A stretch of DNA of 39,113 bases, from the NCBI GenBank assembly GCA_014377495.1, contig JACMPN010000577.1, positions 1 to 39,113 on the forward strand. The letters run 5' to 3'. Shown one piece after another: positions 1 to 39,113 of the stretch. The translations under genes were made by a program, and so were the position numbers. The DNA comes from Candidatus Sericytochromatia bacterium. Its GTDB lineage: Bacteria > Cyanobacteriota > Sericytochromatia > JACMPN01. The first letter of the stretch is position 1, and every line of letters begins with the position of its first letter. Below the pieces are notes generated by a model. It saw only the letters and a list, made by a program, of their open reading frames with translations. It was not told the DNA's origin and made no database searches.

Positions 1-2
1 CC

Positions 3-119
3 TGGGCGCATGAGGTCGTTGTCGGGGATCCCCCCAGTTCGGCCCGTTTTGCCGCGCTGGAGTCGCTCGGCCAGCTGTCGGCTCATCTGGCCGGCTGGAC
101 GACCGGTATTCAGCTGTAA
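3..119 (+). CDS. 3' end of an unidentified CDS cut by the window edge (ends ...FAALESLGQLSAHLAGWTTGIQL*)
   Basis: Frame is open from position 3 to TAA at 117-119, with mostly G/C third positions. Too short to identify and not in the ORF track because it has no start in the window. Confidence 0.3.
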   Translation, partial: WAHEVVVGDPPSSARFAALESLGQLSAHLAGWTTGIQL

Positions 120-241
120 TCCGCTCCAGGGCCTCATTCTGATTTGAGGGGCCGCCCGGAAAACCCGTCAGGGTGTTCGATTGGCCGGGGCCCCCAGTCC
201 GCGATCAGAGAACCTCGGGCCTGGCCCACGGAAATTAGGAA

Positions 242-268
242 ACGCCGGACGGCATAACCGTCCGGCGT
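242..268. terminator. Hairpin terminator between convergent genes
   Basis: Perfect 11-bp stem acgccggacgg / ccgtccggcgt with a 5-nt loop. It lies 24 nt downstream of the minus-strand stop at 292 and is followed on the minus strand by TTCCTAATTTCC. Confidence 0.6.
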
Positions 269-291
269 TTCAATGTCTGCTGCCGGAAAGT

Positions 292-2067
292 TCAGCTGCC
301 CTGCCAGACCCCCGACAGGACGTTGTGAGCGGCATCGTGCCCACCGAACAGGTAGAGTTTGCCGCCGGCGAGGACGGGGACCTGACCGAATCCGGCGAAG
401 GGCAGATTGCCAATGGTTTTCCAAAGACCCCCGATCAGCTGATAAGCGGCGTTTGTCGGCGAGGGTGTGCCGGTCGAGTAATCGTCGCCGCCGATCGTCG
501 TCAGGGCCCCACCCCAGACGACGGTGGCCTGGGCTTCGAGGGGGCCCGGCAGACTCGGGCCGCTTTGCCAACTGCCGATCTGGCCGTTGCTGTAGCTGGC
601 CTGGAAGGTGGTGGCCATCGTCTTGCTGCCGCTGGAGCCACCGGTCACCCAGAGCTTGCCGCCGGTGATCGCTGCGCCGGCCCAGGCCCGCCGATCCGGC
701 AGCGCCGGTCCGGATTGCCAGGCCGAGAGATTGCCGGCGCCATCGGCCGTGGCGCTCCAGACGGGGGTCTGGCTGCTGTAACCGGGTCCCCAGCCACCCA
801 GCAGGATGATCCGATTGCCGTCCGTGACGACGCCGGGGAAGGCCCGGCCCTGGGGTAGGGGCGTCGTGGCCTGCCAGGGGCCCAGGCTCCCGTCGCCTGC
901 GATCGCCGCCTTGAGGACGTCCGGTCTCGGGCCGCCGACGTTGCGGCCCCAGCCGCCGATCACGTACGCATAGGACCCGATGATCGTGAAGCCGTGGCCT
1001 TCGGTCGGTTTCGGCAGACTCGTCCGGTCCTGCCAGGACCAGGCCCCCGCCGGGCTGCTCCACACGCCGGTAAAGCTCGCCGAGCCGTTGCTCCCGCCGC
1101 TGAGATAGACGGTGCTGCCTTTGGCGGCCGCCCCGTGCCAGACGAGGCCCTTGGGCATGCTCCCGACCGACTGGAAGCTGATCCCCTGGCCGGCCGGGGG
1201 CGTGGCCGACGGCTTGGATGTGGCCGTCGGTTGCGGGCTCGGCGCAGGGGTGGGTGTTGGCGTCGGCCCGGGCGACGGGGGCGATGTGCCGCCGCCGGAC
1301 AGGTCTTCGATCCGGATCTCACCCACGTTGAGTTTGTTGCCGATCGATCGCAGGGCAAACGTATGCCCCGGCGTGTTGGCGAGGAAGGGGATCGTCAGCG
1401 AGGCGGCCCGATTGCCCTCGACCCAGTAGCTGATCGTGTGGGCGTTCGTGTCGATCTCGGCGCTGAGCCGGCGGATCTCGCCGATGGCCGTCTTTTGGCC
1501 GAACCAGTGATGCCCGGTCCACCCGCTGCTGCTGGTCGGCCCGCTGTTTTGCGCCGACCAGACGGCGACGTTGCCGCCGGAGACGACCAGTTCCACATAG
1601 TTCGTTGGATTGCGGTAGTAGACGAGGACGCCGTTTTCCCCGATCGGGGGCATGTGATCGGCTTGGGCGAAAGGCTGGATGGCCAGGCTAATCCGGTATT
1701 TGGGCGGCAGTACGCCGTTTTGGCCGAAGGTGGTCCCGCTGTAACGGCGGATGCTGACGTGCGGGTAGGGTCCGGTCTCGTCCTGATGAAACACCCCGCC
1801 GCTGAATCCCTGTTGGCTGGCCAGTCGCGCCCATTTGCCGCTGTATAGCCATGCGGGGATCGGCGAGACGTCGGTGGTGGCGTCCTTGAAGTCGGATGGC
1901 TGGCCGTTGGTGGCCGGAAAGGCCGTGTAAACGGTGGGGCCGACGGCCTGGATACGGAACGGCATGCCGATAGGTGGTGCCGTAACGGGAAGGGGTGAGA
2001 GCGACGGCGGCAGACAGGCGGCGGTGAAGAGGCTGAGCACAACGGAAGCAAAAGCACGTGTGCGCAA
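292..2067 (-). CDS. Secreted protein: N-terminal LamG/DUF1080-like jelly-roll, Pro/Thr linker, C-terminal Kelch-type beta-propeller
   Basis: TTG start at 2067, preceded by GAGGA 7 nt upstream. Signal or lipoprotein-like N-terminus MRTRAFASVVLSLFTAAC. PT-rich linker at aa 257-294 (nt 1186-1299). Repeated Kelch-like blades (VYLSGGSNG, YVIGGWG, IILLGGWG, KLWVTGGSSG, KLYLFGGHD). Confidence 0.8.
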   Translation of the reverse strand: MRTRAFASVVLSLFTAACLPPSLSPLPVTAPPIGMPFRIQAVGPTVYTAFPATNGQPSDFKDATTDVSPIPAWLYSGKWARLASQQGFSGGVFHQDETGPYPHVSIRRYSGTTFGQNGVLPPKYRISLAIQPFAQADHMPPIGENGVLVYYRNPTNYVELVVSGGNVAVWSAQNSGPTSSSGWTGHHWFGQKTAIGEIRRLSAEIDTNAHTISYWVEGNRAASLTIPFLANTPGHTFALRSIGNKLNVGEIRIEDLSGGGTSPPSPGPTPTPTPAPSPQPTATSKPSATPPAGQGISFQSVGSMPKGLVWHGAAAKGSTVYLSGGSNGSASFTGVWSSPAGAWSWQDRTSLPKPTEGHGFTIIGSYAYVIGGWGRNVGGPRPDVLKAAIAGDGSLGPWQATTPLPQGRAFPGVVTDGNRIILLGGWGPGYSSQTPVWSATADGAGNLSAWQSGPALPDRRAWAGAAITGGKLWVTGGSSGSKTMATTFQASYSNGQIGSWQSGPSLPGPLEAQATVVWGGALTTIGGDDYSTGTPSPTNAAYQLIGGLWKTIGNLPFAGFGQVPVLAGGKLYLFGGHDAAHNVLSGVWQGS

Positions 2068-2264
2068 ATGTTTATCCTCACTGATGCCACCCTAAATCCC
2101 GGTGCCTCGGACAGCATAGGCCGGCCTGGCCAAAGGCATCCTGGCGGGTCCGGCCGTTCTGACGGCGGCCGGTGGGGCTGGCATACTGTGCGGACTGGCG
2201 ACGATCCCACCGGCTGGTCTCGCGAGGGCCGGACCTGGGTCTCGGATCCGCTGTGAAATGGGAG

Positions 2265-3227
2265 ATGGCAGACGTGTCACATGAGTTCCCGGCCATGATC
2301 GACGTCCGGCACCTGGTCTTCGAGTATCCGGGCGTCTGCGCTCTGGACGACGTGTCGCTGACCATCCGGCGTGGCGACGTCACGGCCCTCGTCGGTCCGA
2401 ACGGTGCCGGCAAAACCACCCTGATGCGCTGCCTGGCCGCCTTGGATCAGCCTATTTCCGGGTCGATCACCATCGACGGTCTCGACGTCCTCGCCCACCC
2501 CCGGGACTGCCACCGCAAAGTCGGGTACGTCTCGGATTTCTTCGGCCTCTTTCAGGAACTGACGGTCGGCCAGTCCCTCCACTATCTGGCCCGGGCCCAC
2601 GGCCTGCCGGAGTCCCGGGTGACGCGGGCCGTCGGTCTGGCGGCCAAACGTCTGCAGATCGACGACCGGCTGGCGCAAAAGACGAAGACCCTGTCCCGTG
2701 GCCTGAGCCAGCGGCTGGCAATCGCCCAGGCCATCGTCCATCAGCCCCAGGTGCTCCTCCTCGACGAGCCCGCCTCGGGCCTGGATCCCGAGGCTCGTAA
2801 GCACCTCTCCGACCTGTTCCTCACCCTCCGGGCAGAAGGGATCACCCTGGTCGTCTCGTCCCATATCCTGGCCGAGTTGGAGGAGTATGCGACGACGATG
2901 GTCATCGTCCGAGGCGGCAAAATTGTCGATCACCAGGCGCTCGGACTACGTGACGAGGCGACGGTGATGATCGGGCTGACCCTGAGTGAGCCTGTCGAGC
3001 GTCTGGCAGAGCGGCTCGGCACCGTGCCGGGAATCAGCCAGGTCACCGGCACCGATCTGGCGGTCTCGTTCCGCTTTGCGGCGGCGGCGGACGCCCAACG
3101 GGCCCTGCTGCAGACCCTGATCGGTGATCAGACTTTGCCCGTCTGCGGGTTTGTCGCCGAACGGACCAATCTCCAGGACGCCTATTTGCACTCGATGGGC
3201 ACGACCGTCGGCGGGGACCAGCCATGA
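2265..3227 (+). CDS. ABC transporter ATP-binding protein (ABC-2/DrrA-like, with a C-terminal accessory domain)
   Basis: Walker A GPNGAGKTT, signature LSRGLSQR, Walker B LLLDEP. The start is uncertain: ATG 2265 has GGGAG directly adjacent, and GTG 2274 or ATG 2295 are alternatives. The listed 2172 start adds Arg-rich junk. Confidence 0.85.
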   Translation: MADVSHEFPAMIDVRHLVFEYPGVCALDDVSLTIRRGDVTALVGPNGAGKTTLMRCLAALDQPISGSITIDGLDVLAHPRDCHRKVGYVSDFFGLFQELTVGQSLHYLARAHGLPESRVTRAVGLAAKRLQIDDRLAQKTKTLSRGLSQRLAIAQAIVHQPQVLLLDEPASGLDPEARKHLSDLFLTLRAEGITLVVSSHILAELEEYATTMVIVRGGKIVDHQALGLRDEATVMIGLTLSEPVERLAERLGTVPGISQVTGTDLAVSFRFAAAADAQRALLQTLIGDQTLPVCGFVAERTNLQDAYLHSMGTTVGGDQP

Positions 3228-4603
3228 ACCTCAATCCGGAATTTCAGCGCAACCTCTGGCTGGAGCTGACGCTGCATCGGCTGATCGGCATGCCCCTGGT
3301 GCTGGGCGGCATCTTTCTGCTCGCCTACCTCTCGGCGGATCCGGCGGACGGGGTCGTGACCCTGACCGCACTGACCTTGACCTGCCTGTTCACCTTCGGC
3401 TGGGGCACCTACCTGGCCGCCGAGACGGTCAGCGGCGAGATCAAGAGCCGCACGTGGGACGTCCAGCGGATGTCGTCCATCGGCCCGTGGTCCATGACCT
3501 GGGGCAAGCTCTTCGGCAGCACCATTTTCCCCTGGTACGGCAGCCTCATCTGTCTCACCGTCTACGGCCTCAGCGCGCCGGAACGCAGTCTGACGACCGT
3601 CGTCCTGCTGTTGCTGACGGGGCTCATGTCCCAGGCGGTGGCCATGCTGGCCAGTCTTGCCGCGGTCAGCAAGGGCCAGGCCCAGGGCCGTTCGGCTGTC
3701 ATCGGCTATTGCGTGATCGGGATCCTCAGTGCCTGGCCGTTGTTCAGTCTCTACCGCTTCAAGGATGCCGTCAGCTGGTTCGGCTACCCCTTTGCGGCGA
3801 TCGACCTGACCCTGATTTCCGTGACGCTGTGGGTCGTCTGGGCATTGATCGGCTGCTACCGGCAGATGAGCCGGGAGTTGCAGGTCGCCGGCACACCCGT
3901 CGTCTGGGTCAGCTTCCTGCTGTTCCTCTGGCTGTTCGTCGCCGGATTCATCCCCGCCGCCCCCGAGATCCGGGACCATATGCCCTCGCTGTACCTGGCC
4001 GTCGGGTCCGGCGTGATGCTGATTTTGACGTATGGGATGGTGTTCAACGACCGTAAGGAACCGGCAGCCATGCGCCGCATGCTGCTGGCCGCCCAAACGG
4101 GCCAGTGGCGCCGGTTGCTGGAAGACGTGCCGGTCTGGCTGCCGACGTTGGTGATGGCGACGGTGCTGGCCTTGGGCCTGATCGTCCTCCTGGTGGTCTC
4201 GCCCGTCAATGCCGTGCAGGCGGTGGCCGCCAAAGGAGCCAAAAACTGGGTCAGCACGGTGGAGGTGATCAGCTGGATCGTCGCTTTCCTGCTGTTTGCC
4301 GCGCGGGACATGGCCATCGTGCTGTTCTTCAGCCTCGGGGCCCGGCGGAACCGGGCAGACTGGACGGCGGGACTGTACCTGGCAATCCTCTATGCCCTGG
4401 TGCCCGGTCTCCTCACGGCGATGGGGGCCGGTCAGTTGGTTGCCCTGTTTTGCCCCTGGCTGGCCAGGCATCCCGGGACCAGCCTGATCGCCGGCGCCAT
4501 GCAGGTAATCCTGATGGCCGTGCTGGTGCACCGTCGCTGGCAAAACGGCTTCGGCAAGCCCCGGGTCATTGCGGCGACTCCCGCGGCAGGGTTCGCCCGC
4601 TAA
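3224..4603 (+). CDS. Polytopic membrane protein, putative permease partner of the ABC ATPase
   Basis: Its ATG overlaps the upstream stop (ATGA at 3224-3227). About 12 hydrophobic segments over 459 aa, which is larger than a typical 6-TM ABC-2 permease. Confidence 0.75.
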   Translation: MNLNPEFQRNLWLELTLHRLIGMPLVLGGIFLLAYLSADPADGVVTLTALTLTCLFTFGWGTYLAAETVSGEIKSRTWDVQRMSSIGPWSMTWGKLFGSTIFPWYGSLICLTVYGLSAPERSLTTVVLLLLTGLMSQAVAMLASLAAVSKGQAQGRSAVIGYCVIGILSAWPLFSLYRFKDAVSWFGYPFAAIDLTLISVTLWVVWALIGCYRQMSRELQVAGTPVVWVSFLLFLWLFVAGFIPAAPEIRDHMPSLYLAVGSGVMLILTYGMVFNDRKEPAAMRRMLLAAQTGQWRRLLEDVPVWLPTLVMATVLALGLIVLLVVSPVNAVQAVAAKGAKNWVSTVEVISWIVAFLLFAARDMAIVLFFSLGARRNRADWTAGLYLAILYALVPGLLTAMGAGQLVALFCPWLARHPGTSLIAGAMQVILMAVLVHRRWQNGFGKPRVIAATPAAGFAR

Positions 4604-4842
4604 ACAGGTTCGACGAGGCCGGCCGTGAGCCGCTGAAAGGCGACGAGCACGGTTTGCACAGCTTCCCAGTCATCGCACGATGAGGCCAATGCGGCTACGG
4701 CCTCGGACTTGACGGCCTCGCCGCGCGAGGCTGCGGCGGCGGCGGTCTGCAGGGTCTCTAAGAACAGGGACTTGTCACCATCGGACAACCGACCGAGTTC
4801 TTCGTCCAGCTGCGCCATCAGCGCCATATCGATCTCGGCCAT
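4600..4842 (-). CDS. Small acidic hypothetical protein (80 aa)
   Basis: ATG at 4842 is preceded by AGGAGGAAAG. Helical, Asp/Glu-rich sequence MAEIDMALMAQLDEELGRLSDGDK... Divergent from the 5037 gene. Confidence 0.6.
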   Translation of the reverse strand: MAEIDMALMAQLDEELGRLSDGDKSLFLETLQTAAAAASRGEAVKSEAVAALASSCDDWEAVQTVLVAFQRLTAGLVEPV

Positions 4843-5036
4843 GACTCTTTCCTCCTGGGGTTTTGCCGGGTGCAGCGTCATGCTCCCATGATCCGGTCCC
4901 GCCCGCCGCAGGGCCGGCGCCGGCCGAAGTGCCCCGAGGCAGCGGTTGGTGGAAACCTGTAACCGTTTTCAGCAAGCTTGCCGGCATTTCCGACGACAGC
5001 AGAATGCGGGACGCTATCGGCTGAAAAGAGGCGCCA

Positions 5037-6635
5037 ATGAGCGGTGTGCGTGAGAGGTTCCAGTCGGGCGGCGGCATCAATGCCACCGAGGCCCGCCAGC
5101 TGATGATGCTCGCCGTGCCCATGGCCAAGGGCCAGCAGATCTCCAACGAGCATGCCCTGGTCAAGGTCCTGGAAGCCGAGGGACTGCCCACGGCGGATGC
5201 CCAAGCCGCCGCCCACAAGATCCATGACGTCTGGTCCAAAGCCAATACGTCGAAAGCCTACGACTCCCAATTTGCCAAAGAAAACGGAGGCCAGGCCGTC
5301 ATCGCCTTCGATCCGGCCAGCCTGCACTTCCCCGTGACCGGGTCCGTGGCCGCACAGCCCGCCTCGGCCGTGCTTCCCACCGTGCCGGTCCCATCCCTGG
5401 ATGCCAGGCTGGCGACGGTGATGACGGCCGGACGGGTCGATCATGCGGCTGCCGTGGCCATCATCAGCGACGCCGGTGGCGCAACCAGTCCGACCGCCCG
5501 GGGGCGGATCCTGGAGGGGCTGATCCCCTACACGACAAGCCAGGCGGATGCCGCGGTGCTGGCTTCGCAGATCATGGATGTGGCGGCCGGTCCCATGCAC
5601 CCGCCAGTGACCTGGCGACCTGTGAGCAATCCGGCGACGCCGAGCGGGGTGCAGGTCCGCCCCGATACGGGCGCCGGGCTCGATCCTGCCGGCCGCACGG
5701 GTGCCATCCGCACCGCGCTGGCCACCAATGACGTGGCCACCGCCAGAGGGGTTTGTGCGGGCGCCGGCCTCAGCGTCCGGGCGGCCATCATGGACGGGTT
5801 GCTGAAGGAACCGACGCTGGCCCCGGCAGTGGGCCGCATCCTGGCGACCGATCCCCAATTGGCGGATGTCCTCGGCGCTGCCGGGACCACAACCGATGTC
5901 CGGCGCCTCGTCACAGGCGCCACGGATGTCATCCTGCCATCGTTGGCGGTCGAGCCGCAGTCGGGGTTGACCCCGGGGGAAGCTCAGGGTGCCCGTGACG
6001 GGCTCACCGAGTACTTTACCGGCGCACCTGCCCGCCTCGATACGGTCTTGGCCAACGTTAGTTCGACCGTGGGCGATTTTTCCAAGGGCGATCTGGCCAA
6101 GGTCATCCTGCCGGGCTTTGCCAAGCTCGCCACACCGAACACGGCGAACTACGCCCGCCTCACCGGCCTCCTCGAACATGCCGTGGGATCGGCCGGGGGG
6201 GCGGACACGGAGCGGCGTGACCTCACCCGGGCCATCCGGCGGGTGCATTACTCGGACACCGCCCTGCAGTTTGTCGGATTCGACATGGGCACGCATGAGC
6301 CGAGTGCCAAGGTGACCGGCGCCGTGAATGACATCGCCTCGTCACTGGGCCACCGCTGGAAGGAAATCCCCGGCAGCGACGGGAAGGACGTGGACGTCTC
6401 CCATGCCCTTGTGGCGGCGGATGCCTACATGAACGCCAGCACGGTCGCGGCCTGGGTGTTCACGGATTTTGGCGACTTCATGTCCGGCGCCCTGTCCAAA
6501 ATCGGCGTCACCGGGGCGGGGGACGACAATGAGCCCGATAATCGGGGCAACGACATGGGTGAGCGGATATACGACCGGATCTCCGCCGGTTCCAAGGCGC
6601 CGCTGTCGGAACTCCTGCAAGCAACGGCCCCATAG
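5037..6635 (+). CDS. Hypothetical protein, 532 aa, no recognised domain
   Basis: AAGAGG lies 6 nt upstream of the ATG. Protein-like composition throughout, while the overlapping antisense ORF 4878-6296 is Arg/Gly/Pro junk. No signal peptide and no TM segment. Confidence 0.7.
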   Translation: MSGVRERFQSGGGINATEARQLMMLAVPMAKGQQISNEHALVKVLEAEGLPTADAQAAAHKIHDVWSKANTSKAYDSQFAKENGGQAVIAFDPASLHFPVTGSVAAQPASAVLPTVPVPSLDARLATVMTAGRVDHAAAVAIISDAGGATSPTARGRILEGLIPYTTSQADAAVLASQIMDVAAGPMHPPVTWRPVSNPATPSGVQVRPDTGAGLDPAGRTGAIRTALATNDVATARGVCAGAGLSVRAAIMDGLLKEPTLAPAVGRILATDPQLADVLGAAGTTTDVRRLVTGATDVILPSLAVEPQSGLTPGEAQGARDGLTEYFTGAPARLDTVLANVSSTVGDFSKGDLAKVILPGFAKLATPNTANYARLTGLLEHAVGSAGGADTERRDLTRAIRRVHYSDTALQFVGFDMGTHEPSAKVTGAVNDIASSLGHRWKEIPGSDGKDVDVSHALVAADAYMNASTVAAWVFTDFGDFMSGALSKIGVTGAGDDNEPDNRGNDMGERIYDRISAGSKAPLSELLQATAP

Positions 6636-6899
6636 CCCGATTCTATGAACGGCTGCGCTGTCGTCGCCGCAGGCTGGCCTGAGAGCGAGTCATTTGCTGG
6701 GTGTTTTGGGGCAAAAGTCTGAATTTTTATCAATCGATCGGGTACAGGACAGCGTTGGGCAGTCGCCCTAACGCTGCATGCCGCTGGCACACTCCCTCAG
6801 GGTGAGCGGTCAGGAGACCTCCATGGCTATCGACGGCGCGCCTCTACGAGTGTCAGCTATAACTGCGGTACGACTGATAATAAGATCACCTTCACCGGC

Positions 6900-7187
6900 A
6901 TGAACAAAACGCAGGCCGCTGAACTCGATACCACCCTGAAAAAGCTCGATGGCAACGGTGACGGGCGTGCCCATGGCCTGCGGATGAACCCCAACAGCAT
7001 CCGGGACCAGACCCCGACCTTGCGCTCGCCACCCGGGAACGTCGACAGGACGACCGGCGGGCTCACGTCGTGGGGGCAGACTGCCCTGGTCACCGGGATG
7101 AACTCCGTCAAGGCATTGCAGGCCAGCGGCACGCCCGTCCAGTTGGCGATCGGCCTGCCGTTTGGCTTTACGAAGCCAAGCCCCTAG
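6900..7187 (+). CDS. Hypothetical 95-aa ORF in a lower-GC gap (weak call)
   Basis: No SD. The frame is open back to 6723 without a canonical start. A plus-strand hairpin plus T-tract follows at 7239-7281, which argues for some plus-strand transcription. Confidence 0.3.
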   Translation: MNKTQAAELDTTLKKLDGNGDGRAHGLRMNPNSIRDQTPTLRSPPGNVDRTTGGLTSWGQTALVTGMNSVKALQASGTPVQLAIGLPFGFTKPSP

Positions 7188-7238
7188 CGATGGGCCAAGG
7201 CCCCCTGGCGGCTGTTTTTCATCCCAGATTGACAGATC

Positions 7239-7281
7239 CCGGTCGGACGAGATGATCGTCCGGCCGGGGTTTCCGTTTGGG
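7239..7281 (+). terminator. Rho-independent-like terminator
   Basis: Stem ccggtcggacga / tcgtccggccgg (one mismatch), loop gatga, followed by GGTTTCCGTTTGGG. Confidence 0.45.
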
Positions 7282-7305
7282 AAATACCGGGTCGGCCGGC
7301 TCGGA

Positions 7306-8673
7306 TCAACGGCGGGTGGGTGCGGCGGCAGAGTCGGACTGCTGCCCGGGCAGGGCGTGGGCGTGAAAGGCCTTGGCGTAGTCTTTGCCGACGATGACCG
7401 TGAAGTCCGTCGAGATGTCGCCGACGCTGGCTGAGACCGTCTCCGCCGGGATGCCCAGCGCCGTTTGCAGGGACGGCGCCATGTCGGTGATACCCGTCTG
7501 GCAGATGACCTGGCTCTGGGCCACGGCCCGGGTATAGGGAGCGATGGCCCAGACGTTCCAGCCCGAAAGCCGCAGGGCCCGGGCGGCTTTGGTGGCCATC
7601 ATCGACTCACCGCTGCCGTTGAGGACGGTGACGCGCACGGTCTTCTGCCGGTCGACGGTCTCCGCCTGCATCGACCGCTGGTTGACCAGGGCCGAGTCGG
7701 GGAACAGGTCCGTGATCGCATTTTGGGCGGCGATGCTATTCGGCAGCCAATAGCTGGCGAGGTATTTGCCGGAGGAGAAGTTGCCCGGCAGCATGACCAT
7801 GCGGATGTCGCTCTTGGGCAGGCCGCGGGCGAAGTTGGCCACCCGCACGAGGTCTCGGTAGGGCACGTTGGTGTCGATGTACTGCTGGGCCGTGCCGACG
7901 ATCTGCGGCAGGCGGGCCAGGACCAGCGGGTTCAGCATGCGCTCCAGGCAGGCCCGGATGAAGGTCTGCTGGCGCTGGACCCGGCCGATGTCGCCGAGGG
8001 CGTCATGGCGGAAGCGGACGTACTGATGGGCCTGGGCGCCGTTCATGTGGTGCCAGCCCTTGTGGATGTTGATCCCCAGATGGGCCGTCTCGTCCACGTA
8101 ATACATCCGCTCGTCGACGTGGATGTCGACTCCGCCGATGAGGTCGACCAGAGCCACCAGACCGTCGACCCGCAACGCCAGAAAGCCGTCGATGGGCACG
8201 CCGGTGAAGCTGGTCACGGTCTTCATGGTCAGCTCGGGTCCGCCGATGGCGTACGCCGCGTTGATCTTGTCGTAGCTGTTCTGGCCGGGGATCAGCACCC
8301 GGGTGTCGCGGGGGATGGAGAGGACGTTGATCCGCTTGCGGGCAGGATCGGCGCCGATCATCATCAGCGTGTCGGAGCGGGTGCTCCCGCCCTCGACACG
8401 CTTGCCGTGGCTGTCATAGGCAATGTCCGAGCCGAGGACGAGGATGTTCAGCTTCTGGTTCAGCGGCATGGCCAGCGACGGCAGATCCGCCAGGCTCAGC
8501 GAGCCCGGCTTGAGACTGCCCCAGGTGGCTGCCAGTACGCCCCCCAAACTCCCGCCGCCCGCACTGAGCAGCATGATCACTGCCAGGATGACGGGTCGCC
8601 AACGCCGTGTCCGGCGCGGGAGACGCGCAGGTGGGGCGGGAGGCGTGCGGCGGGGAGGTGGGGTAACCATCAT
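7306..8673 (-). CDS. LytR-CpsA-Psr (LCP) family protein with N-terminal TM anchor and C-terminal LytR_C-like domain
   Basis: Motifs LNILVLGSD, RSDTLMMIGADP, VLSIPRDT, KINAAYAIGG, VPIDGFLALRVDGLVALVDLIGGV. I take the ATG at 8673, 11 nt after the mdh stop. The listed 8754 start would overlap mdh. Confidence 0.85.
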   Translation of the reverse strand: MMVTPPPRRTPPAPPARLPRRTRRWRPVILAVIMLLSAGGGSLGGVLAATWGSLKPGSLSLADLPSLAMPLNQKLNILVLGSDIAYDSHGKRVEGGSTRSDTLMMIGADPARKRINVLSIPRDTRVLIPGQNSYDKINAAYAIGGPELTMKTVTSFTGVPIDGFLALRVDGLVALVDLIGGVDIHVDERMYYVDETAHLGINIHKGWHHMNGAQAHQYVRFRHDALGDIGRVQRQQTFIRACLERMLNPLVLARLPQIVGTAQQYIDTNVPYRDLVRVANFARGLPKSDIRMVMLPGNFSSGKYLASYWLPNSIAAQNAITDLFPDSALVNQRSMQAETVDRQKTVRVTVLNGSGESMMATKAARALRLSGWNVWAIAPYTRAVAQSQVICQTGITDMAPSLQTALGIPAETVSASVGDISTDFTVIVGKDYAKAFHAHALPGQQSDSAAAPTRR

Positions 8674-8683
8674 CGTCGTGCGG

Positions 8684-9691
<1,008 letters not shown>

Positions 9692-9998
9692 CTAATCAGT
9701 CTACCGGAAACTGCCTGCAGTGCCCCAGCCAACCCCGTCGGCAGGGCCCGCCGCATCGCCGTGTCCCTAGCGGGATCAGATCCCGTCAGTTTGATCGGGA
9801 GCATATCCCTTCGCCTGCCGGATCGCCGGCCGATGGACCCTGTGTGCGGCATGTGGGATGGTGCCAAACAGGCTGGTGAGGCACGGGGCTCGCCGATGGC
9901 GACCCGTGCTGCCGCATACAGGAGCACGGGCGGTGGGTGGCGCGACCTTACGTCGCAGCAAGCGCAGCGTGGCCCAGGGTTCCCGTAAAATACCCACC

Positions 9999-10592
9999 AT
10001 GCCGCCACCATCGTTCATGCCAGCCGATTTTCTCCTGCCCACACCCGAGGTGGCCAGACGGCTCATCGGTGCTTACCTGCTGCGGGCGACGCCCGACGGC
10101 TGGGTCCGCTGCCGCATTCTGGAAACCGAGGCCTATCTGTCGGTCGGAGACCCTGCCAGTCATTCGCACCAAGGCCAGACGCCGCGCAACGCCCCGATGT
10201 TCGGCCTGCCAGGCACGAGCTACGTCTATTTCACCTATGGGTCCTGCCACTGTCTGAACGTTGTCACCCAGGCTGCCGGCATGGGTGAAGCCGTCTTGAT
10301 CCGGGCCGTTGAACCTGTAGACGGGGGCGATTGGCTGTCGGCCAATCGCCCGATTTCCGATCGGCGCCAGCTGACCAACGGTCCCGGCAAGCTCTGTCAG
10401 GCCCTGGCCCTGGACCGGGGCCACAACGGGCTCGATCTGCTCGGTGGGACGGTGTTGCGGCTGGAACCGGGTCCGGCACCACCGGTCGTTGCTGTGGGCC
10501 GCCGGGTCGGGATCTCTCGCGCCGTCGACCTGCCATTGCGGTTCGTTTGGCCCGGCCACCCGGGCGTTTCCCGGCCGCGTCTCGCCCCATGA
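9999..10592 (+). CDS. mpg: DNA-3-methyladenine glycosylase (AAG/Mpg family)
   Basis: Family-typical ILETEAY, DPASHS, RNAPMFGLPGTSYVYFTYG, NGPGKLCQALAL. ATG at 9999 gives a 197-aa protein; the listed upstream extension is Arg-rich. Confidence 0.9.
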   Translation: MPPPSFMPADFLLPTPEVARRLIGAYLLRATPDGWVRCRILETEAYLSVGDPASHSHQGQTPRNAPMFGLPGTSYVYFTYGSCHCLNVVTQAAGMGEAVLIRAVEPVDGGDWLSANRPISDRRQLTNGPGKLCQALALDRGHNGLDLLGGTVLRLEPGPAPPVVAVGRRVGISRAVDLPLRFVWPGHPGVSRPRLAP

Positions 10593-10880
10593 TGGCGATT
10601 GTTCCGGTATCGCAACAGGGTCTGTGATCCCTACTGTCCGGCAGTGGGTACGGCGTGCGGAAATCGGCAGTACAACCCCGAAATCGGGCTTTGGCGCGTC
10701 GGTCCAGCCCTCATCGTGCCGGGGCTGGGCACTTGTTTGTACAAGTAGTTCTACGTGGCGGCCGAAACTCGGTTTTTACCGGGCGACCTCAGGGTACGAT
10801 ATTTTTAATTGAACGATGTATAGAGCGAGGACCGCGCTGGGCGATACCTCACTTTTTGAGTGGCGAAGGGTGGTTTAGAC

Positions 10881-11558
10881 ATGGACGGTGGTGCGATCCC
10901 AGGGAATGCCGGCTGGCAAAACGTAGACGTGACCATGAAGGGCCAAAAGACAACCGTCGCCGTCCATGGCGACGAGGGTCTGAAGAACCTGGAGAAGGTC
11001 ATCGGGGCAGACCATGACATCAGCATGTCGGAACTGATCGCAGTGACGGGTGGCCGGCCCCAAGAGGGAATGACCGGCGAAAACATGGCGAACAAAGTGG
11101 ACATCAAGGTTGGTGGGCAGGCCAAGTTTAACGTCACCGGCCTCGCCAATTTCATGGCACCCGGTGCAAAAGCGGTCGTCGAATCCGGCCACGGCAAGCA
11201 GAACATCATGGACAACACGCTCACCAAGGGCGCTGGCCTGCAACACCGGGTTAACGAGGCCAACAGTCAGTTCCAGGCCGCGTTCCCGGCCAGACTGCAA
11301 GCCTTGGTGGCGGATCCGACCATTTCGAAGGACGACAAGATCCGGTTCATGCACCTGGCTCTGGAGCGTGATTTCTCGCCCGAAACGGAAACGGGCATCG
11401 CCACCAGCGCCAAGACCAACACCATGAGCGCCGATGCCGTGGCGAGCAACCAGACCTTCATCCAGGGAGGTCGGGCGGAACTCGAAGCCAATATCCTTGC
11501 CTTGGGCGGCGATCCCAATGGCAGTTCACGCGTCCCCGAACCGGCCGTGAACCGGTAG
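10881..11558 (+). CDS. Hypothetical protein (225 aa), no recognised domain
   Basis: Protein-like, Lys/Asn-containing composition that is atypical for off-frame ORFs in this GC background. ATG 10881 follows GAAGGGTGG; GTG 10860 is an alternative start. A hairpin follows at 11575-11604. Confidence 0.6.
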   Translation: MDGGAIPGNAGWQNVDVTMKGQKTTVAVHGDEGLKNLEKVIGADHDISMSELIAVTGGRPQEGMTGENMANKVDIKVGGQAKFNVTGLANFMAPGAKAVVESGHGKQNIMDNTLTKGAGLQHRVNEANSQFQAAFPARLQALVADPTISKDDKIRFMHLALERDFSPETETGIATSAKTNTMSADAVASNQTFIQGGRAELEANILALGGDPNGSSRVPEPAVNR

Positions 11559-11574
11559 AAACCCTCATCGCCAC

Positions 11575-11604
11575 GGGCCCGGCTCTCAGACGTGAGCCGG
11601 GCCC
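11575..11604. terminator. Hairpin between convergent genes
   Basis: Perfect 11-bp stem gggcccggctc / gagccgggccc with an 8-nt loop. There is no clear T-tract. Confidence 0.45.
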
Positions 11605-11671
11605 GATTGCGTGCGCAGCGCCAGGCGATCAGGTGCCGGGTGGCAATTGTCCATCCTGTCGGCGCAGGGCC

Positions 11672-12442
11672 TTAAAGGAGGCGGATGACGCCCCGCACGG
11701 CGCCGCCGACACCGCGGCTGCCCGCCCGGGCCGCACCCGGGGCGAGGACGCGGCCGGCCACGGCGATTTCCTGACTGAGCTGCCGCCCGGCCCAGAGCAT
11801 CCGCCGCTCCAGCATCGCCCCGCCCACCTTGGCCATCTGGGCGATGCCCCTGACCGAGATCAGGTCCCGCAGATCCGGCGTCTTGACGATCGCCAGCAGG
11901 TCACAGCCGTGCAGATCCGTGATGCCGGCATTCAGGTAGGCCTGGGGATGGGTGCGGTAGGCAAAGCGGGTGAATGCCCGGTCAGCCTGTTCCAAGCGGG
12001 CGAAGGCGGTGGGATCAGCCTGGAGCTTGTGTTCGATGGCCTGTTGGAGCTGCAGCCGGGTGGCAGTCAGCCATTTTTGACCGTCCGGGCTCAGCTGGGG
12101 GGCCAGCTTTTCGGAAAACCGGTGGGCGTACTTGTCGCCGTAGCCCAGATAGTAGGCCGGCACCGGCTGGCCCGGATGACGGCGGGTAAAGTCCGCCGCC
12201 CGCCAGCGGTAATAGTCGACCGTACCCAGCAGGTCGGCCGGGGCCACGGTCGGGGATTGGTCCGGGGGGTCAAACTGCACAACCGGGGCAACAGCCGTCA
12301 GCAGCGGTGACCGGCGGACCAGCGGCCGCAGCTCCACATGGTCGCCGCCTGAAGTCGGGCGGGAGGGCACGGCCCCCAGCATGGGGCCCCCCCCCGCCGG
12401 CATCGGCAACCGGGTCGTCGTCCGCTGTAGCGCCGTGAGCAC
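11672..12442 (-). CDS. Hypothetical protein (256 aa), no recognised domain
   Basis: GTG start at 12442 with GGAGG 9 nt upstream. Sensible composition in the central part (YYLGYGDKYAHRFSEKLAPQL...). Confidence 0.6.
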   Translation of the reverse strand: MLTALQRTTTRLPMPAGGGPMLGAVPSRPTSGGDHVELRPLVRRSPLLTAVAPVVQFDPPDQSPTVAPADLLGTVDYYRWRAADFTRRHPGQPVPAYYLGYGDKYAHRFSEKLAPQLSPDGQKWLTATRLQLQQAIEHKLQADPTAFARLEQADRAFTRFAYRTHPQAYLNAGITDLHGCDLLAIVKTPDLRDLISVRGIAQMAKVGGAMLERRMLWAGRQLSQEIAVAGRVLAPGAARAGSRGVGGAVRGVIRLL

Positions 12443-12708
12443 CAGTTGTCGCCTCCACCATGGGTTACCGTTCTTGGCTTATAGGCACAACCGACCCTTT
12501 ACTTTCTTAACCGGATCTTTACGGGCAGGCACGTTGCAGGCCGGGGCGGCCTCCGGTCCGATTGATCGTCAAGTCGTCCTGCATCATGGAACCAATCGGG
12601 GTCACCCCGGTCTAACCTGAGATCATGTCCTATCATCCACCTGACGCCTCAGGGGAGTGCCGCCCGGCTCCGGCCCGGTCCACCCCATCCCGCACCCGCC
12701 GTGACATC

Positions 12709-14064
12709 ATGACCCGTCGTCGACATCCCGCTCGCTTTGCCGCTTTCCGGCGACTCTCGGCCCTCGGCCTAGTCGGCCTGTTGGCGACCGCCACACCTGC
12801 CTGGGCGGCCGCCACCGTCCCGCCGGTGGTGGCGCTGACGAGCGAGCCGGCGCTGGCCGCGCTGATCTGGGCCCAAAACCCGGACGTGCGCCAGGCAGCC
12901 TTTGCCGAGCGCCAGTCGCTGGCCGATCTGCGGCGGAGCGAGCTGTTCCCTAATCCCCTGGTGGATGTGGGCCAGCTCAGCCTGCCGACGGGCCTCGGTT
13001 TCATGCCCGAAGGCACGAACCTCTTCCACGCCCCGGCGCAGTACGTCGGGGTCACCCAACCCGTCGATTTCACCAAGCGGCCTTTGCGGCAGGCGCGGGC
13101 CCAGTACGGCGTACGTCTCGCCCATTGGCAAACCTTGGACATGCACAAGCAGCGTACGGCGGACCTGTTGGCCGTCGTCGGGCGCCTGGCCATCTCCCAG
13201 TTGCGCCTGCAACTCTGGCATGAACAGACGGTTGTCGTGCAGGAGCTCGTCCGCCTCTCCGCCCTGACGGCCAAGGAGGGCTTTACGGCCCCGCTGGACC
13301 ACGAAAAACTGCTCCTCGAGCAGGGCCGGCTGCAGACACTGGCTGATCTGGCCCGCATCACCCGCGAACAGGCCCGGAACGACTGGGCGATGCTCACGCT
13401 GACCCAGGCCCCGGAGCTGCAGAGCGGCGAGGCCGAGCGGATCATGGACCGGCTGGCCCATCTGCCGGTCCAATGGCCCGACCCCACCGTCCAGCTCGAC
13501 CACCTGCCCCAGCGGCGGATGCTGGAGCTGCAACGGTCCCAGGCCGGCGTCGATCTGGCGATCGCCAAGCAGCTCTGGGTGCCGGATGTGGGCGTCCGTG
13601 TCGCCTATACCTTCGACACCCTGCCCGGCAACATCCCCCACAGTCTGGCCTGGTCCGTGTCGGGGCCCATCCCCGTTTTCCAGGCCGGCGAGGCGGAGAC
13701 CATCGACGCCCAGGCCCGGTCCGAGGCCTACACCGTGGCGTTGCAGGCCCAGGCGTCGACGACGGCGTTCAACGAAGCGAACATCCGGCAGCGGGCCACG
13801 CTGCTCTCCCAGGGGCTGGTCACTCTGCGGTCCGAGCGACTGCCCGCCGCCAGGGCCACCCTGGCCCGCCTGCAGACGGCCCTGACGGCACGGGGGATCC
13901 CGCTGACGGACTTTATCCAGGTCCGCCGCACCTACCTCGATCTGGAAGGCGTGCGCGTGGACCTGCTGGAACAGCTCCACACCGCCCTCGTCGATTACCG
14001 GCGGCTGCTGGCCTGGCAGTTGCCCGATCCACTTCTGAGCCCTGCTGCGAAGGAAGCCCCTTGA
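12709..14064 (+). CDS. Outer-membrane efflux protein (TolC/CzcC-like)
   Basis: Signal peptide ending TPAWAAATV. Two-repeat helical OMF-like sequence. First gene of the OMF-MFP-RND triad. I take the start at MTRRRHPARF. Confidence 0.8.
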   Translation: MTRRRHPARFAAFRRLSALGLVGLLATATPAWAAATVPPVVALTSEPALAALIWAQNPDVRQAAFAERQSLADLRRSELFPNPLVDVGQLSLPTGLGFMPEGTNLFHAPAQYVGVTQPVDFTKRPLRQARAQYGVRLAHWQTLDMHKQRTADLLAVVGRLAISQLRLQLWHEQTVVVQELVRLSALTAKEGFTAPLDHEKLLLEQGRLQTLADLARITREQARNDWAMLTLTQAPELQSGEAERIMDRLAHLPVQWPDPTVQLDHLPQRRMLELQRSQAGVDLAIAKQLWVPDVGVRVAYTFDTLPGNIPHSLAWSVSGPIPVFQAGEAETIDAQARSEAYTVALQAQASTTAFNEANIRQRATLLSQGLVTLRSERLPAARATLARLQTALTARGIPLTDFIQVRRTYLDLEGVRVDLLEQLHTALVDYRRLLAWQLPDPLLSPAAKEAP

Positions 14065-14075
14065 AAGACGCCCGC

Positions 14076-15194
14076 ATGAACGCCCGATCCAGCCACGCCC
14101 TAGCCACCGGACTTGCCATCAGTGTCCTGCTGCTGGCGGGCTGTAAGGAAACGGCGCACGAAGCGCCGGCCAGCACGACCAAGGCGGCGGCGGCCGTCGC
14201 CTGGCCCGCCACCGATGCCCGGTGGCATTGGCTGACCTTTCACACGGTGACGGAGGGTCGTCCGATCCCATCGCTGCCAGTGGCCGGCCGGGTGGTGCCC
14301 CTGGAGACTCAGACCTGGTCGGTCCAAGCACCAGTGCCGGGTCGGGTCGAGACGGTGGCGGCCCGGGTCGGCCAGATCGTCCACCGCGGCGAGCGCCTGG
14401 TGCAGATCCGCAGCTCAGTCATGGCGGAATTGCGGCGGGACCGCATCCTGGCCCAGCAGACCCTGACCCTGCGGGAAAAAACCGCCAGCAATGCCAGGAC
14501 ACTCAGCCAGGCTCATGCCATCGCCGAAAAAGACCTGCTCAGCGCCATGCAGGATGCCCGGGAAGCAGCCGTCAACCTGGCGACCCTGACCCAGAAGCTG
14601 AGTGCCCTGAATATCGAGATGGACAGCGACTCGACCTATTGGCTGCGGGCGCCGCACGACGGGGTGATCGTCAAGGCTGACGTCACCCCCGGTGTCGAAG
14701 CCCGGCCGGACGCCGCCTCATTGCTGCAGATGGCGGCCTTGGACAAGCTGGTCGTCTGGGCCCAGGTCCTGGAAGCGGACCTGGACGGCATCGGCGCCGG
14801 GGACACGGCCCGGATCCTGTCGCCAGGGCGGGGCGACCGCGAGGTGCTGGCCCGGGTGGAGTCGATCAGCCGGGCCGTCGATCCGGAGCTGCACACGGTC
14901 GCCGTGCGTCTGCACACCCTGGGGGCCGCAGCCTGGTTGCGGCCAAACGGCTACGTGCAGGTGGTCTTTGGCCGGCCCAACGTCAAAGCCCTCGTCCTGC
15001 CGACAGAATCAGTCGTCACCGATGACCTGGAGTCGGTCGTCTTCATCAAACAGCCAGATGGCCGGCTGGTCCGGCGTCCAGTCGTGGTGGGACTGCAGGG
15101 CGACGGCCGCTCGGAGATCGTCCGCGGCCTCCACCCCGGTGACGTGGTCGTCGCCAAAGGCGCCATCCTGCTCCTGAACGAAGTGGGGCAGTAA
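14076..15194 (+). CDS. Efflux RND periplasmic adaptor (MFP/HlyD family) lipoprotein
   Basis: Lipobox LLLAGC. Barrel-sandwich and coiled-coil pattern (APVPGRVETVAARVGQIVHRGERLVQI ... RAPHDGVIVKADVTPG). The part of the listed ORF upstream of 14076 overlaps the OMF gene out of frame. Confidence 0.85.
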   Translation: MNARSSHALATGLAISVLLLAGCKETAHEAPASTTKAAAAVAWPATDARWHWLTFHTVTEGRPIPSLPVAGRVVPLETQTWSVQAPVPGRVETVAARVGQIVHRGERLVQIRSSVMAELRRDRILAQQTLTLREKTASNARTLSQAHAIAEKDLLSAMQDAREAAVNLATLTQKLSALNIEMDSDSTYWLRAPHDGVIVKADVTPGVEARPDAASLLQMAALDKLVVWAQVLEADLDGIGAGDTARILSPGRGDREVLARVESISRAVDPELHTVAVRLHTLGAAAWLRPNGYVQVVFGRPNVKALVLPTESVVTDDLESVVFIKQPDGRLVRRPVVVGLQGDGRSEIVRGLHPGDVVVAKGAILLLNEVGQ

Positions 15195-15196
15195 GC

Positions 15197-18100
15197 ATGC
15201 TTGAGCGTATCGCCCGCTGGTCCCTGCGGAACTGGCTGGCCGTCCCGTTTTTTGCCCTGGGGATCGGCCTCTGGGGGCTATGGTCCTTCAGCAACCTGAC
15301 GATCGAGGCCTTTCCCGATCCGACGGACCCCCAGGTCCAGATCATCACCGACTTCACCGGTCAGCCGACCGAGGAGGTCGAGCGCCAGCTCGGCCTGCCC
15401 CTGGAGCGGGCGTTCAACGGCATGCCGGGCCTGCTGCGCATGCGGAACATCAGCCTGTTCGGGCTGTCGAACGTCACCCTTACCTTCAAGGACGGCACCG
15501 ACCTCCTGCTGGCTCGGCAACTGGTCCTCGAACGCCTGCGCGATGCCGACCTGCCGGCAGGGGTGATCCCGGAACTGGGGCCCCTGGCGACACCGATCGG
15601 TGAGGTCTACCGCTACACCCTGTCGGGCGCCGGCGGCGATGTGCTGAAGCTGCGCCAGCTGCAGGACTGGACGGTTCGGCCGGCCCTCCTGCGCGTCCCC
15701 GGCGTGGCCGACGTCGTCACCTTCGGCGGCCTGTGGAAGGAAGTGCACGTCATGCCGTCGCCGTCGCGTCTGGCCGCCTATGATGTCGCCCTGGAGGAAC
15801 TGGAAGAGGCCCTGAAAAAGGCCTCCGTCAATGCGTCGGGCGGCATGCTCGAACGGGGCAGCGAGGGCTTCGTGATCAGCAGCCATGGCCTGGTCACGTC
15901 GTTGGATGATCTCGGCAATGTCGGCATCAAACAGCGCAACGGCACGCCGGTCCTCGTGCGCAACGTCGCCGAGGTGGTCATCTCGTGGTCACCCCGGCAG
16001 GGCGTGGCCTCCCACGGCAAGGAGCGGGACGTCGTCGAAGGCACGATCCTCATGCGTCGCGGCGAAAACCCGACCGTCGTCCTGCAGAACGTCCGCGACG
16101 CCATCGCTGACCTGAACCAGCGTCTGCCGGACGGGGCCAAGGTCGTCCCTTTCTATGACCGGACGGAACTGGTCGACCAGACCATGCACACAGTGTCAAA
16201 AAACCTGATCGAGGGCGCCGTCCTCGTCATCCTCGTCCTGTGGGTCTTCCTGATGGACTTCCGGGCGGCCGTGATCGTCGGCATGCTCATCCCGCTCAGC
16301 CTGCTGTTCTCCTTCATCTACCTGTACATGCGGGGCATGAGCGCCAACCTGCTCAGCATGGGGGCCGTGGACTTCGGGGTCATCGTCGACGGCGGCGTCG
16401 TGATCATCGAGGCGATCCTGATGCGCCTGCAGCACCGCGTGAATCACCACGAGACGGTGCTGGGCGCCTTGCAGCGGGCCCTCGACGAGGTCATCCGCCC
16501 GACCGTCTTTTCGCTGACGATCATCATTGCCGCCTACCTGCCGATCTTCCTGTTGCAGCGGGTGGAGGGCCGGATCTTCGCCCCGATGGCGAACACGGTC
16601 GTCTCGGCCCTGGTGGGTGCCCTGCTCCTCTCCATCACCCTGGTACCCGTGCTGGCCTGGCTCTTTTACCAGCGCAAGGCGCCCAAGCATCGGGAGTCTC
16701 CTGTGCTGCGGGTCGTCGTCAAGGGCTACGGTCCGGCGCTGAACTGGTGCCTGGATCATGCCGCCATCGTGCTGGTCGGCACGGGCCTCGCCATCGCCGC
16801 CTCGGTCTGGGCCCTGCCACGGCTGGGGACGGAGTTTTTGCCGGCCTTGAACGAAGGCTCGCTCTACGTGACCTTCACGTTGCCCGCGAACATCAGCCTG
16901 AACGAAGGGCGCCGGCTGATGCCCCGCATCTATGCGACCCTGGCCACGCATGCCTGCGTCAAGGACGTGCTGATGCAGCTGGGGCGCCCGGAGGACGGCA
17001 CGGATCCGAATCTGCCGAACAACCTGGAAATGTTCATCCGGCTGAAGTCACCCGACGACTGGCCCAAGCACATCCGCAACGTCGACGACCTCGTCGCCGA
17101 GATGACGCCACTCGTCGGGCAGATCCCCGGCGCCGACGTCACCTTTTCCCAACCGATCGCCGACAACGTCAACGACAGTCTCTCCGGTCAGCCCGGTGAC
17201 ATCGCCTGCAAGCTGTACGGGACAGATTTGAAGCAACTGCAGGACATCGCCGAAAACTGGAAGAATATCCTCGCCGGTGTCCCCGGTGTCGCCGATCTGG
17301 GCATTGTCCGCAGCGGCATGCAGCCCCAGTTGCAGATCCATCCTGACCGGGTGGCGATGACCCGCTACGGCCTGGACATGGACGACTTCCAGCACTTCAT
17401 CGCCGCCGCATTGGGCGGGTTGAAGACGGGTGTCTACTGGGAAGGCGAAATCCCTGTGCCGGTGATGCTGCGCTTCCCGGAAAATGCCCGCAACGAGGCT
17501 GACAAGATCCGGCAGATGCTGATCCCGGTCAAGGGCGGACGGCCCGTGCCCCTGTCGCTGCTGGCGCATGTGGAGAGCGGCTTTGGCCGGGCCTCCATCT
17601 TCCGGGAAAACGGCAAGCGCTACATCGGGCTGCGCATGAACGTGCGCGGCCGTGATTTGGGCTCTTTCGTCGACGAGGCCCGTCGCGCCGTCGCCCAGCA
17701 GGCACCGCTGCCCAAAGACGTCCGGGCGGAGTGGGGCGGCGAGTTCGAGTCGAAGGAACGGGCCATGAACCGGCTGGCGACGGTCGTGCCGGTGGCCCTG
17801 ATCATCACCTTCGTCCTGCTCTTCGGCGCCTTCAGCAATTTGCTGCTCGCCGGTCTCGTCCTGTTGACGATCCCGCTCGCCCTGATCGGCGGCGTCTTCG
17901 GGCTTTTCGTCATGGGCATGCCCGTCTCGGTGGCGGCCGCCGTCGGTTTCATCGCCCTGATCGGCCAGGCCAGCCTGAACGGTGTGCTGATCCTCTCGGC
18001 GATCAAGGCGAATCTGCTGCAGGGCATCCCCATGCGTGAGGCGATCTTCACCGGCTGCATGGACCGGTTGCGCCCCGTGATGATGACTGGCTGTCTGGCC

Positions 18101-18322
18101 GCCCTCGGACTGCTGCCTGCGGCGATGAGCCGGGCGATGGGCAGCGAGACTCAGCAGCCGGTCGCCGTCGTCGTCGTCGGTGGGACGATCTCCGCCATGT
18201 GCCTGACCCTGCTGGTCCTGCCGGTGCTCTTTTCGATCCTGGCCAAGCTGACGACGGGCACCCGCCTGGATCTGGCCAAGTCGACAGGGCGGGGGACGGG
18301 GCCACTGGAGGCGATTGAATAG
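15197..18322 (+). CDS. RND efflux permease, CusA/CzcA (heavy-metal efflux) family
   Basis: 1041 aa with 12-TM RND architecture. N-terminal NLTIEAFPDPTDPQV and AVDFGVIVDGGVVIIEAI are typical of the HME subfamily. The ATG is 2 nt after the adaptor stop. Confidence 0.9.
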   Translation: MLERIARWSLRNWLAVPFFALGIGLWGLWSFSNLTIEAFPDPTDPQVQIITDFTGQPTEEVERQLGLPLERAFNGMPGLLRMRNISLFGLSNVTLTFKDGTDLLLARQLVLERLRDADLPAGVIPELGPLATPIGEVYRYTLSGAGGDVLKLRQLQDWTVRPALLRVPGVADVVTFGGLWKEVHVMPSPSRLAAYDVALEELEEALKKASVNASGGMLERGSEGFVISSHGLVTSLDDLGNVGIKQRNGTPVLVRNVAEVVISWSPRQGVASHGKERDVVEGTILMRRGENPTVVLQNVRDAIADLNQRLPDGAKVVPFYDRTELVDQTMHTVSKNLIEGAVLVILVLWVFLMDFRAAVIVGMLIPLSLLFSFIYLYMRGMSANLLSMGAVDFGVIVDGGVVIIEAILMRLQHRVNHHETVLGALQRALDEVIRPTVFSLTIIIAAYLPIFLLQRVEGRIFAPMANTVVSALVGALLLSITLVPVLAWLFYQRKAPKHRESPVLRVVVKGYGPALNWCLDHAAIVLVGTGLAIAASVWALPRLGTEFLPALNEGSLYVTFTLPANISLNEGRRLMPRIYATLATHACVKDVLMQLGRPEDGTDPNLPNNLEMFIRLKSPDDWPKHIRNVDDLVAEMTPLVGQIPGADVTFSQPIADNVNDSLSGQPGDIACKLYGTDLKQLQDIAENWKNILAGVPGVADLGIVRSGMQPQLQIHPDRVAMTRYGLDMDDFQHFIAAALGGLKTGVYWEGEIPVPVMLRFPENARNEADKIRQMLIPVKGGRPVPLSLLAHVESGFGRASIFRENGKRYIGLRMNVRGRDLGSFVDEARRAVAQQAPLPKDVRAEWGGEFESKERAMNRLATVVPVALIITFVLLFGAFSNLLLAGLVLLTIPLALIGGVFGLFVMGMPVSVAAAVGFIALIGQASLNGVLILSAIKANLLQGIPMREAIFTGCMDRLRPVMMTGCLAALGLLPAAMSRAMGSETQQPVAVVVVGGTISAMCLTLLVLPVLFSILAKLTTGTRLDLAKSTGRGTGPLEAIE

Positions 18323-18727
18323 GGATCCGATCCCGGCGACGGCAAAGCCGCCTACGACGCGGTGCATCGTCAGATCCAGGGTGATCGTGCCTCGCTTGGC
18401 GACTGCGTGCGCTCCGCACCAGCCCTAAACGGTGGTTTCGGCTGTCTGCAGATAAATCAAGGATGGCCAAGATGGTGCAGTTTGGCGTCAGCGGCTAGCC
18501 CGACCGCCACCAGGGTAAATCCGGGGCCGGAAATGCTCAAAAATGAGCTTAGATCGTAAATATTGATTTGGGGATGCGAGCTTTGTGCTAGGGTGACAAT
18601 GCCTGCAATGATTGATCTATTTTATTCCAGTCAGTGACTGTAGGTCGCATTTATTGAATCCGACGGACCCTTGGGGGCCTGGCGCAGCTGTCACCCGATT
18701 CCCCCTTATGACCTGCCGGGAGCTTCC

Positions 18728-20941
18728 ATGTTGCGCCACCACGCCTTCGTCTTGACCGGCCTGATCCTCGTCAGCTGCACTCCGCCGCACGTTACAGCCC
18801 CGATCCTGCCGTCGACGACGATCGCACCGGCCGCAGTGGCGTCGCACATGACCGTCCTCCCGGCTGCTTCGTCCCAAGTGCCGCTGGTTCCTCCCCCCAC
18901 AACGGTTCCGCCGCTTGCGAGCGAGCCCTTGAGCGTCCGCATCGTGTTTCCCGCCGGGGCCTTCGGGGCGTTGCAGGGGAGTCTGCGGACGCAGGGTCTC
19001 GTCACGCCCCAGGAACTGGGTATCAGGGAGTTGGCCAGGCTGACGGTCACAGTGAACGGTCAGGTGCTGACCCAGGGGCAGTACCGCTTTCATCAGCTCA
19101 CCTGGGACGGCCAGGGACAGTTGCAGGCGGTGCTGCACCTGTCGGCGGCTCTGCGGGGCGCTGTGGCACAGGTGCGCGTCGCGACGCCCGATGGACGGAT
19201 CGCGTTGCAAGCCGTCATTCCGGCAGGCACCCCGGGTACCCCCGACATCGACGTCCTTTCCACAGCCCGGTCCCTCTTCGGTCTCCAGGCGGACGATCGC
19301 GGCGTCGAGTTGCTTGCCGACCTGCTCACCCACTCGCTCAATGCCGGCGGATCGCCCAACCTCCTTGATAGCCGTGCCGTGACAGCGGCGGTGGCGCTCA
19401 TCCGCAATGCGACCGAGCTGGGGACCGTCGGCATCCTCACGGTGGGCAGTTTGCCGGCGATCAACGGTTTCCAGACACCTGTCACCGGCGGCAGTGCGGG
19501 TGGCGGGACACCCACGCCTGTTGCAGGGACGTCCGTCACCGGCAACGTCCATGACGACTTGGGCGCCCTGCTGGGCGGGGTGACCGTGACCGGCACCGTG
19601 ATCGGGGCGGGTCTATTTCCCAACGGGACCAACACCCTGTCCACAACCACCCAGACCGGTGCCTACACCCTGGCCGGTGCCCCGCAGGGCGCGACGCTAT
19701 TGGTGACGGCGACAAAGGCGGGGCTGACGTCCCGCCGGCAGACGATCGTGCCCTTGGCCAACCCGACGGGGGATCCCAATATCAACAACGTCGGCTTTGG
19801 TGGCGGCCTGGACCGGGTCTTTTCGTTATCCGACCAGCCGGAAGTCATCAGCTTCACGCCAGCCAGCAATGCCACGGGCGTCGATCCGGCCACGACCTTC
19901 ACGCTGACGTTTAGTGAGCCCGTCAACACGACTGACGTCGAAACCGCTTTTGCCGTCTATGTCTCGGGCCCCCGCACGGACGTGGCTGCCGGCATCGACA
20001 TGACCAATCCCAACACCGGGGCCCAGGGTCGATACACGCTGACCTGCACCCAGGTACTGCTCTATACCCATGACCCCAGCCGGGACACTGGCCATGTCAC
20101 CAACGGCACGCGGGCCAAAGTGCGGTTCTCCGGCACCCCGATCTATGATGCGGCCAGCTTCACGTCCGCATGGAGCAACAACAATCAGACCGTAAACTTT
20201 ACTTTCCGTCCGGGCGCCAAGCTGCCGACTGACAAAGAGGGCACCCTTGTGCCCCAGTATGCGGTCTCATTCAAGGATGGCCCGATCCGCGACGCTGGCG
20301 GCACAGCCCGCACGGACGCCTGGTTCCGGGTCAGCGATACCCAGGTCGGGCGGGTCGGCTACCCGTTCACCGTGGCCACGGATACTACGGCTCCCCAGGT
20401 CAGCACGATCACGCCGATCAATGTCGATGCCACCGTCGGGGCGACGACCGCCGATAAGGTGCGCATCAGTTTCAGCGAGCCGATGATGCTCTTTCCCGGG
20501 AACATGAGCGGGGCCTCGATCCCGGGGCTCGTGGCTGCCGGGAGTGCCCGGCTCGCCAACAACTACCACTACTACGACAGTCCCTTGGGTACGACCAAGT
20601 ATCCGAGCACCGCTGGGACCAGCGAAGGCGTCGGGACCACTACCGCACCCGGGACATGGCAGGCGACGTTCGCAAATTTCACCGCCCACGGGGCGGCCTT
20701 GGCCGACGCCGGCGGCACGCCCGACTCGGCCCAATTCTATAGCGGCGACGCCACCCAATCCACGATCCAGATCAAGCCGCGTAGTGGCGCCGAGGCCTCC
20801 GCAGGGAGCACCGGGGCCTCTCAGGGGTTTGCCGCCGGGCGGAACGTCTGGATCCAGGTGAACGGCGCTGTCATCGATCCCGCTGGCAATGCGCTGAACA
20901 CCACCAGCAACGTCCACATCCGCAGCGGGATTGCGATGTAG
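18728..20941 (+). CDS. Large surface lipoprotein with CarboxypepD_reg-like and SbsA/Big_5-type Ig-like domains (S-layer-like)
   Basis: GGGAG lies 6 nt before ATG 18728. Lipobox LILVSC. VTGNVHDDLGALLGGVTVTG...TGAYTLAGAPQGATLLVTATKAG is carboxypeptidase-regulatory-like. PEVISFTPASNATGVDPATTFTLTFSEPV and APQVSTITPINVDATV...VRISFSEPM are SbsA-Ig-like. Confidence 0.75.
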   Translation: MLRHHAFVLTGLILVSCTPPHVTAPILPSTTIAPAAVASHMTVLPAASSQVPLVPPPTTVPPLASEPLSVRIVFPAGAFGALQGSLRTQGLVTPQELGIRELARLTVTVNGQVLTQGQYRFHQLTWDGQGQLQAVLHLSAALRGAVAQVRVATPDGRIALQAVIPAGTPGTPDIDVLSTARSLFGLQADDRGVELLADLLTHSLNAGGSPNLLDSRAVTAAVALIRNATELGTVGILTVGSLPAINGFQTPVTGGSAGGGTPTPVAGTSVTGNVHDDLGALLGGVTVTGTVIGAGLFPNGTNTLSTTTQTGAYTLAGAPQGATLLVTATKAGLTSRRQTIVPLANPTGDPNINNVGFGGGLDRVFSLSDQPEVISFTPASNATGVDPATTFTLTFSEPVNTTDVETAFAVYVSGPRTDVAAGIDMTNPNTGAQGRYTLTCTQVLLYTHDPSRDTGHVTNGTRAKVRFSGTPIYDAASFTSAWSNNNQTVNFTFRPGAKLPTDKEGTLVPQYAVSFKDGPIRDAGGTARTDAWFRVSDTQVGRVGYPFTVATDTTAPQVSTITPINVDATVGATTADKVRISFSEPMMLFPGNMSGASIPGLVAAGSARLANNYHYYDSPLGTTKYPSTAGTSEGVGTTTAPGTWQATFANFTAHGAALADAGGTPDSAQFYSGDATQSTIQIKPRSGAEASAGSTGASQGFAAGRNVWIQVNGAVIDPAGNALNTTSNVHIRSGIAM

Positions 20942-21093
20942 CCCGCATCAGGAACGGCTCTGTCTCCGATCCGGGTCAGCATGTCGCCGCTCGGCCACCT
21001 TCACTGTGACAAGCGGCCGCAAATGCTGCCGATGCGCCCCCTGCAAACGATAGCGTCTCCCTGGAGGCCGAGCCCTAAACAAATGTAGCCTTG

Positions 21094-21121
21094 TTGGCGA
21101 TTGCCGCTGACTGGGTATGAT
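21094..21121 (+). promoter_or_regulatory. Sigma70-like promoter candidate for the PLD gene
   Basis: TTGGCG (21094-21099), 16-nt spacer, TATGAT (21116-21121), about 45 nt upstream of ATG 21166. Confidence 0.35.
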
Positions 21122-21165
21122 GTGCTGGTGGGCGTACAGTATGGGCAATTCAGAAAGTGAAACTG

Positions 21166-22956
21166 ATGGCGTTGACCGTACCGGCGAACGATCCGGGCCT
21201 GCGGCCCGTTTCGGGCACCCCGGCACGCCCCGCTTTGCCGCCTGCAGCGCCCCTGACCGTCCCGGTCACCTCAGCCACCACATCCGATTCCCGGCGGGTA
21301 GCCGCCAAGTCCGGCCTGGCTAGTACGTTGGTCCCGCTGTACGGTGGTCTCCGTGACATGATCCGCCCGGGGCTCTCCGGCCGCCTCAGGTCCTCGTTGA
21401 CGCCGCTGGTCGACACGTTCATTCGGGCGGACGCCAAGCTCACTGGCGAACATCTGACGCAACTCGCCTCCCGGACCTCTGCCGGAAACCCCGATCCCAC
21501 GGCATCCGCCCGGATCCGCGACTTTGCCGATCCGCTGGATCCGGCCGTGGTCGCCATGGTCCGTCGGCCGGCAGCACTGAGCAAGCTCCTGACGGCTGGG
21601 GACTTGGCGAGCCTGCAGCGGCGGGTCGATCTGGCCAACTCCCCGAAAGCCCAACGTCAGTTCGCCAAAGCGGTTGCCAAGGCCTCCGGCAACACTCCTC
21701 TGGTCGCCGGCAACACCTTCAGCTACCACCTCGACGGCAAAGCCGCCTATGACGAGGTGCACCGCCAGATCCGGGGTGCCACGCAGACGCTGGACCTGGA
21801 GTACTACGAGTTTCACGATGACAAAGACGGCTGGTCGTTTGCCCGTGAACTGGTCGACCGTGTCCAACACGGCGTGACGGTGAATGTCCTTCTCGACGAG
21901 ATGCATGCCCGCCAGCACCAGCCGATCATCGACTACCTGAATGCCCATGGCGTCACTGCCAAACGTTTTAACAACGGGCACCCGGTCGTCACAATCGGAT
22001 CGTTCGAAGGCACCCTGAAGCCCTGGGACACGACCGATCACCGCAAACTGCTTCTCGTCGACGGCAAATCCGGGATGGTCGGCGGGATGAATCTGGGCAC
22101 CCCCTACACGCGCTGGCACGACAGCATGACGAGTGTCGCCGGCCCGATCGTCAAAGGGATGTATGCCGAATTCGCCCAAAACTGGCAGGTGTCGGGCGGC
22201 AAACCCCCGATGCGGTCGCTGGCCCTGGCGGCCACGCAGGCCGTGCCGGTCGCCGGCGAGGGTATGCTGGCGTCGCTGGCCGTCACCCGACCTAATCAGG
22301 AGCATTACTTCGGTGGCATCAAAGCGGCCATCGCCCAGGCCACCGACCACATTTTCCTCAACATGCCTTATTTTTGCGATCCCGATCTGATCGATGCCCT
22401 CAGCGCCGCTGCCGACCGGGGCGTCCGCGTCGAGGTCGCCATCCCCAACTTCGCCGACAGTGCTGTTTTCGACACGTTGCACCGGGCCCAGGTCAACCAC
22501 CTGCTCGACCACCACATCATGGTCCGTTTTTCCGAGTCCCGGAGCGTGGCGGGTGTGCAGCAGAGCGCCGATAACCGCCCGTTTGCGCACGTCAAGGCGA
22601 TCACGATCGACGGCATCTTCTCCGCAGTCGGGTCGACAAACGCCGATGGCCGGTCGATGCACCGCAATCAGGAACTCAGTGTGTTCGTCACCTCGCCCGG
22701 GTTCGCCCTGGACCTCGAACGCCGCCTTTTCCAACATGACATTGCCACCGGCCGATCCGTCCCGACCGGCCGGCAAACCCTCACGGGTGCCCTCGCCCCG
22801 GACTTCGCCAAAGATCACCCCAGCATCGACACCGCCGTCAACGGCGTGATCACGGTCGGTGAGCAGAAGTGGGGCCAGTTGGCACCGGCGTCCTTGAAAC
22901 AGGGTGCCAAGAATGCGGCAGACACCATGTTGCGGTTCGTCGGTCGCAAGCTCTGA
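21166..22956 (+). CDS. Phospholipase D superfamily protein (two HKD motifs, cardiolipin-synthase-like core) with a long non-membrane N-terminal extension
   Basis: HKD motifs DHRKLLLVDGKSGMVGGMNLG and FAHVKAITIDGIFSAVGSTNADGRS. The first ~170 aa are Pro/Ala/Ser-rich without TM helices. The start is ATG 21166 or GTG 21157. Confidence 0.85.
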   Translation: MALTVPANDPGLRPVSGTPARPALPPAAPLTVPVTSATTSDSRRVAAKSGLASTLVPLYGGLRDMIRPGLSGRLRSSLTPLVDTFIRADAKLTGEHLTQLASRTSAGNPDPTASARIRDFADPLDPAVVAMVRRPAALSKLLTAGDLASLQRRVDLANSPKAQRQFAKAVAKASGNTPLVAGNTFSYHLDGKAAYDEVHRQIRGATQTLDLEYYEFHDDKDGWSFARELVDRVQHGVTVNVLLDEMHARQHQPIIDYLNAHGVTAKRFNNGHPVVTIGSFEGTLKPWDTTDHRKLLLVDGKSGMVGGMNLGTPYTRWHDSMTSVAGPIVKGMYAEFAQNWQVSGGKPPMRSLALAATQAVPVAGEGMLASLAVTRPNQEHYFGGIKAAIAQATDHIFLNMPYFCDPDLIDALSAAADRGVRVEVAIPNFADSAVFDTLHRAQVNHLLDHHIMVRFSESRSVAGVQQSADNRPFAHVKAITIDGIFSAVGSTNADGRSMHRNQELSVFVTSPGFALDLERRLFQHDIATGRSVPTGRQTLTGALAPDFAKDHPSIDTAVNGVITVGEQKWGQLAPASLKQGAKNAADTMLRFVGRKL

Positions 22957-23000
22957 CACCGGCGCCAGGATTCGCCCGGTTTCCCGGACCCCAGACACAT

Positions 23001-23018
23001 GGCCCCCTTGCGGGGGCC
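23001..23018 (+). terminator. Short GC hairpin downstream of the PLD gene
   Basis: ggccccc ttgc gggggcc. 7-bp stem with no strong T-tract. Confidence 0.35.
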
Positions 23019-23202
23019 GTATGCCGGGTTGTTGCAGCTACTTGGCAGCTTAAAAGGCAGCGGCCGGAGCCGGACGAATCGCCTTCAGGGCCTAGCATGA
23101 CTCTGCAGTTGGCTCTGTTGGCGGGTGGGGCTGTCATTGGGCAGGTTTTGTGCGGCATCCGGCCATCGCCCTGCTGTCGGCACCCCTCCCGTTGAGCTGG
23201 GC

Positions 23203-24069
23203 CTAGTCGCCCGCCCGCTGCCAGAGATCCCGGTGATCGGCGACGAACTGGCGCATCCGGATGGCCGGCCGACCCAGCAGCCTGTGGGTATCCGTGGTGA
23301 CGCTGGCAGCCAGGCCCAGCCGGACCGTGGTGTAGATCGCCGCCATGACCCAGATGAAATCCAGGGGGAAACCCCGTCGGCGCATGCGGGCTATGAACCG
23401 GAAGATCGACGGCTGCCGATAGGTGATCGGGCGACCGAGTGCCGTACTCAGGCATGCCGCCACCTCGTGATAGTCGAGCGCCTCATCACCTGTCAGGGCA
23501 TAGGCCTTATTGGTGTGACCCGGTTCGGTCAGGGCTTTGACGGCCACGGCGGCGATGTCCCGCACATCGATAAAGCTCGTCCTGCCCCGCCCGGCGGGGA
23601 CGAGGATCTCGTCGAGGTCGACGATGTCGGCCCGATGGGTGGTGCTCAGATTCTGCATAAAGAAACCGGCCCGCAGCAACGTGTAGGGAACGCCGGAAGC
23701 GACGAGCGCCGTCTCGATCCGATGATGTGGCACCAGCGGATTTTTCTCGGCGCCCAACAAGGACAGGAAGACGATGCTGTGCACGCCGGCGTCGCGGGCC
23801 GCCGCAATCACCGGGACGATGAACCGCCGGGTGTCGGTGATCGCCGGTGGCCGCATCAGAAAAAGGCGATCCACGCCGGCGAGGGCCGGGCCGAAGGTCT
23901 CCGGCCGCTCGAAATCAAACGGGACCGGCTCGATCAGGGGCGAAAACCCAGCGCTCGCCCCGGCAGGCGATCGCGTGGCCACGCGCACGGCATGGCCCTG
24001 CCCGACCAGCAGTCGGACGATCTCCGCTCCGACATTGCCGCTGGCACCAATGACCAATAGCACTGCCAT
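23203..24069 (-). CDS. NmrA-like / atypical SDR NAD(P)-binding protein
   Basis: MAVLLVIGASGNVGAEIV Rossmann motif at the N-terminus. GAGGGGGA SD upstream of ATG 24069. 288 aa. Confidence 0.85.
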   Translation of the reverse strand: MAVLLVIGASGNVGAEIVRLLVGQGHAVRVATRSPAGASAGFSPLIEPVPFDFERPETFGPALAGVDRLFLMRPPAITDTRRFIVPVIAAARDAGVHSIVFLSLLGAEKNPLVPHHRIETALVASGVPYTLLRAGFFMQNLSTTHRADIVDLDEILVPAGRGRTSFIDVRDIAAVAVKALTEPGHTNKAYALTGDEALDYHEVAACLSTALGRPITYRQPSIFRFIARMRRRGFPLDFIWVMAAIYTTVRLGLAASVTTDTHRLLGRPAIRMRQFVADHRDLWQRAGD

Positions 24070-24154
24070 GCCAGTCCCCCTCACCGTCGCGCCCCGTGTC
24101 ACTGCCAGTATGCCCGTGCCGCAGGCCCGCCACATCCGGGGAATCCCGCCCGGT

Positions 24155-24188
24155 CACCTGCCAAAGCAATGCAGACGCTTGGCAGGTG
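24155..24188. promoter_or_regulatory. 10-bp inverted repeat in the divergent intergenic region (possible operator or hairpin)
   Basis: cacctgccaa N14 ttggcaggtg, perfect arms, between the NmrA-like and PLD-like genes. Confidence 0.25.
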
Positions 24189-24318
24189 GATCCCTGCAGC
24201 CCCCGCCAAATGGCCATCTGCAGGCCCTTTTAATTATCCTTAGGGAAACGTTATCCAAACCTACAGACAGTTTTTTGACACCCTCCCGATAACCACTGCA
24301 CTGGGGGAGAGAGACACC

Positions 24319-25542
24319 ATGAAGACGCAACACCTGCAAGCGGAGCGCCAAGGGAAAACCTGGCTGAATCTGGCTTTGTCTCTGGTCCTGGCCGTGGCTT
24401 CGGCCTGCGGGACCGGTGGCGGTGCCCCGCTGGTCGCCCCGACGATGCTGCCGGACTTCGAGTCGGCGGCCGCCGCAGCCGCATCGGCCTCCCCAATCAG
24501 CGTGACTTTCAACCAGACGTACAAAGAACGCATCGATCTCAACGAGCCCATCGCCCGCAGAAGTGCGATCAACACGGACAAGTCTCTCTTCAAGGTCATC
24601 AAGGCCGCCCAATCCACTCTGGATGGTGCTTTTTACGACATCGAAGACCCGGGCGTCGTCGATGCCCTGATCGAGGCGAAAGAGCGGGGCGTCACCGTCC
24701 GCCTCGTCACCGACAATGCCAACCTCGTCGAGAAGCACGATCCTTCCAAGCCCCGTGCCGCCATCGTGGCCCTCAAGCAGGCGGGCATCAAGATCGTCGA
24801 TGACAACCGGTCGGCGATCATGCACCACAAGTTTCTCGTTGCCGACACGAGTGTCGTGTGGACCGGTTCGACGAACCTGACCCCGACCAGCCTGTATCGT
24901 CACAATAACAATGCGGTCGTCCTCCGGACGGTCCCGGTGGCCAAGGCCTTTACCGAAGAGTTCAACCGGCTGTTCGTCAAGCACCAGTTCGGCATCTCCG
25001 ACCGGGGCCGGATCGCCCCGCTGCCTGCGTTCCAGGTGGGCGGCGCAGAAGTCCGTGTGTTCTTTTCACCGGGCGGCAGCGGCCGGGAAGCTGTCGTGGC
25101 CGAGTTGGCCGCCGCTAAAAAATCGATCCAGTTCATGACCTTCTCGCTCACGGATCCGACCATCGGTCAGACGATGGCCGACAAGGCCACTGCCGGTGTG
25201 GCCGTCTCCGGGATCTTTGACCGCTGGCTCGCCGGCGGCAAATACAGCCTCTTCAACGCCTTCAAATCGGAAAAGATGATCATCCAGAAGGATGGCAACG
25301 AAGCCCTGATGCACCACAAGGTGATCATCGTCGACGGGACGACCGTCATCTCCGGCTCGTACAACTACTCCCAGAATGCCGAAATGAACAACAACGAGGC
25401 GTTCCTGATCGTCAAGCGGGCCCCGTCGTTCGCCAATGCCTTCGAAGGCGAATTCAAAAAGCTCCAACAGGCCGCCAAGGTCAACCGGCCGCCGCCGTAC
25501 AAGCCGAAGGATGCCGAAATCGGCACCGTCGAGAACCCCTAG
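24319..25542 (+). CDS. Secreted/lipoprotein phospholipase D superfamily protein (two HKD motifs, Nuc-like size)
   Basis: GGGGGAGAGAG SD. Lipobox-like LVLAVASAC. HKD motifs IMHHKFLVADTSVVWTGSTNLT and LMHHKVIIVDGTTVISGSYNYSQNA. Confidence 0.85.
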   Translation: MKTQHLQAERQGKTWLNLALSLVLAVASACGTGGGAPLVAPTMLPDFESAAAAAASASPISVTFNQTYKERIDLNEPIARRSAINTDKSLFKVIKAAQSTLDGAFYDIEDPGVVDALIEAKERGVTVRLVTDNANLVEKHDPSKPRAAIVALKQAGIKIVDDNRSAIMHHKFLVADTSVVWTGSTNLTPTSLYRHNNNAVVLRTVPVAKAFTEEFNRLFVKHQFGISDRGRIAPLPAFQVGGAEVRVFFSPGGSGREAVVAELAAAKKSIQFMTFSLTDPTIGQTMADKATAGVAVSGIFDRWLAGGKYSLFNAFKSEKMIIQKDGNEALMHHKVIIVDGTTVISGSYNYSQNAEMNNNEAFLIVKRAPSFANAFEGEFKKLQQAAKVNRPPPYKPKDAEIGTVENP

Positions 25543-25552
25543 TCAACCCACA

Positions 25553-25598
25553 GAAGCCCCGTACCACCCGGTACGGGGCTTCTTGCTGGGGCTTTTTT
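25553..25598 (+). terminator. Strong rho-independent terminator (probably bidirectional)
   Basis: Perfect 13-bp stem gaagccccgtacc / ggtacggggcttc, 4-nt loop, then ttgctggggctttttt. It sits between convergent genes. Confidence 0.8.
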
Positions 25599-25618
25599 GA
25601 ACGGGACTTCGTACCGGT

Positions 25619-27319
25619 TCAGCCGGCAACCGCGCTCAGGGACGCCCAGGTGTCGGTATCGCACAGGGCGGCGAGGATATCCGGGCGTTCGGCCAGGGCT
25701 GCGAGCAAAGGCGTGTGCAGCAGGCTATGGTCCAACTTGCGGGCCGTGTCGAGCTGCAAGGTGCGATCCACCGGTTCGCCCGTGACCAGACTGCGGTAGA
25801 CCGTCTGCCGGTCCCAGAGACAGGCCAGCCAGGCTACCACCCCCCAGGTGAAGGCAACCCCGTGACTGCCCAGGCCGAGTTTGCGAAAAAGCACCGTGCG
25901 CAGGTACCGGGTAGCCAGTTCATCGTCGCGCCGGTCATGGCATGGGACCGTGGCACTGAGGTGCCAGGCATCCGCCTGCCAGCCGTTCAACGGTCGGCGC
26001 GCCGCCTCGTCCCAGACCGACCCGTCACAGATCAGCCCCATCAGCGCCTCCGCCTGAATCGGAGTGGCAGGGCGATCGGTTGAAGCGCCGGCGCTGAGGA
26101 TGTCCCGCCAGGTGGCGGTCGGGAAGGTGCCCGATTCACGACACTGGTCGAGCAGGGCCGTCAGGCCGTTGCCGATGGTGCGCACGCGGTGCGGCAAATC
26201 ACCCACACCGCGATCCGCCAATCGGTCCAACAGCCATGTTTCCAGAATCTGATAGGTCGGCCAGGGGACCGTCGGTCCGTCGGGCCACAGCGGGATGGCG
26301 GACGGGATGACCGTCAGGCGGTGACGGATGGGCTGCAGGCGCCCCTGGAGCGCCTCCATTTGGGCCTGCAGCGGGGCACCGACGTTGTCACCCACCGTCA
26401 GACACAGGAACGACGCCGTGACGGCGATCGAGTCCGGGGTGACGATGAACTGATAGGGGAAGATCTGGCAGGTGTGGATGGGTTGCCAGCCCATCGTGGC
26501 ATGGACGGCACAGCCGTTGCCGGAGTGGGCCAGGCAATCACCGTCCGCATTGTTCCGCAGTTGCTGGTCCCCCGTCGGTTGGCCGCTGGGATCGGGCCTG
26601 ACCGGTTCGAACCCCGGCCCGGTGACGCCGATGCCGGACCAGTCGACCCGGGATAAGGCGCTCGCCGTGTTGCCGTCGACCTGGATGCTCCAGGTGCCCA
26701 TCCGGCAGCAGTCACCCCGGTTCTGACAGGTGAAACGGGACTCCGGCAGGCTCCGCAAAGGCAACTGGTCGACGGCATGGTGCCGGTGGTAGGCGGCGGC
26801 AAGGCCCGTCAGCGGCCAGACGGGATGCTCGAAATGGTTGCCCCAATGGGCCAGTTCGGCCAGACACAGGGCCATCAAGTGCGCCGGAGCGGGAAGTCCC
26901 CCGTCTGCGGGCGGAAGCCCGGCGGATTGCTGCTGGTGCACAGGCAAGACGCAGCACCCCAGGATCAGCTGCTCCGGACTCACCCGCCAGGCCGCCTGCA
27001 GGGTCTCGCCGGTATCGGCCGTGACGGTGGCCGCGACGCTGTATCCGTCGGTATCCGCCGACCAGTGATCGATCTGTTTCAGGGTGAAGTGTGTTGCGTG
27101 CGGCATGCCGTCCATCGTCGTCAGCAGGGACTCCCAGGCCTGCACGTATGCCGTGGCGGACAGTCGCTGCTTTTCCCAGACGTGACTGCCTACCAGCAAC
27201 AGGGCTTCCGGGGCATACAGGGCGTAATGCCCGACCGGGTCGCAGGGTGGCGTGCTGGTCGTCAGGAAGCGGGTGAGGATGGCGGTTAGCCAGGTGGGTG
27301 CGTGTGACATACCGGGCAT
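25619..27319 (-). CDS. FliB/YkgJ-type cysteine-cluster protein with N- and C-terminal extensions (566 aa)
   Basis: FTCQNRGDCCRMGTW, then DGDCLAHSGNGCAVHATMGWQPIHTCQIFPYQF. This resembles the C..CC / C.(F/L)...C.I(Y/H)......C..FP pattern of the YkgJ/flagellin-lysine-methylase family. ATG 27319 lies 4 nt after the upstream stop. Confidence 0.7.
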   Translation of the reverse strand: MPGMSHAPTWLTAILTRFLTTSTPPCDPVGHYALYAPEALLLVGSHVWEKQRLSATAYVQAWESLLTTMDGMPHATHFTLKQIDHWSADTDGYSVAATVTADTGETLQAAWRVSPEQLILGCCVLPVHQQQSAGLPPADGGLPAPAHLMALCLAELAHWGNHFEHPVWPLTGLAAAYHRHHAVDQLPLRSLPESRFTCQNRGDCCRMGTWSIQVDGNTASALSRVDWSGIGVTGPGFEPVRPDPSGQPTGDQQLRNNADGDCLAHSGNGCAVHATMGWQPIHTCQIFPYQFIVTPDSIAVTASFLCLTVGDNVGAPLQAQMEALQGRLQPIRHRLTVIPSAIPLWPDGPTVPWPTYQILETWLLDRLADRGVGDLPHRVRTIGNGLTALLDQCRESGTFPTATWRDILSAGASTDRPATPIQAEALMGLICDGSVWDEAARRPLNGWQADAWHLSATVPCHDRRDDELATRYLRTVLFRKLGLGSHGVAFTWGVVAWLACLWDRQTVYRSLVTGEPVDRTLQLDTARKLDHSLLHTPLLAALAERPDILAALCDTDTWASLSAVAG

Positions 27320-27323
27320 CTTG

Positions 27324-28691
27324 TCAGGTGTCGAAGAAGGCCGCCAGGCTTTCGTCGATGGCTCGCACGTCGCTCTGCAGCTCATGCAATTGGGCGACGA
27401 CGGGCGCCGTGTCACAGGCTTTGCCGACCTCCCGCAAGCCACCCATGGTCACCGCCGCATGGACGTCGGCCAAGCCCCCCATCAGGACGAACAACTGGGA
27501 AGCCAGCCGCTCGCCGGTCAGGACGGCCTCCTCATGCCGCTGCCGGCTCTTGGCGTTGCCCTGCAGCGCCAACTGGTAGTTGGCCACGGTGACCGGATCA
27601 GTGGTGCGGGCGACCAGCCGGTCCAGCCGGCGGCCTTCCTCGGCGAGTTGGCCCGGCGTGTGGGCGGCCAGATACTGCTCCAGCTGCCGCCCCCGCCGGA
27701 CGAGCGAGACGATGCCGGCGGCGACGGCGCTGACCTGGGTATCGATGGACTGCCACAGGTACTGGCTGATCTCGTCGGAGGTGCCGATGGCCTGATGGAT
27801 ACCGGACACCGCCTGCAGGGTCTTTTGGACGACCACTTGCAAACCCGACCCGGTGGTTTCTGCCAGGCACTGGCGCAAGTCGGCCTGCAGCGCCGCCGGG
27901 ATCGGGTTGGTCAGGGTGGCGATCGTTGCCGGGGCAATCTCCAGGCGGCCCAGGCCGAACAGGTGGCGGATCCCGTTCCACAACGGATCCGTCCGGTCCG
28001 GTGTCCGGGTCACTTCGGCACCCCAGCTGGCCAGGCGGGCCTCCGCCTGGTCGAGCCTGCCGGGCGGTGCCGAAACCTGTGTATGCAGCACGCCGCCGGC
28101 CTGCAGGCGGAGTTTGGGGATCGGCAGTCCCGTGGCTTTGGCCAGCCAGCCGACGAGGCGCGTGCGGCGGGCGCCTTCGGGCAGCCGGATCCGCCAGTTG
28201 ACCGTGACCGGGTTCTCCGGGGGCGGGGTATGGGCACAGTGCGGGCAAAACGGCAGGATGGCGTCGTCCGGGGCCCCGCACTGGCGACAGCGCGGTCCGT
28301 CTGTTTGCGCAGACGGTGACAGGGTATGGCCGTGCATGACCAGGGGGGGCGCGGCGATCGTGGCCGGCAGGCTGGATGCCCGGCAAAGGCTGACGATGAC
28401 GATCTGCTCGGATGATCCGGGATAGGGCATCACGGCCGTGCGTTCCTGGTGCAATGGTTGGGTCGGGTCGCCCGGCCTGACCCCAAGGCCGGCTTCACGC
28501 AGGGCTTCCACGATGAGTTGGCCGGCGGGATGGTCCTGGCCGGTCAGGTAGAGGTCGTCGCCCGTGTCCAGAAAAGGTTGCAGGTGCGCGCTCTGCAGAT
28601 TGGGAAAGACGCCCTGCAGCGCCGCCACGAAATGCCGCTCTTCGTCGGGAGGTGGCACGGTGATGGCAAGGCAGAAGGCATGGGCCGACAT
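27324..28691 (-). CDS. Hypothetical protein with a central zinc ribbon (CRQC...CPHC) and a long C-terminal helical region
   Basis: 455 aa with coherent composition. Four-Cys ribbon PRCRQCGAPDDAILPFCPHCAH. It is followed by a segment resembling the L7/L12-CTD pattern (RLVGWLAKATGLPIPKLRLQAGGVLHTQVS...AEARLASWGAEV). No SD at ATG 28691. Confidence 0.65.
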   Translation of the reverse strand: MSAHAFCLAITVPPPDEERHFVAALQGVFPNLQSAHLQPFLDTGDDLYLTGQDHPAGQLIVEALREAGLGVRPGDPTQPLHQERTAVMPYPGSSEQIVIVSLCRASSLPATIAAPPLVMHGHTLSPSAQTDGPRCRQCGAPDDAILPFCPHCAHTPPPENPVTVNWRIRLPEGARRTRLVGWLAKATGLPIPKLRLQAGGVLHTQVSAPPGRLDQAEARLASWGAEVTRTPDRTDPLWNGIRHLFGLGRLEIAPATIATLTNPIPAALQADLRQCLAETTGSGLQVVVQKTLQAVSGIHQAIGTSDEISQYLWQSIDTQVSAVAAGIVSLVRRGRQLEQYLAAHTPGQLAEEGRRLDRLVARTTDPVTVANYQLALQGNAKSRQRHEEAVLTGERLASQLFVLMGGLADVHAAVTMGGLREVGKACDTAPVVAQLHELQSDVRAIDESLAAFFDT

Positions 28692-29065
28692 GTGGGTGCC
28701 TGGAGTTTACCACCAGGACCCGGCTGGCCGTAACGGTTCCCGGCGCAGACGATTGGTCATTTTCATCGACAACGATCGGATTCTTCGGCGCAACGGTCAT
28801 CATGGCCCTTCCGGCATGACGGTGACGGCTTGGCATCCAGGGGCTGAGCGGTGTTGCCCTGTCCCATGCGCCGGGTCGTCACGGGGAATCGCGACATGAA
28901 AAATGTCTACCGGCGGCGATCCGTGATCTGAGTCACAACCTGCTGGCACTTTGCGGTGCTTAATAATTCTTCATGAAGTAACCCATGTGTTACTCGCTGC
29001 TTCAGTCCTTCAGGTGGGCGGAAGCGACGGGTAGACTACCCGGGCTCAATGACTGGAGGCGCATC

Positions 29066-29935
29066 ATGCGAGCTGCGAAAACCCTGTTGCTCATCGGTAC
29101 GTTGCTGGTTGCCGGCTGCACGCAGCCGACGGTACCCACGTCATCCGACAACTCAGGCATCGTGTCGGGCACCATGGTGATTCCAGGCGGCACCGACCCG
29201 TCCATGGCCGTGGCGCCGACGTCCCTGTGGCAGCTGGCCCAGGGCATCGTCGTCGGGTCGCCGGCATGGGCGCCTTCCCGCTTCGATGAGACGACCCTGG
29301 CCACATTCAACGCCACCATCGATGGCCGGCCCGTCCGGACCTCCTGGGACCGGATCGAGACGACCACTGCCGGCGACACCCGGGCACAGTTCACGTTGAC
29401 GGGCATCCAGGGGGACTGCGACAACGCCGAACTGATCTTCAGCAGCCCGAGCAACGCCATCAGGCTCGGCACGTACATCGACCGCATCCAGGATGAGTTG
29501 CGGACACCGTTCGATGCCACGACCAAGTTCAACCTCAAGCACGAGATCAACGCCCGGACGACCTCCGCCCTCCTGGTGGCCCGGTCGATGGCGGAGCACG
29601 GCGGTCGGGCCTTGAGCGCCTATAACGAGGCCGAGTTCCAGGCCGTGGTGAACAGCCAACGGACCCGTGAGGTCGAAGCCAGCCTGATATCGGCATTTGC
29701 GGCCCAAATCAACCGGGGCCACGACGTCTTCCGGCAGGCCCTGGTGGCCAGGATCACCGCAGACGTCGCGACGGCACTGCGGGCACAGGGACTCGACGGC
29801 GTGTTCGGCAGCAACCTGACGACCGGGATCACCTCCGGCCTTGGTCTGATGAGCAACTCGACTTCTGGCGGTTCATCGACCGGGACGAGCACCGCCACCA
29901 GTACCACCGTGACGACGTCCACGACGCGCCGCTGA
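29066..29935 (+). CDS. Hypothetical lipoprotein with a Ser/Thr-rich C-terminal tail
   Basis: GGAGG lies 7 nt before ATG 29066. Lipobox LLVAGC. C-terminus SGGSSTGTSTATSTTVTTSTTRR. Confidence 0.7.
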   Translation: MRAAKTLLLIGTLLVAGCTQPTVPTSSDNSGIVSGTMVIPGGTDPSMAVAPTSLWQLAQGIVVGSPAWAPSRFDETTLATFNATIDGRPVRTSWDRIETTTAGDTRAQFTLTGIQGDCDNAELIFSSPSNAIRLGTYIDRIQDELRTPFDATTKFNLKHEINARTTSALLVARSMAEHGGRALSAYNEAEFQAVVNSQRTREVEASLISAFAAQINRGHDVFRQALVARITADVATALRAQGLDGVFGSNLTTGITSGLGLMSNSTSGGSSTGTSTATSTTVTTSTTRR

Positions 29936-30020
29936 GGCATACGGGCCTATTCCAGTAAGTGCGACCGGGCATCTATTGCGACTGCGTTCTGGCATGAGGG
30001 GCCTCGGTGACGGCGCCTCC

Positions 30021-30074
30021 CGGAAAACGGCTAAGACCCCCTTGCCCAGTGGCAAGGGGGTCTTAGCTGTTTTC
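30021..30074. terminator. Bidirectional rho-independent terminator
   Basis: 17-bp perfect stem gctaagacccccttgcc / ggcaagggggtcttagc with loop cagt. It is flanked by ggaaaac on one side and gttttcc on the other, between convergent genes. Confidence 0.85.
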
Positions 30075-30079
30075 CAGAT

Positions 30080-31318
30080 CTACCGGTAGGCCGTCACGGC
30101 CCGGACCTGACGCTGGGCGCTGGCCTGGGTCTCCATGTAGAGCGGCCGCAACTGGTAGTTGGCCGCATTGCTGGCCTGACTCTGGCTCGATGTGACGATG
30201 AGCAGGGACTGGGCCGACACGAGGGAGCCGCGTTGGTGGGTCGAGCCCTGGATGTTGACGACGTCGCCCGCCTGGATCTCCGAAAAATAACCGGTGGCGC
30301 TGTCCTGTTTCTTCCGGGTATAGACCTTGGTGTCCGGGGTGACAATGACCATGATCTTGCGTTTGCTGATCGGGTCGACGACATACATCTCGCCTTTGAC
30401 GTGGTCCACGGACTCGACGCTGGCCAGACTGACGTTGATCCGCTTCGGCGCCGGCTGGGCTGACGGCGGCGCCACCGCCAGGGTCTGTCCCGTGCGGAGC
30501 AGCAGGTAGCCTGCGGCCAGGCTGAGCAGGGCGCCCACTTCATAGAGCGTCCGGTGGAACCAGCCGTTGGCCAGGCCAAGGTCGTTCACCCAGGCCAAAA
30601 CCATGATCATGCTGAGCAGCATCAGGCTGTTCGTCACCAGGCGGCGGGTCTTGTTACGGATCGTCTGTTTGTAAGCTCTGACGAAGTAGGCGATGGCGAT
30701 GATGCCGTAGGCGATCGTCAGGCCGAGGCGGACCGAGTCGAACAGTTGATACCAGGCGTTGGCTTTTTCCTGTTTGATCGCCACCCAGGTCGGCGTCTGC
30801 GTCGGCATAGCCAGGGTCCAGCCCCGCAGGATGGTCAGCATCGTGGCTGCGTCTTTCCAGTAAAGGGGCTCGTCCGGCTGGAAGGTATGGTTGGGAAAGC
30901 CGTTGACGAGGTTCGTCTGGCCGGCCAGCAGGACGGCGTTGCGGTAGGGGTGCGCCTCGGGGACATCGGAAAAGCGGGCCTGGGCCAGATCGACACTGCT
31001 GAGGCGGGCATCGAAGCCGAACGCCCGGACGAGGTCGTTCACCGCTTGGCCCCGGCTGATCCAGGGCGTGCCGTGGGAGGGGGCGGCTGCCGCACGCTTG
31101 GCGTTGCGGGCCTGCAGGACCTTGTCGATCAGCAGGGAAAACTCCTGCTGGGAGACCAGATCGCTTTGCCGGGCCCATGCCGGGCGGGTCAGCAGCTCAG
31201 TCGCTTCGGGGACCGGTGCTGCGGAGGCCCCGCCGGGCCACGTCGTCCACAAGGCAAGGGTGGCCAGGACCGCGAGCCATAAACGCCAGGGGAAGCGTTG
31301 CGGGAGTGCGTTGGACAT
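30080..31318 (-). CDS. SLH-domain-containing membrane protein
   Basis: Signal peptide, then the SLH-like segment FSDVPEAHPYRNAVLLAGQTNLVNGFPNHTFQPDEPLYWKDAATML. Four or five TM helices and a C-terminal soluble domain. AGGAG lies 10 nt before ATG 31318. Confidence 0.75.
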   Translation of the reverse strand: MSNALPQRFPWRLWLAVLATLALWTTWPGGASAAPVPEATELLTRPAWARQSDLVSQQEFSLLIDKVLQARNAKRAAAAPSHGTPWISRGQAVNDLVRAFGFDARLSSVDLAQARFSDVPEAHPYRNAVLLAGQTNLVNGFPNHTFQPDEPLYWKDAATMLTILRGWTLAMPTQTPTWVAIKQEKANAWYQLFDSVRLGLTIAYGIIAIAYFVRAYKQTIRNKTRRLVTNSLMLLSMIMVLAWVNDLGLANGWFHRTLYEVGALLSLAAGYLLLRTGQTLAVAPPSAQPAPKRINVSLASVESVDHVKGEMYVVDPISKRKIMVIVTPDTKVYTRKKQDSATGYFSEIQAGDVVNIQGSTHQRGSLVSAQSLLIVTSSQSQASNAANYQLRPLYMETQASAQRQVRAVTAYR

Positions 31319-31640
31319 CGATCCCAACTCCTACGCTGAAACGGCTGCCGGTCGGTCAAGCGGTGCCACTGGTTGGCGGTTTGACGATAGGGGCAGGCGT
31401 TTCTCAAGACAATGTGACGGGTTTCCTCCAGGGCGGCCGTTCGGCGGGGCCGGTGCGGCAATGCGGAGTTGTGACGGTGTTAACAACCCCGGAGGAGCCC
31501 GTTATTGCTAACGTAATGCGAAACAGGCGCCTGGTATGTGACACCCGTCCATGTACCGACGTCACAGGGGCACGCGGGCTAGGTGTGGCCCGGCATGCGG
31601 GGGTCGTTAGGGGTGGCTGAAAATGCGGTTCCTGAGGCCC

Positions 31641-31690
31641 AAACAAAAAGCGGTGTCCGTTTCACCCACCCTGGGTGAGCCGGACACCGC
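31641..31690 (-). terminator. Strong rho-independent terminator of the small repeat-protein gene
   Basis: On the minus strand: gcggtgtccg...(inner stem tcaccca/tgggtga)...cggacaccgc, followed by TTTTTGTTTGG. Confidence 0.8.
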
Positions 31691-31722
31691 CCTGCCCACA
31701 GGCAGGATCAACAGCTGGCTGA

Positions 31723-31971
31723 CTAGTGGCCGGCGGGCGGCTTGGTCGAGGCAGGCTTGGTCGCAGCCGGCTTGGCCGCCGCATCGCTCTTGGTGGCGAC
31801 AGGCTTCGTCGTCGCGGGCTTGGTGGCAGCAGGCTTGGCAGCAGCAGGCTTGGCAGCCGGCTTGGTGACGGCGGGCTTGGAAACAGGGGCGTAATGGCTG
31901 GTCGGGGCATCGGCGAACGCCGGGGCGGCGAAGGCGATGGCCATGACGGTTGCGGCAACGATCTTACGCAT
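31723..31971 (-). CDS. Small secreted Lys/Pro/Ala-repeat protein (82 aa)
   Basis: Signal peptide MRKIVAATVMAIAFAAPAFA|D, then degenerate KPAA/TKPA repeats. It has its own terminator. Confidence 0.65.
   Translation of the reverse strand: MRKIVAATVMAIAFAAPAFADAPTSHYAPVSKPAVTKPAAKPAAAKPAATKPATTKPVATKSDAAAKPAATKPASTKPPAGH
31732..31884 (-). repeat. In-frame degenerate tandem repeat (ggcttgg-containing units, 12-15 nt) encoding (A/T)(A/T)KPA
   Basis: Visible in the DNA as the recurring ggcttggt/ggcttggc motif and in the protein as AAKPAAAKPAATKPATTKPVATK...AAKPAATKPASTKPPA. Confidence 0.7.
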
Positions 31972-32055
31972 GGTGTGGTCTTTCTTAACTTCGGTATGAC
32001 GGATCGGTCACAGGGCCGGCCAAGACCCGTGCGGTTGTCGATCGACCCATGGTCA

Positions 32056-32071
32056 GGTGATAAAAATCACA
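32056..32071. promoter_or_regulatory. CRP/FNR-type palindrome candidate
   Basis: GGTGA-TAAAAA-TCACA matches TGTGA-N6-TCACA at 9/10 positions. It is centred about 92 nt upstream of the ATG at 31971. Confidence 0.3.
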
Positions 32072-32456
32072 AAACATCGTTCGATCGGTGACCGGACAGG
32101 ACAAGTGCCTCATGTTACCGATATCGAGGATAACAGAGGGTGCTGTGGGCACCCAACTGGACATTTGTCTCGATTATGCCGGTTTTGTAACCCGGCTCAC
32201 AGGTCGTGCGGTATGCCGCGAGGCATCGCCGCAATTGCGGCAACAACCAGGTCGCCAAGGGCGGGTACGCCCATACACGGTGGAAGCAGCCGGCAACGGC
32301 CCTCTGCGCAAACACCGTCATGTCATGATCTGCCGATTTGGCGGCAAAGGGGCCGGGTTATGACAGCCCTCGTCCGTTCACGTTTCTTGATGCACCGTGA
32401 AAGCTTCTTGGGTGTAGCGGACCGAACGCCGCAGGCGACGGATGGGGTAAAGCGGG

Positions 32457-33590
32457 TTAATTGCCGGTCGTTGAAGTGATCCCGGTGAGGTAGGCCTTCA
32501 GGAAGTGACGGGTGGCCACGGTGGCTTCGACCATGCCGAGGGGGGAGTATTCGGGCTCATCGAGGAACCCGCCCATCGTCGCGTGGACACTGGTCGATGA
32601 CTGGGCATGGGCAAACAGGTCCTGCAAGCTGTGCAGCCCGACGCCGAGCTCGATCTCAGCCTCGTTGAAGGCGGCGATGCGGCCAAAGCTGACGGCCCGC
32701 TCCAAGTGCTTGCGGGCATAGATGAGGCGGGTGTCCTGGCCGGTCCGGTTGAAATTGAAGTGCCGGTCGAGGGCGCCGAAGGGTTGGGGGCTCGTCGAGC
32801 CATAGGGCGTCTTGCCGTAGTCGACGCCATTGCATATCTCGCCGAAACGGGTCGCCTGCTTGACGGTGAAGCCCATGGCCTTGGCGATGGCAAAGGTGCC
32901 GTAACCGGCGCCGGCATCGTGGTTGTGCTGCCCTGGCACGCCCCCGTGGAAGTCGCCATGCCATCTATCCGTGTTGGGGAGGCCCTTCAGCGCATCGGCA
33001 TAGCGTTGCTGGGGGGTCTCGCCCGTGGGCTTGGGCTTCTGGGCATCCTTGAGCGGCCTGGTCCAGTCCTTGCGTTTCATGGCCAAGGCATCCATCGCCA
33101 CACCCAGGGTGTTTTTGGCTTTGTCAAAGGCGGGCCGGTCGTTCAGGAGCTTTTCGAAATACTTGTCCTGCAGCCAGATGCTTTTCCCGCCGATCTCGGT
33201 GTCCGGCTTGTAGTCGGTCAACCGCACGGCATGGACGAAGGCGTCGTCGTCACGGCCGGACGCCTTGACCCCGGGCAGGTCGAGCTTGGCCAGGTAACCC
33301 TCGGGATCGTACTGGGCGATGGGCGTGCCCATGGACACGGAGTCGATATACGCAGTTTCCTGAGCGGCGGACGTGTACCCGAGGGGCTTGCCCGTCACCG
33401 TGACGATCATCTGCATCGCCTGGCGGGGCGTGGCGGGCAGAAAGATCAGCGCCGGGTCGTAGTCTGCGGGCGCTTTGTTATCCACGGCCTGGGACGCCGC
33501 ACCCGGCTGCAGCGTCGGCAGCACGCCGGACACCGGCACGGTGCAGGCTGACACCAGGGCGGCAGAGACGATCATCGGGAAAAAACGCAT
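32457..33590 (-). CDS. Lipoprotein with possible zinc-dependent phospholipase C / P1-nuclease-like motifs
   Basis: GAGGAG SD before ATG 33590. Lipobox LVSAC. LDRHFNFN ... GVGLHSLQDLFAHAQ resembles the PLC pattern SHFYDP ... LGLSLHYLGDVNQPMHA. The functional call is tentative. Confidence 0.6.
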   Translation of the reverse strand: MRFFPMIVSAALVSACTVPVSGVLPTLQPGAASQAVDNKAPADYDPALIFLPATPRQAMQMIVTVTGKPLGYTSAAQETAYIDSVSMGTPIAQYDPEGYLAKLDLPGVKASGRDDDAFVHAVRLTDYKPDTEIGGKSIWLQDKYFEKLLNDRPAFDKAKNTLGVAMDALAMKRKDWTRPLKDAQKPKPTGETPQQRYADALKGLPNTDRWHGDFHGGVPGQHNHDAGAGYGTFAIAKAMGFTVKQATRFGEICNGVDYGKTPYGSTSPQPFGALDRHFNFNRTGQDTRLIYARKHLERAVSFGRIAAFNEAEIELGVGLHSLQDLFAHAQSSTSVHATMGGFLDEPEYSPLGMVEATVATRHFLKAYLTGITSTTGN

Positions 33591-33746
33591 GAACGCTCCT
33601 CGGCTCACTCACTGGCGACACGATACTACCGTTATCTTACCCGTTCTTAACCACAGAAATGGCCTGTGAGAAAACCAAGGGCACGGCAGGGCTCTCACCG
33701 CCTGACAAAAACACCGCCGGCAACGGGGCAGCGGGGATGGCCAGCA

Positions 33747-34514
33747 TCAAGGCTTTGTGGCGGGAACGGTCCGGGCCGCAGCGTCGGAACTCTGCGGCCG
33801 TGTCGGTTGCCAGGTGACGTTCATCAGGCGCAGGCCGTCGGGCTTGTAGGCCACGAACTGGGCCTCGACCGAGCCGCGGGCGTCGGAGGCACTGCCGGGC
33901 AGGATATTGTTCAGATAGGCCTTTTCCCCGGGAGCCAGCTGCTTTTGGGCGACGGTGACGGCCTGGCGGCCGATTTCGCTGGCCTGCATGGCGGCAAAGG
34001 AAAGGCCGTTGACCATGGGCACGGCGAATCCCAGGACGAAGCCGATCGCCGGCCGTTTCCAGTAATCACTGACCTGCATGCCCTCATTGACCTGGGCCTG
34101 CACAAGGACCGGGTGCATCAGACGCTTCATGGCCCAGATCAGCATGGCGAGGATCAGCCCGCTGCGTAAGAGGCTGCCCAGGATCGGCCAGGGGGCGAAC
34201 CGGATGTAGGCCATGACCAGCTCGTTCGGCATGTAGAGCGGGACGATGGCCGACATGCCGACCACGGCCGAGATGAAGAAGGCGGCGGCGACGATGGCGA
34301 TCCCGACGGTGAACAGGCTGCCCCGGGCCAGAACGACGGCACCCAGCAGGGCGAACACGTACAAATTCGATGCGTAGGCATGGCCCGCCCAGCCGCTGTA
34401 GAGGATCATCACGCCGTCGAGGATGCCGACGAGCAGCAGGACCAGGGCGAGGGGCATGAGGACTTCCCGCAGGTCATCCGGGCTGGGTGTGGTCGGGCTG
34501 GCTGGGGTGGACAT
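33747..34514 (-). CDS. Hypothetical membrane protein (4-5 TM) with a C-terminal soluble domain
   Basis: Hydrophobic segments LALVLLLVGILDGVMILY, VFALLGAVVLA, VGIAIVAAAFFISAVVGMSAIV and others. Same strand as 32457-33590. The start is ATG 34514 or 34457. Confidence 0.65.
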   Translation of the reverse strand: MSTPASPTTPSPDDLREVLMPLALVLLLVGILDGVMILYSGWAGHAYASNLYVFALLGAVVLARGSLFTVGIAIVAAAFFISAVVGMSAIVPLYMPNELVMAYIRFAPWPILGSLLRSGLILAMLIWAMKRLMHPVLVQAQVNEGMQVSDYWKRPAIGFVLGFAVPMVNGLSFAAMQASEIGRQAVTVAQKQLAPGEKAYLNNILPGSASDARGSVEAQFVAYKPDGLRLMNVTWQPTRPQSSDAAARTVPATKP

Positions 34515-34639
34515 GGTCGCAATGGTCTCTGGGCTGTCGATATCAGGCCCGCCGACAGGGGTCGTGGGCCGGCGGGCATTATACCGGGATCGCCGGGGCG
34601 CTCTGAACCGGGGGCGCTGCCGGCGTCATTCCCGCGGCC

Positions 34640-34931
34640 CGCACGATCAGCCAGGCATCGCCGAATTCGTGACCGTGAAACCCGTGGGCGGCCGCATGAC
34701 CGGATGCCGTCTCCAGGTCCTCGCAGTCCGTATCGGCGAGCAACCGTAACGGGACGGGGCGCAACAATCGCCAGCTGCGGGACGCCCACCCTCGTTGCGG
34801 CCGGTGAGGCGTATCGCCTGGGCCCGGGGGACGTGGTCGTCTTCCGGGGCGATCAGCGGCACTCGTATATGAACGAAGGGACGGAGCCGGCCATCGGCTA
34901 CAGTGTCGTCCTGTTCGGGCCCTGTTTTTGA
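34640..34931 (+). pseudogene. Cupin-fold gene remnant: the C-terminal half is intact in one frame and the upstream part is degenerate or frame-shifted
   Basis: TLVAAGEAYRLGPGDVVVFRGDQRHSYMNEGTEPAIGYSVVLFGP is a typical cupin C-terminal strand set. The expected G-x5-HxH-x-E part is absent: an adjacent frame reads IAEFVTVKPVGGRMTGCRLQVLAVRIGEQP* and ends at TAA 34747-34749. Confidence 0.35.
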
Positions 34932-35020
34932 AGGGCTGGTCGCTCATCCGCTGATCCGCCAACGGTTTCAGTTTCGTTCCGTTGGTTGGCGGTGCCATGG
35001 GGAAAGGGTACGATAGCCCC

Positions 35021-36073
35021 ATGAGACGGAAATTGGCACTAGGACTGATCATGATCTCCCTGCCGGGGCTGTTGAGCGGCTGCACCCTAGGCTATCTGCT
35101 GCGCCAAGGCGTCGTGCAGGTGGGCCTTTTGATGCGCAGCCAGCCCTTGGAAAAGGTCCTCCCGACTCTGCCCAAGGAACAACAGGAAAAACTGGCGATG
35201 ATGGCCGTCGGGCGCGATTGGGCCGTGGCCAATCTGCACATGAAGCCGATCGCCAGCTACAAGAGCTACATCGACGTGCCGGGCGACTCGGTCTCCAACG
35301 TCGTCCAGGGCGCCTCCTCGCTTGAACTGAAGCCTTACCTGTGGACGTTCCCGGTGGTCGGGGCGGTCCCGTACAAGGGCTTTTTCAACCTCAAAGAAGC
35401 CACCCAGGAAAAGACGCGGCTGGAGCGGTTGGGCTATGACACCCTGATGCGGCCCGTGTCGGCCTTCAGCATGCTCGGCTGGCTGCCGGATCCGCTGTAC
35501 TCGCCGATGCTGCGCTACGACACGGTGGGCCTCGTCAGCACCGTCATCCACGAGATGACCCACGCCACCCTGTATTGGCCGGGACAGGCGGACTTCAACG
35601 AGAGTCTGGCCACCTACATCGGCTCGCAGGGGGCCGCTCAGTTTTTCGCTGCCCAGGGGGGCGCCGACAGCAAGATGGCCAAAGAGGCGGCTGCCCAGGC
35701 GCGTGATCACCTGCTGGTGGCGGCGGCCTTCGACACGTTGGCGACCGAGCTGGACGCGATCTTTCATCTGCCGGTGTCGGATGCCGAAAAGATCGCCCGC
35801 AAGGTGGAGTGCTACATCCGGGCCCAGATACGCTTTCAGCGGATGCCGTTTGAGTCCAACTACCACCGCTGGTTGGGCGATCAGGCGATGAACAACGCGA
35901 CGTTCATGATGAACCGCACGTATTACGCGGGGTTGCCCATGTTCGACGAGCTCGTCCGCAAGCATGGCGGCATCGCCACCACCCTGGAGTGGCTGGTCGC
36001 CCAGAAAGCGCCCAAAGATCCCTGGGCGTGGCTGCATGCCGAGCTCGGCCAGGCAGTCTCCTCGAAACCGTGA
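35021..36073 (+). CDS. Putative zinc aminopeptidase lipoprotein (Aminopep/DUF2265-like, HEMTH motif)
   Basis: Lipobox LLSGC. VSTVIHEMTHATLYWPGQADFNESLATYIG carries HExxH plus a downstream E. Confidence 0.8.
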   Translation: MRRKLALGLIMISLPGLLSGCTLGYLLRQGVVQVGLLMRSQPLEKVLPTLPKEQQEKLAMMAVGRDWAVANLHMKPIASYKSYIDVPGDSVSNVVQGASSLELKPYLWTFPVVGAVPYKGFFNLKEATQEKTRLERLGYDTLMRPVSAFSMLGWLPDPLYSPMLRYDTVGLVSTVIHEMTHATLYWPGQADFNESLATYIGSQGAAQFFAAQGGADSKMAKEAAAQARDHLLVAAAFDTLATELDAIFHLPVSDAEKIARKVECYIRAQIRFQRMPFESNYHRWLGDQAMNNATFMMNRTYYAGLPMFDELVRKHGGIATTLEWLVAQKAPKDPWAWLHAELGQAVSSKP

Positions 36074-36091
36074 ATCCGCCCAGACGACACT

Positions 36092-36132
36092 GACCCAAAA
36101 CGGCCCGTCGTGATGACGGGCCGTTTTGGGTC
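36092..36132. terminator. Bidirectional hairpin terminator
   Basis: Perfect 18-bp stem gacccaaaacggcccgtc / gacgggccgttttgggtc with loop gtgat, 19 nt after the aminopeptidase stop. Confidence 0.8.
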
Positions 36133-36148
36133 TATACGGTGAGATTTA

Positions 36149-36306
36149 GAGACGATCTCAATCAACGATCGGTCGCCTGGCACCGCATGGCTGCGCCAGG
36201 ACTGCGTTACAGCTTCTCACCGGACTGCCCCGTACCCCTCGTCACTGTGCCTTGCCTGGCAGTGCCCTACGGCGCCAGGCTCGGTCTCGTTGATTGGGAT
36301 CGTCTC
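36149..36306 (+). mobile_element. MITE-like 158-bp imperfect palindrome, copy A
   Basis: Starts GAGACGATCTCAATCAACGA and ends TCGTTGATTGGGATCGTCTC (20-bp TIR with 1 mismatch). TTA on both flanks (36146-36148 and 36307-36309). 146/158 identical to the reverse complement of copy B. Confidence 0.8.
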
Positions 36307-36432
36307 TTAGCGTTGGGTGATCGCCGTGACCATGCTGCCGAACGAGCTTGAAGTCGTCTGCTGGTCGACGTAGAGGTGTGCGGCGACAGCGATCACGATG
36401 CTGAGAATCAGCTGGATGTTGATGATGCGCAC
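36307..36432 (-). CDS. Unlisted 41-aa hydrophobic small protein
   Basis: AGGAGG (36440-36445), 7-nt spacer, GTG at 36432. Sequence MRIINIQLILSIVIAVAAHLYVDQQTTSSSFGSMVTAITQR, with one predicted TM helix. The stop TAA is the TTA flank of MITE copy A. Confidence 0.5.
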   Translation of the reverse strand: MRIINIQLILSIVIAVAAHLYVDQQTTSSSFGSMVTAITQR

Positions 36433-36506
36433 GGCCGTTCCTCCTGTGGTTTGACCCTTGTGACGGGTCGAGTAACCCAAAAGTTCCCGAAATTCATCCT
36501 AAAAGC

Positions 36507-37880
36507 TTAATTACGGAGTTCTTTCCCAATGACGGCGCCAGTGCCGATGGCCAGCTTTTCGGCAATTTCCGCCTGACTGCGGCCCAAAATCGTCAGTTCG
36601 CCGTACAAACGGGCGCCGAGGCCCTCGCCGAGGCGTGGCACGGCACCTTGGGCCAATGCTTCCCTGAATGCTTCGATCCCCGTCTTCAGAGCGCTGCGAT
36701 AGGCATTGGCCGTGGCCTGGCCCATGAAGCCGGTGGATTGGAAGGCCATCGCCTCGAAAGCGGCATAGGCCTGATGCTCAAAGGGCCGGACGGTCGTCGT
36801 GTGGGCCCGTTCAAAGCCACTGGCCGGCATATCCGCCACCGTCGTGCCCAGCCGCACGGCCTCGTCGAGAAAGGCTGTGGCCCGGGTCTGCACCATCTGC
36901 AAGGCATGGACCATCTCATGCGGGGCGCCGGCAGCCAGGGAGACGACAACCTCCCGGGACTGGCCGACGGCCTCGCCGGCAACGCCACCCTCGCGGACGC
37001 TGACACCATAGCGGGCGGCGACGTCGCGCAGGCGGCTTAAAAATACCTTTGCCTGCTCCGCCGTCACTTTGCCGCCCGCAGTCAAAGGTAGCTCTTTGAT
37101 CACCGCCTGCAGTTCTTTGGCGACCTGTGCGGCGGCCGGCCGGCCGACGCTGCGCATCCCGGCGATAGCCCCGGCAGCGCCGCGGGTGACGACGGTGGCG
37201 GCCTTGGTGGTCTGGGCGGCTTTGGCGGCCTGGACGATGGCCGCACCCTCGCGGCTGACCTGCGTGGCGCGGGCGACGCCCCCGACACCGAGGCCGTTGG
37301 CTGCCGCCAGGGCGACTTCGCCTGTCAGCAGGCTGATGGTTTTGGCTTTTTCGTAGCCCGAGGCACCGCCGCCCCACTCGGCGCCGAGCTGGGCCGAACG
37401 GTCCCGCACCTGCCGCAGTCCGGACATGTTGACGAAAAAGCCCATCGTCTGGGCGCCGAGATCGACGATGGTGGCGGCGAGCGGTCCCCGCCGGCCCTCG
37501 TCGACGGCCCGGTCATTGTCCTTGCGGACCCCTTCCCAGTGGCGGGCCGATTCGTTGAGCCAATGGCCGTCGCCGTGGGACTCGGCATACGCCTCGCGAC
37601 CCATGGCAACGGCCCTGTCGCTCCGTATGGCATCCGCCTGGCGGACGTGCTGGGGCGGGAATGTCTGGGCGTTGGCCGCAGCCGGGTGGGCCCGGGTGCG
37701 AGCGGTGTCCGTGTCGTTGTGCACCGCCGGGCCTGGCGTGGCGGCGGTCGTGATCGGCTTGGCGGCTGGTGGGACTGGTCCGGTGGCGCCCGCGTCCGGG
37801 GCCCCTGCGGTCTTGGCGATGCTGGGGGTGGGGTCGCAGCTGTCCGTTGGGCGCAGTCCTGACACGGTGAAAGCCCTCAT
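36507..37880 (-). CDS. Orphan protein with an HExxH zincin-like motif near the C-terminus (457 aa)
   Basis: YGVSVREGGVAGEAVGQSREVVVSLAAGAPHEMVHALQMVQ ... FEHQAYAAFE resembles HExxHxxQ zincin-like (DUF4157-type) domains. The N-terminal ~95 aa are Pro/Ala-rich. The start is uncertain (ATG 37880 or 37889), there is no SD, and the frame stays open into the MITE. Confidence 0.65.
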   Translation of the reverse strand: MRAFTVSGLRPTDSCDPTPSIAKTAGAPDAGATGPVPPAAKPITTAATPGPAVHNDTDTARTRAHPAAANAQTFPPQHVRQADAIRSDRAVAMGREAYAESHGDGHWLNESARHWEGVRKDNDRAVDEGRRGPLAATIVDLGAQTMGFFVNMSGLRQVRDRSAQLGAEWGGGASGYEKAKTISLLTGEVALAAANGLGVGGVARATQVSREGAAIVQAAKAAQTTKAATVVTRGAAGAIAGMRSVGRPAAAQVAKELQAVIKELPLTAGGKVTAEQAKVFLSRLRDVAARYGVSVREGGVAGEAVGQSREVVVSLAAGAPHEMVHALQMVQTRATAFLDEAVRLGTTVADMPASGFERAHTTTVRPFEHQAYAAFEAMAFQSTGFMGQATANAYRSALKTGIEAFREALAQGAVPRLGEGLGARLYGELTILGRSQAEIAEKLAIGTGAVIGKELRN

Positions 37881-37899
37881 CACGCACATGCGACACTTA

Positions 37900-38057
37900 G
37901 AGACTATCTCAATCAACGAGACCGAGCCTGGCGCCGTAGGGCGATGCCAGGCAAGGCACAGTGACGCAGCCTACGGGGTAGTCCGGTGAGAAGCTGTAAC
38001 GCAGTCCTGGCGCAGCTATGCGGTGCCAGGCGACCGATCGTTGATTGAGGTAGTCTC
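37900..38057 (-). mobile_element. MITE-like 158-bp imperfect palindrome, copy B (inverted relative to copy A)
   Basis: Starts GAGACTATCTCAATCAACGA and ends TCGTTGATTGAGGTAGTCTC. TTA flanks at 37897-37899 and 38058-38060. Confidence 0.8.
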
Positions 38058-38374
38058 TTAATTATGGCCTACCCGAACCGCCGACCTGTCTGCGCCAACA
38101 CAAGCTTAATGGACGACCTGATTGGTCATGACCGGCTCATAGCCAGGCGGTCATGGCGGTATCGGGCATGGGGTGGCAGGCGTAGCGGACACTGTCACCG
38201 GCTGGCCAGCGCTCACGAAATCCGGCATGGCGGACCAGCCGATAGTGTCGTCTTGCAGGGATCGACTGCCCCTGGGGTATTGCCGGCAGACGCAGTGGCG
38301 TGGGACCGGCAGATGCCGCATTTCCTCAGCCACTTCGATCTACCGGCGCCTGAGGCGGCAGGTCGTCGTGACGC

Positions 38375-39113
38375 CTAAAACTTGGGCTCCCCGTAAATGT
38401 AGTGCTTGTTTGGGTCGAGATAATGGTGTGTATAAGCGGCGGGATCCTCTACCCGACCGGCGAGATTCAGGGCATCGACCAGTTTCACCTTTTTGTCGAT
38501 GACGACCTCATTCCATCTGTGACCCGTCTTGGCGCTGTAAGGCATTTCGCCACTGCCGATGAGGTAGCCGCCTCGCAGTGAGGTGTGGGGCAATCGGGCC
38601 GCGTCGGCCATCAGGTGAAAGAGCATGGCCCGATGCCGACAGACAGGCGCTGTCAGATGGGGGACCAGACCGAGGAGGACCGGCCTGCCCTTGAGTGCCG
38701 CATCATCGACTTGGTGCGGGCCACGGGCAGTCATCGAGTCGGCGGCCAGTTGCGAAAGCTTCTGCGTTACCGTGGTATCCCGATAGAACCGGCGCGGTTT
38801 GGCGCCGATGTCAGTGGCTTGATTCAACAGGGCCCTCAGCAAGGGGTCGTTCGCTTGGTCAACAACGACGAACTCGACGCTGTGCTCGCCCGAGCCGCCC
38901 TGGAGTCGTCCATCGCGCGATACGGAATCCCCACTGGCCCCGGCAATGACGAATCCGTCCGGGATCCGTTCAGCAAAGCGGTCGGCTCCCTTGTAGCGTT
39001 GGGTCGCGCCCAATGCCCCGGGGGCGACGGTGTAATCGCCTTCCAGGCGGTGACCGTGCCGGGCGCCGAACGTCGCCGCATCGATCAGGAGCGTCTGCGC
39101 CTCGCCCGTGCCC
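38375..39113 (-). CDS. Transglutaminase-like cysteine-protease-fold protein, 5' end outside the window
   Basis: The frame stays open from 39013 to the window end. Cys motif TAPVCRHRAMLFHLMADAARLP and His motif KTGHRWNEVVID match the transglutaminase-like C...H...D core pattern. Confidence 0.65.
   Translation of the reverse strand, partial: GTGEAQTLLIDAATFGARHGHRLEGDYTVAPGALGATQRYKGADRFAERIPDGFVIAGASGDSVSRDGRLQGGSGEHSVEFVVVDQANDPLLRALLNQATDIGAKPRRFYRDTTVTQKLSQLAADSMTARGPHQVDDAALKGRPVLLGLVPHLTAPVCRHRAMLFHLMADAARLPHTSLRGGYLIGSGEMPYSAKTGHRWNEVVIDKKVKLVDALNLAGRVEDPAAYTHHYLDPNKHYIYGEPKF

Follow-up and report, generated by a model that had tools for sequence, protein, structure and literature searches.

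The minus-strand gene P0001 encodes a protein that joins an N-terminal NTF2-like domain to a complete FliB-type body, and this protein represents a previously undescribed branch of the FliB/YkgJ/DpdM (PF03692) superfamily. Overall, the locus is probably best explained, with appreciable room for doubt, as specifying an NTF2-fused FliB-type putative N-methyltransferase that is locally paired with P0002, the product of the gene just upstream. Within this very large superfamily, to our knowledge, only FliB and DpdM have been characterised, and the mechanism of both, in which an Fe-S cluster in some way brings about methyl transfer to a primary amine, is unsettled.

The window, that is, the whole stretch of DNA that was analysed (39,113 nucleotides), is the entire contig C363 of a Sericytochromatia genome whose source assembly is a glacier metagenome. 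P0001 and P0002 are both real open reading frames (ORFs), co-directional on the minus strand, with GC3 values of 0.81 and 0.84, respectively. The genes and the features within them are:

30080 to 31327, minus strand: gene for an SLH-domain polytopic membrane protein (by its SLH match), which also precedes the pair, in synteny, on related contigs
28985 to 29935, plus strand: gene of 316 aa, an ORF between the SLH gene and P0002
27324 to 28691, minus strand: P0002, 455 aa (ORF and translation)
28230 to 28298, minus strand: Cys4 zinc ribbon of P0002 (C135-x2-C138 ... C149-x2-C152)
27972 to 27983, minus strand: point in P0002 at which a hairpin is absent (alignment gap)
27330 to 27932, minus strand: C-terminal helical bundle of P0002, residues ~254-454 (AF2 model and invariant columns)
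25619 to 27319, minus strand: P0001, 566 aa from the ATG at 27319, or 563 aa if the start is the ATG at 27310 (ORF and translation)
26945 to 27307, minus strand: NTF2/SnoaL/ketosteroid-isomerase-like domain, P0001 residues ~5-125 (Foldseek)
26375 to 26764, minus strand: Cys-cluster domain, P0001 residues ~186-315 (invariant columns, alignment and motif census)
25622 to 26374, minus strand: C-terminal helical domain of P0001, as in FliB-like proteins (hhalign, alignment and AF2 helices)

The TGA of P0002 (27326-27324) is followed, 4 nt further on, by the ATG of P0001 at 27319. An alternative ATG at 27310 (MSHAPTWL) is a better match to the N-termini of the homologues, and the public gene call for P0001 starts there, giving a 13-nt gap. 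The tight two-gene spacing reported in a preliminary description of this DNA therefore stands, at 4 nt or 13 nt depending on the start chosen. Spacing alone suggests that P0002 and P0001 are probably co-transcribed. A scan for promoters and terminators returned nothing beyond shuffled expectation, and the P0001/P0002 sequence matches DNA runs of the source glacier metagenome only. Farther upstream, the SLH-protein gene is 65% identical to its counterpart immediately before the P0002 homologue in loci L018 and L019, and the order of an SLH gene followed by the pair is also seen on the P0008 contig. The 316-aa gene, which lies on the strand opposite to both of its neighbours, has no counterpart at that position in L018, L019 or the P0008 contig; it has a paralogue on contig C452, and family scans gave no match for it. 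PADLOC models of known anti-phage defence systems produced no match at E<=0.1 to P0001, P0002 or their neighbours.

An extra N-terminal region in P0001 had been pointed out previously; the region is present, but its NTF2-like fold went unrecognised. The AF2 model of P0001 (pLDDT 87, pTM 0.86) places residues 9-124 in the order H-H-E-E-H-E-E-E-E, with pLDDT mostly 75-97, and the predicted structure has the cone-shaped alpha+beta architecture, three helices on a curved sheet, of NTF2-like folds. When the N-terminus is compared with the PDB using Foldseek, KSI, SgcJ and NTF2 folds are retrieved at E 2e-3 to 1e-1 (probability 0.9-1.0, ~125 aligned columns, target TM 0.41-0.62), and the top 50 matches are all NTF2/KSI/SnoaL-type or designed curved-sheet proteins. 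At the level of sequence the likeness is fainter. NTF2-like Pfam families give no match for P0001, a profile search of the PDB yields a weak match to steroid delta-isomerase (E 1.4), and one of the 14 family members matches SgcJ/EcaC TIGR02246 at 4.5e-4. Within P0001 this domain is the N-terminal module of a predicted metalloprotein, unlike its relatives in the NTF2-like superfamily (ketosteroid isomerase, SnoaL, SgcJ/EcaC), with which it shares its fold.

The Cys-cluster domain contains C198-x5-C204-C205, followed by C262, C270, H273, C284 and C306, and each of these residues is invariant in the 14 family members. Seven of the eight superfamily cysteines are retained, the distal C262, C270, C284 and C306 being invariant in fused and canonical forms. 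The residue that differs is the second Cys of CxxCxxCC. P0001 reads C198-QN-R201-GD-C204-C205 and so lacks the C-x2-C-x2-C-C motif itself, with Arg201, which is invariant in the 14 close homologues, standing in the place of that Cys. All of the Cys motifs quoted in the preliminary description are present, but this substitution was overlooked. In a motif census the second Cys is missing in 91/92 N-extended homologues, and across the branch its position is occupied by S, R, T, D and other residues. The helical domain that follows bears the motif L-T-R-Y-L-R-x-V-L-F-R-K (residues 468-480), and its helices are modelled with pLDDT above 90. Foldseek searches of the PDB and BFVD with P0001 returned only the NTF2-like matches to the first 125 residues; the Cys-cluster body and the helical domain found no structural match in these two databases.

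The original assignment of P0001 to the FliB/YkgJ family holds at the level of the superfamily, where it is reached through profiles, but P0001 itself fails both of the relevant models. It does not match PF03692 even at E<=1 (gathering cut-off 23 bits), nor NF038110 (equivalog cut-off 85 bits), and direct Pfam and NCBIfam scans are likewise empty. Nevertheless, a profile of the P0001 family, for which 14 close homologues were found, retrieves 1841 proteins at E<=1e-3. Ten short proteins among these were tested, and all ten exceed the PF03692 cut-off (26-40 bits vs 23), while scoring 36-78 bits with NF038110, under the equivalog cut-off. Comparison of the P0001 family with 20 FliB-like proteins by hhalign gives a probability of 100% and an E of 1.3e-39 over residues 186-544, a span that is colinear with, and takes in the whole of, the FliB-like template. 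Direct matches to NF038110 occur in 3 of the 14 family members (best E 1.2e-4), and across the entire genome the sole weak matches to this model are four paralogues of P0001 (E 0.02-0.16, at model positions 67-123). A sequence search of the PDB with the family profile gave two marginal matches only.

The two characterised relatives provide a basis for interpreting this architecture. FliB of Salmonella enterica is a flagellin lysine-N-methyltransferase that modifies the Lys epsilon-NH2 group; it is a membrane-associated oligomer that uses SAM and contains a [4Fe-4S] cluster and eight conserved Cys, and its CX4CX3CC motif comprises C17, C22, C26 and C27, all four of which were mutated together (Wang et al. 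2021, PMC8598068). Like P0001, FliB consists of a Cys-cluster domain and then a helical domain, and the two are similar in total length, the FliB-like body of P0001 spanning ~380 aa and the FliB model (NF038110) 373 positions. Unlike FliB, P0001 has an additional 125-aa NTF2-like domain and a linker, is not adjacent to flagellin, falls far under the 85-bit equivalog cut-off, and has a C-x5-CC motif in which one of the mutated FliB cluster Cys has no counterpart. DpdM, a YkgJ homologue, is a phage dPreQ1 methyltransferase that acts on the aminomethyl group of preQ1, and its model has two metal sites, {C1, C2, C3, C8} and {C4, C5, C6, C7}, in pockets around a tunnel (Hutinet et al. 2023, PMC10516641). 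It belongs to the same superfamily as P0001 and has the same set of conserved Cys (eight in DpdM). However, DpdM is small, carries a CxxxCxxCC motif and acts on DNA from within a deazaguanine gene cluster, whereas P0001 has no such cluster context and is missing one Cys of the first pocket. The Cys-cluster domain of P0001 is also homologous to that of the YkgJ/YcgN-type PF03692 "CxxCxxCC" proteins. The canonical members of this type in the genome lie in open frames of ~230-380 aa and have an intact motif, and they score above the Pfam cut-off that P0001 fails to reach.

Because both characterised relatives N-methylate a primary amine, P0001 is taken, by analogy, to be most likely a cytoplasmic Fe-S/SAM-dependent N-methyltransferase. 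When its cysteines are assigned according to the predicted DpdM model and the sequence alignment, one site would keep four Cys (C205, C262, C270 and C284) and the other would have three only (C198, C204 and C306). A cluster at the three-Cys site would leave one iron free for a ligand such as SAM, and the NTF2-like domain would give substrate recognition or oligomerisation. The same two departures from the canonical architecture can be read in another way, in which P0001 would have no transferase activity and would instead be a metal-binding protein for redox reactions or sensing; the loss of a ligand Cys and the fusion to an NTF2 fold that binds small molecules would then reflect a regulatory or chaperone role. 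Small ligands are often bound by NTF2-like folds, the residues that stand in for the second Cys vary across the branch, and PF03692 carries no annotation beyond a putative zinc- or iron-chelating domain, most of its members being uncharacterised. This reading has little probability, however, given that both characterised superfamily members are methyltransferases and that conservation extends over the entire FliB-type body, with the helical domain and its LTRYLRxVLFRK motif included.

The genome that contains the putative N-methyltransferase P0001 holds eight NTF2-FliB-like paralogues in all. These form a single lineage-specific clade in the tree (support 99/99), the pattern of a lineage-specific expansion as judged from the sequences. 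By joining contig ends (C401 to C24), one of the paralogues could be completed; no such join was found for C497 or C540. The fused branch, with at least 90 sequence clusters, is present in 19/47 Sericytochromatia genomes and in 0 of ~200 other Cyanobacteriota. When ORFs from 31-32 loci were clustered, the family had no conserved neighbour beyond close synteny. About 10 canonical PF03692 members are also encoded in this genome.

The statement that the locus lacks flagellar context is true of the window, in which Pfam scans of the ORFs, a Flagellin_N search and a custom FlgE-like HMM revealed no flagellar genes, but not of the genome, which has 9 Flagellin_N and 26 FlgE/F/G-D1 matches. It may be asked whether flagellar axial proteins are the dedicated targets of the NTF2-FliB-like paralogues, which would modify flagellins and the enlarged FlgE-like set in the way that FliB modifies Salmonella flagellin, with the window copy a dispersed member. 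Apart from the homology to FliB itself, several observations are in keeping with this. The 26 FlgE/F/G-D1 matches compare with 3-13 in 46 relatives, and the paralogue count is also largest here; flagellin is encoded in each of the 19 carrier genomes of the class. On contig C497 a FlgE-like gene, a GT2+TPR glycosyltransferase gene and, after them, a paralogue share one strand with 55 and 2 nt between them, in what is apparently one operon, and on C284 two small PF03692 genes lie directly upstream of a FlgG-like gene. However, in none of the 19 carrier genomes does a family member lie close to a flagellin gene, and there is no flagellin gene in the window or on any paralogue contig. Nor was a FlgE-like neighbour seen in 25 related loci. 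A FlgE-like gene is present on just 2/7 paralogue contigs, against ~0.45 by chance, an estimate based on 22 genes over 5.3 Mb and on contigs that total 108 kb. A phyletic link to flagellin was considered and dropped, as 22 flagellated genomes of the class are without the enzyme family and there is no co-location. Together with the scores far under the FliB equivalog cut-off and the absence of flagellar context around the window copy, this makes a dedicated flagellar role unlikely, although it deserves some weight.

P0002 consists of an alpha/beta domain, a Cys4 ribbon, a second alpha/beta domain and a long helical bundle, and its AF2 model has a pLDDT of 71. Pfam, NCBIfam and PADLOC scans gave no family match, and Foldseek matched the model to generic helical bundles or designed proteins only. 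P0002 is a lineage-restricted protein present in one copy in the genome, with homologues at L018, L019 and L055 (40-61% identity); a profile search that widened the family added one fragment only. The four-Cys ribbon noted at the outset is confirmed as two conserved CxxC knuckles, all four Cys being invariant in the four close homologues of full length. Of these Cys, only C149 and C152 occur in every row of the 7-row alignment, in which two rows begin inside the ribbon, and the match to the DUF7577 zinc ribbon (19.3 bits) is under the 28-bit cut-off. The segment once likened to the L7/L12 CTD is instead an alpha/beta domain of beta-alpha-beta type with no fold match in a medium-confidence model. 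The helical bundle is the best conserved part of P0002 (AF2 pLDDT ~90 for residues 320-410), with H344, E352, T363, Y372, K381, E394, S398 and Q399 invariant in 7 homologues that include distant ones. A two-helix hydrophobic hairpin of ~47 residues, found in the three closest homologues, is absent from P0002; an independent Logan contig of the source run covers 26481-28342 without a gap, and the distant homologues are also without the hairpin. Its absence from the sequence would weaken a membrane-docking role here.

On 5/5 close-lineage contigs a P0002 homologue precedes an enzyme homologue with gaps of 1-50 nt, and to this extent the earlier proposal of an undescribed paired system receives weak backing. 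In its strictest form, P0002 and P0001 would be an obligate, self-contained two-protein system in which P0002 serves this one paralogue specifically, as its substrate or as an activating subunit. The adjacency fits such a pairing, as do the tree, which groups the window copy with the copies directly after P0002 homologues in L018 and L019, and K381 of P0002, which is invariant in 7/7 homologues. However, K381 is kept by distant P0002 homologues in enzyme-less genomes, where they lie beside different genes; two f6 genomes, G029 and G030, have distant P0002-like genes, and no f6 genome has the enzyme family. Furthermore, the other seven paralogues in the genome and all of the more distant family members examined are without a P0002-like neighbour, and the number of tandem paralogues that come after P0002 varies between genomes from one to three. 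Since the adjacency could be synteny inherited within one narrow lineage, an obligate pair is improbable, and the pairing appears, from the gene orders compared, to be local synteny of one uncultured lineage and not a general two-gene system. P0002 is inferred to be the product of an older gene that keeps company with genes of the envelope or membrane, and downstream of which one lineage would have gained a FliB-like gene or tandem array. The P0001 enzyme was most likely recruited locally beside this envelope-associated gene, and P0002 may dock the enzyme or be among its targets.

A bolder reading, to which we attach only a slight probability, would link the eight paralogues functionally to the FlgE/F/G-like expansion. 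Each paralogue would mark a subset of variable hook- or filament-type proteins, its three-Cys, site-differentiated Fe-S cluster installing N-methyl or other marks, and P0002 would be an envelope docking factor. If true, this linkage would mean a diversifiable flagellar surface for a glacier-dwelling, non-photosynthetic relative of the cyanobacteria.

The locus reveals no new kind of system. What the putative N-methyltransferase P0001 and its homologues provide is a conserved natural branch of the superfamily that consistently lacks one of the cluster ligands and carries a fused ligand-binding NTF2 fold. The branch offers a ready comparison for assigning the cysteines to their metal centres and for asking how the substrate is chosen. 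It also brings to the Sericytochromatia, whose biology is poorly known, an enzyme family that is rich in paralogues and restricted in lineage.

The complete 39,113-bp contig (C363) belongs to a 5.3-Mb metagenome-assembled genome in 686 contigs, and a glacier metagenome is the only public run that contains its sequence. Two genes are of concern here:

27324-28691, minus strand, upstream gene, encoding P0002 (455 aa)
25619-27319, minus strand, downstream gene, encoding P0001 (566 aa)

Both have a GC3 above 0.8, which is typical for genes of this 65% GC genome. The P0001 ATG at 27319 lies 4 nt past the TGA of P0002; an alternative ATG at 27310 agrees with the N-termini of homologues and with the public gene call. 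Whichever start is used, both ORFs are present and lie 4-13 nt apart, confirming the two-gene arrangement as it was read in the preliminary description. Between P0002 and a gene for an SLH membrane protein lies a 316-aa gene of opposite orientation (28985-29935, plus strand) that has no family matches. It is missing from that spot in related contigs, and contig C452 of the same genome carries a paralogue (44% identical).

Direct scans of P0001 matched neither PF03692 (the CxxCxxCC domain of Pfam) nor NF038110 (the NCBIfam model of FliB, the flagellin lysine-N-methylase), and only 14 relatives emerged when 5.8 billion proteins were searched with a word index. A profile built from these 14 (A1) and searched exhaustively against 1.84 billion representatives matches 1841 proteins at E<=1e-3, 763 of them at E<=1e-10. 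The alignment begins at position 1 in matches of 520-550 aa and at profile position ~175 in matches of 360-450 aa. All ten short matches tested pass the PF03692 gathering score, and all ten score 36-78 bits against NF038110, below its equivalog cut-off of 85 bits. When the P0001 family is compared by hhalign with 20 of the short-form proteins, P0001 residues 186-544 align with the entire template (probability 100%, E 1.3e-39). NF038110 directly matches 3 of the 14 family members, and over the whole genome its only matches, all weak, are four P0001 paralogues. The alignment also places in P0001 the helical C-terminal domain of FliB and a shared LTRYLRxVLFRK-type motif. Given the profile, hhalign and NF038110 matches, P0001 is a genuine, divergent member of the FliB/YkgJ superfamily; the family first proposed for it holds at the superfamily level.

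The AlphaFold2 model of P0001 is confident (pLDDT 87, pTM 0.86). Residues ~5-125 match ketosteroid isomerase, SgcJ, SnoaL and NTF2 structures in a Foldseek search of the PDB (probability up to 1.0); beyond this segment, structure and sequence searches found no solved relative. Seven cysteines (C198, C204, C205, C262, C270, C284 and C306) are invariant in the alignment of P0001-type and canonical forms. In place of the second CxxCxxCC cysteine, the close family has Arg201, and Ser or Thr occurs elsewhere. In a census of 170 proteins, C-x5-CC is present in 91 of the 92 that are extended N-terminally by 120 aa or more, and the short forms mostly have CxxCxxCC (43 vs 17).

FliB is a SAM-dependent lysine N-methyltransferase with eight conserved cysteines that forms a membrane-associated oligomer; to be active it needs a [4Fe-4S] cluster, which is sensitive to oxygen and held by CX4CX3CC (PMC8598068). 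DpdM, a phage YkgJ homologue, methylates the aminomethyl group of dPreQ1, and in its model eight cysteines form two pockets, one from motif Cys 1-3 and one distal Cys, the other from motif Cys 4 and three further cysteines (PMC10516641). When P0001 is mapped onto the DpdM model by alignment, one four-Cys pocket appears to be kept (C205, C262, C270 and C284), whereas the other would have just three cysteines (C198, C204 and C306). With three cysteines in this pocket, one iron of the cluster would be open to a ligand. The NTF2-like domain may serve as a substrate-binding or oligomerisation module. We infer both the function and the substrate of P0001; its most likely chemistry would be N-methylation of a primary amine, since FliB and DpdM, both characterised relatives, carry out this reaction.

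The genome contains eight paralogues (29-38% identity), on these contigs:

C363, the window
C401, two paralogues, the second running on into C24
C464
C497
C493, two paralogues
C557

In a maximum-likelihood tree, six of the eight fall into a single clade with those on related JGI contigs (99/99 support), which indicates a lineage-specific expansion. The window copy's neighbours in the tree are copies located directly behind P0002 homologues. The family is present in 19 of 47 genomes of the class, confined to five of its seven families, and in none of ~200 other genomes of the phylum searched. Convergent with the C464 paralogue, and 32 nt from its end, is a gene (C464:3899-5875, minus strand) whose 658-aa coiled-coil product contains several zinc-ribbon motifs (CxxC) and does not resemble P0002 in sequence.

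The genome has a single copy of the P0002 gene, and relatives of the protein are very few: P0170 (56-61% identity), two JGI homologues (~40%) and one fragment. It matched no fold, family or defence system. In its model (pLDDT 71), two alpha/beta domains flank a Cys4 ribbon that is poorly modelled, and a long helical bundle, modelled with confidence, comes last. The three closest homologues contain a two-helix hydrophobic hairpin of ~47 residues that the window's P0002 lacks (27972-27983, residues ~238/239); an independently assembled contig of the source run confirms the hairpin-less sequence. Distant homologues likewise lack the hairpin, which is thus a variable feature.

Each of the five close-lineage contigs (the window, L018, L019, L055/L056 and the contig of P0008) has one to three P0001 homologues behind a P0002 homologue, and a conserved SLH-domain membrane protein is usually encoded upstream. 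Three tandem P0001 homologues follow P0002 in L018:10001-14700 and in the P0008 contig and one in the window; thus, copy number at the locus varies among close relatives. A P0002-like gene is found beside none of the other seven paralogues and at none of the 25 loci compared in more distant relatives, and no other neighbour of the P0001 family is conserved at the loci compared. Furthermore, a profile search detected distant, colinear P0002 homologues in two genomes (G029 and G030) of family f6, all of whose genomes lack the enzyme family. P0002 therefore probably has a function of its own, and its pairing with P0001 is a lineage-specific arrangement; the proposal of a new paired system is largely unsupported. 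In the only complete gene context of the distant homologues in f6 (L061, G030:C273, 3-2910), the P0002 homologue is preceded by genes for a protein whose C-terminus looks secretin-like by eye and for a polytopic membrane protein of 181 aa. A second copy (L062, 5946-7524) is convergent with an adjacent lipoprotein gene, SnoaL/NTF2-like by eye. The host family of both loci is low-GC and flagellin-less.

The pair had been described as lacking flagellar context. This is true of the window, which has no flagellar gene, but not of the genome, which has nine Flagellin_N matches. Of the 47 class genomes, 41 encode flagellin (all 19 carriers of the P0001 family and 22 non-carriers), and in none of the 19 is a family member near a flagellin gene. 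Matches to the FlgE/F/G D1 domain (PF22692) number 26 in this genome vs 3-13 in 46 class relatives, and ~16 of the 26 are paralogues of roughly 300 aa whose N- and C-termini are nearly identical and whose centres vary. Examples of FlgE/F/G-like genes in the genome, outside the window, are:

C307:14043-15002
C164:2407-4314
C215:11860-12813
C206:1135-2388

The only flagellar-type context seen for the P0001 family is an apparent operon in C497:3397-7955 (all on the minus strand), which consists of a FlgE-like gene whose product carries a lectin/GH16-like insert, a GT2+TPR glycosyltransferase gene and a P0001 paralogue, separated by 55 and 2 nt. In C284:11872-14439 (minus strand), a FlgG/FlgE-like gene (266 aa) is immediately preceded by two small tandem PF03692 genes of the canonical type (244 and 262 aa, CxxxCxxCC-type). 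Such contexts are absent at the window copy and in the relatives examined. In the related JGI contig L019, a 71-aa Flagellin_C fragment gene (L019:1806-2021) is found amid many small ORFs, in what looks like a degraded region; the P0002/P0001 pair of that contig lies ~8 kb downstream of it.

The FlgE/F/G expansion and the C497 and C284 contexts keep alive the hypothesis that some P0001 paralogues act on a flagellar protein. What is new here is a defined branch of the FliB/YkgJ superfamily, fused to an NTF2-like domain, without the second motif Cys and expanded in one lineage.

Follow-up and report, generated by a model that had tools for sequence, protein, structure and literature searches.

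MITEs are non-autonomous transposons that carry no transposase gene of their own. The duplication flanking them differs among groups: it is TA for Correia elements, and TTA/TAA is typical of the Tourist MITEs of PIF/Harbinger. IS3, IS30, and other IS families also give duplications of 2–4 bp. The palindromic MITEs described in bacteria –Correia in Neisseria, ERIC in enterobacteria, and MITEAba12 in Acinetobacter (PMC6382973)– are non-coding elements of about 100–160 bp, with terminal inverted repeats (TIRs) of 20–26 bp and a short duplication at an AT-containing target. They are found between genes, beside the ends of these, and form long hairpins when transcribed. Among transposase families, IS5 and PIF/Harbinger elements produce 3-bp target duplications (PMC4122938), and target recognition in the IS1031 group of IS5 involves three nucleotides (PMC2516522). 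Finally, two non-autonomous copies can flank passenger genes with no transposase between them, as in the MITE and TIME composites: the integron-flanking MITEs of Acinetobacter and MITE-297 (PMC6382973), TIMEs (PMC4133298), and the qnrS2 cassette (PMC5444012).

Here we analyzed a window of 39,113 nt, which is a whole metagenomic contig from a Candidatus Sericytochromatia bacterium. It contains two inverted 158-bp repeats, A and B, that resemble Correia, ERIC, and MITEAba12 in all the features listed above. However, their sequence resembles none of these and is without a match in Rfam, the known copies are just two instead of tens to hundreds, the duplication is the 3-bp TTA instead of TA, and the host belongs to an uncultured high-GC lineage. 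A 3-bp duplication of an AT-rich trinucleotide is shared with the IS5 family (IS1031 and IS427 groups) and with PIF/Harbinger-Tourist (PMC4122938, PMC2516522), but the searches recovered neither a transposase nor an IS with these TIRs. The locus is similar to the MITE/TIME composites in having two copies around two genes, with the transposase missing between them; unlike those composites, it encloses one gene, of two, that is native to the site in relatives, its two copies have a duplication each, and the block was not seen elsewhere.

We consider it probable that A and B belong to one undescribed bacterial MITE family, as two copies that have diverged to 92% identity. Two separate insertions at TTA sites are the simplest account and the most likely one, because a direct TTA duplication flanks each copy separately and the relatives lack A at the equivalent site.

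The two copies and their flanks

The repeats and their ends are located as follows:

36149..36306, plus strand: putative MITE copy A, 158 bp, with TIRs at 36149-36168 and 36287-36306 (19/20 matching)
37900..38057, minus strand: putative MITE copy B, 158 bp, inverted with respect to A, with TIRs at 37900-37919 and 38038-38057 (19/20 matching)
36149-36168 plus, 36287-36306 minus, 37900-37919 plus, and 38038-38057 minus: sites of the TIR motif GAGACGATCTCAATCAACGA (motif scan, ≤3 mismatches)
36146..36148, no strand: TTA, putative left target-site duplication of A, read from the sequence
36307..36309, no strand: TTA, putative right target-site duplication of A, which, read on the minus strand, gives the small ORF its stop codon, TAA
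37897..37899, no strand: TTA, putative inner target-site duplication of B, read from the sequence
38058..38060, no strand: TTA, putative outer target-site duplication of B, read from the sequence

The original prediction, based on a hand alignment without gaps, described an inverted 158-bp pair identical at 146/158 positions. Comparing A at every position with B in reverse complement reproduced this figure, with exactly 12 differences, and blastn gave E = 6e-65 for the pair. A repeat search of the window extended the inverted arms to 36144-36313 and 37893-38062 (170 nt, 91% complementary). The TIRs of about 20 bp that had been proposed for each copy were recovered as well: the arms inside each copy match at 19/20 TIR positions, and GAGACGATCTCAATCAACGA occurred four times in the window (≤3 mismatches), at the four element ends only, and was absent from 100 shuffles of the sequence at that same threshold. 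The consensus of the TIRs reads GAGAC[G/T]A[T/C]C[T/C]CAATCAACGA.

Each copy had also been expected to fold as a whole into one long hairpin, and the folding results agreed. The 53-nt arms found by the repeat search are 74–75% complementary within the copies, and 43 of the 79 mirror pairs in the element are Watson-Crick, with 4 more G-T pairs. The DNA fold reached -40.4 kcal/mol for A (z -5.6) and -45.4 kcal/mol for B (z -6.8), and none of the 200 shuffles folded as well. One detail stood in part: TIR position 6 is indeed G/G in A and T/T in B, but this compensation does not hold as a sign of maintained arm complementarity. We discounted it as a trace of selection: in simulations with 12 random differences, one compensated pair arises with p = 0.074. 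The differences at positions 8 and 10/149 are uncompensated.

The element has a single open frame of about 52 codons, without start context. When translated, it had no homologue among 5.8 billion proteins, in a search meant to catch spurious ORFs called on other element copies. Comparison to Rfam at gathering and permissive thresholds gave nothing meaningful. The element has no coding capacity.

All four flanks are TTA on the plus strand, as predicted. Because TTA is so infrequent in the window (79 in 39,113 nt, or 0.002 per nt), four such flanks are far from chance. In the orientation of A, they read TTA..TTA for A and TAA..TAA for B, which fits a TWA target duplicated in either orientation and not flanks inherited within the element. 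Small size, no coding sequence, TIRs, and a 3-bp TTA duplication flanking both copies uphold the MITE-like nature that had been proposed. A place in the IS5 family is a tentative assignment from the 3-bp duplication.

No further copy and no parent IS were found in 185,579 species-representative genomes (GTDB), JGI metagenome contigs, IMG/VR, PLSDB, and phage records; for the source genome itself, the search covered the 39-kb contig only, and no third copy was found elsewhere in it. The only two copies known are thereby neighbours at one locus, which counts against the MITE reading. The TIR pattern GAGACNANCNCAATCAACGA gave 41 single hits in the 185,579 species genomes, from unrelated phyla and at or below chance expectation, and 6 chance hits in IMG/VR viral contigs. 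In metagenome contigs the TIR alone gave 73 single chance hits, and the tighter pattern of TIR plus GCC gave 0 hits. Within 4 kb, no partner TIR of at least 16/20 was found for any of the 120 TIR-pattern hits; only two had one at 15/20 (L013 and L118, chance level), and none showed extended similarity to the element. By blastn, the element had no match among PLSDB plasmids or phage records, and a literature search for the sample accessions found nothing.

The junction of the left flank with copy A is reproduced in L047, a Logan contig assembled independently from another run (99.9% identical); SRR9661224 represents the same strain, at 99.9% identity. L047 ends at element position 29. Predicted contig breaks lie near position 38 if 31-mers are shared by A and B alone, versus exactly 29 for a third copy with a TAA flank. 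Reading this end as a sign of a third copy was rejected, because at its other end L047 breaks off within a gene, a sign of low coverage.

Genes and orthologous loci around the pair

The genes and signals next to the copies are the following:

34982..36073, plus strand: PF10023 aminopeptidase, left flanking gene and anchor for the orthologous loci
36092..36132, no strand: perfect hairpin (18-bp arms, A4/T4 shoulders) that separates the aminopeptidase from the small ORF as a bidirectional terminator
36307..36432, minus strand: 41-codon hydrophobic small ORF, with GTG start and AGGAGG ribosome-binding site; homologues at L127 1307-1447 and L046 4632-4760
36463..36489, minus strand: GGGAAC-N16/17-CGTC motif, about 40–50 nt upstream of the small ORF, shared with its spacing by the window, L127, and L046
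36507..37865, minus strand: gene for a 452-aa orphan HExxH protein with an invariant HExxH..Q..E signature; its start codon is 35 nt from copy B
38061..38066, minus strand: CATAAT, a -10-like box that abuts the outer TTA of copy B

Between A and B there are only the HExxH gene (36507-37865, minus strand) and the 41-codon ORF (36307-36432, minus strand), as the original prediction had it. Its claim that the window contains no transposase also agrees with a non-exhaustive Pfam and NCBIfam scan, which detected none among the roughly 38 window ORFs it covered and no recombinase domain among these. The gene on the right flank runs off the contig end.

Copy A is placed between the bidirectional terminator (36092..36132) and the stop codon of the small ORF. 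When copy A and one TTA are removed from the window, the stop codon is followed by 13 nt and then by the terminator. Two relatives, L127 and L046, with aminopeptidases 78% and 70% identical to that of the window, have the aminopeptidase followed by the convergent small ORF, with a gap of 118 nt in L127 and 9 nt in L046. There is no element between them, and an ordinary terminator hairpin is found at the junction. Both relatives keep the small ORF along with the upstream GGGAAC-N16/17-CGTC motif, and its orientation in the window is convergent too. Thus, the proposed check for orthologous loci without the element was positive for copy A only; for copy B no empty site was found. L127 and L046 are different species, not strains, and synteny ends beyond the small ORF; strictly, the comparison represents absence of copy A in relatives rather than a recent insertion polymorphism.

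On this synteny, the 41-codon ORF is best described not as cargo but as native to the site, where it is conserved next to the aminopeptidase in convergent orientation. Being native to the site, it did not arrive with the HExxH gene. The two-gene cassette put forward originally was therefore not retained as a unit, since the small ORF is a conserved native neighbour and each copy has its own TTA duplication. The GGGAAC-N16/17-CGTC motif appears to be an ECF-sigma-type promoter of the small ORF, in view of the known ECF consensus.

On the side of copy B, HExxH homologues present boxes similar to CATAAT 25–42 nt upstream of the start codon. A sigma-70 promoter scan of 35900-38500 found none. We infer that, if the CATAAT box is functional, copy B would be transcribed as 5′ UTR.

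The HExxH protein had no match in Pfam, NCBIfam, or PADLOC, and its comparison to PDB sequences gave three non-significant matches only (E 0.069 or higher). Its family is rare (49 clusters among 1.84 billion representatives), and the protein of the window (P0001) forms a cluster on its own. AlphaFold modelled the full-length protein poorly (pLDDT 46), and the fold search with that model was meaningless. The model of the C-terminal domain was good (pLDDT 86.6), and the fold search with this domain found no significant structural neighbour; the best matches were weak, to Zn-peptidases (3c37 with E 0.27, thermolysin, M1 peptidase, and PprI) and to IrrE- and SprT-like viral proteins. In L042, L043/L044, and L128, the gene occupies a conserved neighbourhood (ECF sigma / DUF6249 / DUF4097 / HExxH gene / LeuRS) that is missing from the window, and the loci of the homologues contain no such repeats. 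Exact-protein look-ups of the HExxH protein and of the small ORF found no other contigs of the same strain on record.

Origin of the arrangement

We suggest that another part of the genome encodes a DDE transposase, judging by the 3-bp duplication one of the IS5 / PIF-Harbinger type, which would bind the 20-bp TIRs, excise the element, and paste it into a TTA/TAA target; filling in the staggered 3-nt cut would leave the flanking TTA copies. A and B most likely inserted separately at two nearby AT-containing intergenic sites of this 65% GC genome. Copy A would have hit precisely the stop codon (TAA) of the native small ORF, before the bidirectional terminator, and copy B would have entered immediately past the -10-like box, 35 nt ahead of the start codon of the HExxH gene. 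As a side effect, minus-strand transcription would turn both copies into RNA hairpins of very high stability, with A in the 3′ UTR and B in the 5′ UTR. The bracket arrangement of A and B is incidental. In principle, the inverted pair may support inversion or joint mobilization of the 1.6-kb segment, and there is no sign that either happened.

A MITE-bounded composite transposon or mobile insertion cassette would instead have moved the 1.9-kb block (36146-38060) via the outermost TIRs, bringing the HExxH gene. The genes are flanked by two inverted copies of one element, both outer flanks are TTA, and the HExxH gene lies outside its usual ECF sigma / DUF6249 / DUF4097 / LeuRS context. There is also precedent: MITE pairs in Acinetobacter flank integrons and a 76-kb mer region (PMC6382973), and TIMEs mobilize the DNA lying between them (PMC4133298). 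We nevertheless regard it as unlikely. The small ORF and its promoter-like motif are native beside the aminopeptidase in two relatives, so at least that end of the "cassette" was already in place; the inner flanks are TTA as well, giving an apparently complete duplication per copy; and a second copy of the A-to-B block or of the HExxH gene was not found, P0001 being a singleton, while the homologues' loci are free of such repeats. A duplication at the outer ends only, as expected of composite transposons, is non-discriminating here, as all four flanks and the target itself are TTA. An invertible segment, with the 158-bp repeats as crossover sites flipping the HExxH gene and the small ORF, would be in line with the long inverted repeats that bracket a short gene segment here and with the start of the HExxH gene 35 nt from one repeat. 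However, there is no recombinase among the scanned ORFs, the repeats are just 92% identical, and the small ORF is convergent as in the relatives. The direct TTA..TTA flanks are also kept; after one inversion, or any other odd number of them, the inner flanks would read TAA. Inversion is thus very unlikely.

A host-maintained palindromic repeat of the REP, ERIC, or Correia type, not currently mobile and with a role as terminator or in mRNA stability or processing, would be consistent with the very stable RNA hairpins of the copies (-73 to -92 kcal/mol). It would also agree with the location of A directly after a stop codon and of B between a -10-like box and the ribosome-binding site, and with searches that found neither other copies nor a transposase. 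Yet the element is missing at the relatives' junction, where an ordinary terminator hairpin serves, and a perfect bidirectional terminator already adjoins copy A. TIRs with exact 3-bp direct duplications are a transposition signature, and there is no Rfam match; we find a repeat of this type improbable. Since the window is a whole metagenomic contig and chimeric assembly can yield inverted repeats, an inverted duplication from misassembly was also considered. The 12 differences between the copies, the left junction into copy A reproduced in the independent assembly from another run, and the enclosed genes, intact and one of them syntenic with relatives, make such an artefact extremely unlikely. 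We give little credit to two further readings: a MITE composite formed in situ and able to mobilize the orphan zincin-like gene, or a long-range RNA duplex between B (5′ UTR) and A (3′ UTR), or RNase III substrates, controlling the HExxH gene and small ORF as a unit. Because both copies would be transcribed on one strand, their transcripts would be about 92% complementary over 158 nt.

Significance for the lineage

As two separately inserted MITE copies, A and B would be an ordinary kind of mobile DNA. Their family, with a 3-bp duplication specific to TTA, would be an undescribed one among MITEs. It comes from a high-GC lineage of bacteria that is poorly sampled, protein identity with the nearest relatives sampled being just 70–78%. 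Copy A would also be a clean example of an insertion that reuses the target triplet as the stop codon of a gene. The locus calls for caution against naming any gene pair between two MITE copies a "cassette", as synteny showed that one of the genes was already present. Should the full genome yield further copies and the parent IS, the element could be used as a strain marker and as a small test case for the effect of long hairpin UTR insertions on expression.

Anatomy and flanks of the two copies

At the structural level, a repeat search retrieved one long inverted pair in the window (arms 36144-36313 and 37893-38062, 170 nt, 91% complementary), with a 53-nt inverted repeat (74-75% complementary) inside each long arm. 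Compared with copy B (37900-38057) in reverse complement, copy A (36149-36306) differed at exactly 12 of 158 positions (blastn E = 6e-65), in line with the 146/158 of the hand alignment. The terminal inverted repeats (TIRs) of about 20 bp were also recovered: the arms matched at 19/20 positions inside each copy, and the 20-nt terminal motif (≤3 mismatches) occurred four times in the window, always at an element end, and never in 100 shuffles. Computed folds agreed with the proposed long hairpins, both as single-stranded DNA (-40.4 and -45.4 kcal/mol; z -5.6 and -6.8) and as RNA (-73 to -92 kcal/mol). The difference at TIR position 6 is present and compensated; those at position 8 and positions 10/149 are uncompensated. 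Since simulation with 12 random differences yields one or more compensated pairs with p = 0.074, we give the position-6 difference no weight as a sign that arm complementarity is maintained. Elsewhere in the window, an imperfect inverted repeat (6947-6981 / 7118-7152, 35 nt, 77% complementary, 136 nt apart) has a sequence unrelated to the MITE.

TTA (+ strand) was found at 4/4 flanks, as first noted, with 79 TTA in the 39,113 nt of the window. When both are read in the orientation of A, copy A stands between TTA...TTA and copy B between TAA...TAA. Duplication of a TWA target hit in either orientation gives exactly this pattern. Flanks inherited within the element would be identical in both copies and do not fit. 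The flanks of each copy are direct, not inverted, and it follows that the segment between A and B has had no net inversion since the insertions.

Genes around the copies and the orthologous site of copy A

The window is an entire metagenomic contig of ~65% GC, and its content looks chromosomal. The domain scan identified an RND efflux operon, LytR-CpsA-Psr, PLD-like proteins, an SLH-domain protein, an ABC ATPase and a methylpurine glycosylase. No transposase or recombinase domain was detected in the ~38 ORFs scanned; the first reading had likewise noted no transposase.

Features around copies A and B
34982-36073, + strand, PF10023 aminopeptidase, left of copy A
36092-36132, perfect hairpin with 18-bp arms and A4/T4 shoulders, after the aminopeptidase and left of copy A
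36307-36432, - strand, 41-codon hydrophobic small ORF with an AGGAGG site, between the copies
36507-37865, - strand, HExxH protein of 452 aa, between the copies
38375-39113, - strand, EDR1-like (EDR1/CTR1-type) peptidase-fold ORF, right of copy B, reaching the contig end

The pair does enclose the HExxH gene and the small ORF, whose TAA stop is formed by the TTA beside copy A. The HExxH gene has a GTG start and a GAGGG ribosome-binding site, consistent with the N-termini of its homologues. Upstream of the EDR1-like ORF, the frame stays open as far as the contig end; thus, the contig cuts the gene short, and the TTG listed as its start (39013) is not the true one. The hairpin at 36092-36132 is a probable bidirectional terminator between the aminopeptidase and the small ORF. 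A second near-perfect long hairpin lies at 30022-30075 (25-bp arms, A-run/T-run shoulders); both stand between convergent genes and resemble bidirectional intrinsic terminators. The list of a simple terminator scan lacked the first one.

Only two close relatives of the aminopeptidase are on record, P0008 (78% identity, contig L127) and P0009 (70%, contig L046), and the next best reaches ≤45%. Both contigs present the same local arrangement as the window: next to the aminopeptidase gene comes a small ORF convergent with it.

Small ORFs beside the aminopeptidase
L127, 1307-1447, - strand, MRSINYRLIIAIAIAIAAHLY...
L046, 4632-4760, - strand, VRAINYPLLISIGLAIALHHF...
Window, 36307-36432, - strand, VRIINIQLILSIVIAVAAHLY...

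All three share a GGAGG site and an upstream GGGAAC-N16/17-CGTC motif. The stop codons of the two genes are 118 nt apart in L127 and 9 nt apart in L046, and neither contig contains element-like sequence. For copy A, orthologous loci free of the element were therefore found, in relatives that are different species, not strains. Taking copy A out of the window and leaving one TTA gives the stop codon, 13 nt, and then the bidirectional terminator: the reconstructed empty site is a normal gene end. Judged by gene order, the small ORF is shown to be native to the site rather than to have arrived as cargo, and the two genes did not hold up as a cassette.

The small hydrophobic protein (41-46 aa, xRxINxxLIxxIxxAxAxHxx..., no family assignment) is always encoded convergently with the PF10023 aminopeptidase gene. 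The shared motif (window 36463-36489, - strand; L127 ~1470-1499; L046 ~4780-4812) lies ~40-50 nt upstream of its start and fits the usual ECF-sigma promoter pattern, so that a sigma factor of the envelope-stress type may control this small membrane peptide. An ECF sigma/anti-sigma pair adjoins the HExxH gene in three relatives.

Further copies, parent IS and assembly

Searches for further copies or a parent IS
genome_contigs (185,579 species-representative genomes, 596 Gbp), 17-specified-base TIR pattern: 41 single matches in unrelated phyla, ~70 expected
metagenome_contigs, TIR pattern: 73 single matches
IMG/VR, TIR pattern: 6 single matches
metagenome_contigs, tighter pattern: 0 matches
PLSDB and phage records, element by blastn: no match
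5.8 billion proteins, element's open frame: no match

All these searches were negative or at chance level. Similarity at the TIR-pattern matches never extended beyond ~25 nt, and no convincing partner TIR lay within 4 kb of any of them; the only 15/20 partners (two, in loci L013 and L118) do not exceed chance. BLASTN and pattern searches of species-representative genomes, metagenome contigs, IMG/VR, PLSDB and phage records, which covered the source genome as far as this 39-kb contig, retrieved no further copy; nor was there a full-length IS with the same TIRs among the pattern matches in genome_contigs, metagenome_contigs and IMG/VR. The open frame (RDDLNQRSVAWHR...GARLGLVD) spans nearly the full element (+ frame in A, 36149-36306; - frame in B, 37900-38057), being fully open in A and having a stop codon just ahead of the last TIR in B. 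Lacking a homologue, it is probably a by-product of high GC content.

An assembly artefact was ruled out because L047 (a Logan contig of run SRR9661224), 99.9% identical and from a separate sequencing run, has the same left flank and runs 29 nt into copy A. This contig ends there, at window 36177. The 31-mers common to A and B alone would predict a break at about position 38, and a hypothetical third copy with an identical arm and a TAA flank would place it exactly at 29. The other end of L047 is mid-gene, and low coverage accounts equally well for its end in A.

The HExxH gene, copy B and the origin of the pair

The HExxH protein has five homologues (51-59% identity). Three loci (L042, L043/L044, L128) share the neighbourhood ECF sigma, anti-sigma, DUF6249, DUF4097, HExxH gene, ..., LeuRS; the context differs in L045 and in the window. 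Therefore, the gene relocated during the history of the lineage. Nothing links this move to the MITEs, and no MITE or comparable inverted repeat was found at the homologues' loci.

Out of 1.84 billion representatives, an exhaustive profile search assigned no more than 49 clusters to this family. The conserved module (~210 aa) is C-terminal and the N-termini are varied, two with peptidoglycan-binding repeats. Residues H316, E317, H320, Q323 and E371 (H-E-x-x-H-x-x-Q and a downstream E) were invariant in 21 diverse domain sequences. The AlphaFold model of the domain is confident (pLDDT 86.6) and gave no significant structural match in PDB or BFVD, the best weak ones being Zn-peptidases. From the motif alone, we infer that the protein is probably a zincin-like metalloprotease, in a family not yet described.

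Without copy B and with one TTA, the region upstream of the HExxH start reads ...GGCCATAAT-TAA-GTGTCGC...GAGGG...GTG. This stretch of the window has a TATAAT-like box, as do three homologues (CATAAA, CATATG, GATAAT) 25-42 nt upstream of the start. This hints that, if the box is a -10 element, copy B landed immediately downstream and would be transcribed as 5' UTR. A consensus promoter scan found no full sigma-70 promoter upstream of the gene.

The TIRs, the direct duplication of 3 bp at a specific AT trinucleotide, the non-coding content, the absence at the orthologous site and the clean empty site are together the hallmarks of a non-autonomous element that moves by cut and paste; A and B are best read as MITE copies. 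Known makers of 3-bp duplications are IS5-family and PIF/Harbinger transposases (PMC4122938, PMC2516522); the collections searched yielded no parent IS, and this assignment is a lead. MITE pairs are able to mobilise the DNA between them (PMC6382973, PMC4133298, PMC5444012). Since one of the genes inside this pair is native and both copies carry a duplication of their own, the economical reading is that A and B inserted separately, in a GC-rich genome where intergenic DNA with TTA is scarce.
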